A stretch of 64,000 nucleotides of DNA from Basidiobolus meristosporus CBS 931.73 (lineage: Eukaryota; Fungi; Basidiobolomycota), in the NCBI GenBank assembly GCA_002104905.1, contig MCFE01000198.1:1-64000 (forward strand), given 5' to 3'. Both the position numbers and the translations under genes were made by a program. Numbering within the stretch: the first letter of the stretch is position 1; every line of letters begins with the position of its first letter. The notes below the pieces were generated by a model. The model had not been told where the DNA came from and did not search any database. It saw nothing but the letters and a program-made list of their open reading frames with translations. Below, piece after piece: positions 1-64,000 of the stretch.

Positions 1-207
1 TAGAATATTCTCACCAAAATACCAGGTACCCAGAACATGAAAATTTGATAAGTTGTCCAAACAGACCCAAACTTTGCACACATGTTCTTGGGACCTTCCT
101 TAACTTATTCTACATGCTTGTAATGCCAAGACCGGGTAAAAGTATAAATACTACTTTTACATTCAATAAATCATTAAGTGAAAACCACAAAATCAACTGG
201 TTCTCCC
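1..207 (+). repeat. Truncated LTR copy of the same copia family (lacks the last 34 bp; 5' part lies outside the window)
   Basis: 1-207 aligns colinearly with 316-522 of the LTR at 208-556 and stops at TTCTCCC, directly abutting that LTR's TGTTG start. Confidence 0.9.
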
Positions 208-556
208 TGTTGTAAAAATTTGTATTTCCACCTAAATATTCACCTAACTTAGCCACTTAGCTCATTACCTTCAAATCCTAGAGAATACTGACCAAATTCC
301 TTGTTGGGATTTACCTAGAATATTTTCACCAAAATACCAGGTACCCAGAACATGAAAATTCTCAAAGCTGTCCAAACAGCCCCAAACTTTGCACACATGC
401 TCTTGGGACCTTCCTTAACCTATTCTATGTGTTTGTAATGCCAAGACCAGGTAAAAGTATAAATACTACTTTTACACTCAATAAATCATTAAGTGAAAAC
501 CACATTATCTACTTGTTCTCCCAATCACTTCCAATATCTCCAAGACTCTTACACCA
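208..556 (+). repeat. 5' LTR (349 bp)
   Basis: Begins TGTTGTAAAAA and ends TTACACCA, immediately followed by the PBS; direct repeat of 4543-4873. Confidence 0.93.
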
Positions 557-568
557 GGTTATGAGCCC
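557..568 (+). promoter_or_regulatory. Primer-binding site complementary to the anticodon stem-loop of initiator tRNA-Met (half-tRNA priming)
   Basis: GGTTATGAGCCC directly after the LTR's terminal CA; reverse complement of GGGCUCAUAACC. Same PBS type as Ty5 and Drosophila copia. Confidence 0.85.
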
Positions 569-3500
569 CAAGCTGTCACTCTCTACAATGTCTACTACTG
601 CTATTACTGGAATTTTTCCCTCTGCTGAAAAGTTGGATGGATCTAACTACCAAGTGTGGAAGGTGAAGATGAAGATGCTGCTACAACAAGGAGGCCTTTG
701 GGATATTGTCATGGGAGAAGAATGCCCTCCTAAAAACGTGGGAGAGGAAGCCTTAAAGTACCAGAAGAATGAACAAAGTGCCTTTAACTGCATTTGCCTT
801 AATGTCAAGGACAAATTGCTAATTCAATGCTCAAGAGCAAAAACGGCAAAGAATGCCTGGAAAGCATTAGAAGACACCTACCAGTCATGTTCAGCTGCCA
901 AGAAGATGTATCTGAGACAAAAATTCTTTACTACAAAGATGCTGCCAGGAGAAGAAATGAAAAATCTAATTAACAGAATTACCCTGCTGGTAGATGAGAT
1001 GGAATCTGTGGGTGTACCAATTACTGATGAGGATGTGATAGTTACCATCCTGAATAGCCTGACAGACAAGTTTCAGGGCCTTGTATCAGCCCTAGAGTCC
1101 AGAACTGAAGATTTGACCTTAAATTACGTATATGGAAGGCTTCTGGATGAAGAATCAAGAAAAACAAGCACCAATAAGAAGGAAGAAGAAAATGCTTTAA
1201 TAAGCAATGATAACCAACAAAGGAGGTACCCAAGACCCTACAAAGGCAACAGCAACCTGTTTTGTAACTACTGCAAAAGGAAAGGACACACATCAGACCA
1301 GTGTCTCAAAAAGAAAGATAATCAGCAAAAGAAGCCTGAGTATGGAAATGCTGCAACAACTGAAGATAGACTATTCATATCTGCACTAAATATGACCACA
1401 AACAAGGATTCTCAGATGTGGTATATTGACTCTGGAGCTTCTCAACACTTTACACACCAAAAAGAACTGTTTACCCAATATCAAGAAATTCCAATTAAGA
1501 AGGTTTTCATGGGTGACAATAGAACACTTGATGCAGTGGGAGAAGACATTATCCAAGTAGACCTAAGAAGCAGTGAAGGAAGCCATACACTGACCTTTAA
1601 AGAAGTACTCTATGTACCAGAAATAGCCAAGAACCTACTCTCTGTAAGCAAGGCCACAGCAGAAGGACTCAGTTTCAGTTTTGACAATTCTGGATGCAGG
1701 ATCACTGATCAAAATGGTGCCCATATTGCTTTGGGCATCAGAGATCAGAATCTATACAAGTTGACCTACATTCCATCATATTTGGAGGCCAATATAAGTA
1801 ACTTAAATGAAGAAACACCAATGCTTTGGCACTGGAGAGTTGGACACATCAATTTTGATTTTTGCGTAAAATGATCAAAGATCAGCTAATTTCTGGAGTG
1901 AAAATTGATCCCCCAGCTAATTTGGAGCACTGTGAAGCCTGCATATATGGGAAACAAGCCAGACAGCCGTTCAAGAGCTCTGGGTTAATCAAAACTAAGA
2001 AAAAATTAGATCTAATTCACTTAGATCTGTGTGGACCTATGCAAAATTTATCCTTGGGCAGGATGAAGTATTTAATCACTTTTATTGATGATTATACAAG
2101 ATACACATGGGTCTACTTCATGGAGAGAAAGGAAGAGCTCTGTCTAAGTTCAGGGAGTTTAAAGCCATGGTGGAGAGAGAAACTGGTGAAAAAATCAAGA
2201 AAATACACTCTGACAATGGTGGAGAATATACCTCAAAACTCTTCATCCACTTGTGCAAAATTCATGGGATAAAGCAAGAAACTACTGTACCATACTCCCC
2301 ACAGCAAAATGGAGTAGCAGAACAAGCTAACAGATCAATAATTGATATGGCAAGATCTATGATCCATGATCAAAAATTATCCTATGATTTTTGGGCAGAA
2401 TCAGTTGCCACTGCTGTATATCTTAAAAATAGGAGTTATAACCAAATACTTTGTGATTCTACTCCATTTGAAGCATGTTATGGATACAGACCAAGTGCAG
2501 AACATCTAAGAATATTTGGGTGTACAGCATATGCCAAAAAACTGGCTGGAAATCAGTCAAAATTTGAGCCAAAAAGTGTAAAATGCATATTTTTAGGCTA
2601 CTGCAATGAGAGTAAGGCATACAGACTCTAAAATACCAAAGCAAAGAAGCTTATCAAGTCCAGGGATGTGTTGTTTGATGAAAATTCAAAATTTTCCCAA
2701 AAAATGACATCAGATGATGACAAAAATTTGATCTCAGGTCCACCAATTGTCAGGATTGAATCAGAGCAAAACAATGAAAATTTTTTCACTCCAGAGGACT
2801 CTACAGCCGTGGTTCAGCCAGAACCAGTGCCCAGGAATATCCCAGAAGTGATCATTCCAGTATCAAATGCCCGGAGATCTAATTGGACAAGAAACAGTCC
2901 AAATTACTATATCAATGAGGGTACAAACTTAGCCTATGCCTATTCAGTCCATGTTGATGAACCCCAGACTGTAAAAGAGGCCCTAAGTAGCCCTCAGACA
3001 AAGTTTTGGAGATCTGCAATGACTGAGGAATATCAGGCCCTGATGGGAAATCAAACTTGGGACTTAGTCAAATTACCAATCAACCAAAAATCAATTGGAT
3101 GCAGATGGGTCTTCAAGACAAAATACAAAGCTGATGGTACAATTGAAGGATACAAAGCAAGACTTGTAGCCAAAGGATACTCTCAAACAAAAGGACTTGA
3201 CTATACTGAGACCTTTGCACCGGTAGCCAAGTTTAATTCCATCAGATTAATATTGGCTATTGCAGCCAAATATAAGTTTTTTATTCATCAAATGGATGTA
3301 AAAACTGCATTTTTGAATGGAGAACTTGATGAGGATGTGTATATGGACCAGCCTGATGGGTTTGCTGACCAAGATAACCCCCATTTGGTCTGCAAGCTTA
3401 AAAAGTCAATATATGGTCTCAAACAATCACCAAGAGCCTGTAATTGCAAGATAGATTCTTATTTGGAATCCTTGAGTTTCAAAAGAAGTAATGCTGACTA

Positions 3501-4531
3501 TAGTATATACTATAAGCCAGATAGAGCAAATCCAGTTCTACTAGCTCTATATGTGGATGATCTTATTATAGCCTCCAATAACCTAGAAACATTGGAAGAA
3601 ACTAAGTCCAGCCTATCTAAGGAGTTCAAGATGTCTGATTTAGGAGAACTTAGTTACTACTTAGGGATTAAGTTCCCCATAGACAGAAGTACCCAGACTA
3701 TCACCCTAAGTCAATCCAAGTATATTCAAGATATACTAAAGAAGTACAAAATGGCAGACTGTAAACCGGCAGCTACCCCAATGGAGACAAACCTTAACTT
3801 GGTCAAAACTCAACCAAATCAAGAGAGCTTGGTGCCATCTGAAAGCCCTGACTTTCCTTATCAATCTATGGTCGGCAGTCTGATGTATATCATGCTTGGA
3901 ACATGTCCAGATATCTCATATTCAGTGGGAGTTGTCAGCCAACATAATCACAACTATGGATCTGATCATATTGCAGCAGTTAAGCGGATTTTTAGATACC
4001 TAAAAGGAACTGCTGATATCTTCTTAAGATACACTTATAAGGATTCAGAACAGGATCTTGTGGGATACTCTGATGCTGATTGGGGACAAAATTTGGATGA
4101 CAGAAGATCTACCACAGGATACCCCTTTCTTTACTGTAAAGGAGCAATTTCATGGAATTCAAGAAAGCAACCAACCATAGCACTTTCTACCACAGAGGCA
4201 GAGTATATGGCAGCCTGTGAAGCTACAAAAGAAGCAATGTGGCTAAGAAAGCTTTTTACAGACTTAGGCCTACGTCAAAAAAACACCTATTACTTTATCT
4301 CAAGATAATCAAGGATGTATACAATTAGGTAGAAATCCAACTTTTTATGCTAGAGCCAAGCACATAGATATTAGACATCATTTCATACAAGAAGCTATAG
4401 AGAATAACTTAGTTAGCTTAGTTTACTGTCCTACAGATGAAATGATTACAGACATATATACCAAACCATTAGCTAGAGACAAGTTTGAATATCTTAGGTC
4501 AAAATTAGGACTAGTCAGTATGAGCATTTAG
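561..4531 (+). pseudogene. Disrupted gag-pol polyprotein
   Basis: Gag motif KLDGSNYQVW, CCHC knuckle CNYCKRKGHTSDQC, protease IDSGAS, integrase HHCC and D..D..E (LDLCGP, DNGGEY, NGVAE), RT LYVDD, RNase H YSDADW/EAEY. Frameshifts near 1860, 2135 and 4280 and an in-frame TAA at 2629-2631; final TAG at 4529-4531. Confidence 0.92.
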
Positions 4532-4533
4532 CT

Positions 4534-4542
4534 GAGTGGGAG
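4534..4542 (+). promoter_or_regulatory. Polypurine tract
   Basis: GAGTGGGAG immediately before the 3' LTR. Confidence 0.75.
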
Positions 4543-4873
4543 TGTTGTAAAAATTTGTAATTCCACCTAAATATTCACATAACTTAGTCACTTAGATCAT
4601 CACCTTCAAATCCTAGAGAATACTGACCAAATTCCTTGTCAGGATTTACTTAGAATATTTACCCAGAACATGAAAATTCTCAAAGTTGTCCAAACAGCCC
4701 CAAACTTTGCACACATATTCTTGGAACCTTCCTTAACCTATTCTACGTATTTGAATGCCAAGATCATGTAAAAGTATAAATATTACTTTTACATTCAATA
4801 AATCATTAAGTGAAAACCACATAATCTACTTGTTCTCCCAATCACTGCCAATATCTCCAAGACTCTTACAACA
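4543..4873 (+). repeat. 3' LTR (331 bp)
   Basis: TGTTGTAAAAA...TTACAACA. Versus the 5' LTR: a 17-bp and a 1-bp deletion and about 21 substitutions (hand alignment). Confidence 0.93.
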
Positions 4874-5301
4874 GAAGCATCAAGATTCTATCTCAGAGCT
4901 CTCAGCAGGGGTTGCTGGGTATCATGCATTCTTATGACAAAGCTATATTTCCTTGAATACTCTGATTCTCCAAAATAGTATTTACACAAGATTTCTAAGT
5001 TGTGAAAGAGCAACTTTTGCTATGCATCCAACATGTTTTGTCTAGTCTGGTCAAAACTACACCACCTCCTCTGGTCAATTATGACATTGAGTTTCAGATT
5101 CATCTATTATTCCAAGCTCTGTAAGCATTGGAATTATGAAGTGATCACAAATGTAGCATCCTTCATTAGTTGAACCTCCCAATCATAATTAGGCATTTAT
5201 TAACAATGATGCAGAGAAGATATACTGAAAAACCAGTAAAGCACCCAATTTGCCAAATATCTTCATTTGTATGCCCGGACTTGACTGCCTGATAATCATG
5301 C

Positions 5302-5317
5302 ATATATATATATATAT
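5302..5317. repeat. (AT)8 microsatellite within a 20-bp perfect palindrome (5300-5319)
   Basis: GC(AT)8GC read directly. Confidence 0.9.
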
Positions 5318-5575
5318 GCGCAGTTTCAAGATGCCAATTGCCTGTAAGCTACTCTAGCATCATTAAATCATGGTACTCAACACAATTAGTCAGTGTGGCT
5401 GATGTGATTTTGGGGTTTGGGTTTGCTGCACTAAATTTATGTAACTAGACTGACATAACTCCGATATATTATATCCGTATCATTAGTGCCCCTCGCCAAG
5501 CCTACTTCCCAACATCAATGCACTTGTGACTTACCCAGCTCTGAATTGCAGTGACCTCTACTAAATCTAACGTTA

Positions 5576-6629
5576 ATGGCTAGTAAAGCAGCTTCCAAGA
5601 GATTGGCCAAGGAATATATGGCTATTCAAAAGAGCCCTATACCTTTCATCACTACGAAACCATTGGAGGACAATGTGTTAGAATGGTAAATCGAAGTGTT
5701 CTTGTTTCGGTTCTCAGCAACTCACCCTTATCTTCCAAAAGGCATTACGTACTAACCGGGCCCCCCGATACTCCGTATTATGGTATGTACCACTGTCATC
5801 GTGACTGTCTTTTACTCGATTCTCACCTCGTAGCTCCTGGCAGGTGGGCAATATCACGGTAAGAACCTCAGCGCGTTTATTTCCTCGTACAAAGAATTTA
5901 CATAGAAAGAAAGGTAGAGTGATTTTTCCGAGTGAGTACCCTTTCAAGCCACCTTCCATACGCATGATCACTCCTAGTGGGCGCTTCAGTCCAAATGCTC
6001 GCATTTGCCTTAGTATGAGCGAGTTCCATCGTAAGTTACTGACATTAGCACTCAGCCCTCAACCAGACTTGTAAATACTTTTGCTCTAGCCAATACTTGG
6101 AATCCAGCTTGGTCTGTTTCGACAATACTCAACGGACTCTTATCTTTTATGGTATAACCAGTACATACGGTGCTTTTATGAAGCTTGACTAAAGTTCAGC
6201 CCCACAGGTTGGTGACGAAGAAACCACCGGTAGTATCCGTACAACCGATGCTGTGAAAAGGGCCTTTGCCTCAAAGTCGCATACCTATAATTATAACAGT
6301 TCAAAATTTAGAGGCAAGTGCGTACTCTGTATGGAATAGTTGCAGACTTGTTACTAATACTCGATATAGAAGTGTTTCCTGAACTCTGCTCGCTTTCGCC
6401 AAACCCAAGCTGTGGGGAGAGGTCAGACGAAAAAACCAGCCAACTAAAAGGTGCGCACAATGCGAATGCCAATCAAAACCAGGTACTTGTTGGGACTTCA
6501 TGGACGAGATCAATTGTATTGTTGTTGGTACGTGTTTTGTTGGAACGACTCCTACGTGATAACAATTGCTGACCAGTCATGCAGATGTGCATTATTGTGG
6601 TAGTGCTCCTATTACTTCAAGCCTACTGA
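5576..6629 (+). CDS. UBC6: ER-anchored ubiquitin-conjugating enzyme E2 (Ubc6/UBE2J2), multi-exon
   Basis: Spliced [93 protein letters not shown] plus hydrophobic C-terminal tail; 3' end approximate. Confidence 0.92.
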
Positions 6630-6965
6630 TATTCGGTCAGGACCTATAACTTCAAACCCACTGACATCTAGTCAAGGCCTATTACAAACCAACCGACATC
6701 CCAACCGACATCCAGTCAAAAGGTAGCCCCTAACCCTAAGTAGCTGATAATAGCCCATTCATCCAAATCTCTGCCACCAATCTAGATAAACACTAGCTTA
6801 AATAAACTGCCTAAATACTGGCACAAAAATAAACTGATTGTATAATCCAACTCATAACAACCGAGGGCCAAAAAACATCTCGTGTTTTGCTCATATCATT
6901 GTTTACTAAAATCCCCTTACGTACAACCTCTAAACAAGCTAATTGGCATTTCTATCGCTGCAAAG

Positions 6966-8516
6966 ATGCCAGACGTAGAGATGGAGGATCACATGGACAT
7001 AGATACACAACCTATCAAGGGAAAAGAGAAGGGCAAAAGTGTGGAACTGGCCTCAAATGTAGCCGGTCTAGAAAATTTACCTTGGTAAGTATCCCCATTC
7101 GAACCGTAATATTTGCCCGCATTAAGCTTAACCATACTCCACCTCGACAGGGTCGAAAAATATCGCCCGGAAACACTGGAAGATCTAGTTTCGCAAAAAG
7201 ACATTACTACCACAAGTACGCTCAGTTGGCTGGACACCCACAACCCTTGAATACTAATTGAGGCTTTAGTTGAGCGATTTATCCAAGAAAACCGTCTTCC
7301 TCATTTACTGTTCTACGGGCCACCAGGAACAGGCAAAACCTCGACTATCCTAGCCTCAGCCAGAAATCTGTACGGCGCGAATTATAAATCCATGATACTT
7401 GAGGTATGCATACCGCTAAGCTTTCATCGGTACCTGGTATTGATGCTGCTTATCTAGCTGAATGCCTCCGACGATCGTGGTATCGATGTTGTTCGCGAAC
7501 AAATCAAAAGTTTCGCCAGTACTCGGAAAATATTTAGGTAAACTGGACTCACAGCCCCTCGCTCGACCATTTGGCACTAATATGGCGCACAGTTCAGGAT
7601 TTAAGATGATTATTCTTGATGAAGCCGATGCCATGACACAGGCAGCACAGGCAGCTTTACGCCGAGGTAACCTTCAACAATAGTCGAACACGGGCCGGAC
7701 CCTTGCTAACTCTTCGCCAAACCTCGACCTTATAGTCATTGAGAAGTATACGAAGAACGTCAGATTTTGTCTGATTTGCAACTATGTGAGTAAGATTATC
7801 CCTGCGCTGCAATCTCGATGCACGAAATTCCGCTTCTCCCCATTGGAGCCGACTCAGATAGAGGCTCGCTTGCAGATGATCATTGAGAAAGAAAAGTATG
7901 GCATTGCTTACCACTGACTAGCCAACCTATTAACCCGCATATCAGTGTAAATTTGACCGAATCAGGGAAGAAAGCGTTGTTCAAGCTCTCTAATGGCGAC
8001 ATGCGACGCATCCTTAACGTCTTGCAAGCGTGTCACGCCGCTTATGACGAAATAGATGACATCGCAGTATACACATGTACGGGACAACCCCTCCCTCATG
8101 ACATCGAGAAGATAGTGACGTGGATGCTTAACGAAGAGTTCAACACTGCTCAATCCAGTAAGCCCCATTCCCAACGCTCTCCGTGATATCGCCTACTGAC
8201 TGTATCCACAACCAGACTTCAGCAAGCTCAAGACAGAAAAGGGACTAGCTTTGCAAGACATAGTTACCGAGATTGCAAACTACATCGACGCAATCGAATT
8301 TCCGCCCAATGTCCGGGTTTACCTTCTTGATAAACTAGCCGAAATTGAGTAAGCATATTTGCTTCCCCTACCAGACTTATGCTGGACAGCCAACTTATCC
8401 TCCTCTGTAGATACAAGTTGGCCGGTGGCGCTACCGAGAGCATACAAACCTCCGCATTGATAGGTTCCTTTAAGATTGCCACCGAGTTGGCGGCCAAAGT
8501 GTCAAAGAAGAACTGA
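6966..8516 (+). CDS. RFC3: Replication factor C small subunit (yeast Rfc3 / human RFC5), multi-exon
   Basis: LPWVEKYRP, Walker [36 protein letters not shown] motif, [11 protein letters not shown]. Confidence 0.93.
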
Positions 8517-8581
8517 GTTTGAGGAGTAGAACCACCGATCCCTTTGTAATATTTCAACACACAAATTATCAGTAAATCGAG

Positions 8582-8641
8582 TATTTCAAATGGTATATCA
8601 AATGGTATTTCAAGTGCTATCTCAAGTGCCATCTCAAATGG
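8582..8641. repeat. 12-bp minisatellite, 5 copies
   Basis: TATTTCAAATGG TATATCAAATGG TATTTCAAGTGC TATCTCAAGTGC CATCTCAAATGG. Confidence 0.85.
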
Positions 8642-8981
8642 TCAGTAAATCTCGAGCTCATGCACAACTTGTGTGTATGCTATACAAAATTCTAAGCAAT
8701 GTTAAGCGATGCTTGTGCAAAATTGAAAGTAGTCTCTCATGGATGTATGACGTGCAAATTCGATGATTAATACTTGGCTAGAAAGGAAATTCTGAACTAC
8801 CTCGATTTCTAGTGGATAATCGCAACAATCAGCTATCCCCTCCCAGATCTCCACTCCCCAGAATCAAAAAAAATTCTATGGTTTTATAGATTCAAAAGCA
8901 ACCCACCTCAATTGAATACTTGTTACGAGAAACCTCTCAGCCTTAGTCTTGTGCGTTTTTGACATTGCATAGCTCGTTATA

Positions 8982-9481
8982 ATGGGTAAAATCGAAGAAC
9001 TTCCTATTGATCACGTCGAAGAAGTCTCTGACTCCGAATACAGCGATTTCGAAAGCGATTCTGACTATGAAGATATTGTTGAGGAATCTCTTTTGGAGCG
9101 TCTCCAAGCTTTGAAGGAAGTTATCCCAGAGAAGCAACGCAAGGCTATCTCCTCTTTCGCCTCCTCCATTTACAACGCTGGTTGGACTGCTACCACTTTT
9201 GTTGGCAAGTCCGCTTGGGTTCTTACCACCTCTGCTCTCTTGATCGTTCTTCCTCTCGCTTTGGAAATCGAAAAAGAGCAAGCTTTGCTGCAATTCGAGA
9301 ACGAAGCCAGAATGCAACAGCAATCCCAACAACAAGTAAGTCTATAGCTTCGTCGTTATCACTTGACCAGTTTTCTTATATTTTGGGTGACTTTTAGATG
9401 CTCTCTGGTCAGCCTGGTCAGACATTACCTGGACAGATGCCATACGGCGGTCTTGTTCCACCTGGCTTCCAACCTCAATAA
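8982..9481 (+). CDS. TOM22: Mitochondrial import receptor Tom22, 2 exons
   Basis: Acidic N-terminus, ESLLERLQALKEVIP, GKSAWVLTTSALLIVLPLALEIEKEQ transmembrane segment; intron GTAAGT...TTTTAG near 9336-9398. Confidence 0.93.
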
Positions 9482-10043
9482 ATACTATGTAGGATTAGGT
9501 TCTTCCCGCACCATATATATGCCTCGCTCAGTACCATCACCGCCTTCACTACACTGATCTCGTTTTTTGATCAAGACAACAACTTGGCTTCACCGAGGGA
9601 TCCCTTCTACATTTACTAAAGCATCATGATTGTTATACAAAGTTTTTCACCAACTTCTTATATAAACTCCTAAACATCTACATCGGATTTTGCCCAGCGA
9701 TCAATACCAGCGGCGCTCGCTCTCGAATATTTCACGCGACTCCAGGGAGTGGCAGTCTACTATTGGGTAGAGTCAATTGCGGGGCGGGGGCGGGGGCCGG
9801 GGCTCACTGGCATCCCAATCTAGCTCTCCCCATGCCACATGAATGTTTTCCCACTCGCTCCAGCCAACCATTCACTATGCCCTCTGCACTCGCCTCCCCC
9901 TAGGATGCCATTCTTGACTAGATTTTTTTCTCTCATCGGGCCCAGTCTGACTCGGCAGACTTGAATTTTTCCTGCCAACATAGCCTATCTCACCGTACAA
10001 AATTTTCTCCTCACCAAACAATCCCCTCTATCCTTTCCACTCT

Positions 10044-10791
10044 ATGTCTAAGAAACATTCGGCCGCTGCTAAGAAGCAACATCTACTCAACACAACCCCT
10101 GTTGAGATCAGCCTAGCTGATGCCACCACTGTAAGTAATGTTATGACGTGATAAACACGGGAACACGCATACTAACAAGCCCTCCTAGCTTTTTGAGAAC
10201 TACTCGACCGCTGCTATCTGCTTCTCTCGCATGGCTGACGTGTACAAGAAGGTGGTTGATCTGGAAGGCTCCTTGATCCAAAAGAAAGCGGCCAAAGACC
10301 CCAACGCACCCAAGAAGCCCTTTACCCCATACATTCAATTTTGCAACGAAGAGCGTGAACATATTCGCAAGGAGTTCCCCAGTTACACCTCCCAAGATGT
10401 GTCTCGTGAGTTGGGCAATGCCTGGAAGTCTCTGAGCGAAACTGACAAGGGGACCTACCTGAAGAAGTACGAAAGTGAGAACGCCGCTTACAAAGTCGAG
10501 CTAGAGGAGTACAACAAACATAAGCTCGCGCTGGAGGCTCAGGAAAACGAGGACTCCTCTTCCGAGCAATCGGTTGAGCCAGAGGTGAAGGAAGATTCCT
10601 CAGAATCAGAGGAGGACGAGGAAGAAGATGTCAAAAAGCCTGTCGAGAAGAAGGCTGCCCCCCAAAACGGCCGTAAGCGCAAATCACCCGCCGAGCCCCA
10701 ACCAAAGAAACCAGCCGCCAAATCCCCTCAGGCCGAGACCACTTCCGAAACGACACCAAGCAAGAAGAAAAAGAACAAGAAGAAGAATTAA
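10044..10791 (+). CDS. HMG-box chromatin protein with lysine-rich tail (Hmo1-like), 2 exons
   Basis: KDPNAPKKPFTPYIQF..ELGNAWKSLSETDK..Y HMG box, then an acidic tract and KKKKNKKKN terminus; N-terminal exon starts at ATG 10044. Confidence 0.85.
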
Positions 10792-10936
10792 TCCTTAATC
10801 CTGAGTCAAACGAATAAATAAACACGTACACATCCACGCATTCAGTATTATGAATTGGATTTATTATCAAAAAGAAGACAAATATGATACAGAAAGATGA
10901 ACAACATTTTTGGTACACGATAAAATCTTCCAATAT

Positions 10937-11266
<330 letters not shown>

Positions 11267-11294
11267 TTACTGATGTTGGTGTCCACCCTGGGGG

Positions 11295-11304
11295 TATTTA
11301 TATA
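11295..11304 (-). promoter_or_regulatory. TATA box of the H4 gene
   Basis: TATATAAATA on the minus strand about 47 bp upstream of the H4 ATG. Confidence 0.6.
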
Positions 11305-11310
11305 TTCCCA

Positions 11311-11472
11311 ACGCGTACTTCTTAAAAAATCCAAATCCTTTCCTAAATCGCGAATCAGGATGAAAAAGGAATCCAACGTCCGTGATTTTCTTGCTCGTCG
11401 GCGCCTGTGGCCAATTACCTTCGAGTAATGAGTGACTTAAAAATGACGCGTTTTAGGACAACTATAGCGCGT
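11311..11472. promoter_or_regulatory. MCB-like (ACGCGT) cell-cycle elements upstream of H4
   Basis: ACGCGT at 11311 and 11446, GCGCGT at 11467, all within 230 bp of the H4 start. Confidence 0.4.
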
Positions 11473-11681
11473 TGGCGTGATGTACGTATTTATTTGATGT
11501 TCACTCTTAGAATATGTGTAAAAGTGGAAAGCAATGTCTATACATTAAATTGCTGAAAGGATGAAAATACCCAATGCTATGTATGGAAAACATAGCAGAC
11601 CCGGATATGAAATTAAATGACATTAATGACCAAGCTAATGTACTAAACAATGCGAAATTATGTAGCCAAGTGGGGCGCCCA

Positions 11682-13926
11682 TCAAGCCCAAACGTCTTCT
11701 TGATATCTGCCCCCGGTACGGAGTTTCTTGACGTACTCGTTGGCCTCTTCTTCTCCGAACGCCCCAGACTCAACTGCCATATCGACAATCACCTTGTGAA
11801 CATCCTTGGCCATCCTCTTCGCATCTCCGCAAACGTAGACATAGCCGCCCTCGTTATGGATAAGGTTCCATACTTGTGATTGGCGCTCTTTGAGCCTATG
11901 TTGGACATAGATCTTGTGCTCCTGCTCACGCGAGAAAGCGGTGATCATCTCGCTGTTGGGAAGCTTCTGGAACATCGCGTCCCACTCATCGGCATAGAGG
12001 AAATCCTCATCCCTACGACGACATCCAAAGAAAAGCATGGTAGGCCCCACATCTTTGCCTTGCTCCGCCTGATACACTCTCTCTTGGACGAAGCCACGGA
12101 AAGGTGCGACACCTGTGCCGGGTCCGATCATGATAACAGGCTTCCTCGAGTCGGTGGGAAGTCGGAAATTGCTCTTGCGAACAAACGATGGTACCTTGAT
12201 GAGGAGATTGGCGTCATTGGTGGCCGCCTCAACAACCTCTTGGTCATGGACTCCGTGGATGTAGTATGATGGAAAGGGCTTGTTGGACTCTTCAATGGCA
12301 GTACCTTCCATATGACGATGGATGGAGTAGAGGTAGTTTGTGGCAACGCCATATCTGATACGATCGGGGTGGCTGGGTGTCTGATAGCGGAGAACAACCG
12401 CAGTGATATGAACCGTGTCCGGATGAACAGTACCAGAGGAGGAAATACTGTAGTATCTGGGTTGAAGTCTACCCAGGCCTTCAATTAATAAGGGAATAGG
12501 CACTGTCATGCGCTCTCCTTCTGGAATCGAAGCTTGAGCCTCTTCCAGACGTTCAAGCATCTCACCAACATTGTGGCAAGGGACTACCACTTCTTCGTGG
12601 TAGAAATCCTTGTCTTCTCCAAGCTTCTTTAGGTACGCCTTTGATGGCTCATTGTTAGCCAGGGTTGCAAGGTCGGAGAAGAATTGACGAGATGGAAGGG
12701 CGCATATATCGAGATAGTGACGGAACATGACCCTGTAGGTCGTGGGTACTGGGAAGGGATACCTCTTGGTGGCGTTCGCGTCAACATTCTCCACAGTGAT
12801 GACCTTGTCAAGTTTGTTATCCTTCAATAGACCCAATGTTTTCGCAAGTCTGATCACTTCAGCATCAGAGTTGACGGGGAAAATGCCCAAGTGATCGCCG
12901 GTTTCATATGACATGCCGGTTCCCTTGATGTCAACCTCAGCATGAATGCATGATCCATCGGATTCATTAAACAACTCGCGAGTAAGCTTGATGGGCGCAA
13001 GATAGGGATTTTTGGCGTCGTAGGATGAAGCTTCAGAGTCAGGGCGCTCGGAAAGTTCGCCGCAATAGACTTTAGAAGGAGGGACCTTTTCATCGTGCTC
13101 GCTGAGCTTATATGTGAATGTAACGGCCTGCTCACCCTGGGTTGTTTGATGAAGACCCATGACTTCACAAACCTCCTTCCACATCGGGTCCTTCCAGGCG
13201 AGGAAGTACTCTTCCATAGAGGCATCGTCATCACCTTCTCCACGCTCTCCGATTCTTTGAGCACCCAAATCGGTCAATTTTGAATCAATCAAACGACCGA
13301 TGGCGTTGAAGAATTCGTAAGTCTTGTTACCAAGTCCGAATACAACGTACTTGAGGTTCTTCAGTGGCTTTCCGTCACCCTCAGGGTCAGCACCATTAGA
13401 GAACTCAGGTTCTTCTTCGCTTAGAAGCTCGAAAAATTGAGCTGCGTTGTCGGTAGGCTCACCCTCACCGTATGTGGCAGCGACAAAAAAGGCGATCTTG
13501 TCAGATGGTAGCTGATCGAGGAGTTCCATATCACAGTCCTCTGGGTCGAGGACCAAGCAACGAAGACCATAGCGTTGCTCACCTTCCTTAGCCAAGCGGG
13601 CTGCGAGATCTTCGGCAGTACCGGTTTGAGAGCCGAAGAAGATGACGGCATTTTTGTCCTGTATAAACGGGGATTAGTTCAGGAAACAAGATGCCACTGA
13701 TATTATGAAGGCATACAGTTTCATTCATTTTCTCGATGAAATTGCGATTCTTCTTTGGGGCAATCTTGGCACCCTGGCTAGGCACCAGAGAGGGCTCCTT
13801 CCTAGCCTCAGCTTTGGGAGAGAACAGAGACTTGCGGAACAAGTAAGCAACCGATAAGGCAACAGTCACTAGAATGATAACGACATCTGAAGTGCCAAAT
13901 GATGAATCAGGTGTGGCGTCCGACAT
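11682..13926 (-). CDS. NCP1: NADPH-cytochrome P450 reductase, 2 exons
   Basis: N-terminal membrane anchor, FMN loop FFGSQTGTAE, ATYGEGEP, FAD motif RYYSISSS, NADPH motif MIGPGTGVAPFRGF, YVCGD, terminal QEDVW; intron 13659-13716. Confidence 0.97.
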
Positions 13927-14886
13927 GATAAGCAAACGAGAGGAAAGTCTTCAAGTTCAAGGAGAGTTGGGTGCTAGGGGATATATTTAATTACCACGAG
14001 TCAATCTCAATGTATCCATTTGGAAATAGACAAAAAACTTTTCCAATGATAGCTTATCTGGGCATATGTTGGAAATCCTGCTCAACTAGATATAGGTCGT
14101 CAGAATCATTCCCCCAATTGGCCAGTCTTTGATCTTGGCGAGATACATCTTTCATGACTACAAACATTCGGAGAAATTGGAACCCTAACCACTATCAAAT
14201 TGGGATTGAGCCGGGAAAATTACTGGATAATTGGGAAAGTTCAATGTTATACTGAGTTGGCACCGCATTGGTATGGATTTACTAGGTAATGATCTGTCAC
14301 TAGTAACCGCAGAAAAGAATCTGATAAGGATAGCTTGCGGAATATGTAAGATCTGATAATATAACCAAGAAACTAAACAAATTATGGAATCTTACATATT
14401 CAGGATTCAATTCCAGGGGCCTTGAGATCCCCGGTAGAATCGTGCGATCACTCAAATATACAGTGCTCGGTTTCACGTATAGAATAAACAACTTTCCATA
14501 AAATAAAGCGCTTAGCAAAGATTCACATGTATGCATAGAAAATTTTGCTGAAAAAATAGAAAAAAATCTTCATGAAAAACATGAACAACAACCAGTAGGA
14601 GCCCATGATTTTCTCGAGAAAAAAACCAACACCAAGTTGCATCTTTTTAGTCTAACACTATCTCTAATTGGCAACTTTCCTCTTTCTCAAACCCAAGTCG
14701 ACATACGTCTCTAGAAATACTAGTTTCTAGTTTTTAGTTTATTTTACAACTTACATTCGAGCTGAAGTTTAGCCCCTTTTCGTTAACCCGAATTCCTAGC
14801 TAAGCTTTTCATAATCAACTCCATTGCTCGCATTTAGGAACCTTTTAGAACTAAGTTAAGCTTGAACTTTCAAGGGTATATTGACG

Positions 14887-17532
14887 ATGACTACCCCAAC
14901 CACAGAACAAGTTCCCGCTGCTGAAGCTCTCCCTCAACAGCCCAAGTGTGAGGCAACTCCCATAGAAAATATTCCTACTCAGGAGGAATCTACGAAACCT
15001 GAATTGGCGCCTTCCCCAGCAGTCAATGTTTGGGAGGTTAGAAAGGAAACCGTAGGACAAGAGCAAGAAGTGAAAAAGCCAGTTGGTAATAGCTCTGGTA
15101 AGACAACTCACCATACATGAGCGACTTCAGAGAATTGAATCAAACATCGAGTGTGTCGGAATCAATTCGGCTCGAGTTCCAAAGTTATACCTTCCTTAAC
15201 CTGATACTGAAAATATCATTTGTTATTGGAAATAGACTGGCCTGAGCCTGCTGCTTCTCTTAAGGCCGCCGAGGCAGAGAAGAAGCCCGACACTCCCAAG
15301 AAGGCCGCCGGCCAAAAGGGTAAGCCTCTCTGTCCGCTTATAGTCTCGAACACCATAATCTAAACAGCGACTTCTATTAGGACGTGGCAAATGGGTTCCT
15401 TTCACCGCACAAATCAGCCACAAGTCTAATTCTCGTAACCCAAAGAAAACCAACGCTGATGGCAAACAAGACCAATCCAACGGGAACGGTCGCACTCGTC
15501 CTAGACAAAGACGTGGAAGCGCCTCCAACAGCATCCGCAACAAGAGCCATCCTAACGGGGACTACAATGGAACTGAAAATCCCGCTCCTAGCGAGAGACG
15601 TAAATAGTATTTTTACGATAAGCCCATAGCGTTCATGCACTCATCTGATTCATTTGCGTAGGCGTCTCTTACTCGCACACAAAAGCATATACCTCTGCTC
15701 GTCGCACCAGTGGACAGCGCAGACCCCAGAAGAAGAAGCTGGACCCGGAAACCTTGAAGAGTAAGCTAAAGTCACAAATCGAATACTACTTCAGTATCGA
15801 GAACCTTTGTCGCGATGTTTACTTCCGTACCCAAATGGACGCTGAAGGTTATGTCCCAGTATCACTGTTGGCCGGATTTAACAGAGTCAAGGCTCTTACT
15901 CAAGACGAGGAGCTGGTTCACGACGCCCTTGCCTCCAGTGACGTTGTTGACCTCAAGGACATGAAGGTCCGTAAGAAGGGTGACTGGGCCAGATGGTTGT
16001 TCCCTACTCAACAACAAGAGCAAAAGCAAGCCGCCCCTGCCACCCCTGCCCCCTCAAACCCTCAACCCGCCGCTTCCCCAATCAGTAGCGCCAGACCTCC
16101 TGTCCCTCCCACCTCTACTAGATCTCCTCTAGCCAACAACTCCTCCAGACCTCCCATCCCACCTCAAGCCAAGCAAAACCGCAGACGCTCGCTATTGTCC
16201 CCCGCCCTCAAGCCCAAGAAGTCCAGCAATGACGATGACGATGATCTTTTCCAATTCGACGAGGACTTCGAAAACCAAGATACTCGCGCCGGACAAAAGG
16301 TTCAGAAGTACTACGACAGCACCGATGAGTCTGATCTTGATGACGACATGGAGGAAATCGATGAAGATACCGTGGCCAGAATCTTGATTCTTACCCAGAA
16401 GCGTCACGACAGAACCAGCGAGAAGTTCGATAGAAAGGCTATGGATGAGGAGATCACTGAGATGATCAACGAAGGTCTTTACCACTACGAACATGCCCTC
16501 AGAAAAAAGCAGCCCAACGAAAGATCTGCATCTAATACCAAGGTTGAGACTGTCCCCGAGGAGCAGTTCAATGGCTTACAGCAATCTGTGCGCTCCGTTG
16601 ATGCTGGTATGACTGCTGGTTTATCCACTGGACTCTCCAGCAAGACTATCGTTGTCCAAGATGGTGAGCGCAAGAAGAAAAAGAAGAAGCGCGCACCCAA
16701 GTTCTACCCCATCAAGGGTCAGAGAACTCCTTACGGCAGTCTTAGCGGAAGCTACGGTGCTAGCTATGGTGCCAGCTACGGCGCCAGCTTTGGCAGCTAC
16801 AGGAGAGGTGGTATGAAGATCCCTGACTCCAGACAGCACCATTCTCAAGCCGCTGTCGGTTGGGTGCTTGGTGATCAACCCTACCATCCCGGAGAAGCCA
16901 CTCCTCCCAACTCCCTTCCTTACTCCGCCTCTCCTGGTGGCCACATGGAAGGAGTTTACTCTTCTTCTCTTGGACAGTCCCTCCCTACTTTCCAGCATCC
17001 CAGTCACGACCTTCTTCGCGAGAATGGCTTTATGCAACATAAATACTACAAATACCATGCCAAGGCCCTTAAGGAGCGTAAGCGCCTAGGTATTGGTCAC
17101 TCCCAAGAAATGAACACTCTCTTCCGCTTCTGGTCTCACTTCTTGAGAGATCACTTCAACCGCAAGGTTTACAACGAATTCAAGCGTCTTGCCGTTGAGG
17201 ATGCTGAGGCCAACTACCGCTACGGTTTGGAGTGCCTCTTCCGTTTCTTCTCCTACGGCCTTGAGAAGAAGTTCCGCCCCGAAATCTTCGAGGAGTTCCA
17301 AGAGCTTACACACGCCGATTTCGAGAATGGATTCTTGTACGGTCTTGAGAAGTTCTGGGCCTACTTGTACTACAGAAAGGATAAGGAGACTAACCACGTC
17401 AAGGTCAACGATGCCCTAACCAAGATCCTCGAGAACTTCAAGACTCTCGATGACTTCCGTAAGGCCCAACAAGAGCGTCAAAACCATATCAACCAGCTCA
17501 ACCAAGAGAAGCAAGCGGCTCTTGCCAAGTAA
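14887..17532 (+). CDS. LARP1: La-related protein LARP1 (La motif plus DM15 domain), multi-exon
   Basis: La motif [38 protein letters not shown]; DM15 [50 protein letters not shown]. Confidence 0.93.
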
Positions 17533-17960
17533 ACCATCACACTCTTAGTAAACGGAGACTTCCATCGCTGTCATCAACAACATTATACATACACATATTT
17601 ATAGAAAAGAGGTGGTATGGAAAGCCACAGCTTAGGATTTTCGCATCATCTCTATTGTTCTATGATTTGTTATCTGAATCCTACCTTCGTTTAATACACC
17701 TTTCCCATCATATAGACCAACCTCTATCTTCCCATTTCCCAGTCAGTGTCTTTTTTATGTGCTCTTTATTGATTCTCGGGTCTTTCTAAGCCTTTGTACA
17801 AATCCACCTTCTCTCTTTTTGTTCTCTTCGTATTAAGCCTGCTAGAAAGTAAGCACCGAGTTGATCGTTCACATCATCGAAAATCCCAAAAAAAAATTCA
17901 AAAATCCCTAAAATATCCCCCAAAAATAAACTCCATCCACCCTATCCCCCGAGCTGCCCA

Positions 17961-17968
17961 TGACGTCA
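17961..17968. promoter_or_regulatory. CRE/ATF palindrome upstream of the SENP8-like gene
   Basis: TGACGTCA 140 bp before ATG 18108; single site that could be chance. Confidence 0.25.
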
Positions 17969-18107
17969 ACGAGGGCAATGTTTGAACCGAGCCGTTTGTT
18001 GCGTATGAAGAGCGTCAGTCGATCCGATGAGGTCATCCCAGCTTGCTTCCAATGTCGATATATAGACATTCGGGTTGGCCTACCGACCCGCAACATAGGC
18101 CTAATTC

Positions 18108-19099
18108 ATGAGCGACATAGTACTAGAATACCACGACTCTATTCTGCGCACCGAGGACGTGGCCCTGCTGCAGGACGGGGAGTGGATAAACGACGCCATC
18201 ATCGACTTCTTTTATGAGTTGGGCTTCACTTGGCTTTCCAGTTGGTGGCGTGGGACTGACGTTTCTTGAACTTGTAGATTCCTGGAGAAAACGCTGGAGA
18301 CCCACGAGATACTTTACATGAGGCCGGCGCTTGTTCACCTGATAGCTCACGCCACAGGTATGTTGCCCGCTGGGAGGCTCTTCCAGACCCAGACCCAGTC
18401 CGAGACTAAGCCAGCATCTTGACCCACCAGACACCAGTGATTTCTCCTCCGCTCTGCCCAGCGACCTGCCCCACCGCCAGCTTCTGTTTATACCCGTCAA
18501 CGATAATATTGGCGAGGGGGTGGGTGGAAGCCATTGGTAGGTTGCCTCGCCATTGCCCCGTGTTGTCACCGCACAAGCCTAAAACGTCACCCTAGGTCTC
18601 TCATGGTGTTCCATCGCAACAGCAACACTTTCTATTACTACGACTCCATACGCGATCTCAACCTAAAGCACGCCGAACACACGGCCAAGAGGTTCGCGAA
18701 GGTGCTGAAGCTACAAGGTAAGGAGGGTCTCCACTGTGCACCCGCAGCTTAACCACTCACCGTTTCCAGAGGTGCGATTCCAGGTGATGGAGACCCCCCA
18801 GCAAAGCAACGGTAGGTCGTCCTCGAATCCCACCACCGTCGTCCCTATGAACTAACCGTTTACCCCCCCCCCTCCCCCGGGCAGGCTCCGACTGCGGGAT
18901 ATACGTGATCAGCGTGACCGAATTGCTGTCCAAGAGGTTGCTGAACATCATCGAGGACAAGGTGACCTACAATTTCGAGGGTTTCTGGACCGCCCATGAC
19001 CACGAGGTGGTTCAACCGAGCGTTGAACGGCAACGTGTCAGGAACCTCATCTTCGAGCTGGCGCGAGAGGGCCAAACACCAACCAAAACAAACCCGTAG
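18108..19099 (+). CDS. SENP8: NEDD8-specific protease (SENP8/NEDP1, C48 family), 6 exons
   Basis: Spliced MSDIVLEYHDSILRTEDVALLQDGEWINDAIIDF..IPVNDN..GGSHWSL..YYDS..QQSNGSDCGIYV with His-Asp-Cys triad. Confidence 0.88.
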
Positions 19100-19253
19100 T
19101 TGACTTTTATCGTTCATTCTAATAAATTCCTTCTATTTCATGGGCCATTTTTCATTGCTGGCTGGGAGAGGAGATGGATCAAAATCACGTATATTTACAT
19201 AAGTGAGTGGGGAGAGGTGGGAAAATAGAAGCTAATGGTGGCGCGCCAGGGGG

Positions 19254-20857
19254 TTACACTTCAATCTCCATCCCATCTTGGTCGACGTCATGTTCGTCGT
19301 CATAGAAATCGTTGTCCACCTCGACATAACTGTCTTGTCTCTTGTCTGGATTCCTATCCGAGTCCTCGTCCTGTCTACCATCGTCCTCAAGAAATCCTTG
19401 GATGTCCGGGGGAATCTCCTGCATCTGCACACTGGGTGCACCGTTCAGATAGCGTAGATGCTCAAACACCCGTGCCCGTAGTTGCTCGAGGTAGGTCCTT
19501 GTGTTCATGTTCTCGACCCTACCGGAGAGCTTCGGATGCAGCTTGTAATCGGGCGCAAAGAAGTCGTAGTATGTGTTTGACGGAAGGTCGTTGCTTAGAT
19601 CCGTGTCAACAATGATCGACGTCTCGTAGGTCCAGCATCGAGCAACGTTTCGAACCGTGTAGCCGCCCCCGCCAACCACCAGTGTAGGAATGCCGAATCC
19701 CTTGATGAATCTCACGCATTCCCCATGTGCGGCGATACTCAGGTTGAAGCATCCCAAGCGGTCGCACCCCAGCGAGTCTGCTCCACACTGCAGCACAATG
19801 GCTGAGGGCCTGAAAGAGGTGATCACGTTCTCCATTACTGATTTGAAGAGCCATGTGTAGGACTGATCGTCGATGCCATCCTTGAGGGGGACATTCAGTG
19901 CAAAGTATTTCCCCAGAGTCGAGCCAATCTCATCTATGTGTCCGGTCCCTGGGAAGAAGTCCCCGTTGTATTTGTGAAAAGACACAGTCATCACTCTGTC
20001 AGTAGTGTAGAAGGCTTCCTGCACACCGTCGCCGTGGTGAATATCGATGTCGATGTATAACACCCTTGGATGGTACCTGTTAACACAATCAAGGGGGGAG
20101 GGGGTTAGAGCTCGCCACCAATAAGGATATACAGTGAACCCACTGACCGCAGTAGCTGGAGAATCGCCAAGACAATATCGTTCACGTAACAAAATCCCGA
20201 AGCCTCGAATTTTTTGGCGTGATGCAATCCGCCAGACCAATTGACCGCAATATCGCATCCACCCGAAAGCAATTTTCTTGCCGCCTCCAGCGAGGCTCCG
20301 GCAGAGATCTGGCAGAAGTCGTACATCCCTTCGAAAATTGGGCAATCGTCCCCGATGTTGAAGCGGGAGAAACATTGGCTGAAGGAGTCCACATTCTCGG
20401 GGGTGACTCTGGTGGAAAAATTTTAGCTCTCTGGAAAACACTTCACTGCGCCTCCCTCCAAACAAGATCGTGGGGGCCTTTACCGTTTAAGAAAGTCGAT
20501 GTAATCGGACGAGTGGAAGTCCAGCATTTCTTGCTCCGTCGCCCTTCGCGGTTGATATATGTCGAGTTTGCGGTGTAGGCCGTAGCTCAGCACCAGGTGA
20601 TTCGTCAAGGTCAATCTGTGTGGTTTCATTGGATGGTGTTCCTGATAAAGGCACGTTTCTCGAGTTAGCACGCAGGGTTGTTAACCGGCTCGACCAAGTA
20701 AGAATGAACCTACACCATAATGGAAGTTTCCGACTTCTTCTTCGTGAAAATAAGCTACTCTGACCTTGTTGTGAGAGCGTACCGAAGAACCATGGTTTGT
20801 CGAACTGAGCCCAGGATAACCCTTGGTTTTGGTGGTAAAAGTCGAAGAGTATGACAT
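19254..20857 (-). CDS. HOS2: Class I histone deacetylase, Hos2/HosA type, 4 exons
   Basis: [66 protein letters not shown]; GDDCP and HKYNGDFFP match the Hos2 subfamily. Confidence 0.9.
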
Positions 20858-21175
20858 GTTCCCTCTTCAGTCCCTCAAACAATATATCTTCTTTGGGGGG
20901 TGGAGCCTTGATGAAATCTCTTGAAGACAATCTAGCTCTTAACACTCTTGGTGGAGTTCTGGGTTAAGCTGGGATTTTCATGTGGAAGATAATTGGACTT
21001 TTCAATACTGTTCCTCGATTGGATATTGATTGATGAATAATTCGCAGCACAACTTCGGATATTCTCATAATCATGGAACGAATATTACTCATTTAATTAT
21101 ACAACGAGGATGAAGGGATGGTTACAGGATCGATGATGAAGTTATACATATGGTACATGTTTATGTTGAGAATGT

Positions 21176-24079
21176 TCAGATAAACTCAACTAAAGGACGG
21201 GCATCTATAACCGACCCGTCTCTAGAATGATTTCTTCGTCCTCTGGAGATATTACTGCAGTAAGTAGATCGCGGGCCATATCTAAGGAATATTGCGTTAA
21301 GAACAACTCGATATGCGCTCAGTGACCGATGCTGACCTGAAACAAGCTCGTGTTCATCCATTCCATCAGTGTGGAGTGAGAGACGAGTCATTGCCGAGAT
21401 ATATTCGTGATAGGTTTCCTGAGAGCTCAAAAGCTTCTGTAAACAATTGCCGCGTAGACATACCAAATGGATGAGCTTGATACATGACTCGATCAACTTG
21501 CTCCTGGAAAACCGTTCGTTAGATGAGAAAGCAACAAGCTAAACTGAACCGATACACTACTGTTCAGCTTCGAGCCTCGGATTTTCTATATATTGATCAA
21601 GCTCAACTCCGAGCCCTTTGATCAGATTCGGCAATATCTAAAGAAAGCTTAACTTCCGCTAGGACTCTGGCCTGAAGTTGAAGAATGATGTACCTTGGAC
21701 GAATCGGCAATGATTCTGGTGCCAGAGTGGTACTGCGCCACGACTAATGAGTATAGCTGTACAATAGAGCACTTGATGACGTATCCCTAAAGTATGCATG
21801 TTAGTCTACTGTTGAGCTTCAAGCACGCTTCGAATATTTACATGAACGTCGCTTGTGACTTTCAGCAAATGTTCACTCAGTCTGTCCAGGATCGATAATC
21901 TAGGTTGGCAATGCGAGGTCTCCTGAGAAGCTTCCATTTCGAATACACTCCAAAAATCAGAAACTGGGTCGAGTGAGAGATGTCAGTGATGTACTGCACA
22001 GAATACATTGGAATGAATAATTGTACCAGAGAGAAGTTGCGATATCATCTCCAGTAAGGAGATGAAAATCATCGGTGGGATTTCAATGTCAAAAAAATCA
22101 ACCAGGATTCCTTCAGTAAACAGAGGTCGAAACCTAAAACTTGGCCATTAATTCCACAGCAAGTGTGTGCGACCAGCTAGAAATATGATATATACCGAGA
22201 AATACACTCCGCGCTACAATCCTCAAGTAGCGAATACAGGATAATAAACGAATGTTGCAGAAGTTCGTTCTCCGTACCGTTCTCAACCATCTTCTTTCCT
22301 GAAGTCACTATCTTCAGCACATGAAATATATTCATCAGGATAGTTGGTGAGTTCGAGAGCTCTGGGTCGGATTCATTCTCATTAGCAGGGCCTAATGATG
22401 TACAAGTCAGCCAAACAATCGAGTTTACGAATTTAAATATCGAAATATACCCAAGACATATTGTCGACATGCCGGATACGATACAAGTAAAGTCTCAACA
22501 ACTTGAAGTAAGTGTTTAAGAATCTCTCTCTACAAAAATATTAAAACCACGCTCTGTATGAAATTGATAAATGAAGGTTAACGTACATCGCCAGAGTTCA
22601 GTACCAATTGAAGGTATCGATTCAAAATGATCAATAGCTTCTGCGGGTACATCGAGAAGTTGGATTTCTCATTGGTTGTTAGAATCTGTAGCAACTCTTG
22701 GGATAGTTGCGATAGAATATGTCTAAACTCTGATCGGTCTACCACACGTAGTAAGTACAAGTTGGCGTATATATACTTACCACACACTTACCTTTGTTGG
22801 AATCTGAGGAACATTGGCTGATTAATTTGTATAGCGCAGAGCGAGGATATGCCGTTTCGTTCGGCTCGAGATCATTATCGGGGTCATATAATAATCTCTT
22901 TAAGCCAGGCTCCTTTTTTTCAAATTGTGAATTTGCCACAGCTATACGTTGTCGTATTGGAGAAGTGTCTTGAGCAGTGTCATATTGGTCGTTCTCAATC
23001 TTTTCGGCTGGTTGATTTTGATTGCTTGAAATATCAGGAGGTTCTTTAAACCCGGAGATGGTTGGGAAGGATGGCGTACTGCTAGGATTCAGTGGACTAC
23101 AATGATTTGAGTGTATCATTTCCTGAGCACTGCTTGTCATTTGAAGTTCGGTTGCTCTTCTTCGGCTTTGAAGCTGTGATGCCTGAACTTCTTGCTCCTT
23201 AAATAGTAGCACAGTATTCAACCTATCAATCTCTTTCTGATATGTTTGGCTGAGCATCTTGGCCTGCTCTTTTGCTATTATCTGTTCCTTGGTCAAGCTC
23301 TCTCTAAGCTTCGAATTCTCAAGCTCCATCTTTGAAAGCCGTTGTCGTACATGCGTCACCTCTCCTTTTTCTATTAGCATTCGATCCATATCTAGCTTTC
23401 GCCTTTTGTTCTCCTCCTTTAACTTTTCTATTTCTTGTTGCAGGGCTACCAACTGGGTTGTCATAGAAGCTTGCTTACTTGACAACAAAGAACTAGGCTG
23501 TCTGGTGTCCAGCGGCCTTTTTCGAGGTGGGGCGAACTGAGAGGTGGTTGGGGAGAAAGAAAAGTTTTCTTTGTCACAGGAGAAGAACGATTGCGAATCT
23601 AGACCAACACGAAAATTACTGGCGGAAGGTAAAAGATATTGGGAATTTGGTTGTTGGGAAAGATATTCGGTTTCCTTTTCTACTAATTCTTGCACCACTG
23701 AGTCGTCTAGATCATAGTTGTCAAACTCGTCGTCTTCAAAATTCTCGCTGGTGAAACCATCCTTAGGGTCTATGGCTTGGGATTGTTTATTTGCTGTCGA
23801 GATGTTTCGCGAATGAAATAGAGGTACCCCTGTCAGTGACAAGTCATTATTGTTTCTGCTTTTTACATTTACACTGGCTTGGGACTCCATTCTTAACAAT
23901 TGCTCCGTGTTTCCCGAGGGAAATTCAATCCAATTAGATCCGTAAGGATTCTCGTGTTGTCTAAAGGCATTGCCTTTATGTGACTGTGTATCGCTACGTT
24001 TGAGGAATTGTCTCGCCGAGGAAGCATGGTAAGCTTTACTAGAGGCAGGCGGATTCTTGGTCGGGAGCATAGCCGCCAT
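21176..24079 (-). CDS. ATRIP/Rad26/UvsD-like checkpoint protein (putative), multi-exon
   Basis: Acidic DDEFDNYDLDDSVVQEL patch, coiled coil KGEVTHVRQRL...LNTVLLFKEQEV, many S/T-Q sites, then helical Leu-rich exons; 3' end approximate. Confidence 0.6.
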
Positions 24080-24365
24080 GCTATTCTAGTTGTAGTAAGT
24101 AAATATCAAGAATTAAAGGCCAGGAAATGAGTTGATCTCGACCTATTTGCATTTATTTCTATCGAATATTTTACCGCAATTTCTTGTACACTCAATCCAT
24201 GCAACCCTCTTAAATAATCTAATAGTCAAAACAAAGATAATTAGCAATTGGAAACCCACACCAATGCAAACCATGAACACTATTGGAAAAATCCAATCTA
24301 CTGCATGAAAAAGTCAGCGTTAAAATAGTGCCGCTTATATTTATGTACATTGATTCACAAACATT

Positions 24366-25719
24366 CTAGAACGATGAGTGGTGTTGGGATATACTGACAG
24401 ATAGACGATCACAGTCTTTATACAAAATCCCCAAGGCCACTTGGCAGTGGCTCCAAGACCATGGACAACCTTCAGATTGCGAGACTGCATCTAACTCGTC
24501 CTTATGTTGAAAAAGTTAGAGATCACTTTCCATGGTGAAAATAACTTAACCTCGTACCTTCGGCTGCTGTTCAATTCTTTAATTGCCGTCTCAAGTACTG
24601 GCACTTAAGTCAATTGCTTGTGCGACTCTAATAAACATACTAAATGATGAGCAAAAAATAAACAGTTGTGGTAAAGAGACGAAGCAGAAATAGCATAGAA
24701 ATCCCACCGTTTCAGGCAACGGGCTTTCTTCGTGATTTGATGAGCCCAACTCAAGTAAAGAGTATAAATCACCCATTACACGATCATTGAAGGAAGCCTC
24801 TCCTGGTGTCGTCCCCGTTATCTCACAATATGAACTGTGGTAATCGTTTTGTACTAGTGCGGGGTCGTATATCCAACCATATTGTAAGAATGCAAGATTA
24901 TGCTCATTCAAACCGGTCACTCTTGAGGGATCATTAGACTCGCTAGTTGCTCCCTGCAAATTAAACAACGATCCTGTCTTGTCTAGGATTACGTTTGAGA
25001 AGCCTTGCAAGGTCCCACTGTCACTCTTTTGATCATTTATCGTATCGGATTCTACAAACATGGGGGTACTCTTGGATTTTAAATCACCACTATCAAAGCC
25101 TGAATGATTAGCCATAGATGCATGTGAAGAGTGTGAGGTGCTTCTTCGTAAAACATTTGAGTCAGTGTTTTGATATTTAAGGCGGAACGGCTCTCCTTCC
25201 CAGTCGCCAGGCTCACGGGCTTCATTGTTACTCAGAGTAGCAGTGACTTGTTGGAGTATCATAGCGGGCCTTGTCTCATTTGCTGAGTTGCTAGGTTTGT
25301 GAACCTCGTGCGAGCTGGGACTGCTCTCCAAATTAATGTTATTAAGAAAAGATGCAAGTTCAGCTTTCTTCGGGATGGTGAGCTCAGAAAGGCTCGCTCC
25401 TGATTGAACCCTCCCAACTAAATGCCGCAGTTGTTCATTCTCTACCAGTAATATTTCATTTTCTGCGGTTAGAATCTCATATTGCTGGGCTTTCTTTTCT
25501 AAATCTTTTACGTGCTGCTCTTTTCTCTGTCTGAACGCACGTTGTGCCGCTCTGTTTTGTGCGGCACGCTTACTCGTACAACCTTTGGAATCTTGGTTAG
25601 AATCTCTCTCTTGGGAATCGCCAAGAGAATTTGAGGTGATTTCTTATCGGGTAGTTTAAAGTGTTAGCCTTTTCTCAACCACATGTAAAGTGGAAGTGAA
25701 TACCTGATTGTGGGTTCAT
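24366..25719 (-). CDS. Yap/AP-1-type bZIP transcription factor, missed by the ORF track
   Basis: Exon 1 MNPQS, intron, then basic region KRAAQNRAAQRAFRQRKEQHVKDLE and a leucine zipper, continuing into ORF 24591-25331. The 3' end is uncertain (24591 unspliced, or 24366 if terminal exons are used). Confidence 0.82.
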
Positions 25720-25895
25720 TCCAAGAGGTTAATGTTAACCTTTTTTTCACTGGCGACCTTTATGGTTGTGCTTACTCTATGCTATTTGTACTAGCAAAAG
25801 TATTATAAAGCACATATGACTACTCGAGTCCTCAGCGTATGATATAATGATTCGAATTATTAGTTCACAAATTCAGTCAGTGAGGTCCTAATGTC

Positions 25896-25917
25896 ATATA
25901 TATATATATATATATAT
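25896..25917. repeat. (AT)11 microsatellite within a 26-bp palindrome (25894-25919)
   Basis: TC(AT)11GA in the divergent bZIP/NIPA intergenic region. Confidence 0.9.
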
Positions 25918-26169
25918 GAAACGTACGAATGTCTAGATATTCCTAAGCTTGACTAAATAGATCTAATTAATTCCAATTCCATCAGAAATCCTCGATCGTC
26001 GATGTACTTTTCTAATCAAAAGGTATCAATAGGTTAATTAAAGTAAGATATATTTTGTTTAGAAGCTGTTGCAGTATTAGCTTGCTTCACTCCACAGTTG
26101 GCAAGCCTCTGAGCCTGTAATCCTAGGCCCAGTTACCACAACGCTATACCCTTCGAGGCCACATCTCTA

Positions 26170-27328
26170 ATGTTATCAATCCAAGAGTCCACTGAGGACG
26201 AAACCCTTCGCATACAGGTTATTATCGGCCTTGTTGTGACTGTGTTTACTTGCTTCACCCAGTCAATTGGGCTGAACCTACAGAAGAAAAGTCACATCAT
26301 AAATGAAAGCCATCCAAAGGAAAGAAGATTGTCCGAATGGCATCGCCCGATGTGGTTAACTGGCTTTGTGATATTTCTGGCTAGCAACATCTTTGGTTCC
26401 TTGTTTTCGATTGGGTTTCTACCCATCATCATCTTGGCCCCACTTGGAGCAATCACTTTGATAACCAATGCAATCTGCGCCAAACTAATCTTGGACGATT
26501 CTTTTCCACTCCAAAGCATCTTCGCCACAGGAATGATCGTGGTCGGTGCGGTTTTTATAGCCATATTTGGAACGGTTTTGGAGCCAAGCCATTCTCTGGC
26601 CGACTTGATTCTTCTGTTTCAACGGCAACCTTTTATTATTTACATAACTCTCATTACAATAATCTTGTGTTTAGTCGTCAGCGCAACGAGATTTTTGGAA
26701 TCTGTCCTTACCCGTATACAAGCTGACCATGAGGCCACCTGCTCTGCGGTATCTGCCATAGCACTTATCAAGATGAAGCTCCTTCTTGGTTCATTGTATG
26801 CCGTCATCTCTGGTGTCTTATCTAGCCTGACTCTCCTGTTTGCCAAAAGCGGGGTTGAGCTCCTGTTGATCACAATTCTTGACGGCAAAAACCAATTCGA
26901 TAGAATTCTATCGTGGGTTATTGCTTTTGCTATACTGTGCAGCGCTCTACTTCAGGTACAACACCCACCCCACTGTAACCCACCAACAGAGCATGCTAAC
27001 AAAGAACCTGTAGCTTTATTACTTGAATAGGAGCCTTCAACTCTGCGATACCGTACTCATTGTTCCCATCTCTTTCTGTGCTTATAATGTCACATCCTTG
27101 TGCAATGGATTGATGTATTTTAACCAATGGAACCGACTTGCATGGTGGCAACTAGTTCTCGTCGTAGTCGGAGTAATAATCCTTTCGCTTGGGGTGTTTG
27201 CTTTGTCCCAAACAACACACCCAACAGCATCACCCCCTCGCACGCGCTCGTTACCGGATCCTAACAAAGGGAAAGGCAGAAGCATTCCATCTCGATCCAC
27301 AGAAAGAACGCCATTGATCAATTCCTGA
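26170..27328 (+). CDS. NIPA-family Mg2+ transporter, 2 exons
   Basis: About 9 hydrophobic segments; SIGLNLQKKSH, RPMWLTGF, ILAPLGAITLITNA, LSSLTLLFAK, YYLNRSLQLCDT motifs. Confidence 0.88.
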
Positions 27329-27471
27329 ACAGCGTCTGTATGTTTATGAACTGAATATTCCCCCCTCCCCACCAACTAGCTATTCAATATGTATCCTCAT
27401 TATAATTGTTCCATAGAGTCGAATTAAATCACTTTTATTATTCTAATACCGAATAGAGGATTACATTACAC

Positions 27472-28432
27472 TTAGTCTAATTGGATGTTGTTGGTGAAGA
27501 ATTTGCCAGTCAATTCAATAGCCTCGGTGGCACGCTTGACGTTATGTGGGTCAGTATAATCTCCACGAGCTGCTGCAAACCCGTGGAACATGTCTTCAAA
27601 GCGGTAGTGGTGGCATTTATCTCCAAATGGCTTCTTGCTAAGAATGTTCATGAATTCGGTCTGATGGGCCAATTAACGATTAGTCAACAAGAAGACATGA
27701 TAGGAAATGGTATTCTCTTACAAAGTCAGGCTCGTCCTTGGTGGAGATAAGCATCAATGGGGCTTGGGCATGCACGGCATCCTCATCTTCAAAGAGGGAA
27801 GGGTGGATGAGAGAAGCGGCAGCGAAGCTGCTATCGCGGGTGGCGAGGATAGCCATTTTGGCACCCCAGCAGAAGCCAACAATGCCGCTCTTGACAATAC
27901 CTTCAGAAGCAAGGCGTTGCTTGACCTTCTCCAGATCGGGTCTGACCTAAACAAGATATTAGAAAGCGCCACATGTATGATATTCAGCGTTGCTTACAAG
28001 ATCCCAGTTAGCGACGGAACGGATCCATTCATACAGGGCGGGCATATCCTCCTTGGCCATTTTGTTTTCGTCCCATGGCTTTCCACGGAAAAAGTCGGGC
28101 ATGGCTACGCGGAAGTTGAACATCTCACCAAGAATATCACAGAACTGATGAGTGTTGGGGCTAGTGCAGAGAGTTAATCGCTGGATTCCCATCCATTAAT
28201 ACCACAAGCGTACTCACTGGAATCCAAAGATGTCATAGTTGACAATAATAGATAGCTTCGCGTCCTGTGGTATATCCGTTAGCACCAAGTATGATCAAAC
28301 TAATCAGCGTAGGATCCATACCTTAGGGCCAACAAAGTAGACTGGCAAGTCATCGATTTGCTCGATAGTTCCCTTTGGAGTATAATCAGAGGTAACTGGG
28401 CGAAGAGAGCAACAGGCTTTGTTGATAGTCAT
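27472..28432 (-). CDS. Dienelactone hydrolase family protein, multi-exon
   Basis: Spliced MTINKACCS..YDIFGFHPNT..MPDFFRG..GFCWGAK (nucleophile Cys)..KDEPD..MFHGFAAARG. Confidence 0.9.
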
Positions 28433-28824
28433 GATGGCTAGAATGGATCGCGGATGAATCTTCCATGCTACTCTTTTTAACGTGGACAAAGTTCGATGGT
28501 ATTCTATTATATTATTCATACAAAGCGACAAAAAAGTCTTATCAACTGCATCTTTCCAATTCAAGCGTCTAATTTCGAAATGGGTAGGGCCAGGTGATTT
28601 ACGTTGAAGACCTTGTAAAAGCCAATAGCAGGATGCTGAAAGATGTTTGATAATGTATATCATTACAAGCATTAAGTACAGGCATTAAGCAGTAGAAAAA
28701 TGTTGAACTCAAGGATGTTTGAATATATATTTACTTCTAATGTATCATTGAATATTTCTTTAATCATTGAACATTTTATGCTTCCGAAAGCACCAAGACC
28801 TAATACGAATATTCTTGAATGAAC

Positions 28825-29332
28825 TTAGTTGCTTGCAGCCTGGATCAAGGTAATATTGTCTCCTTTGAGTAGAATACGCCCTATAAACGAGTGGTGGTGA
28901 GTCGAGGCTTTGAAGTTACGCATATATGCTCCTCGTACCTAAAGATCTACGGGTTTGCTTCTTGGTATTGACTTCCTCAGCCTCATCCAGGACAAGGTTC
29001 ATGAATTCGTCAAAACCCTTTGACACACGAAAATCAGTTTCACAGATCTTGGGTAGGCATTACGCGAAACAACTTACGACGATCCTGCCTTCAATACGCA
29101 TATCCAATTGTTCATATAACCAGATTTGAACCTTTGATCTCTGGTTGGCGATGAAAAGAACTGTAAGTGAAATGGAACCACAGTTTGTGAAACATAATAC
29201 TTACATTCTGGAGATACCGGAAGATCAAATTCTATCACAATGGCAAAAGGTTAATGGGTACATCTTGGAGCGTGGCATAGAAGAAGTACGTACGATCGGT
29301 TGAACCATAATCTTTTGGACTTTGTTGTACAT
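28825..29332 (-). CDS. SME1: Small nuclear ribonucleoprotein SmE, 5 exons
   Basis: Spliced [73 protein letters not shown]. Confidence 0.95.
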
Positions 29333-29747
29333 TTTGGGATGATGTGAGGAAGTAGAAACTGGCGGAAAAATTATTTGAAGTTGCAAGATAAGCAACGAAA
29401 CGTATACAAGAAATGCGCGAATGCAAGTATGAATGAATAAATAGAAATTGCTTAAGTTCGGTGATTCAAGTCTCTCTGGAATGGCCTTCCTAATCGATTT
29501 TTTTTTGATCACGGCGCTTTTTTTCTAATATTCATATCGAGGCAACCGTGTTCAATTCTAAGCAACAATTGTTGCTTGGAATCATGTTTACTCGCACCAA
29601 GTCCTTGATCAGCTGATTACTGGTCAGAAAACAGTGGAGTAGATTTGATGGGCCATTGTGGCCTTCATTTTGCTCAAACATCTTTCCTTGTTTTCTTCTC
29701 TTATATTTGGTAGCAGTGTCAGTGTTTAGCACACAAAGAAATCTCTC

Positions 29748-30541
29748 ATGTCCGGAATTTGTAGAGCTCGTTTGGCTGAAGAACGTAAACAGTGGCGTAA
29801 AGACCATCCATACGTACGTGCTTTTGTTCCATGTTCATTGCGCATACTCGGAGCACTCATTGAGATCCATGTTGTATATAATAGGGATTCTATGCTCGCC
29901 CTTCACGAAACCCCGACAACAGTTTGGATTTGATGACCTGGCATGTCGGGATTCCTGGCAAAGCGGGGGTTAGTCGCGTTTGCTTATATGGAATGCGCCA
30001 CGTGTGCCCTTTTGACTAAATGTTTTTTACCACTGCAAGACTCCTTGGGAAAACGGTGTATACAAACTCATTGTTACCTTTACTGAAGGTACTGTTTCTG
30101 CTGTTGGTAGGCTTTTAACACCCATACTAACCGACCAGTTTGTACTTAGATTATCCCAGCAAGCCCCCCAAGTGTACGTGGGCATTTCCTTCCTCATTGC
30201 TTTCTAATTCACTATATTAATCTTTATTTTATAGGCAAATTCACTCCCCCTCTGTTTCATCCCAATGTGTACCCCTCCGGAACTGTATGCCTTTCTATCT
30301 TGAATGAAGATGAAGGCTGGAAGCCAGCTATTACTATCAAACAGGTATGTAGCGTAGCCATATCATTCAAGTGGCATTGTTCTCATAGGACCAATAGATC
30401 CTTCTAGGAATTCAGGATCTTTTGAACGATCCCAATCCTAACAGTCCTGCTCAATCGGAAGCTTATATGCTGTTCAAGAAAGACCGTGTCACTTACGAGA
30501 AACGAGTACGTCAGCAGGCCAAAGAAAATATCCCTCAATAG
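29748..30541 (+). CDS. UBC9: SUMO-conjugating enzyme Ubc9, multi-exon
   Basis: [63 protein letters not shown]. Confidence 0.96.
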
Positions 30542-30909
30542 ATGTTTAGTAATGTTGGGATAGCTACGCTGTATAGTACAATCATTTATTAGTTGCTTGT
30601 GTTTTTTGATGTGTTCCTTCGTCGCCCAAAGGGGACAGTGTTTTCGTTGCATCTTATTATTTGGGTCATTGGTCTATAGACAATTTAATAAACCCATGTC
30701 AAGTAGGTTAGCAATCATCCGTCTAACATGATTCAATAATGAACCTTGACTGCGAGATATGGTCCAGAGTACAGCCTTGGAAAATCACGTGGAAAATTTG
30801 GTTTGATCCAATGTTTGACCAATACGTATGGCATAAAGATACCATGAGCCCAACTTTCTACCTTCCCTACGTCAGTAGTTTTCAACCCTCACGGCCGCTT
30901 TCTAACATC

Positions 30910-31730
30910 ATGTTCATCATCAATTGGTTCTGGGACGTACTTTCCAGCTTAGGTAGGCAGCAGATACTTGATAGAGACGTTTGCTTTACTTTGATTTAAC
31001 AACGCTTACTCATAGGCTTGGTCAACAAGAATGCCAAGATTCTCTTCCTTGGTCTTGATAACGCCGGCAAAACCACTTTGCTTCATATGCTAAAGAACGA
31101 TCGCCTTGCCACTCTGCAGCCCACCCTGCATCCCAGTAAATATTCGCTTTCGCCATTTCAGGTTCTTGTCTGATACTTAGGAAATTCTAAACAGCCTCCG
31201 AGGAGCTTGCCATCGGCAACGTCAAATTCACCACCTACGATCTTGGAGGACATCAACAAGGTTTTTCCCATGAATTCTGGTACATCGATTCCAAGTATTA
31301 ACTGTGTTGATTTGACAGCTCGCCGTCTCTGGAAGGATTACTTCCCTGAAGTCGATGGAATCGTGTACCTTGTTGATGCCCAGGATACCGAGCGCTTCAT
31401 GGAAAGCAAGGCCGAACTCGACGTATGATTTCATTATCCTTTCATTGGACTATGCCAAATTAGTATTGACTTGCTCGGATCGGTTTCATTTAGGCACTTC
31501 TGTCCATTGAGGAGCTCTCCAAGGTTCCGTTCCTTATTTTGGGTAACAAGATCGATGCACCAGGAGCCGTTTCCGAAGAAGAGTTGAGAGCTCACCTTGG
31601 CCTTTACCAGACCACCGGAAAAGGAAAGATCCCTCTTAAGGACATCCGCCCAATTGAGGTTTTCATGTGCTCCGTTGTCATGAGACATGGCTACGGGGAC
31701 GGTTTCCGTTGGTTATCCCAATACATTTAA
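30910..31730 (+). CDS. SAR1: COPII small GTPase Sar1, multi-exon
   Basis: [64 protein letters not shown]. Confidence 0.97.
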
Positions 31731-32247
31731 GTAGCTAAAGAAACCCCACTTTTGACAATGTAATGTCGCCCATGTAACTTCCCCCGCCAACACCCCCTAC
31801 TTATTCCAAATGAACTTTGACTGGTTCTCACGAGCCTGTAATCCACAAGTTCCCCTATCGAAAATGTAGATGAAAATGAATTATTTCCGATTAAAGCGGT
31901 GCTACTGTGCCATTTCCATTTTTCATTCATGCTTGTGGGCCGTTTCTTCGCCTTGGTGCTTGCTAGTCTAGATCTCGAAGAGTCCTGATTATCGTGTTGG
32001 AGACCAATAACAGAATTGGATTCAAGAGTTTGCATCTGACTTCTCTTCAGGTTGATCCACCAATAACTAAATCTGCTTAGGTGATAATCTGAGAATTCTG
32101 ATGGACATCATGTGAGTGTCCCACATTTCCTTCATCTACAAGTTGGATCATTCATACGATTCCCAGCGTAAACCTCTTGTCTATCTCCGCCTGTTCTAGC
32201 GTATTCCTTTCCGTCCCTTGGTGTTATTGGAGAACCACATTCACACT

Positions 32248-33225
32248 ATGGCCAACAGAGAAGATGTTATACTGAGTGCTGTCAAGTTTCTGAAAGATCC
32301 CAAAGTACAATCAAGCGCCCTTGCTAAAAAGGTGGCTTTTCTTGAGTCTAAGGGGCTTACCTCTGCTGAAATCGAGGAGGCCCTTTCTCGCGTAAACGGC
32401 ACTGCCACCGCGGGTGCTCCAGTAGTACAAGCTGGCGCAGCTGCCCCAGGTCCGTATGTAGGACCTCCAGTTCAGTACACCATCGCGCCACCACCACCAG
32501 TTAAATCCCTAGAATGGAAGGATTACTTCATTGCTGCTGTGGTTGCCGGTGGTGTTGGTTATGGAGTCTATGCCCTAGCCAAGAAGTACATCAGCTCCAC
32601 TTTCTCTGGGCCTTCTCAGGCCGAACTTGAGGCCGAAAAGAAGAAGCTTGATCAGCAGTTCCAGGAGGCGAGCGAGACCTTGAATACCGTGAAAAAGGAT
32701 ACTCAAGACGTACTGAAGCATGTCGAGACTCAATCAACTGAGGTACAAACTTCCCTGGAGAGCATGTCGGCTATCTTAAGTCAATTGAAGAGCCAAGATA
32801 CGGACAGAGACGTGGAGCTAAAGACTCTACGTGAGGAGCTAGAGAAAGTCAAGAATGCAATCCCCGAGGTAAGCAAAATTCGCCCTGACTGACAGCCCAT
32901 ATACGTTTGCTTAATACATTCATACCAGATGCTGGAAAAGCAGAAGGATACTCAAAACGGAATGCTCGGGGACTTGCAGAACGAGCTCAAATCCCTCAAA
33001 GGACTTTTGTTGAATAGAAGAACTACAGCACCATCCCCAGTTATTGGAAGTAGCTCCGCGCCAGCCACGCCAGCTGACGAAAGCCCAGAGGCTTCGGGTG
33101 CACGGGGTAGCGCAACCATGAACATTCCGAGACCCTCAGTACCAGCCTGGCAACTCGCAGCGTCCAATGGAACCAAGACCAACGTTCCCAACGGAACGGA
33201 AGAAGCACAATCAAGTAGCTCATGA
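32248..33225 (+). CDS. PEX14: Peroxisomal docking protein Pex14, 2 exons
   Basis: REDVILSAVKFLKDPKV..KKVAFLESKGLTSAEIEEAL N-domain, WKDYFIAAVVAGG segment, coiled coil, IPRPSVPAWQLA. Confidence 0.93.
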
Positions 33226-33535
33226 ACATTTCACGATAATTATTGATTTGTAAAATACCATCACTGATATAAAATCATGCATATCCTAAACACACAATTC
33301 GGCAAAATCAGTAAAATCCAACTTGAATCCACATGCAGATAAAGCTTAGTCACCCAATTATTATTACCCCGTACGTACGATAAACTCCGAATATTATTTA
33401 AGGGTTTTAGACAAATGATACCAGGTGGCCCATCAGCATCTTTAAAAGGCATAGGTGACTAATTAGAATAAGCTTTGTTCTCAAAAGATACGCAAATTTG
33501 GTGTCTATTTCGTAGTTTTATTACCACACAGCACA

Positions 33536-34294
33536 ATGGAAGATTGGTCAGAGTCAAGGAGCCCCTTTCTATGCTCGCTTCCACAACTTCCAAGCCTGGG
33601 CCCAAAGAAGCGTGAAATCGGCGCGTACTTTGCTGGTATTTTAGTAAGTCATCTTCCCCGAATGGTCAGTCACAAATGCAGTTATTAACGCTGAGCCAGT
33701 TTTCGGTAGCTTGGTGGGTATTCATCGATGCCATCGTTTTGTCTTCGACCATTAGTGACCTTCCGGTGTTCATCGGCTTCGAAGATTACATATCTGGAAT
33801 TGTGTGCACCATAGGGATGATCATGTAGGGCGGACTTCTTGTCAAACACTCAGTGCGCGTCGCTAACTTGCGTCTGTACAGTGTAAACTCCATCGATTTA
33901 AGCATTCTCCAAGGTGAGAACTTCTCCTACTCAGGCTCTGGACTGGCCGGGAAGGCCAGAATGATGCTATTCATTGGTATGGCGGCTATGGCTGGTGGGG
34001 TTGCCGGCTCTGTGGTAAGCATCTAATGTATCCTCAACACACGGCTCGATATTGACAAGCAAGGTAAACAGGCTATACTGTGCATCAAGTACATTGTTCC
34101 GGGAGTCCCAGGGGCCTATATTTATTTTGGAGTCGCACCGATAGTTCAAAACATCACCCTCTTGATCAGGTACTTCCCATGCTGGCCGTTTCTCTTGAAT
34201 TGTGTGCCCACACTAACCCGATTTCAGTTGTGCAGTTCTTTGGATCTCGCAAAACACTGAATCCGAAGCACAATATAACTTTGTCCTCAATTAA
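33536..34294 (+). CDS. VPS68: Vps68/TMEM50 membrane protein, 5 exons
   Basis: Spliced GAYFAGILFSVAWWVFIDA..GMIIVNSID..ARMMLFIGMAAMAGGVAGS..QNITLLISCAVLW. Confidence 0.85.
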
Positions 34295-34492
34295 CAATAG
34301 ATGACCGGTTATCAGTTCATTCGACACTTCACTCACCAAACCAACAATAAATACTTGAACACGTTTCCTACCATTCAACTATAATGAAGACCCAAAGCAA
34401 CGACGAGCTGGATGTGGCAATATGGCCAAAGCAGTGATGAACTGGGTGTGGCAAACCAGGAAGATTTTATTGTGAAATGGAGATATTAAGTT

Positions 34493-34993
34493 CTAATAAG
34501 CCTTAAGTCCCTTCTTCATATAGCCGACTTTTTTCTTCTCAACTTTGGATTGGCCCGCTTTGTAGCCACGCCAGTACCCACGATCCATACCAACATCGTG
34601 ACCATCTTTCCAGCCGGAGCCCTCACCTTCTTTGAAGCCAACCTGGGTACCCTTCTTGTACCCCTTCTTGTAGCCAGCATCCTTCCCGGAGTCATACCCT
34701 TCCTCATATCCCCATTTCTGGCCTTCTTCCCAGCCCTTGTCATTGCCCTTTTCGTGCCCATTCCAATATCCATCATCCATTCCGCTCTCAAAGCCCTCGG
34801 AATAACCTTCTTTGGCACCATCGCGATAGCCACGGTCGTAGTCATCAGGCTCAGTGGACTTCTTGTAATTACCGCCATCGCCATCACGGTCACCATAACC
34901 CTTCACGCCACCAGCTCCTTTCTCAGGGAAAGGGTTGGCGAGTATGGCCCCAGCCAGACTGAGGGTGATCAATGATAAGCCAAGGAATTTCAT
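34493..34993 (-). CDS. Secreted Gly/Tyr-rich protein with 24 tandem xxxG repeats (166 aa, orphan)
   Basis: Signal peptide MKFLGLSLITLSLAGAILA|NP, strict 4-residue Gly periodicity, intronless; TATATA about 65 bp upstream. Confidence 0.82.
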   Translation of the reverse strand: MKFLGLSLITLSLAGAILANPFPEKGAGGVKGYGDRDGDGGNYKKSTEPDDYDRGYRDGAKEGYSEGFESGMDDGYWNGHEKGNDKGWEEGQKWGYEEGYDSGKDAGYKKGYKKGTQVGFKEGEGSGWKDGHDVGMDRGYWRGYKAGQSKVEKKKVGYMKKGLKAY

Positions 34994-35620
34994 CGTAAAT
35001 GGATAGAGTGGAAAAGGGCGGGTGCGACGCAAGGTACGAGGTAAACATTCCAACCGCTATATATCGCCAATTCTAGTCAGACCGTGTTACACACCGCACG
35101 TTTCCCCCCCCCACTGAAACGGGGCGAGTTTCGGTTTTTGGACCATGCATCCAATGCTAAAACCGATATGCTACATGTTGCATACATACCTTGTTTAATT
35201 TCGGTATCATTGAGCATCATTCGAGCATTGCCAATCCGCTGTGCTAGCTTATCTCCTGGAATCTTCCATCTTCCAGTCTAAACATAATTGATAGAAAGGG
35301 GTCCTCGTTGCCATTCTCAGCTATCGCAGGATCCAAAAACCATATCAGCCACATACCAGCTGGTAACTTGCCAACTCTTAAGGAACAATCCTCTCGCGCT
35401 GCATATGGTATATCAGTCCGGTGAATTGGCCCAAAATGGGCCTGATTGATGAGTGTCCCCGTTACCTTGAATCCCGATCATTCTATTAGAGATTGACATC
35501 CCATACCAAATTCAGCTAGAAAATGCAATAAATGAAGCCCTGATGTCGAGGTGAATTCGCGTTGAGCCCTTTTGTTGTGGTTTCATTATAGGACTCTTTC
35601 CAACGCCCACCTTGCCTAGC

Positions 35621-36361
35621 ATGAAACTTTCCAAACTCTTCTCTTATTTCAAATCAAGTTCCCAGGATAAACACAGGGTGAAGACCTCCACCCCAACACA
35701 AGGTGCATCCCCCTTGAGTGACCAGCGAGGCGCATCCGAAGATGCCTCCGGTGCTCAATTCAACATCACCTCCTACCGCATGCATGTGCTTGAAGCAGAG
35801 AATCAGTATCTGTACGAGCAGAACCGCAAGCTCAACAGGGAGCTGAAAAACGCTCGCATCACCAATGACTCCCTCAGGGAGATCGTCAAAATGAAGGACC
35901 GCTTGATCGACTCTATCGTCGAAGAGCAGTACGAAACAATGCAGAAGGCGCATATCATCGAGGATAGCATGAGATTGTTGTTGCTAGACGGAGACAAGCC
36001 AACCCATGCCTCCAAGGATTCGAAGGCTTCCTACAAACACGGGGATCCTGAGGCACTGAAGCAATTCGTGGCCGCCATCAAATCCATCCCATCAACACCG
36101 CAACAGGTCAAGGTCACCCAAGCCAACATCCCCATGCCCAAGTGCTCCCCTACTCACAAGCAGAAGTACACCAAACCATTGCTTCCCCCACTCCCGGCCA
36201 TCTCGGACGCCGACGAGTCCTTCGGGCTTTCCATCAAGAATGAGATGAACATGCACCAGAAGGAGCCCTACCTGAGCTTGCTCGCGGTTCCCAAGAATTG
36301 CGGCCGATCAGAATCCGCGGAGTTTGGGAAGCAGCTACGCCTAATGGCATCGGATTTCTGA
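35621..36361 (+). CDS. Hypothetical coiled-coil protein (246 aa, orphan)
   Basis: Intronless ORF with G/C-ending codon bias, heptad region HVLEAENQYLYEQNRKLNRELKNARITNDSLREIV, Pro-rich KPLLPPLP; no family recognised. Confidence 0.72.
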   Translation: MKLSKLFSYFKSSSQDKHRVKTSTPTQGASPLSDQRGASEDASGAQFNITSYRMHVLEAENQYLYEQNRKLNRELKNARITNDSLREIVKMKDRLIDSIVEEQYETMQKAHIIEDSMRLLLLDGDKPTHASKDSKASYKHGDPEALKQFVAAIKSIPSTPQQVKVTQANIPMPKCSPTHKQKYTKPLLPPLPAISDADESFGLSIKNEMNMHQKEPYLSLLAVPKNCGRSESAEFGKQLRLMASDF

Positions 36362-36914
36362 ATATCCACCTCCCCCATCCTTAGTACCATAGAAATCGGC
36401 AGGCCCGACCCGAGCCGCTAACTTATCTTGTACATAGCGAATCTATAGAATATACTTTCCCTATACACTCTTATCTTCCGCATGAATAAAACCGACTTCC
36501 AGAATCCGATTATTCCCCCCTTTGGGCCTTGGCCTGGGGTTGTGGGTCTTGTGAAGCTTGGCAGATATGCCAATTGGGTCGAGGTTTTCGCACGAGTGAC
36601 GAAGAGGGTTTGGATGCATGGACTGGCTACTAATCTGGATCGATTGTTTATTTATGAATCGCCCTAATCTATGTGTGCGGGTTAGGGATACCATCTCAAA
36701 ACAGACAATCTCTGGAGTGGAGAACCGGGAAAACATCAGAAGCCGGATTTGAAATCATGTTTTTGGGTCAAGTGAAAAGAAATGAATTATTTACTGCCGG
36801 GATGCATGGGTGTTCCAGCACCGCTCAAATCCAAGCTTCGGAATGAGTCTCCATACGATCCTAGATACGCTTCGGTTAATACTTAGGCTACCGGCTGAAA
36901 GGGGATGATGGAAA

Positions 36915-39484
36915 TTAATTACTAGGGCTGATGGCGGTTGTTGCGAGAAAGTTTCTAGAGCGATCGTCCCGACTTGATGTTTGCATGAAATGCTTGATTA
37001 TGTTGCATATCTCGGCTGATAAAGGAATGGTCAGCTGGTGCCTCAATATCTTCGTCAGAAGTGCTTACTTGTCTCTTCCACCGTGGCTCCGATGAATATA
37101 TACGTTTTCGAATCGCTGAGCCCACGGTCGATAACCAGCTTGAATTTGCGTCGATTCTTGCTGCTTTGCTTACATATGAGTATATCTCGGATTTTATAGT
37201 TTGCCTAGATTGGGAAGTTAATCGTGGGCATTTGATTGGGCCAATTTGCACTGAGCAAACTAACCGTTTTAACCGAATCAAACCGTCCCCGATTCTCGGA
37301 GGGGAGAATATGAATATAATCTCCGATGATATCCAGAATTCGTTCGTGGAGCCCCAGTAAGCGTGTCTTACGGTTGACTTTGAAACTCTGTTGGTTCGAT
37401 AGTTAAGGTTTAAGTTAAACACAAGAAGTGAGGGGAGGGTTTGTTACCTTGTAAAATCGTGAACTATCCATATTCTCCGGGATGTTTGACCTGGACAAGG
37501 AGAACGGTTTGTCCCCTCTACGGTTGATTTCGCCATTCGGCTTGAGTGACATAGCGCTGACTAAAAAATCGACGAGATGTGTTACACCGGGAATACCTCA
37601 TAATTGGAAAGCAATCACAACATACCACCCAATGCAGATCCCTTATTTAACAAGACTAGTTCGCTGACTTTCTGATAGTCGTTCACGGTTTTATCCAAGG
37701 GTATTTCCGTGGTAGTGTCAGCGATAATCAAGATGAAGTCTTCTTTTTGTAGTCTCCACTTGCGGCAGACCTGGGAGCGGATATCCATGAAGGTGGTTCG
37801 CACTGATGTTATGATAGTAGTGCTAAGGGTAGTGCTTGTCGGTGAAAAGAAGTAGACTTTCAAGCGGTGGAAAGACGGAGGTGGAGGAGCGGCAGGGATT
37901 TGTGGAGAGTCCAGCTTCGCTCCAGCTGATTCACCAGCATTGTTGTAGGTCTGTGTAGGATTTGTAACCGGTGTAGGTGTAGCAGAGGGGCGTCGGAGAT
38001 TTTGAGCCGACGGTATCTTGCGAAGTATTTCTCTGCTAGGTTTTTTAAGACGCAACCGTTCGTTGACTTTAACTGATATAACATTATGTATGAGGCTGTA
38101 TATCCGGCGATTATAGAGTGTTGGAGCAAAGTACCTTGTGCTGGGGTTGCTTCGCACATCGCAAACTGGTCGAAGAAAAATTTGGAGATCTGTCTGGTTC
38201 GATCCAAAGCTAATACAGCAAGGCAGGTTAACAGAACTCATGGAATTGAAACGGCTTACTTATGCTAACAACAATCTCAATAACTTAAACTTACCTGGGA
38301 AATCTTCATCAATGGTGCCATCATCCTCCACGATGCGCATACTCCAGTGGATCACATCAGAGAGCTTTTCGTCAAGCAAAGGCTTGCGCCCCTCTTCGCA
38401 GAAGCGATACAGCGTAAATCCAATCACTTGTTCAACAGTGGCATCTTTTTTGACCACGATTTCAAGTGGACGCAGGGGTTCCTCCGAGTGAGGCAAAAAT
38501 ATTTTGATAGACATTGTATTCGGTTCACCTATACCAGACTACAATGGGTGAAGTTAGCCATTGAACATCTCTGACCATTGACCACGAAGAATCTTACAAC
38601 TGAACTAAACTCGGCTGAGAATGGGTTTTCAACAGTGTTTTCGCTTTTGCCTTGTATCAGTGTAGAGAGCGCCGAGATATTTTTTTTGGCGCCAAACGGG
38701 TTCGGGAACTCATGCTTATGGTCGGTGGAGAGTGTTGCCTTGGGAGGAGGAGAGCCACCAACCACTTTGATATGTGCATCTGGAAGCAGCAGCCCATCTA
38801 CATCCTTGGCACTCTGATGACCATCAAAAATAAGAGGTTGACCTGGAAAGGCTGGCATGGGAATTCTGAGGTTGGACTGGTCTGATATAGGCAAACTCAT
38901 CAGCACTTCAATTCGTCTCTACCATAGGTAGTTCAAGACAAACCTTTCAATTTGCTTGTTGCGCTAGCTTCCGTCGCAGGAGGGTTGGGTTTGGATTTTT
39001 CGAACAGAATAGGCTCACTTCTACATTTGGGAGAAAAGCAAATAGCCAAGGTCAAAGATAGGCTACTTCGTAGGTCAACAACATTCAATTCATACAAAGC
39101 TGGGACTTCATCATCGTCTTCTATATCAAAATCATCTTCACTATCGTTCAAGTTGTTCTCACTGGAGATGTCCTGAGTGGTGGTAGTTGTTGTTGCTTGA
39201 GCCCAGCGCTGTCGGTTTAAAGGCTTGATTCTTTGAGAAGTCAATGGCAGTATGGAAGCATTTGAGGGCTTATTAAAAGCAACACGGTCTCTTTGATAAG
39301 GGATGTCTGGTGAATAGCAGTATTCCATTTCGGGATAGTTGGGACCTGCAGTTTTAATGTAGGCATTGTCAAATACCGTGTCTGCATCAAACGTAATTAT
39401 CCTTTCTGCAGTTCGATCGTGAAGCCGGAGAAAGCTGATGCGCAACTGGTGTATAATGTATTCATCATCGGCGATGAGAGACAT
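36915..39484 (-). CDS. AVO1: TORC2 subunit Sin1/Avo1, multi-exon
   Basis: N-terminal MSLIADDEYIIHQLRISFL, CRIM region SALSTLI..ENPF..IKIFLP..VEQVIGFTL..MRIVEDDGTIDEDFP, PH domain KVNRKTRLLGLHERILDIIGDYIHILP. Confidence 0.87.
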
Positions 39485-40040
39485 GGATAATTTTATATAC
39501 GTATGATATACGAGGAAGAAGGTTATATAAGAGTTTGTTCAAAAGGAACACTAGAAACAATAGGAACAACGATGTGTCAAAAAGGCATTCCTGCTGAAAT
39601 CATGCGTTGAACAGTACATACCAATGAAATATATCTACTAGCAGTTGGTTAAAATAAAGCACATCTATTCCCGAACCAACGACTGAGTTGGCAAAGTATA
39701 CGGCTGAGAGGAACGAGAGTTTTACCAGTATAGTTTGTCGAGGTACACAAGAACACTCTTTAAGTAGACACTGGAAACAAGAAGTCCAGTTAACAAATTA
39801 ACTATTAGTTGGTGGCCAGACCCGTGAATCAAGCTCAATGGTAAAATTATCGAATAAAAATAACCCGAATTGTAGCTACTCCGGATGAATTTCTGAATAA
39901 ATGCTTGTGTGATTTAGGGTATGGAAAAATGGTACAACTCTGTCGTATCCAACGTTCCAAAGATTACTAAGCCCCTTAGCACATCTTAGTATTATTTACC
40001 ACCACCTCTGCCTACATTTCAACAAACCTTTCCTCCGAAG

Positions 40041-41297
<1,257 letters not shown>

Positions 41298-41549
41298 GTA
41301 TGTGACTACTTTATTTAGAGAAGATTCAAGTAAAAAGCAGTAAAGCATTGAAGCGAGATATTCTTGGCGAGATACCCTTTGTAAATCATTTGCTAATCAT
41401 AATCGTGTTCGTGATGAGTTTATTAGACCAAACTGAAATCAAGCAACAACCTTTTTTACACCTTGCGTTGCCAGGAATATTGGAGTTTGACTATACAAAG
41501 GATGGTGCTTCTTCCAAAGAGTATTATTACATTCTGTCTAACTGTCTAA

Positions 41550-42770
41550 CTAGTACATATCTTGATACATATTCATCATGCGATTAGCCCTAGCCTGATC
41601 AGATGATTGTGGCGGGTTGCCCTGATCAGTGGGGTGTTGAGGTTGGAAGCCATAAGATGGCATTTGTTGTTGATGGTATGGTTGTGGTTGCTGAGGATTT
41701 GGTGGTGTAGGCTGATAGCCGTATACTGAAGGATTTTGTTGGTAATACTGTTGAGGATGGTAGGGATACGGCTGACCATAAACAGGCTGTTGAGGTGTTG
41801 GCATGGGGGGTTGGTTGTAGTTGGGTTGAGGATTGTTCTTTTGTTGGCGTGGTTTGCGGGCCTTTTGCTTAGTCTTCCTCTTGTGTTCTATTTCCTTCTC
41901 ATCGTCCGAAAACTCCATTTCTTTATCGTCAACTTCTTCATCATACATGTTACTAGCGTCTGAACCTTTATCTCTGATGGCCCCGGGGAGCACGTAGTGA
42001 GCCATGTTTGGAATGCTGAATATACGTTTTCCTTTCACGATACGCTCCTTGTCGATGTCGGAGTTCTGGTTAAACCGAACCGAATAGAATGGACGAGAGA
42101 CTGGTCCAAACGTCTCAAAAACGTACCCGAGAGGCTTCCGGTCTTCCATCACCAGTAGACTCCCAGCATCGAGATATTGCGGTTGATCAGAGATGTACGT
42201 CTCTACTACTACTAGATTGTCGATCACCGACGAAATCAAGCCAAGTGGTACGATGGGTGCATTTTCTGGAATTTCAACTTGAATTTCAGGAACAGGAGGG
42301 GGGTCTAGCTCGTGTCGAGTACGAAGGCCACCGGCTGAAACTGAGAAACCCAATTCGTCGTCACAGTCAGCATCCGCTAACGCAGTACCCTCGTCCATAG
42401 AATCATCCTCAGAACTGCTTTCGCTGTCGGAACTACCACTTGAGGATTCCAGATCGCTAGATTCATAATCACTTGGGACAGGTGGAGCAAGTTCCTGTAC
42501 TGTGGTTTCAGCTGGTTGGGTGCCTTCTACGGGGGTGTTGACAACTTGGTTAATGACGTTGTCTGGTTCAGAACCAACAACTGTATTCTCGGTATCCATG
42601 GTTTCTTCAGTGCTAGGAGGAGCGGGAGTATCCTGGCTTTGAACAACCATACTGTCTTCGTTATGTACAATGGTAGCATCCGCGGCTTCAGGGATACTAG
42701 GTGCGTTCAGCATGGTCGACTCAACGTTAGTTGAGGGGACGTCCTTGGGTACTTGACCAACATTATCCAT
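41550..42770 (-). CDS. NAF1: H/ACA RNP assembly factor Naf1, intronless
   Basis: Ser/acidic tract, Gar1/Naf1 domain (VFETFGPVSRPFYSVRF), SDASNMYDEE..EFSDDEKE, Pro/Gln-rich tail. Confidence 0.92.
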   Translation of the reverse strand: MDNVGQVPKDVPSTNVESTMLNAPSIPEAADATIVHNEDSMVVQSQDTPAPPSTEETMDTENTVVGSEPDNVINQVVNTPVEGTQPAETTVQELAPPVPSDYESSDLESSSGSSDSESSSEDDSMDEGTALADADCDDELGFSVSAGGLRTRHELDPPPVPEIQVEIPENAPIVPLGLISSVIDNLVVVETYISDQPQYLDAGSLLVMEDRKPLGYVFETFGPVSRPFYSVRFNQNSDIDKERIVKGKRIFSIPNMAHYVLPGAIRDKGSDASNMYDEEVDDKEMEFSDDEKEIEHKRKTKQKARKPRQQKNNPQPNYNQPPMPTPQQPVYGQPYPYHPQQYYQQNPSVYGYQPTPPNPQQPQPYHQQQMPSYGFQPQHPTDQGNPPQSSDQARANRMMNMYQDMY

Positions 42771-42957
42771 GGTGAAGAAAATTACTGTAGTGGACAGGTA
42801 GTGTATGTTCTATATAGTTGTTTAATGAATTTTTTTTCGCTTTTCAGACTGCTCATTTTCCAAGGAGGGCAGATTTGATTGGATAAGCCAACAAAACCTA
42901 AATATTTGATCAGTGTTTATGGTGTTGGGCTCTCTGATTGACAAACAAAAATGTACA

Positions 42958-46065
<3,108 letters not shown>

Positions 46066-46250
46066 GTACCAACGTCTCTAACATAACCTAGCCTACAAGC
46101 TATAGACTATTTATTATGATTAAAATCAAATTTATTGACAGAAAAATCATACAGGTTCTTGAAATTTTGTTTGACACTATTCCCGATATCACGTGTAGCA
46201 CATAAAACATTCGATTATCCAAGGCCTACCACACTACCAACTTGGGCACA

Positions 46251-48596
46251 ATGTCAAACAACACATTACAATATGAGACTGCAGAAGTGTTGCCATTACC
46301 TATTGACAAGGAATTTTTTGCAGTAGAATATCCAGGATATGTTAAAAACATCGATAGAGTTTTAAATACGATTGGCGGACAATATGGTTTACAAAGGGTA
46401 CAGGAAGAATATATGGACTTCTCGCTCGGTATTGCTTGTTGTATTCATAAAATCTTTGAAAATTACTTGGTTTTAGGCGTTAAAAGAGGAATATGGTTAT
46501 CTGGAGCTTCGATACAGACCTGGAGATCACTTCTCCCATCCGATTAACGGAGATGTCATTCATACGGGGAATTTACTATTGAAAGTGACGCGACGCGTAC
46601 GGCGGAGAAAAACACAAAGACCGGCTTCTACGGAGGAGCAGGAGCTTCCCATGGAAATTGAAGAAGACGGCAATTTTAAAGCTGAGATTATGGGAGTAAT
46701 TAGCAAAACTTGCCGCTTTAGAGGTACTCGCTTCGAAACGAATGGCCCTTCCGTTTTTTGAATAACCTCGAGCGTCTCAACTAAAGGAATGGCCGATTAC
46801 CAATACCTTCCCGACCCTGTAGACCCTATAGCACAATTCAGGAAATCATTGCAGTCCCTCGATGGTAGTGACCCTCTTCCTCGTGAGTGTATGCATACAC
46901 TACTAAACCAATACCTCAGTTGAAAGTATCCGCAAATTTCCCATAGATATCGATTGTACCATGAGCAGAACGCCCAACCTGCCACCCCCGTCTTTCTCTA
47001 GAATTGAATGTCCTATGGACTACGGGTAACTCCTATGCTTTAATATCAGCACCAGTCGCATGTAACTTATCATTCATTAGCTATCGCCAAAACACATCCG
47101 TCGTCAAAGTGCTGGTTCAAAAGAACGAAGACGAGGTATTACTTGACTGTCTGATTGTAATTGAACCAACCAATACTTACAAATACCTCAGCCACCAGTG
47201 GTCAAACTTATTAACCGCAGACGTAGACGTAAGTTTGTTGCGTACTCCATCGACTTTGAAGCCAAGTCAGTCCCAAGCCATCCTCCTGAGGATGCGGTGA
47301 AGTTCTCCTCACAGATCCCTGAAGAGAGCATTGAAAACATCCAAGCGGTAGAAATACGTTTATTCCACTGGAAGTGGGATGATGAAACTAATCAGGTTTT
47401 GTGAGCCAGCTCTTTGAAAAACGTCCCATGTGGACGCGCTCTGCGTTGCAAAACAATCTGCCAAATAGTGATCGAAAGATCATCAAAAGGTATGCTGATG
47501 ATTGTCATGACCATGACTTTGGGCAAATACGTTAACCGTCTTGCTAAAGATTGCTACCCTTTGCTGCGTACTGGATGTCGAGCGGACCTTGGAGGGATTG
47601 TTGGATAAGATATAACTATGACCCTCGCCAACATGTGGACGCAAGATTGTAAGTATTCGAGTGGGCTCATACCTACAGCATTCTTACGCTTTTGTGTGGC
47701 GTAGCTATCAGCTTTTAGATATCCGATACACTGCTCGTCCTCGACAGCTTGGTCGAGCTAAGCGACTGTTACGTGCCAAATATGATACATTGAACCAAGA
47801 TATTCTTGACCAGCAAAGCTCTGATACTACCATGCAAGAAGATGCAGACTCCAGTGAGCAGGCCGCTGGGTATACAATGCCGTTACATCTCCCAGCAATC
47901 GCTTCAACTGACATTCACTCCACTAGGGTAAATCCAGATAGATCTCACATCTTCGACGGACGAAACAAGCAGAGGGAGGTAGCGGTGTACCAGATGTGTG
48001 ATATAACCTACCCTCGAATCAGGAACCTTGTCGAAAGCAAAGAGGGGCTTCGTAAACTCTGCGATGTAAGCCTCCGCTGTCATTTCTCTCTAAGCTCGAG
48101 TGTTTAACATCATCGATAGGAAAAGGATGGCTGGTATAGTAAACAGTTGATGGATTTGATGAGAAAAACGTTGCGTCGGAAAATCGCATCCTTGGCTAGA
48201 GGAGAAGAAACAGATCCAGAAGAGGATATGCCTCTGCAGTTGGATGACAACGATGAAGCAGGCGACAATGGATCTGATAGCGGTGGCGAAATAGATAAAG
48301 CAATTACTTCAAAGGTACGGCCTCACCCCTGCCTCTAGTTCTCCGACAACTCCGTTAACTCAATGCTTTCAATAGGTTGATCAACTAATGAGAAATCTTC
48401 AGCGAGCCCAGCTTGGAGCTCAAGATCATGATGGTTAGTATGATTATTGTTGACCACTGCCAATCTTAGTTACTCAGTGGTTCGCCTTTTTGTAGATGAA
48501 TTTGAGCAAGAGGTGGGAATGTATCAATTGGATGATATGGACGAATACGAAAATGTCTTTGGCGACGACGAAGATGTTGAGTCTGAATCTGAATGA
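46251..48596 (+). CDS. TFC1: TFIIIC subunit tau95 (Tfc1/Sfc1/GTF3C5), multi-exon
   Basis: FAVEYPGYVKNIDRVLNTIGG N-domain, FRGMADYQY, ERPTW, GPWRDCWI-like segment, YQMCDI, KDGWY, acidic C-terminus. Confidence 0.85.
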
Positions 48597-48632
48597 TTTA
48601 TTCCTGAATGCAATTGGTACTTGTGTTGATGA

Positions 48633-49046
48633 TTACAATAAAGCTTTGACTGTCAGTGCGGACATGAATAAACCTGCTGTAGCATACCCCATCCTGACTC
48701 CTTCATTCTTGTTTCCTGGCGCCACTCCAGGCTTGGTGAGATTGCCGTAGCTCAGGCTGTCACAGCAACTACCCGCCCCGTTGCATAACCCGAATTCGGT
48801 ACACTTCGTTGCTTTGCAGGAGCAACACACTTGGTCCTTGTACACTTGATAGTATGCGGAGACACCGCCACAAATGCGGTCACAAGTCATCAGAGTAAGA
48901 TATTCCGTGAGGTTGGTGAACACAACCTGATGTTGTTGAACATCTTCCTGCAGGGTAGTACAGAGGCTAACATTGGTTGTTGGGGTGTTTTGTCCGTAGA
49001 CAAGAGCAAAGAGCTTTGTAAAGAGTAGAAAAGATAAGGGATACAT
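48633..49046 (-). CDS. Small secreted cysteine-rich, probably GPI-anchored protein (137 aa, orphan)
   Basis: Signal peptide ending ALVYG|Q, 10 Cys, three N-x-S/T sequons, C-terminal NKNEG spacer plus hydrophobic tail. Confidence 0.75.
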   Translation of the reverse strand: MYPLSFLLFTKLFALVYGQNTPTTNVSLCTTLQEDVQQHQVVFTNLTEYLTLMTCDRICGGVSAYYQVYKDQVCCSCKATKCTEFGLCNGAGSCCDSLSYGNLTKPGVAPGNKNEGVRMGYATAGLFMSALTVKALL

Positions 49047-49502
49047 TAATATCAACCAACGTAGGAGTCTGGCTTTAATCCTCTTGGGTCAAACTATGTA
49101 GGCTTAGCATCTCATCATGCATAAAATAAGCACCCAATGAAGCATTTGGGAGGGGAACCTCCAAGAAGGAAATAACCCGAGCAATGTTGATTATATTTAA
49201 GCAGCATGACTACTGATCGAGTGTAGTTAGCATCACTGCACATGATCCATCTATTGTACACCACACAAAGGCTGGGGTAAAATTGCGGGGAGATTTTTTC
49301 CTGAGAGATGAATTACAGAAAGTTTCTGGGGAAGTTGAATGTCAATTTGGTTTCATCAAAACCATTTTTCTTGTCTCCCACTGTCTTTCGGAACGTGGCC
49401 GCTATATTCGACTACTCCTTAGTGTCCATACAACCACTCATTCCACTAACCCTTCGTAATTTGACAACCCGATTCTCCGTTCGCTGAACTATTAAATATA
49501 CA

Positions 49503-51032
49503 ATGTCTTCCGCAAGACTCCTTTCCCGTTGTTTCAATACTACTAGAAGCTTCTCTTCCAGCTGGAGAAACTCTGTGTTTCGTGCCGCTGCCCCCAAGTG
49601 GGGTGTGAGCAGAAGCATGGCAACCGAGGCCCCTCAAGCCAACACCCTCTCTCAAGAGCGCAAACGCTATGGTGCCCCCTACACTCCCACCTCCCAACCA
49701 TTGGCTTCTGTTGATGAAAATGAACTACCTGATGAGATGGTTTCTCTTGGGGAAGGTACATGATTCCTGATATTTAACATAACTAGCTCTCACCCCTGGT
49801 CATCTAACAAAACCCGCCTTTACCCTTTTCTCGAACAAGAGTCATCCGCTTTGCCTGATGAGATTAAGACCCGTAACATGACAGTAAATTTCGGTCCTCA
49901 GCATCCTGCTGCTCACGGTGTGTTGCGTCTGATTTTGGAACTCCAAGGTGAAATCATCCAACGTGCTGATCCACATATCGGTCTTCTCCATCGTGGTACC
50001 GAGAAGCTCATCGAGTACAAGACCTATCTCCAGGCACTCCCATACTTCGATCGTTTGGATTATTGCTCCATGATGTGCAACGAACAGGCTTACTCTCTTG
50101 CTGTTGAGAAGCTTCTCAACATCGAGATCCCTGAGCGTGCTAAATATATTCGTACCTTGTTCGGCGAGATCACACGTATCATCAATCACCAAATGTCCAT
50201 CTACACACACACCATGGATGTCGGTGCTTTGACCCCATTCTTGTGGATGTTCGAAGAGCGTGAGAAGCTCATGGAGTTCTACGAACGTGTTTCTGGCGCT
50301 CGTATGCACGCAGCCTATGTTCGCCCCGGTGGTGTTGCCTACGACCTTCCCCTAGGTCTTATGGACGATATCTATGAATGGGCTACCCGCTACAGCTCTC
50401 GTATTGACGAGACCGAAGAGGCTTTGACCGGAAATCGTATCTGGAAGAACCGTACCATCGGCATTGGTAAGGTCACCTACCAGCAAGCATTGGACTGGTC
50501 ATTCTCCGGAGTCATGCTTCGTGGCTCCGGCATCCAATGGGATTTGCGTAAGGTTGCCCCATATGATGCCTACGATAAGATGGACTTCGACGTCCCCATT
50601 GGTATCAATGGTGATTGCTACGACCGTTTCATCTGCCGTGTGGAAGAGATGAGACAATCCCTTCGCATCATTCACCAATGCTTGAACCAAATGCCTGCCG
50701 GCCCCGTCAAGGTAGAGGATGCCAAGATCGCCCCTCCCTCCCGTGGCGACATGAAGGAGTCCATGGAGAGTTTGATTCATCACTTCAAGTTGTACTCTGA
50801 AGGTTACTCGGTCCCTGCCGGCGAGACCTATACCGCCATCGAAGCCCCCAAGGGCGAGTTTGGTGTGTACTTGGTCTCCGACGGATCCAACCGTCCCTAT
50901 AGATGCAAAATCAAGGCCCCTGGATTCTCCCATTTGGCCGGTTCCGACTTCATGGCCCGTGGTCACATGATTGCCGATATGGTCACCATTATTGGTACAT
51001 GCGATATTGTGTTCGGCGAAGTCGATCGTTAA
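49503..51032 (+). CDS. NDUFS2: Complex I 49-kDa subunit (NDUFS2/NUO-49), 2 exons
   Basis: Mitochondrial presequence, [32 protein letters not shown], terminal DIVFGEVDR; intron about 49756-49839. Confidence 0.97.
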
Positions 51033-51246
51033 GTTGCCCAAGAATCTATTTACCACCCTTTCATCTCCACCAACCAACATTTATATTACATCTGCTCTTT
51101 CCTCATGATTACCTTGAAAATTTCTGTATCTTCTTGGCTATACTTCAAATAAATGAACTCATTGATACATGATTGGCTTTATTGAGGGGAGTGCTTATGT
51201 ATTCCAGTGGGGCGAATGGGGCGAGTATGATGCATTTACACGAGGG

Positions 51247-53126
51247 TTAAAAATCGAACTCCCCACGAAAAGATTGAAGATCCCGCGAATCACACCGACT
51301 TGCCAGGTCTGGTCTGTTGATCATGTACAGGGTCATTCTAAGCGTGTCCCACACATTGCTGGACATCCCAGAATCTCCGGATGGAGGAAGTTTTCCCTTT
51401 CCGTTGCCGTCCCCGGATTGCAATGCTAGAGCCTGTAGCAGATGCTCAGCCGCCTCGTGGTGCTGACCCAGATTAATACAACTGACTGCCAGGTTGTATC
51501 TAGCACGGATGTATGACGGGTTGATTTCAAGTGCATTGAAGTAGGCGTCGATCGCGCGCCCTGGGTCGTTCGAGTTGGCCAATGTGGCCCCCAGCTTGTT
51601 CCAGAGAAGATAGTCATTGGGCTTGGATGCCAAGGCTGCTTGGAAGCAGTCCACCGCTTTGCTGTACTCTTCCGAGATGTTTAACAGAACGCCTAGACCC
51701 ACCTGGACATCCGGGTCGACATCCTGGCTCCTTTGTCGGGCTGCTTCCAAGAACAGATTTGTGACAGCAGTGTGACGATCGCGATCCATGGAGTTTTGGC
51801 CATTGATGATATCATGGTATTGAGGATGGTTGCTGATCCACGATTGCAATGAATCATAGGCGTCGCTTCGAAGATTCTCGTTAGTGTAGGACACAGCAAG
51901 AGCAATCCATGCCTCAAGGATAGTAGGGTCAATATTAATGGCACGACGTAAGGCGGCGATGGCCTCAGGCTCCCGTTCATTCTCTTGTTGACGAATTCCA
52001 AGCCGATTCCAGGCCAAGCCATCTTGGGGATCCAGCTGGACCTTGGCTTCAAGCATCAGGATGGATTCATTCAAGTCCGCAGCGAGAGTATCTTCCTTTA
52101 TGAGGGATGGGTTGGCAAGGAAAGGATTATTCTCCTGGAAGTGATATTCATTGTACATAGGGTGGTTGGCACCAAGGCTCTGTTTATCCCATTCTCCTTG
52201 TAGTTTACTCCATTCTTGGTCTTCATCCAAATGTTTGATTTCATCGACTTCTTCATCGGAGTCGTCCCAGACGCTGTTGAACTCCTTTCTACCTTCGGAG
52301 TAAACAAACTCATTCGATAGGCTGTTATCGCCTTGAAGCTCGTTAGCATGCTGTGTTTCAAATTCGCCAGCCCAAGAGTTGTCTTGTCTTTCGAACTCCT
52401 GCTCCCAGCTAGCTCCTTGCTTGGCTTGTTCGAAGGCGCGGTCGAATTCTTCGGTTTCGTTTGGTAGCAGAGCAGTGTTCTCTTGCTCGTAGCGAGCAAA
52501 TTCATCCTCCCAACCAGCTGAAATCCAAAGTTTGTTGAGTCGCTACTCACGGCATACACACTCAAATAGCGTGGTTACCTTGAATGTTGGGGTTTTGATG
52601 TTGTCTAAACACTTCTTCAAACTCGGCAAAATGAGGATCAACACCACCCGCTTGTAACTCGGGTTGCTTCATGAAATCGGCGGCCCAATCGCCAGGTACT
52701 GGTCCTCCTGGCATTCCCTGGATGTGGTCTAATTCATGACCAAGTTGATCAAAATTATACATGTCCTCCACCATTACACCTCCTTCGGACAAAAACTCTT
52801 CGGTGAAATTACGCTCGATTACTCCCGGTCCAGCGGGTCCCCGAAATGCCTGCGAAAGAAGAGGCGACGGTTAAGTTCCGAAGGAGGAGAAATTAGAGGG
52901 AGTTTACACTTACACCACGACTGGAAGAAGCGCTCATGTCTGGACCGAATCGGTCCTAATAAGCCAATTAAGCGTTTAGGTAAGGGCCGAAAGATACTGG
53001 CTTCGTAAGAAATTACAATACCTGCTGTAAAGACCGGTCTTGTCCGAAACGCTTCATTAAACCGCTCATAGGGTTGCCAGAAGAGCAATCAGCCCCTCCC
53101 CCAACCAGATCTTGGAATGCTGACAT
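51247..53126 (-). CDS. PEX5: PTS1 receptor Pex5, 4 exons
   Basis: N-terminal MSAFQDLVGGGADCSSGNP with the conserved Cys, four WxxxF motifs (WAADF, WEDEF, WEQEF, WAGEF), TPR block ENNPF..LWNKLGATLANS..RARYNLAVSC. Confidence 0.94.
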
Positions 53127-53603
53127 GATATATGTGAAGTGTGAAGAGATATCAAAAGGGGTTCCCACCAAATATTATACAACTGGAAATGTAGAGGATA
53201 TCGAAAAGGCAGTACAGCTATCGTATCTCCAAGTTTACGCAAAAGCCATGAAAAAGCTGGAGGTTTAAAAGATCGTAGAATTGAGATCGCAGCGTCCACT
53301 TGACCTGCAATGGTTCAGCAATTAAGCAAATAGAGAAAAATGGTTCACATTAGTCACACAGGATAACCTAAAATGGTACCGATTATCAAGTGAATGGTAT
53401 GATCAATCTATAAAACCAACATCTATGTCTAGTGTTCTACAGATTGTGGTAAAGGCTTGTCTCGAAGCTGGGTAGTCCAACCATTCGAGTTGCATCTGAG
53501 ATGTCACCGTAACTCAATCTAGCGAATACTTCGTAATTACAAATATGGTTGCTAATCAATTTTGCTTATGCTTATTCAGCATTCATTTGAATGTTACTTA
53601 AGT

Positions 53604-55292
53604 TTATTCAGTCTTCATGGCCTTGAGCTGAATGTTGGCAATTTTCTGGCCAATAGGTTGATCATCACTGTGATCAGATAGAAGCTCATCATCACTATGC
53701 ACCTCCATATCCTCATCACTACGCTCTTCCTCTTGGAATTTGTAGGCATCACGATAGTGGAGCGATGATTTCGGATAGCCTTGACCACTTATATAGTCAT
53801 CGCTTTCATCATCATCATCATCATAATCATAATCACTGTATTTTGTGCTATCTTCGCTGTCATCCTCAAAGTTGGTCATGTTCTCACGTTGCTCCATGGA
53901 AATAGTGGGAACGATATAGCCTTCGCTGCCTCGTCGATGTCGTCGATAAAGTGTCTGCTCCGCAGCAGGGGTCACACCAGATTTGACAATTTGCTGCTTG
54001 GGAAGAGGGGTATTAGGTGGCCGCTTCTTCTCAGCGATATATTCAGGTGGTGGCCAAATGACTGGCGTCGCTGAAGGAGATGATACATTAGCAAACGCTC
54101 AAGTATATTAACGAAGACTTGTTCATTTACTTAGTCCTTCGGCAACGGGATAGTTGATGCCATTCCCTGGTGCTGGAGCAGGCCATAGCCACCATTTGGG
54201 ATCGTCCCCAAGAACTTGCTTGATGTTCTTCATCGCTCCAAGATGGTAGGGAAATTGGACTTTCTCCTGGTGAATAGACATCAGCTTCGGTGCTGCTTGC
54301 CATGGATCAATCAGTGATTACCTTATCTATGCGGCCTTTGGAGACCATTTCATCGATCTTCTCGTTCTCCCAGCCCTCGATGGTCGTGGTGTTGACACAC
54401 ATGCTCCAGAACTGTTGACCGCTCAGAAATCCCACTAGGATGAGGACCAGCCCGTCGGCACACGTCGCCAGTAGAAGTATGATCAACTCGAATGTGGATG
54501 GGTATGGTTTGTACCAGTACTACAGGTATCAGTTGAGTAAGCCTGTTTTCACGATGTGATGCAGGTCTATCCATAGTAACTTACTCTGAAGTGAACTGAA
54601 TCATCGTATATTTCGTATGCACGCACACAGAGTAGATATAAGCAGATGCCGCACGTCACATCCACGAAAAACAGGAATCGGATGAAATACCCGTAGTTGT
54701 GATGCCCCACGCAGCTGTTCACCCAAGGGCCTAGAGGGAAATCAATCGTAAATCGAACAGCGTTCGGAATACCCCGGTTTGAGAACACGCTTACAGTGAT
54801 GATCCATTTTCAAGACGCATCTAGTTGCACGTCGATACAATGTCAATACACGCACCATTCAATAAAAATGCTTCTATAGGTTGAACTACCTTTCGCAACT
54901 GCTACAATGATGAGCCCGAGGAGGCTTGAAGGCATTGCAAGTTCGGCAATACCGTGGTTCGTTATTCTTTTTCTTGACCTCAATAACTGTGACCTCCTCA
55001 CCTTCTAATTTGGGTTCCTTTAACAATTGGTCAACATCACTCGTCGCCTTCTCCATAGTAGAGTGGTTCTTACCCAGTTTTGGGGGATCATGCCCGGATC
55101 GGTGGTACACGTCAGGTAGTAATTCCAGCACAGGAAAAACAAAAGTATATTAAAGGGAATCAAGATTGAAATGGAAGTAGTATTCAATCCGCCATAGTGT
55201 GGTATCACTGCGAAGATTTGACAGCTAATGCCCAGAAAGGCGATTAGGAGACTAACCCCAGCAACAATCAAGTAACCAAGGTTAAATCCCAT
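53604..55292 (-). CDS. PFA4: DHHC palmitoyltransferase Pfa4, multi-exon
   Basis: [27 protein letters not shown], spliced [22 protein letters not shown]-terminal RRGSEGYIV motif. Confidence 0.88.
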
Positions 55293-55691
55293 GTTGACGA
55301 GTACCAGTGTTGTGCAGAAGCCGACTTGAGGAGATTAGGGGGGAATATCGGTAGTCGTTATACGTTGGGACGGAGTTTCTAGGCCACTAGATATAATTAT
55401 CAGTCCTGTGCTGGGCGAAAGTCTACGGATTTCGCTAAACCCCTTTACCTCGATTAAATCAGAGTTTGGTACTGTTCATTGAATATGTGATTGGGATTGT
55501 GCATATCATTATTGCATTAACGTTTACAGAGTATCCTCAACCGTTGATTGAATAGCAATCTAATCTATTTATGTTAATTGTTTTCTGTCATGATCCCTTA
55601 GAAAAGTTGGCATCTAGTTACGACTATTTTAACGTGTGAACAGTCTCGTTATACTCCTCAAACACTTCTCCCTTGTAACTTCAATCTCAAC

Positions 55692-58600
55692 ATGGTACTT
55701 GATTTTTGAGAGTAGGACGAGATGGACACAGTTATTGATATGTTTTATTCTTCTCCTGACAGCCACAGCCTTCGAAAGCTGATTGGAAAGACAGCTTCAA
55801 GAAGAAGCAGGTTGGTGTCTCTGACATGACCTTGCTTTCAAAGGTCCACAACGACACCATCAACGATAATTTGGAGAAGCGTTTCCACAACGGTGACATA
55901 TACGTAAGTTCTTTTTTGGGCTATCAGCTTCGTTCATCTCGTTCACCCATCTCAACTGACTTCATCTAGACTTATATCGGGCATGTGTTGATCAGTGTGA
56001 ATCCTTTCAGAGACCTTGGCATATACACAGAACAAATTCTACGCAGTTACACCGGGAAGAACCGTCTCGAGGTAACAAAGGCCGATGCGCTTCAGGCTTC
56101 ACCTCGTCCTAACTATTTCTAGGTGCCTCCTCACGTGTATGCTATTGCTGAGGCTGCATATCACAATATGGTCAGCTACAAGGAGAACCAGTGTGTCATC
56201 ATTAGGTAACACCATATACTGGCTCATCTAACGTTCCTCATCCTTAATTTAACCATGGTTTCTCTTCGCAGTGGCGAATCTGGTGCCGGTAAAACGGGTA
56301 TGTTACCTTTTATTCTGTGATGGTGCTGGGCAGATCCTAATGCTCTTCAATCCACTAATTCGACGTACAGAGGCTGCCAAAAAGGTAGGATTAAGGAGGT
56401 GGATGTCTCAATTAGCTTCATCTCAATGACCCTGATTACTTTTCTAGATCATGGAGTACATTGCTACAGTCTCAGGAGAAGAATCTTCGTCCATTAGGGA
56501 AATCAAAGACATGGTCCTTGCTACCAATCCCCTACTTGAAAGTTTTGGATGTGCCAAAACCTTGAGAAATAACAACTCGAGTCGTCACGTAAGAGCTTCT
56601 GTCCTTATCCACATAACCATCAAAAATTCACTCTTCCTTAGGGCAAATACCTAGAAATCAAGTTCAATCATCTTGGAGAGCCAGTTGGTGCCAATATCAC
56701 CAACTATTTGTTGGAGAAGGTTAGTTGCTTATGATACGTCAAGTTCTTGTTCGTTTCACTGACAATCGTTTCTAGGGAAGAATCGTCACACAGATCGAGA
56801 ACGAGAGAAACTTCCACATCTTTTACCAATTTTGTAAGAGTGCCTCTGATCACTATAAAGGTATTTATAGGACACCTGTTTGGAAGAATCGGTGTCATGT
56901 ACTCACTCATTCCTAAAGAGACATTTGGTGTTGCCGGGCCGGAGAACTTCTTCTACACTGCTCAAAGTGGATGCTTAGAAGTCGATGGAATCGACGATGT
57001 TGCTGATTACCAAGAAACCTTGGTTCGTATATCTCACATCCTCGAATAGAAGTGATGCTTGTACTCATAGCCCCTTGAAATCTAGCGCGCCATGAATATT
57101 GTTGGTCTGTCTCAAGAAGAGCAAGACAACATTCATAGAACACTTAGTGCAATTCTATGGATTGGTAACGCTCAGTTCCAAGAAGGAGACGACGGCAAGG
57201 CTTTCATTTCGGATCCGAATGTTACACAATTCATCGCCTATCTTCTTGAAGTTGACCCAGAACTTTTGAACAAAGCGATGACATCGCGTATTATTGAGAC
57301 CAAGAGAGGTGGATTAAGAGGCTCTGTATATGAGGTTCCACTGAATCAAACACAGGCAATAGCCGTGCGAGATGCTTTAGCCAAGGCCTTGTATGATCGC
57401 ATGTTTGAATGGATTGTCACCAGAATCAATCTTGCTATGAAGGAAAGAACAAAGTCTGACTTCGTCATTGGTGTTTTGGATATCTACGGATTCGAGATCT
57501 TTGACCACAACAGTTTCGAGCAACTTTGCATCAATTACGTGAACGAAAAGCTTCAACAAATCTTTATTGAGCTCACCCTCAAAGCGGAGCAAGAAGAATA
57601 TGTCCGGGAGCAAATCAAGTGGACACCTATTAACTTCTTCAACAATAAGATCGTGTGTGACTTGATTGAGGAGAAGCGCCCACCTGGTATTTTCGCCGCC
57701 ATGAACGATGCATGTGCCACTGCTCACGCTGACTCCCAGGCTGCTGACCAATCTTTTATCCAACGCTTATCGATGTGCTCGCACAATCCTCACTTTGAGC
57801 CACGCGGGGCCCAGTTTGTTATCAAGCACTATGCTGGCGACGTGATCTACGACACCAGCGGCATGACCGATAAAAACAAGGACCAATTGCTCAAGGATCT
57901 CATGGATCTTATTCAAACCACCGGAAATGCCTATCTGGCTGATTTATTCCCTGAGGAGCTCAACAAAGATTCCAAGAAACGGCCACCCACCGCCAGTGAC
58001 AAGATCAAATTCTCCGCCGGGGCGCTTGTTAACAACCTTATGCAGGCCCAACCCTCGTATATTCGTTGCATCAAACCCAACTCCAACAAGAGCCCCAAGG
58101 AATTCGACCAGAAGATGGTGCTGCATCAGGTGAAGTATCTTGGTCTCTGCGAAAACATCCGGGTGCGTCGCGCTGGATTCGCCTATCGTCAGACATTCGA
58201 GAAATTCGTTGAGCGGTTCTATTTATTGTCCGGAAAAACCTCTTATGCTGGAGAGTACATCTGGCAGGGCGATGCCAAAACAGGCACTGAGAGAATCCTC
58301 AGAGATACCGGAATCGTCCCTGAGGAATGGCAACTGGGTGTGACCAAGGCTTTCATTAGACATCCTGAGACCCTATGGGCACTGGAGCACCTACGTGAAC
58401 GTTACTGGCACAATATGGCCATCCGTATCCAACGTGCATTCAGAAATTATCTTCAATACAAGCACGAGTGTGCCACCCGTATCCAACGTTGCTTCAGAAA
58501 GAACAAGGATCAAATCGCTTTTGTACAGCTTCGCGATTACGGTCACCAGGTTCTGGCCGGAAGGAAAGAGAGAAGAAGATTCTCCCTCCTGAGCATGCGT

Positions 58601-60067
58601 CGTTTCATGGGTGATTATCTGGGAGTTGGCGGAAAGGGTGCCGGTGGTGAGGCCCTCAAGAATGCATGCGGCTTGGGTTCCGAGCAGGTTGTTTTCAGTT
58701 GTAAAATCCAGCTGCTAGCCCCACGTCCACTACGTTCGAGCAAGCCAAGCCCTCGTAGCTTCGTGATGACGGCCTCTGCGATCTACATTGTCATGACAGT
58801 GGTTGAAAGAAAGTTGGCGACCATGAAACTGGAAAGAAAGGTGGGACTGAACTCGGTTAAGGACATCAACATGTCAAATCTAAGAGATGACTGGATGGTG
58901 ATCAATGTTCAAGGAGAGCCATCGTTGGTGTTTTCTGCCGACTTCAAGACGGAGTTGACCACCCATTTACTCCAGAGAACGAATGGTCGCATTATGGTGA
59001 ACATCAGTCAGCAATGCGAGTATTTGAACAAATCTTGCAAACCTGGTACTCTCAAGTTCAACAAAGACCCTTCGATCAGAGGAGACGCTGTGTACAAAAA
59101 CCATGTTGTAAGCGTTGGTGAAGGAGAGCCAGCAAACAGCGTATCTATGCCACCTTGTAAGAAGATGGAGGTTGCTGTTCGTCCCATCACCACCGGAAAA
59201 CTCTTGCGAAAGGGTGGTCCATCGCAGAGTAAACCAATTCCCCAGTCTCGTCCCCTTCCTCAGGAGCAAAATCGTTTCCCAGACCGTTCGGCTGCTCAGC
59301 CTAGAATGAGTGCTCAACCTGTTCAAGCAGCTCAACAGCCCGTCAGTCCAATTGCTCAGCCCAAGATTGTCCCTCAACCCGTTCAACAACCAATCAACCC
59401 CATCGCCGAAGCCGTTGCTAATAGAGCCGTACCCACTAGACCTACACGAGCAAATCCACCTCCTGCACCTGCACCACCACCACCGCCATCCAAGCCAAGA
59501 TATAAGGCTATATATGATTTCAATACTGGTGGAGATGGTGAGATGGGTTTGAGAAAGGATGAGATAATGGAGATCCTGGAAAAGGATGAAAATGGCTGGT
59601 GGCTGGCCAAGAAGGATGACGGAAGGGAAGGTTGGGTGCCTTCCAACTATCTGGTTGAAGTAGAGGAAGTTAAACCTGTGGCTCCACCTTCTCGTCCCAA
59701 ACCACAGGCTAAGCCACCTTCCCCTGTAGCCAATGTACAGGAAGAAGTTCATCAGTATTCCCCTCCTGTTTCACATGCTTCCCAAGCGAATACCTCCTCA
59801 GCTGTCCCTAGCTGGAAAGCTGAGCTCGCTGCACGCAACGCGTCAAGAGCTGCCACCAGAACATCTCCCTCATTAGGAGAAGACCCCGTACCTTCCCAAA
59901 GGCCAGGTGCACAGAACCCAGTAATCCCATCAAGGCCTGGCGTTCCCACCGCTTCCTCACGACCCTTCATTGCCCCCAAGCCTGGGACCCTGAATGGTAA
60001 CAGCAACGTAGCTAGACTGGCCTCAGTTCTGGCCCAAGGGCCTGTTGGGCAACCAAGGAAAGAATAG
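55692..60067 (+). CDS. MYO1: Class I myosin (motor, 2 IQ, TH1, Pro-rich, SH3), multi-exon
   Basis: [57 protein letters not shown] and IQRCFR, SH3 [21 protein letters not shown]; first coding exon is only ATG. Confidence 0.96.
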
Positions 60068-60318
60068 ATGGCGTCATCGAGGCCATCCAAGTCTATAAAC
60101 CGTGTTCATCAACTCAGTACCGGTGTTCAGTATTTATATTTCGTTGAGATAAGCCGCTTCTGATGAAGATGTTGTCGTTTATTCTTGGCAGGCTGTTGGT
60201 AGATTAATCGCCTTCATTCAGCAAATACTCCATTACTAAAGAAATAAACTGAAATGTCGTTTCCCCCACTTCCAGACCACCCACGGGCATTCCCACATGT
60301 GTGAAGTGATTTGACGTT

Positions 60319-63300
60319 TCATTGACTCTTCAAGCTTAGTGCCATGAAGGAGAGACTGTCGGTGACCTCGTTGATCTACACGGAGCAGTTAACAGTGAAC
60401 CATACATTCGTTGGCCTAAGGAATTCACTTACAATTTTTTGGGTGGGTTTGCCTGCACCATGACCCGCCTGAAACGAAGCAATTCAGCGTTAGTAAAAAT
60501 AGGTGAGGGAGAGGGGAGAGAGAGAGAGGAGTGCTTGGTAGGGCGGCATTACCTTGGTGTCCACTCGGATGAGCAATGGGTTAGCATTGTCTTGGCAATA
60601 ATGCTGAAGGGTTGCAATTAGTTTATGCGAATGCAGAGGGACCCTACAGCCAGAGAAGGTTAGCACAGCTCCGCGTCCCAGAGTCTACCTACAAGCCTAC
60701 ACTCTATCATCGTGGTCACCAGTGGTCAGCATGTAAGGTGGGTATGGCTTCTCGGTTTGGACGTTGTGCAATGGTGAGTACTTGTAGATGTACTTGAAAT
60801 CCTCGGCATTGTCCGGGTTTCCGTAGTCCGATTTCCTGATAGTTTGGTTGAGCAACAGAAGAGAACATGGCCAGGACAGATAAATTGTTACCAGACGTGC
60901 CCGATGGTGAACTTGTGGAACCGAAGCATGTCCATAACGCTAAGGCGCAAATATCATTATTATCAGTTGTTCATTGGTGTTGTTTCCTGTGACTTCCTAC
61001 CCAACATCTGCGACACCACATCCGAAAAGCTCGGGCGCTTGGTTCATGCAGGCACCTGTAGTTGAGGGTCAGCGCAAATCCTGCAAATGGAAACGCTCTC
61101 TGCAAATCACTCACCTACTAGCAAGCCACCATTGGACCCACCATTGATGGCAAGTCTATCAAACAAGATTGGGATGAGTGGGATTCTGGCGAAATCCGAC
61201 GAAATGATGGCAAATCACCTTTCAGGACGAGTGTACTTGTTCTCGATCAGATACTTGGCAGCATACTGGAAGTCGTCGAAGACGTTCTGCTTCCTGGCCA
61301 AAGTTCCGGCCTGGTGCCACTCCTCACCGTACTCTCTAACGAAATAAAAAGGTTGGCCTCGCACTTTACGATAGAACGATCGGATGAATTACCCTCCACC
61401 GCGCAAGTTGGGGATGGCTACCACGCCATTGAAATGCTTCATGAATGCAATCCATGCTGGGCTGAACATGGGCGATAGAGAGATGCCAAAGCCACCATAG
61501 CCATAGAGCAAAGTCGAGTTGTTGCCATCTAGGGGCAGGTCCTGTAGCGTGGAATAGATTAGCAACGGGAGGACACACAAGCCAGGTCACCCATGTTCCC
61601 TCACCTTTTTGTGGTTGATAAACATGGGGATTTTGGTGCCATCCTTGGACGGGTAGAAGATCTGTTTGGTGATGAATTCGTCGCTATTGAAACCGGACAC
61701 CTGGGTGGTTCTGAACACCGACAGCTTCTGCTCTTCGTCAACTCCCTCCCCAAAGGAGTACCGGTAGATGGTGTCTGGATTAAGAAAGGATCCATGGGAA
61801 AAGAAAAGTTCCTTGAATTCACGACGGGTTGAGATGGATGTGACTGCTCCGATGGGGGTTGGAATCTCTTTTAGGATGGAGCCGGTTTTCAGGTCGTGGA
61901 TACGTACGACATTCTGCAGGGAATCGACTGTTAACGAGAGGGCTCACTAGTCGGTGAGCATCCAATGAAGACTAACCTTGACGTCTTCCAGATATACGAT
62001 GACAAGGTTCTCTTTGTTGGTACAGTGAACCCTCTCCAAAACTCCATTGTGCTCAGATATCACATCGACGAATCCCTGATGCAACTGGTTGGTCGAAATT
62101 CAAACGGTCCACACCCCCTTCTACTCAGTCGTTACCTCTTGAGGATTGTCCAAATCGTACTTGACGATCTTGTACTTGGGTGCGTTCAGGTTGGTCTTGA
62201 AATAGAAAACGGAGTTGTCGTTGGCGACACTACGTAGAACTGGCGGTTAGTCTGGAGATGTTTAGAGACAGGACAAATCCCTGGCGACTTACTAGGTATA
62301 TTCGGCTTCCATATTGTCGACAAGCTTGTTGTACCTCATATTGTCTGCCCGAATACCCACATTAGTGACTCATACTTCGGGATATAAACATATCCATCGA
62401 TACCTGTGATGCCGCCGCTCCCCTCAGAGAGATCGGCAATGTAGAGCTTGTTGACCGGATTACACGTTTCGACGATCATGAGGATCAAGAACTTTCCATC
62501 GTCGGTGACCTCAGAGCCAAAAAGATGGTGAGGATGTGCAGGATCTTTGAAGACCACTACATCTTCTTCCTGAGAAGTGCCGATACGATGGAAGCACATC
62601 TGTCAATTAAGCCAGGTCAAGTATTGAACCGATATCACAAACCCAGGAAAACCCACCATGGCGTCGGTGTTGGAGCCAGTTTCGGTACCGGCTTTGTCAT
62701 CCCTCACCGAAGGCTTAGGATATCTCTGTGGGTTGGGTTAGGGTTGATGGTAAGGTTCAGGTGGCTTAGCGTTAGATTGCATTCTCGAACCATACGTTGT
62801 AAAAGAATCCAGAGTCATCGTGGGCCCAGGTGATTCTGGTGAATTTGGCCCAACGAACTTCATCCTCAAGCTCTTGTCCACTAGCGTCCGTATACTTGAC
62901 ATGGATGGTGATCCAGTCACTTCCGCTCTTGCTGATACCATAACCGAATAGCTTTCCACTTTCCGAGAAGCCGTAGGTGCTCAAGGAGGCGGTTCCATCC
63001 GCCTCAAGAGTGTTTGGCTAGGTCGGAGTGAGTGGTTAGATCAGCTGGACTTCATACGCTGGCCAACTGGAGGATACCTACGTCTAGGAAGACGGTGGGT
63101 TCGGCGGTCAATGATTTTTGCTGGTAGAGAATGCTGTCGTCGGAGGAAGGAGCGAGCGTGAGTACACTTCGTAGACAGAGCCAACAGACTAGCTTGAAAG
63201 TACCTTTGAGGCTGAAGGCCACTGTTGTAAAAGTAGTAGTAGTATTCCCCGTGCTTGAAAGGACAGCCGTATTTCTCGTAGTCGAAAAGCTTGGTGAGTC

Positions 63301-63775
63301 TGGGAAAGGTGTTAGCGCGGTGGTAACGATGGGGTAACGATGGGGTGGTCTCAGTTGCTGCTTACTGTTCTCTAAGCTCCTCACGGTAAGGGTAGGTTTC
63401 GAGATGACCAAAGGTGACTTTGTTCTGCTCCTCGACGAAGGCCTATAAAGAGTGTTGAGTGGTGGGGCCACGTGGTTGCTGATGGAAGCATATGTATGCC
63501 GTAAGCTGACTAACTTCCGTTTCGGCGGCATCCGGGTCTTCCAACCACCGATAGGGATCCGCCACTTTCACGCCGTTGAGATTCTCAACGACGGTGGTGT
63601 CTCTGCGTACGGCTGGATATGACCATTTCGCGTTGAATCTGGGTAAGGTCCTCTAAAATAAGGCCTTGGCAGTTTGGGAACAGGTACTGTGCAAGCTCAC
63701 CGTTTTGATATCAAGTGGTTTCTGAGGGTAGGGGCTCGACGTAGCTGAGCTGACAGCGGTTGTCGAGCCAGGCAT
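60319..63775 (-). CDS. PREP: Prolyl oligopeptidase (S9A), multi-exon
   Basis: [19 protein letters not shown], beta-propeller [20 protein letters not shown] (Ser), DHDDRV (Asp), AGHGAGKP (His); triad intact. Confidence 0.94.
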
Positions 63776-63965
63776 AAAAGTGAGACACGCATTATTACGA
63801 AGCAAATTTCACTTCTCAAATGAACCATCAGTTGATCTCGATTCTGGTTGAACTCCGCCTTACACGCTGGCTCTTACCTTGCTCTTGATCGATTCTAGGT
63901 GTGGCTGTGACCGCGAGTTTGGGAGTGACAATGGTGGCTTACATTCTTTGAAGTCGGATTCGGAG

Positions 63966-63973
63966 TATTTATA
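63966..63973 (-). promoter_or_regulatory. Candidate TATA box for the prolyl oligopeptidase gene
   Basis: TATAAATA on the minus strand about 190 bp upstream of ATG 63775. Confidence 0.35.
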
Positions 63974-64000
63974 TCCTGGGCAGGTAGTACAGCCGTAGCT

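Follow-up and report, generated by a model that had tools for sequence, protein, structure and literature searches.

The intronless tetrad gene of Basidiobolus meristosporus, a frog-gut fungus, encodes a protein with a known motif, the GX3 repeat, in a new setting, and does not constitute a family-less novelty. Behind a signal-peptide-like start, Gly occupies every fourth position through 24 consecutive tetrads. Tentatively, and with confidence a little short of even, the product is interpreted as a secreted, self-associating rod of helices that meet through a glycine interface, serving as a wall, matrix or adhesive component. This reading is built on the gene model, the motif, its conservation at the protein level and the predicted helix, from which we infer secretion, oligomerisation, polarity of assembly and biological role.

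Gene model and genomic context

The analysed window is a stretch of 64,000 nucleotides (positions 1 to 64,000, forward strand) from strain CBS 931.73. The following features were assigned to the tetrad gene and its products (the basis is given in brackets).

34493..34993, minus strand: coding sequence, intronless, 166 codons and a TAG stop (translation; single-exon gene for 166 residues in GCA_002104905.1, contig MCFE01000198.1)
34994..35620, no strand: presumed promoter, the 5' intergenic region shared with a divergent gene for 246 residues (gene table; promoter role presumed)
34937..34993, minus strand: signal-peptide-like N-terminus, residues 1-19 (read from the sequence; secretion presumed)
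34841..34936, minus strand: Gly/Asp/Lys-rich flexible linker, residues 20-51, ending in the acidic helix start DDYD (AlphaFold2, charge)
34553..34840, minus strand: 24 uninterrupted (aromatic-polar-polar-Gly) tetrads, residues 52-147 (sequence; Pfam Yae1_N match; AlphaFold2 helix)
34496..34552, minus strand: Lys-rich tail, residues 148-166, net charge +6 (sequence, AlphaFold2, charge)

The tetrad gene is a real gene. The intronless gene at 34493-34993 proposed in the preliminary description translates into 166 residues followed by TAG and coincides with a single-exon GenBank call, and its start ATG has an A at position -3. On the 5' side, an uncharacterised gene for 246 residues lies head to head at a distance of 627 bp; on the 3' side, a UPF0220 gene lies tail to tail, 198 bp away. 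The wider neighbourhood consists of housekeeping genes (Pex14, Arf, SIN1, spermine synthase, and Gar1). The divergent gene (35621-36361, plus strand) is also intronless, and its Ser/Lys/Gln-rich product has no Pfam match on record. Two further open reading frames overlap the tetrad gene (34550-34975 on the plus strand and 34516-34896 on the minus strand in another frame). They would encode 141 and 126 residues, one of the products being very hydrophobic; they are unlikely genes and were set aside as by-products of the periodic, biased coding sequence.

Elsewhere in the window, positions 1-6000 have a GC content of 38-39%, as opposed to 41-53% in the rest, and contain two long open reading frames (429-1874 and 2668-4308); the first 4 kb show a strong positive AT skew (0.15-0.17).

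Protein architecture and repeat statistics

The N-terminus comprises MK, about 16 hydrophobic residues, A-G-A/I-L-A and then N-P. A heuristic reading of this segment agrees with the signal peptide proposed earlier, with cleavage probably following A16 (A-G-A) or A19 (I-L-A). The linker (residues 20-51) has a net charge of -2. The run of 24 consecutive xxxG units had been placed correctly at residues 52-147 (34553-34840), in coordinates as well as in counts. Position x1, directly after the glycine, is dominated by large side chains (Y10 F2 W2 H2 M2, i.e., 42% Tyr and 33% F/W/H/M), and the count of Tyr, Trp, Phe or His in 16 of the 24 units agrees with the aromatic stripe described before. Between 60 and 80% of the residues at x2 and x3 are charged, Lys and Arg being frequent. 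In the tail (residues 148-166), the predicted helix goes on, while the Gly register is broken (V, K, M, and L occupy the register positions).

When the mature sequence was shuffled 100,000 times, Gly runs with a period of four reached at most nine units, compared with 24 observed. All four Gly codons are used for the register glycines (GGC 10, GGT 6, GGG 5, and GGA 3), and the sole find of Tandem Repeats Finder in the gene was a 12-nt unit repeated 1.9 times. The period is therefore kept at the protein level and does not reflect a young DNA repeat, which indicates selection on the protein.

The mature protein has a mass of about 16.3 kDa, a pI of 6.95 and a GRAVY of -1.6, and its composition is rich in Gly (24%), Lys (16%), Tyr (9.5%), and Trp (3%). 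As had been noted, Cys is absent, and the charge shifts from acidic to basic along the chain (net charge -10 in residues 20-103 and +10 in residues 104-166). Opposite-charge pairs at i/i+3,4 within the helix number 13, against 18.4 +/- 2.8 for permuted tetrad orders, so the charges are arranged in blocks. Three types of processing were considered and rejected: a GPI anchor (there is no C-terminal hydrophobic segment), N-glycosylation (the N-x-S/T sequon is absent from the 166-residue protein), and Kex2-type propeptide processing (the single KK, at residues 44-45, is not conserved in the paralogue described below).

Family matches and wider relatives

The protein matches the Pfam family PF09811 (Yae1_N) with 33.5 bits (E 3.4e-08), the gathering score being 27.5; the match is best over residues 95-123. 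Since the match lies above the gathering score, the earlier claim that the protein belongs to no described family fails at the motif level. Yae1_N was the only match in a Pfam scan of the 166-residue protein at E<=10, and the FliH domain (PF02108) was not found in it. Nevertheless, the suggested link of the GxxxG run to both FliH/YscL and Yae1/Lto1 was well founded, given the Yae1_N match and a repeat grammar shared with FliH.

The orphan status proposed for the protein is likewise not supported, in view of its numerous relatives. An exhaustive phmmer search (1.84 billion representatives) returned 1474 proteins at E<=1e-3, 101 of them at E<=1e-10. Most are unnamed metagenome proteins; where an origin could be assigned, it was bacterial or phage. 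Among the PHROGs, the motif occurs in families of unknown function, with phrog_4785 at E 3.8e-11. The exact 166-residue sequence was not found in a collection of 15 billion proteins. A word-index search with the protein alone gave 117 candidates, none of them significant, the tool being limited in length and words.

The statistics on relatives refer to 279 retrieved proteins, and the scan for Pfam domains to 103 of the relatives. The runs reach 92 tetrads, and 85 of the 279 proteins have at least 24. Position x1 is Tyr in 48% and Phe in 9% of cases (57% together), whereas x2 and x3 are polar or acidic. By a crude hydropathy test, 155 of the 279 possess an N-terminal hydrophobic segment, and lipoboxes or membrane anchors are present in many. 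Yae1_N was matched in 101 of the 103 scanned proteins, accompanied in some by other domains: Phage_tail_C (5), LRR_5, PEP-CTERM, Lcl_C, CBM_5_12, CARDB, DUF285, and FliH (2). Genuine FliH proteins were also pulled in by a profile of the fungal proteins, a search that found no other named fungal proteins.

Outside fungi, long exported segments of the (aromatic-x-x-G)n type are thus common. The motif belongs to exported and phage-tail proteins as well, because surface and phage domains co-occur with it, as do N-terminal hydrophobic segments; plausibly, it acts there as a stalk placed between an anchor and a globular domain. Literature on PF09811/Yae1_N outside Yae1 and on the Basidiobolus secretome was searched, and nothing relevant was found.

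Four metagenomic, bacterial-looking proteins (P0034, P0051, P0146, and P0191) are membrane-anchored and share, after the (YxxG)n run, a C-terminal domain of about 120 residues that starts near N-P-T-Y and ends in I-x-W; it corresponds to no Pfam family in the 103-protein scan. Non-specific matches also occur in the phmmer list. An example is a 'hypothetical protein' of the salamander Pleurodeles waltl (P0021, KAJ1212968.1), retrieved solely via a low-complexity xxxG run of the TEPG/SPPG type.

Fungal counterparts and the question of descent

Similarity between proteins with the same strict repeat could reflect either common descent or the repeat grammar itself. In the shuffle control, residues at x1, x2, and x3 were permuted among the query's own tetrads and BLASTP was repeated, so that the grammar was preserved and the order lost. 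Scores of the real query against bacterial, phage, and Smittium proteins did not differ from those of the shuffled versions (z -0.2 to 1.5). The E-values to these proteins consequently measure repeat grammar and not descent.

A second protein of the same genome behaves differently. P0100 (ORY05313.1, K493DRAFT_296519, L002:5001-5675, contig MCFE01000026.1 of B. meristosporus CBS 931.73) scored 64.3 bits with the real query and 50.6 +/- 4.8 bits with the shuffles (z 2.8, a score reached by 1 of 100). On this modest evidence from sequence comparison, it is probably a true paralogue of the tetrad gene, which also speaks against an orphan. P0100 comprises 224 residues. Its N-terminus is hydrophobic, its helix likewise starts with DDYD-x-GY, up to 17 tetrads follow one another without a break, and the C-terminal part is rich in Asn, Ser, and Thr. 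The protein matches Yae1_N with 29.2 bits, and its UniRef name is Yae1 N-terminal domain-containing protein. Its gene lies on the same strand as its two neighbours, a chitin deacetylase gene (Chitin_bind_1 and Polysacc_deac_1, 215 bp upstream) and a gene for a 159-residue Chitin_bind_1 protein (L002:3817-8433). These chitin-related neighbours hint at a cell-wall context for the family.

The architecture of the tetrad protein recurs in a 399-residue protein from Smittium mucronatum (P0011, OLY81161.1, L004:3001-4200), in which a signal-like start is followed by a Gly-rich linker, a YD-x-GY start and 45 tetrads, and in which the C-terminal part contains Cys. Its Yae1_N score amounts to 64.7 bits. 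The protein is named 'Epsin-1' in GenBank and UniRef; this looks like a mis-annotation because Yae1_N is its sole match.

All three fungal tetrad genes examined are intronless. Horizontal transfer from bacteria or phages was weighed for this reason and because both fungi live in guts; given that the shuffle control contains no order-specific signal, neither transfer nor convergence can be supported. The search for paralogues and taxonomic range proposed in the preliminary description has accordingly yielded a probable paralogue and mostly bacterial or phage relatives, while on fungal versus bacterial origin the signal is confined to the level of grammar.

Comparison with known glycine-repeat systems

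The best-characterized GX3 proteins are Yae1 and Lto1 (YAE1D1/ORAOV1), which resemble the tetrad protein in their tandem G-x-x-x units, where Gly is followed by an aromatic residue, and in matching PF09811. In these proteins, the motif adopts a helical form and provides the glycine-faced interface between the two chains of a complex. Complex formation occurs via the GX3 motifs, and Gly-to-Ala mutants lose binding (PMC4523923); an AlphaFold3 model in which the S. pombe Yae1 domain is paired with Lto1 shows an intertwined coiled coil whose glycine interface is continuous (PMC12810181). Yae1 and Lto1 are cytosolic, have about 10 units and partner-specific ends (such as the C-terminal Trp of Lto1), and take part in Fe-S insertion into Rli1. 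The tetrad protein, in contrast, begins like a signal peptide, comprises 24 units without any other domain, and ends in K-A-Y. The conserved C-terminal Trp of Lto1 (Phe in some organisms) is needed to bind the CIA targeting complex (PMC4523923), and a further report describes CIA clients as being recognised by a C-terminal tripeptide, [LIM]-[DES]-[WF] (PMC10245660).

FliH/YscL proteins resemble the tetrad protein in that x1 is rich in Tyr/Phe, x2 and x3 are polar or charged, and a helix is predicted. In FliH, Tyr and Phe make up more than 45% of x1 (PMC2674601). FliH is cytoplasmic, and its m = 0-12 repeats are followed by the FliI-binding FliH domain (PF02108), which the tetrad protein lacks.

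Closest in design are the bacterial and phage (Y-x-x-G)n surface proteins (phrog_4785 and proteins with Phage_tail_C, LRR_5, Lcl_C, or PEP-CTERM), in which 20-92 tetrads follow the grammar of the tetrad protein, frequently preceded by a signal peptide, lipobox, or membrane anchor. Most of them are acidic, with D/E/S/T at x2 and x3, and the repeat forms a segment between the anchor and a globular domain. The tetrad protein differs in being rod-only, Lys/Arg-rich, and charged as a dipole, and the likeness is at the level of grammar alone. Extracytoplasmic (aromatic-x-x-G)n proteins were defined by an export signal or anchor together with at least eight tetrads of Tyr/Phe-dominated x1; with its signal-like start and 24 tetrads, the tetrad protein falls within this class.

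In transmembrane GxxxG (GASright) dimers, glycines at i and i+4 allow close backbone contact, and the helices cross in a right-handed manner at about 40 degrees. Such motifs comprise two or three units in hydrophobic membrane helices, whereas the tetrad protein contains 24 in a hydrophilic, soluble helix. The large share of charged residues at x2/x3 (60-80%) and the mature GRAVY of -1.6 set it apart from membrane-spanning GxxxG proteins.

Predicted structure

AlphaFold2 was run on the monomer with a 34-row alignment of short relatives. The best model contains a single continuous helix from residue 51 to 165 (pLDDT 80-88), preceded by a separate helix at residues 3-19 and by residues 20-50, which have no secondary structure (pLDDT 54-62). 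The monomer pTM is 0.33, and in the remaining four of the five models pLDDT averages 59-64. Of the helical bundle or amyloid-like polymer suggested in the preliminary description, it is the helix, and not the association, that this prediction supports; the fibre, amyloid, glue, and effector roles proposed there are speculative. For the identical sequence, the ESM Atlas model has a pLDDT of 0.55; the Atlas gave no usable feature match, and all its structure matches had TM <0.35. A single-sequence AlphaFold2 model of P0100 is helical and unreliable (pLDDT 41).

Foldseek found no match for the AlphaFold2 model in the PDB, as is expected for a lone helix. Searches of PDB sequences and with the 34-row profile retrieved low-complexity inserts alone (a Plasmodium-type pyridoxal kinase and OCM3). 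Within these sequence, profile, and Foldseek searches, there is no solved structure containing a long tetrad run.

Proposed mechanism

If the predicted helix is formed, the mature protein would comprise a flexible leader of 30 residues and one alpha-helix of about 115 residues. With Gly at every fourth residue over 96 residues, usually followed by Tyr, Phe, Trp, or His, the helix would expose a bare glycine groove lined by aromatic side chains. A period of four on an alpha-helix corresponds to a rotation of about 40 degrees per tetrad, and hence the Gly and aromatic stripes would wind right-handedly around the helix; according to helix arithmetic, the Gly stripe would complete one turn in about 36 residues (54 A).

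If Yae1-Lto1 and FliH are taken as a guide, two or more of these helices might associate through their glycine faces and wind into a right-handed, intertwined rod. According to our own calculation, helices about 6.5 A apart that follow the pitch of the stripe would cross at about 40 degrees, i.e., in GASright geometry. Because the searches of the PDB gave no solved structure with such a run, the geometry of the dimer is based on analogy and helix arithmetic. The charge dipole (-10/+10) could favour antiparallel or staggered self-assembly; alternatively, the Lys-rich tail might dock onto anionic wall polymers. The likely role would be that of a rod-like structural, spacer, or adhesive part of the cell wall or extracellular matrix. 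Several observations count against the rod: the pTM is low, as is the pLDDT of four AlphaFold2 models, of the ESM Atlas model and of the paralogue model; a Gly content of 24% combined with a GRAVY of -1.6 is also typical of disordered proteins; and the gene's own neighbours are housekeeping genes.

Alternative explanations

The composition could also be that of a matrix protein rich in Gly, Tyr, and Lys that is disordered and acts as an adhesive or forms coacervates. Such a protein would stick through Tyr and Lys, would possibly be cross-linked oxidatively, and would contain no helical zipper. Gly/Tyr/Lys-rich bioadhesives such as mussel foot proteins are small and secreted, with high contents of these three residues and no strict period-4 register. 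The mature tetrad protein, with its abundant Gly, Lys, Tyr, and Trp, its strong hydrophilicity and its lack of Cys, resembles marine adhesive proteins in composition; no sequence relationship to mussel foot proteins exists. Basidiobolus moreover forms adhesive capilliconidia, and the low confidence of four of the five AlphaFold2 models and of the ESM Atlas model would suit a disordered chain. However, a disordered glue needs no strict period of four with position-specific grammar over 24 units. This grammar is that of motifs acting as helical interaction modules, and the best AlphaFold2 model is a confident helix. A glue of this kind is therefore considered fairly unlikely.

An improbable function is that of a hydrophilin or LEA-like protectant, disordered in solution and helical on drying, which would guard spores or wall components. 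Very high hydrophilicity, the Gly content and a long predicted helix without a hydrophobic core are consistent with it. LEA repeats, on the other hand, are 11-mers without a Gly register; the sole family match is Yae1_N, and nothing links the gene to desiccation.

There is little probability, too, in an antimicrobial effector or secreted hetero-zipper that pairs with the corresponding motif in surface or tail proteins from gut bacteria or phages, or whose cationic end attacks membranes. The GX3 motif does mediate hetero-dimerisation in Yae1-Lto1, many bacterial and phage proteins that carry surface or tail domains display this grammar, and the fungi with secreted versions, Basidiobolus and Smittium, both live in guts; a direct action on membranes would draw on the Lys-rich C-terminus. 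The argument is nonetheless purely analogical, and the protein, which is highly hydrophilic and neutral in net charge, lacks an amphipathic segment of the membrane type.

An annotation artefact, in which an unexpressed or mis-called open reading frame arose in a compositionally biased stretch, has a similarly poor chance. It could account for the absence of the exact protein from the 15-billion-protein collection and for the two overlapping frames, but a 24-unit period at the protein level that uses four Gly codons cannot last without coding selection. The frame also has an ATG in a good context, a signal-peptide-like start, and a clean stop, it fits the intergenic gap, and the same genome encodes an annotated protein of the same architecture.

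That the protein is a divergent cytosolic adaptor of the Yae1/Lto1 type in iron-sulfur assembly, its N-terminus having been mis-read, is extremely improbable: the Yae1_N match and the UniRef name of the paralogue would agree with it, yet the N-terminus is hydrophobic and signal-like, 24 repeats replace about 10, the C-terminal K-A-Y is neither the Trp/Phe of Lto1 nor the CIA tripeptide, and the shuffle control leaves grammar-level similarity alone to other GX3 proteins.

Implications for the GX3 motif

According to Paul et al., the GX3 motif occurs in no other eukaryotic protein than Yae1 and Lto1 (PMC4523923), and Trost and Moore regarded long GX3 runs as 'very rare in nature' (PMC2674601). 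The fungal tetrad proteins form an exception to the former statement. Both descriptions ('unique to Yae1/Lto1' and 'very rare') are superseded by well over 1000 proteins with the same grammar, mostly bacterial or phage, a few of which seem to be secreted fungal proteins.

As a short, rod-only, Cys-free, and probably unglycosylated protein, the tetrad protein represents a convenient model for the folding and pairing of a soluble helix with Gly at every fourth position. A wider proposal extends the favoured rod reading to both fungi: Basidiobolus and Smittium, as early-diverging gut fungi, would secrete rod-only GX3 proteins that are joined by a continuous, right-handed, GASright-like glycine interface and build fibres or an adhesive, or that zip onto the corresponding motif on bacterial or phage surfaces. 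This proposal is decidedly unlikely as a whole; if true, such a soluble extracellular 'glycine super-zipper' would represent a novel class of interaction module in fibrous proteins.
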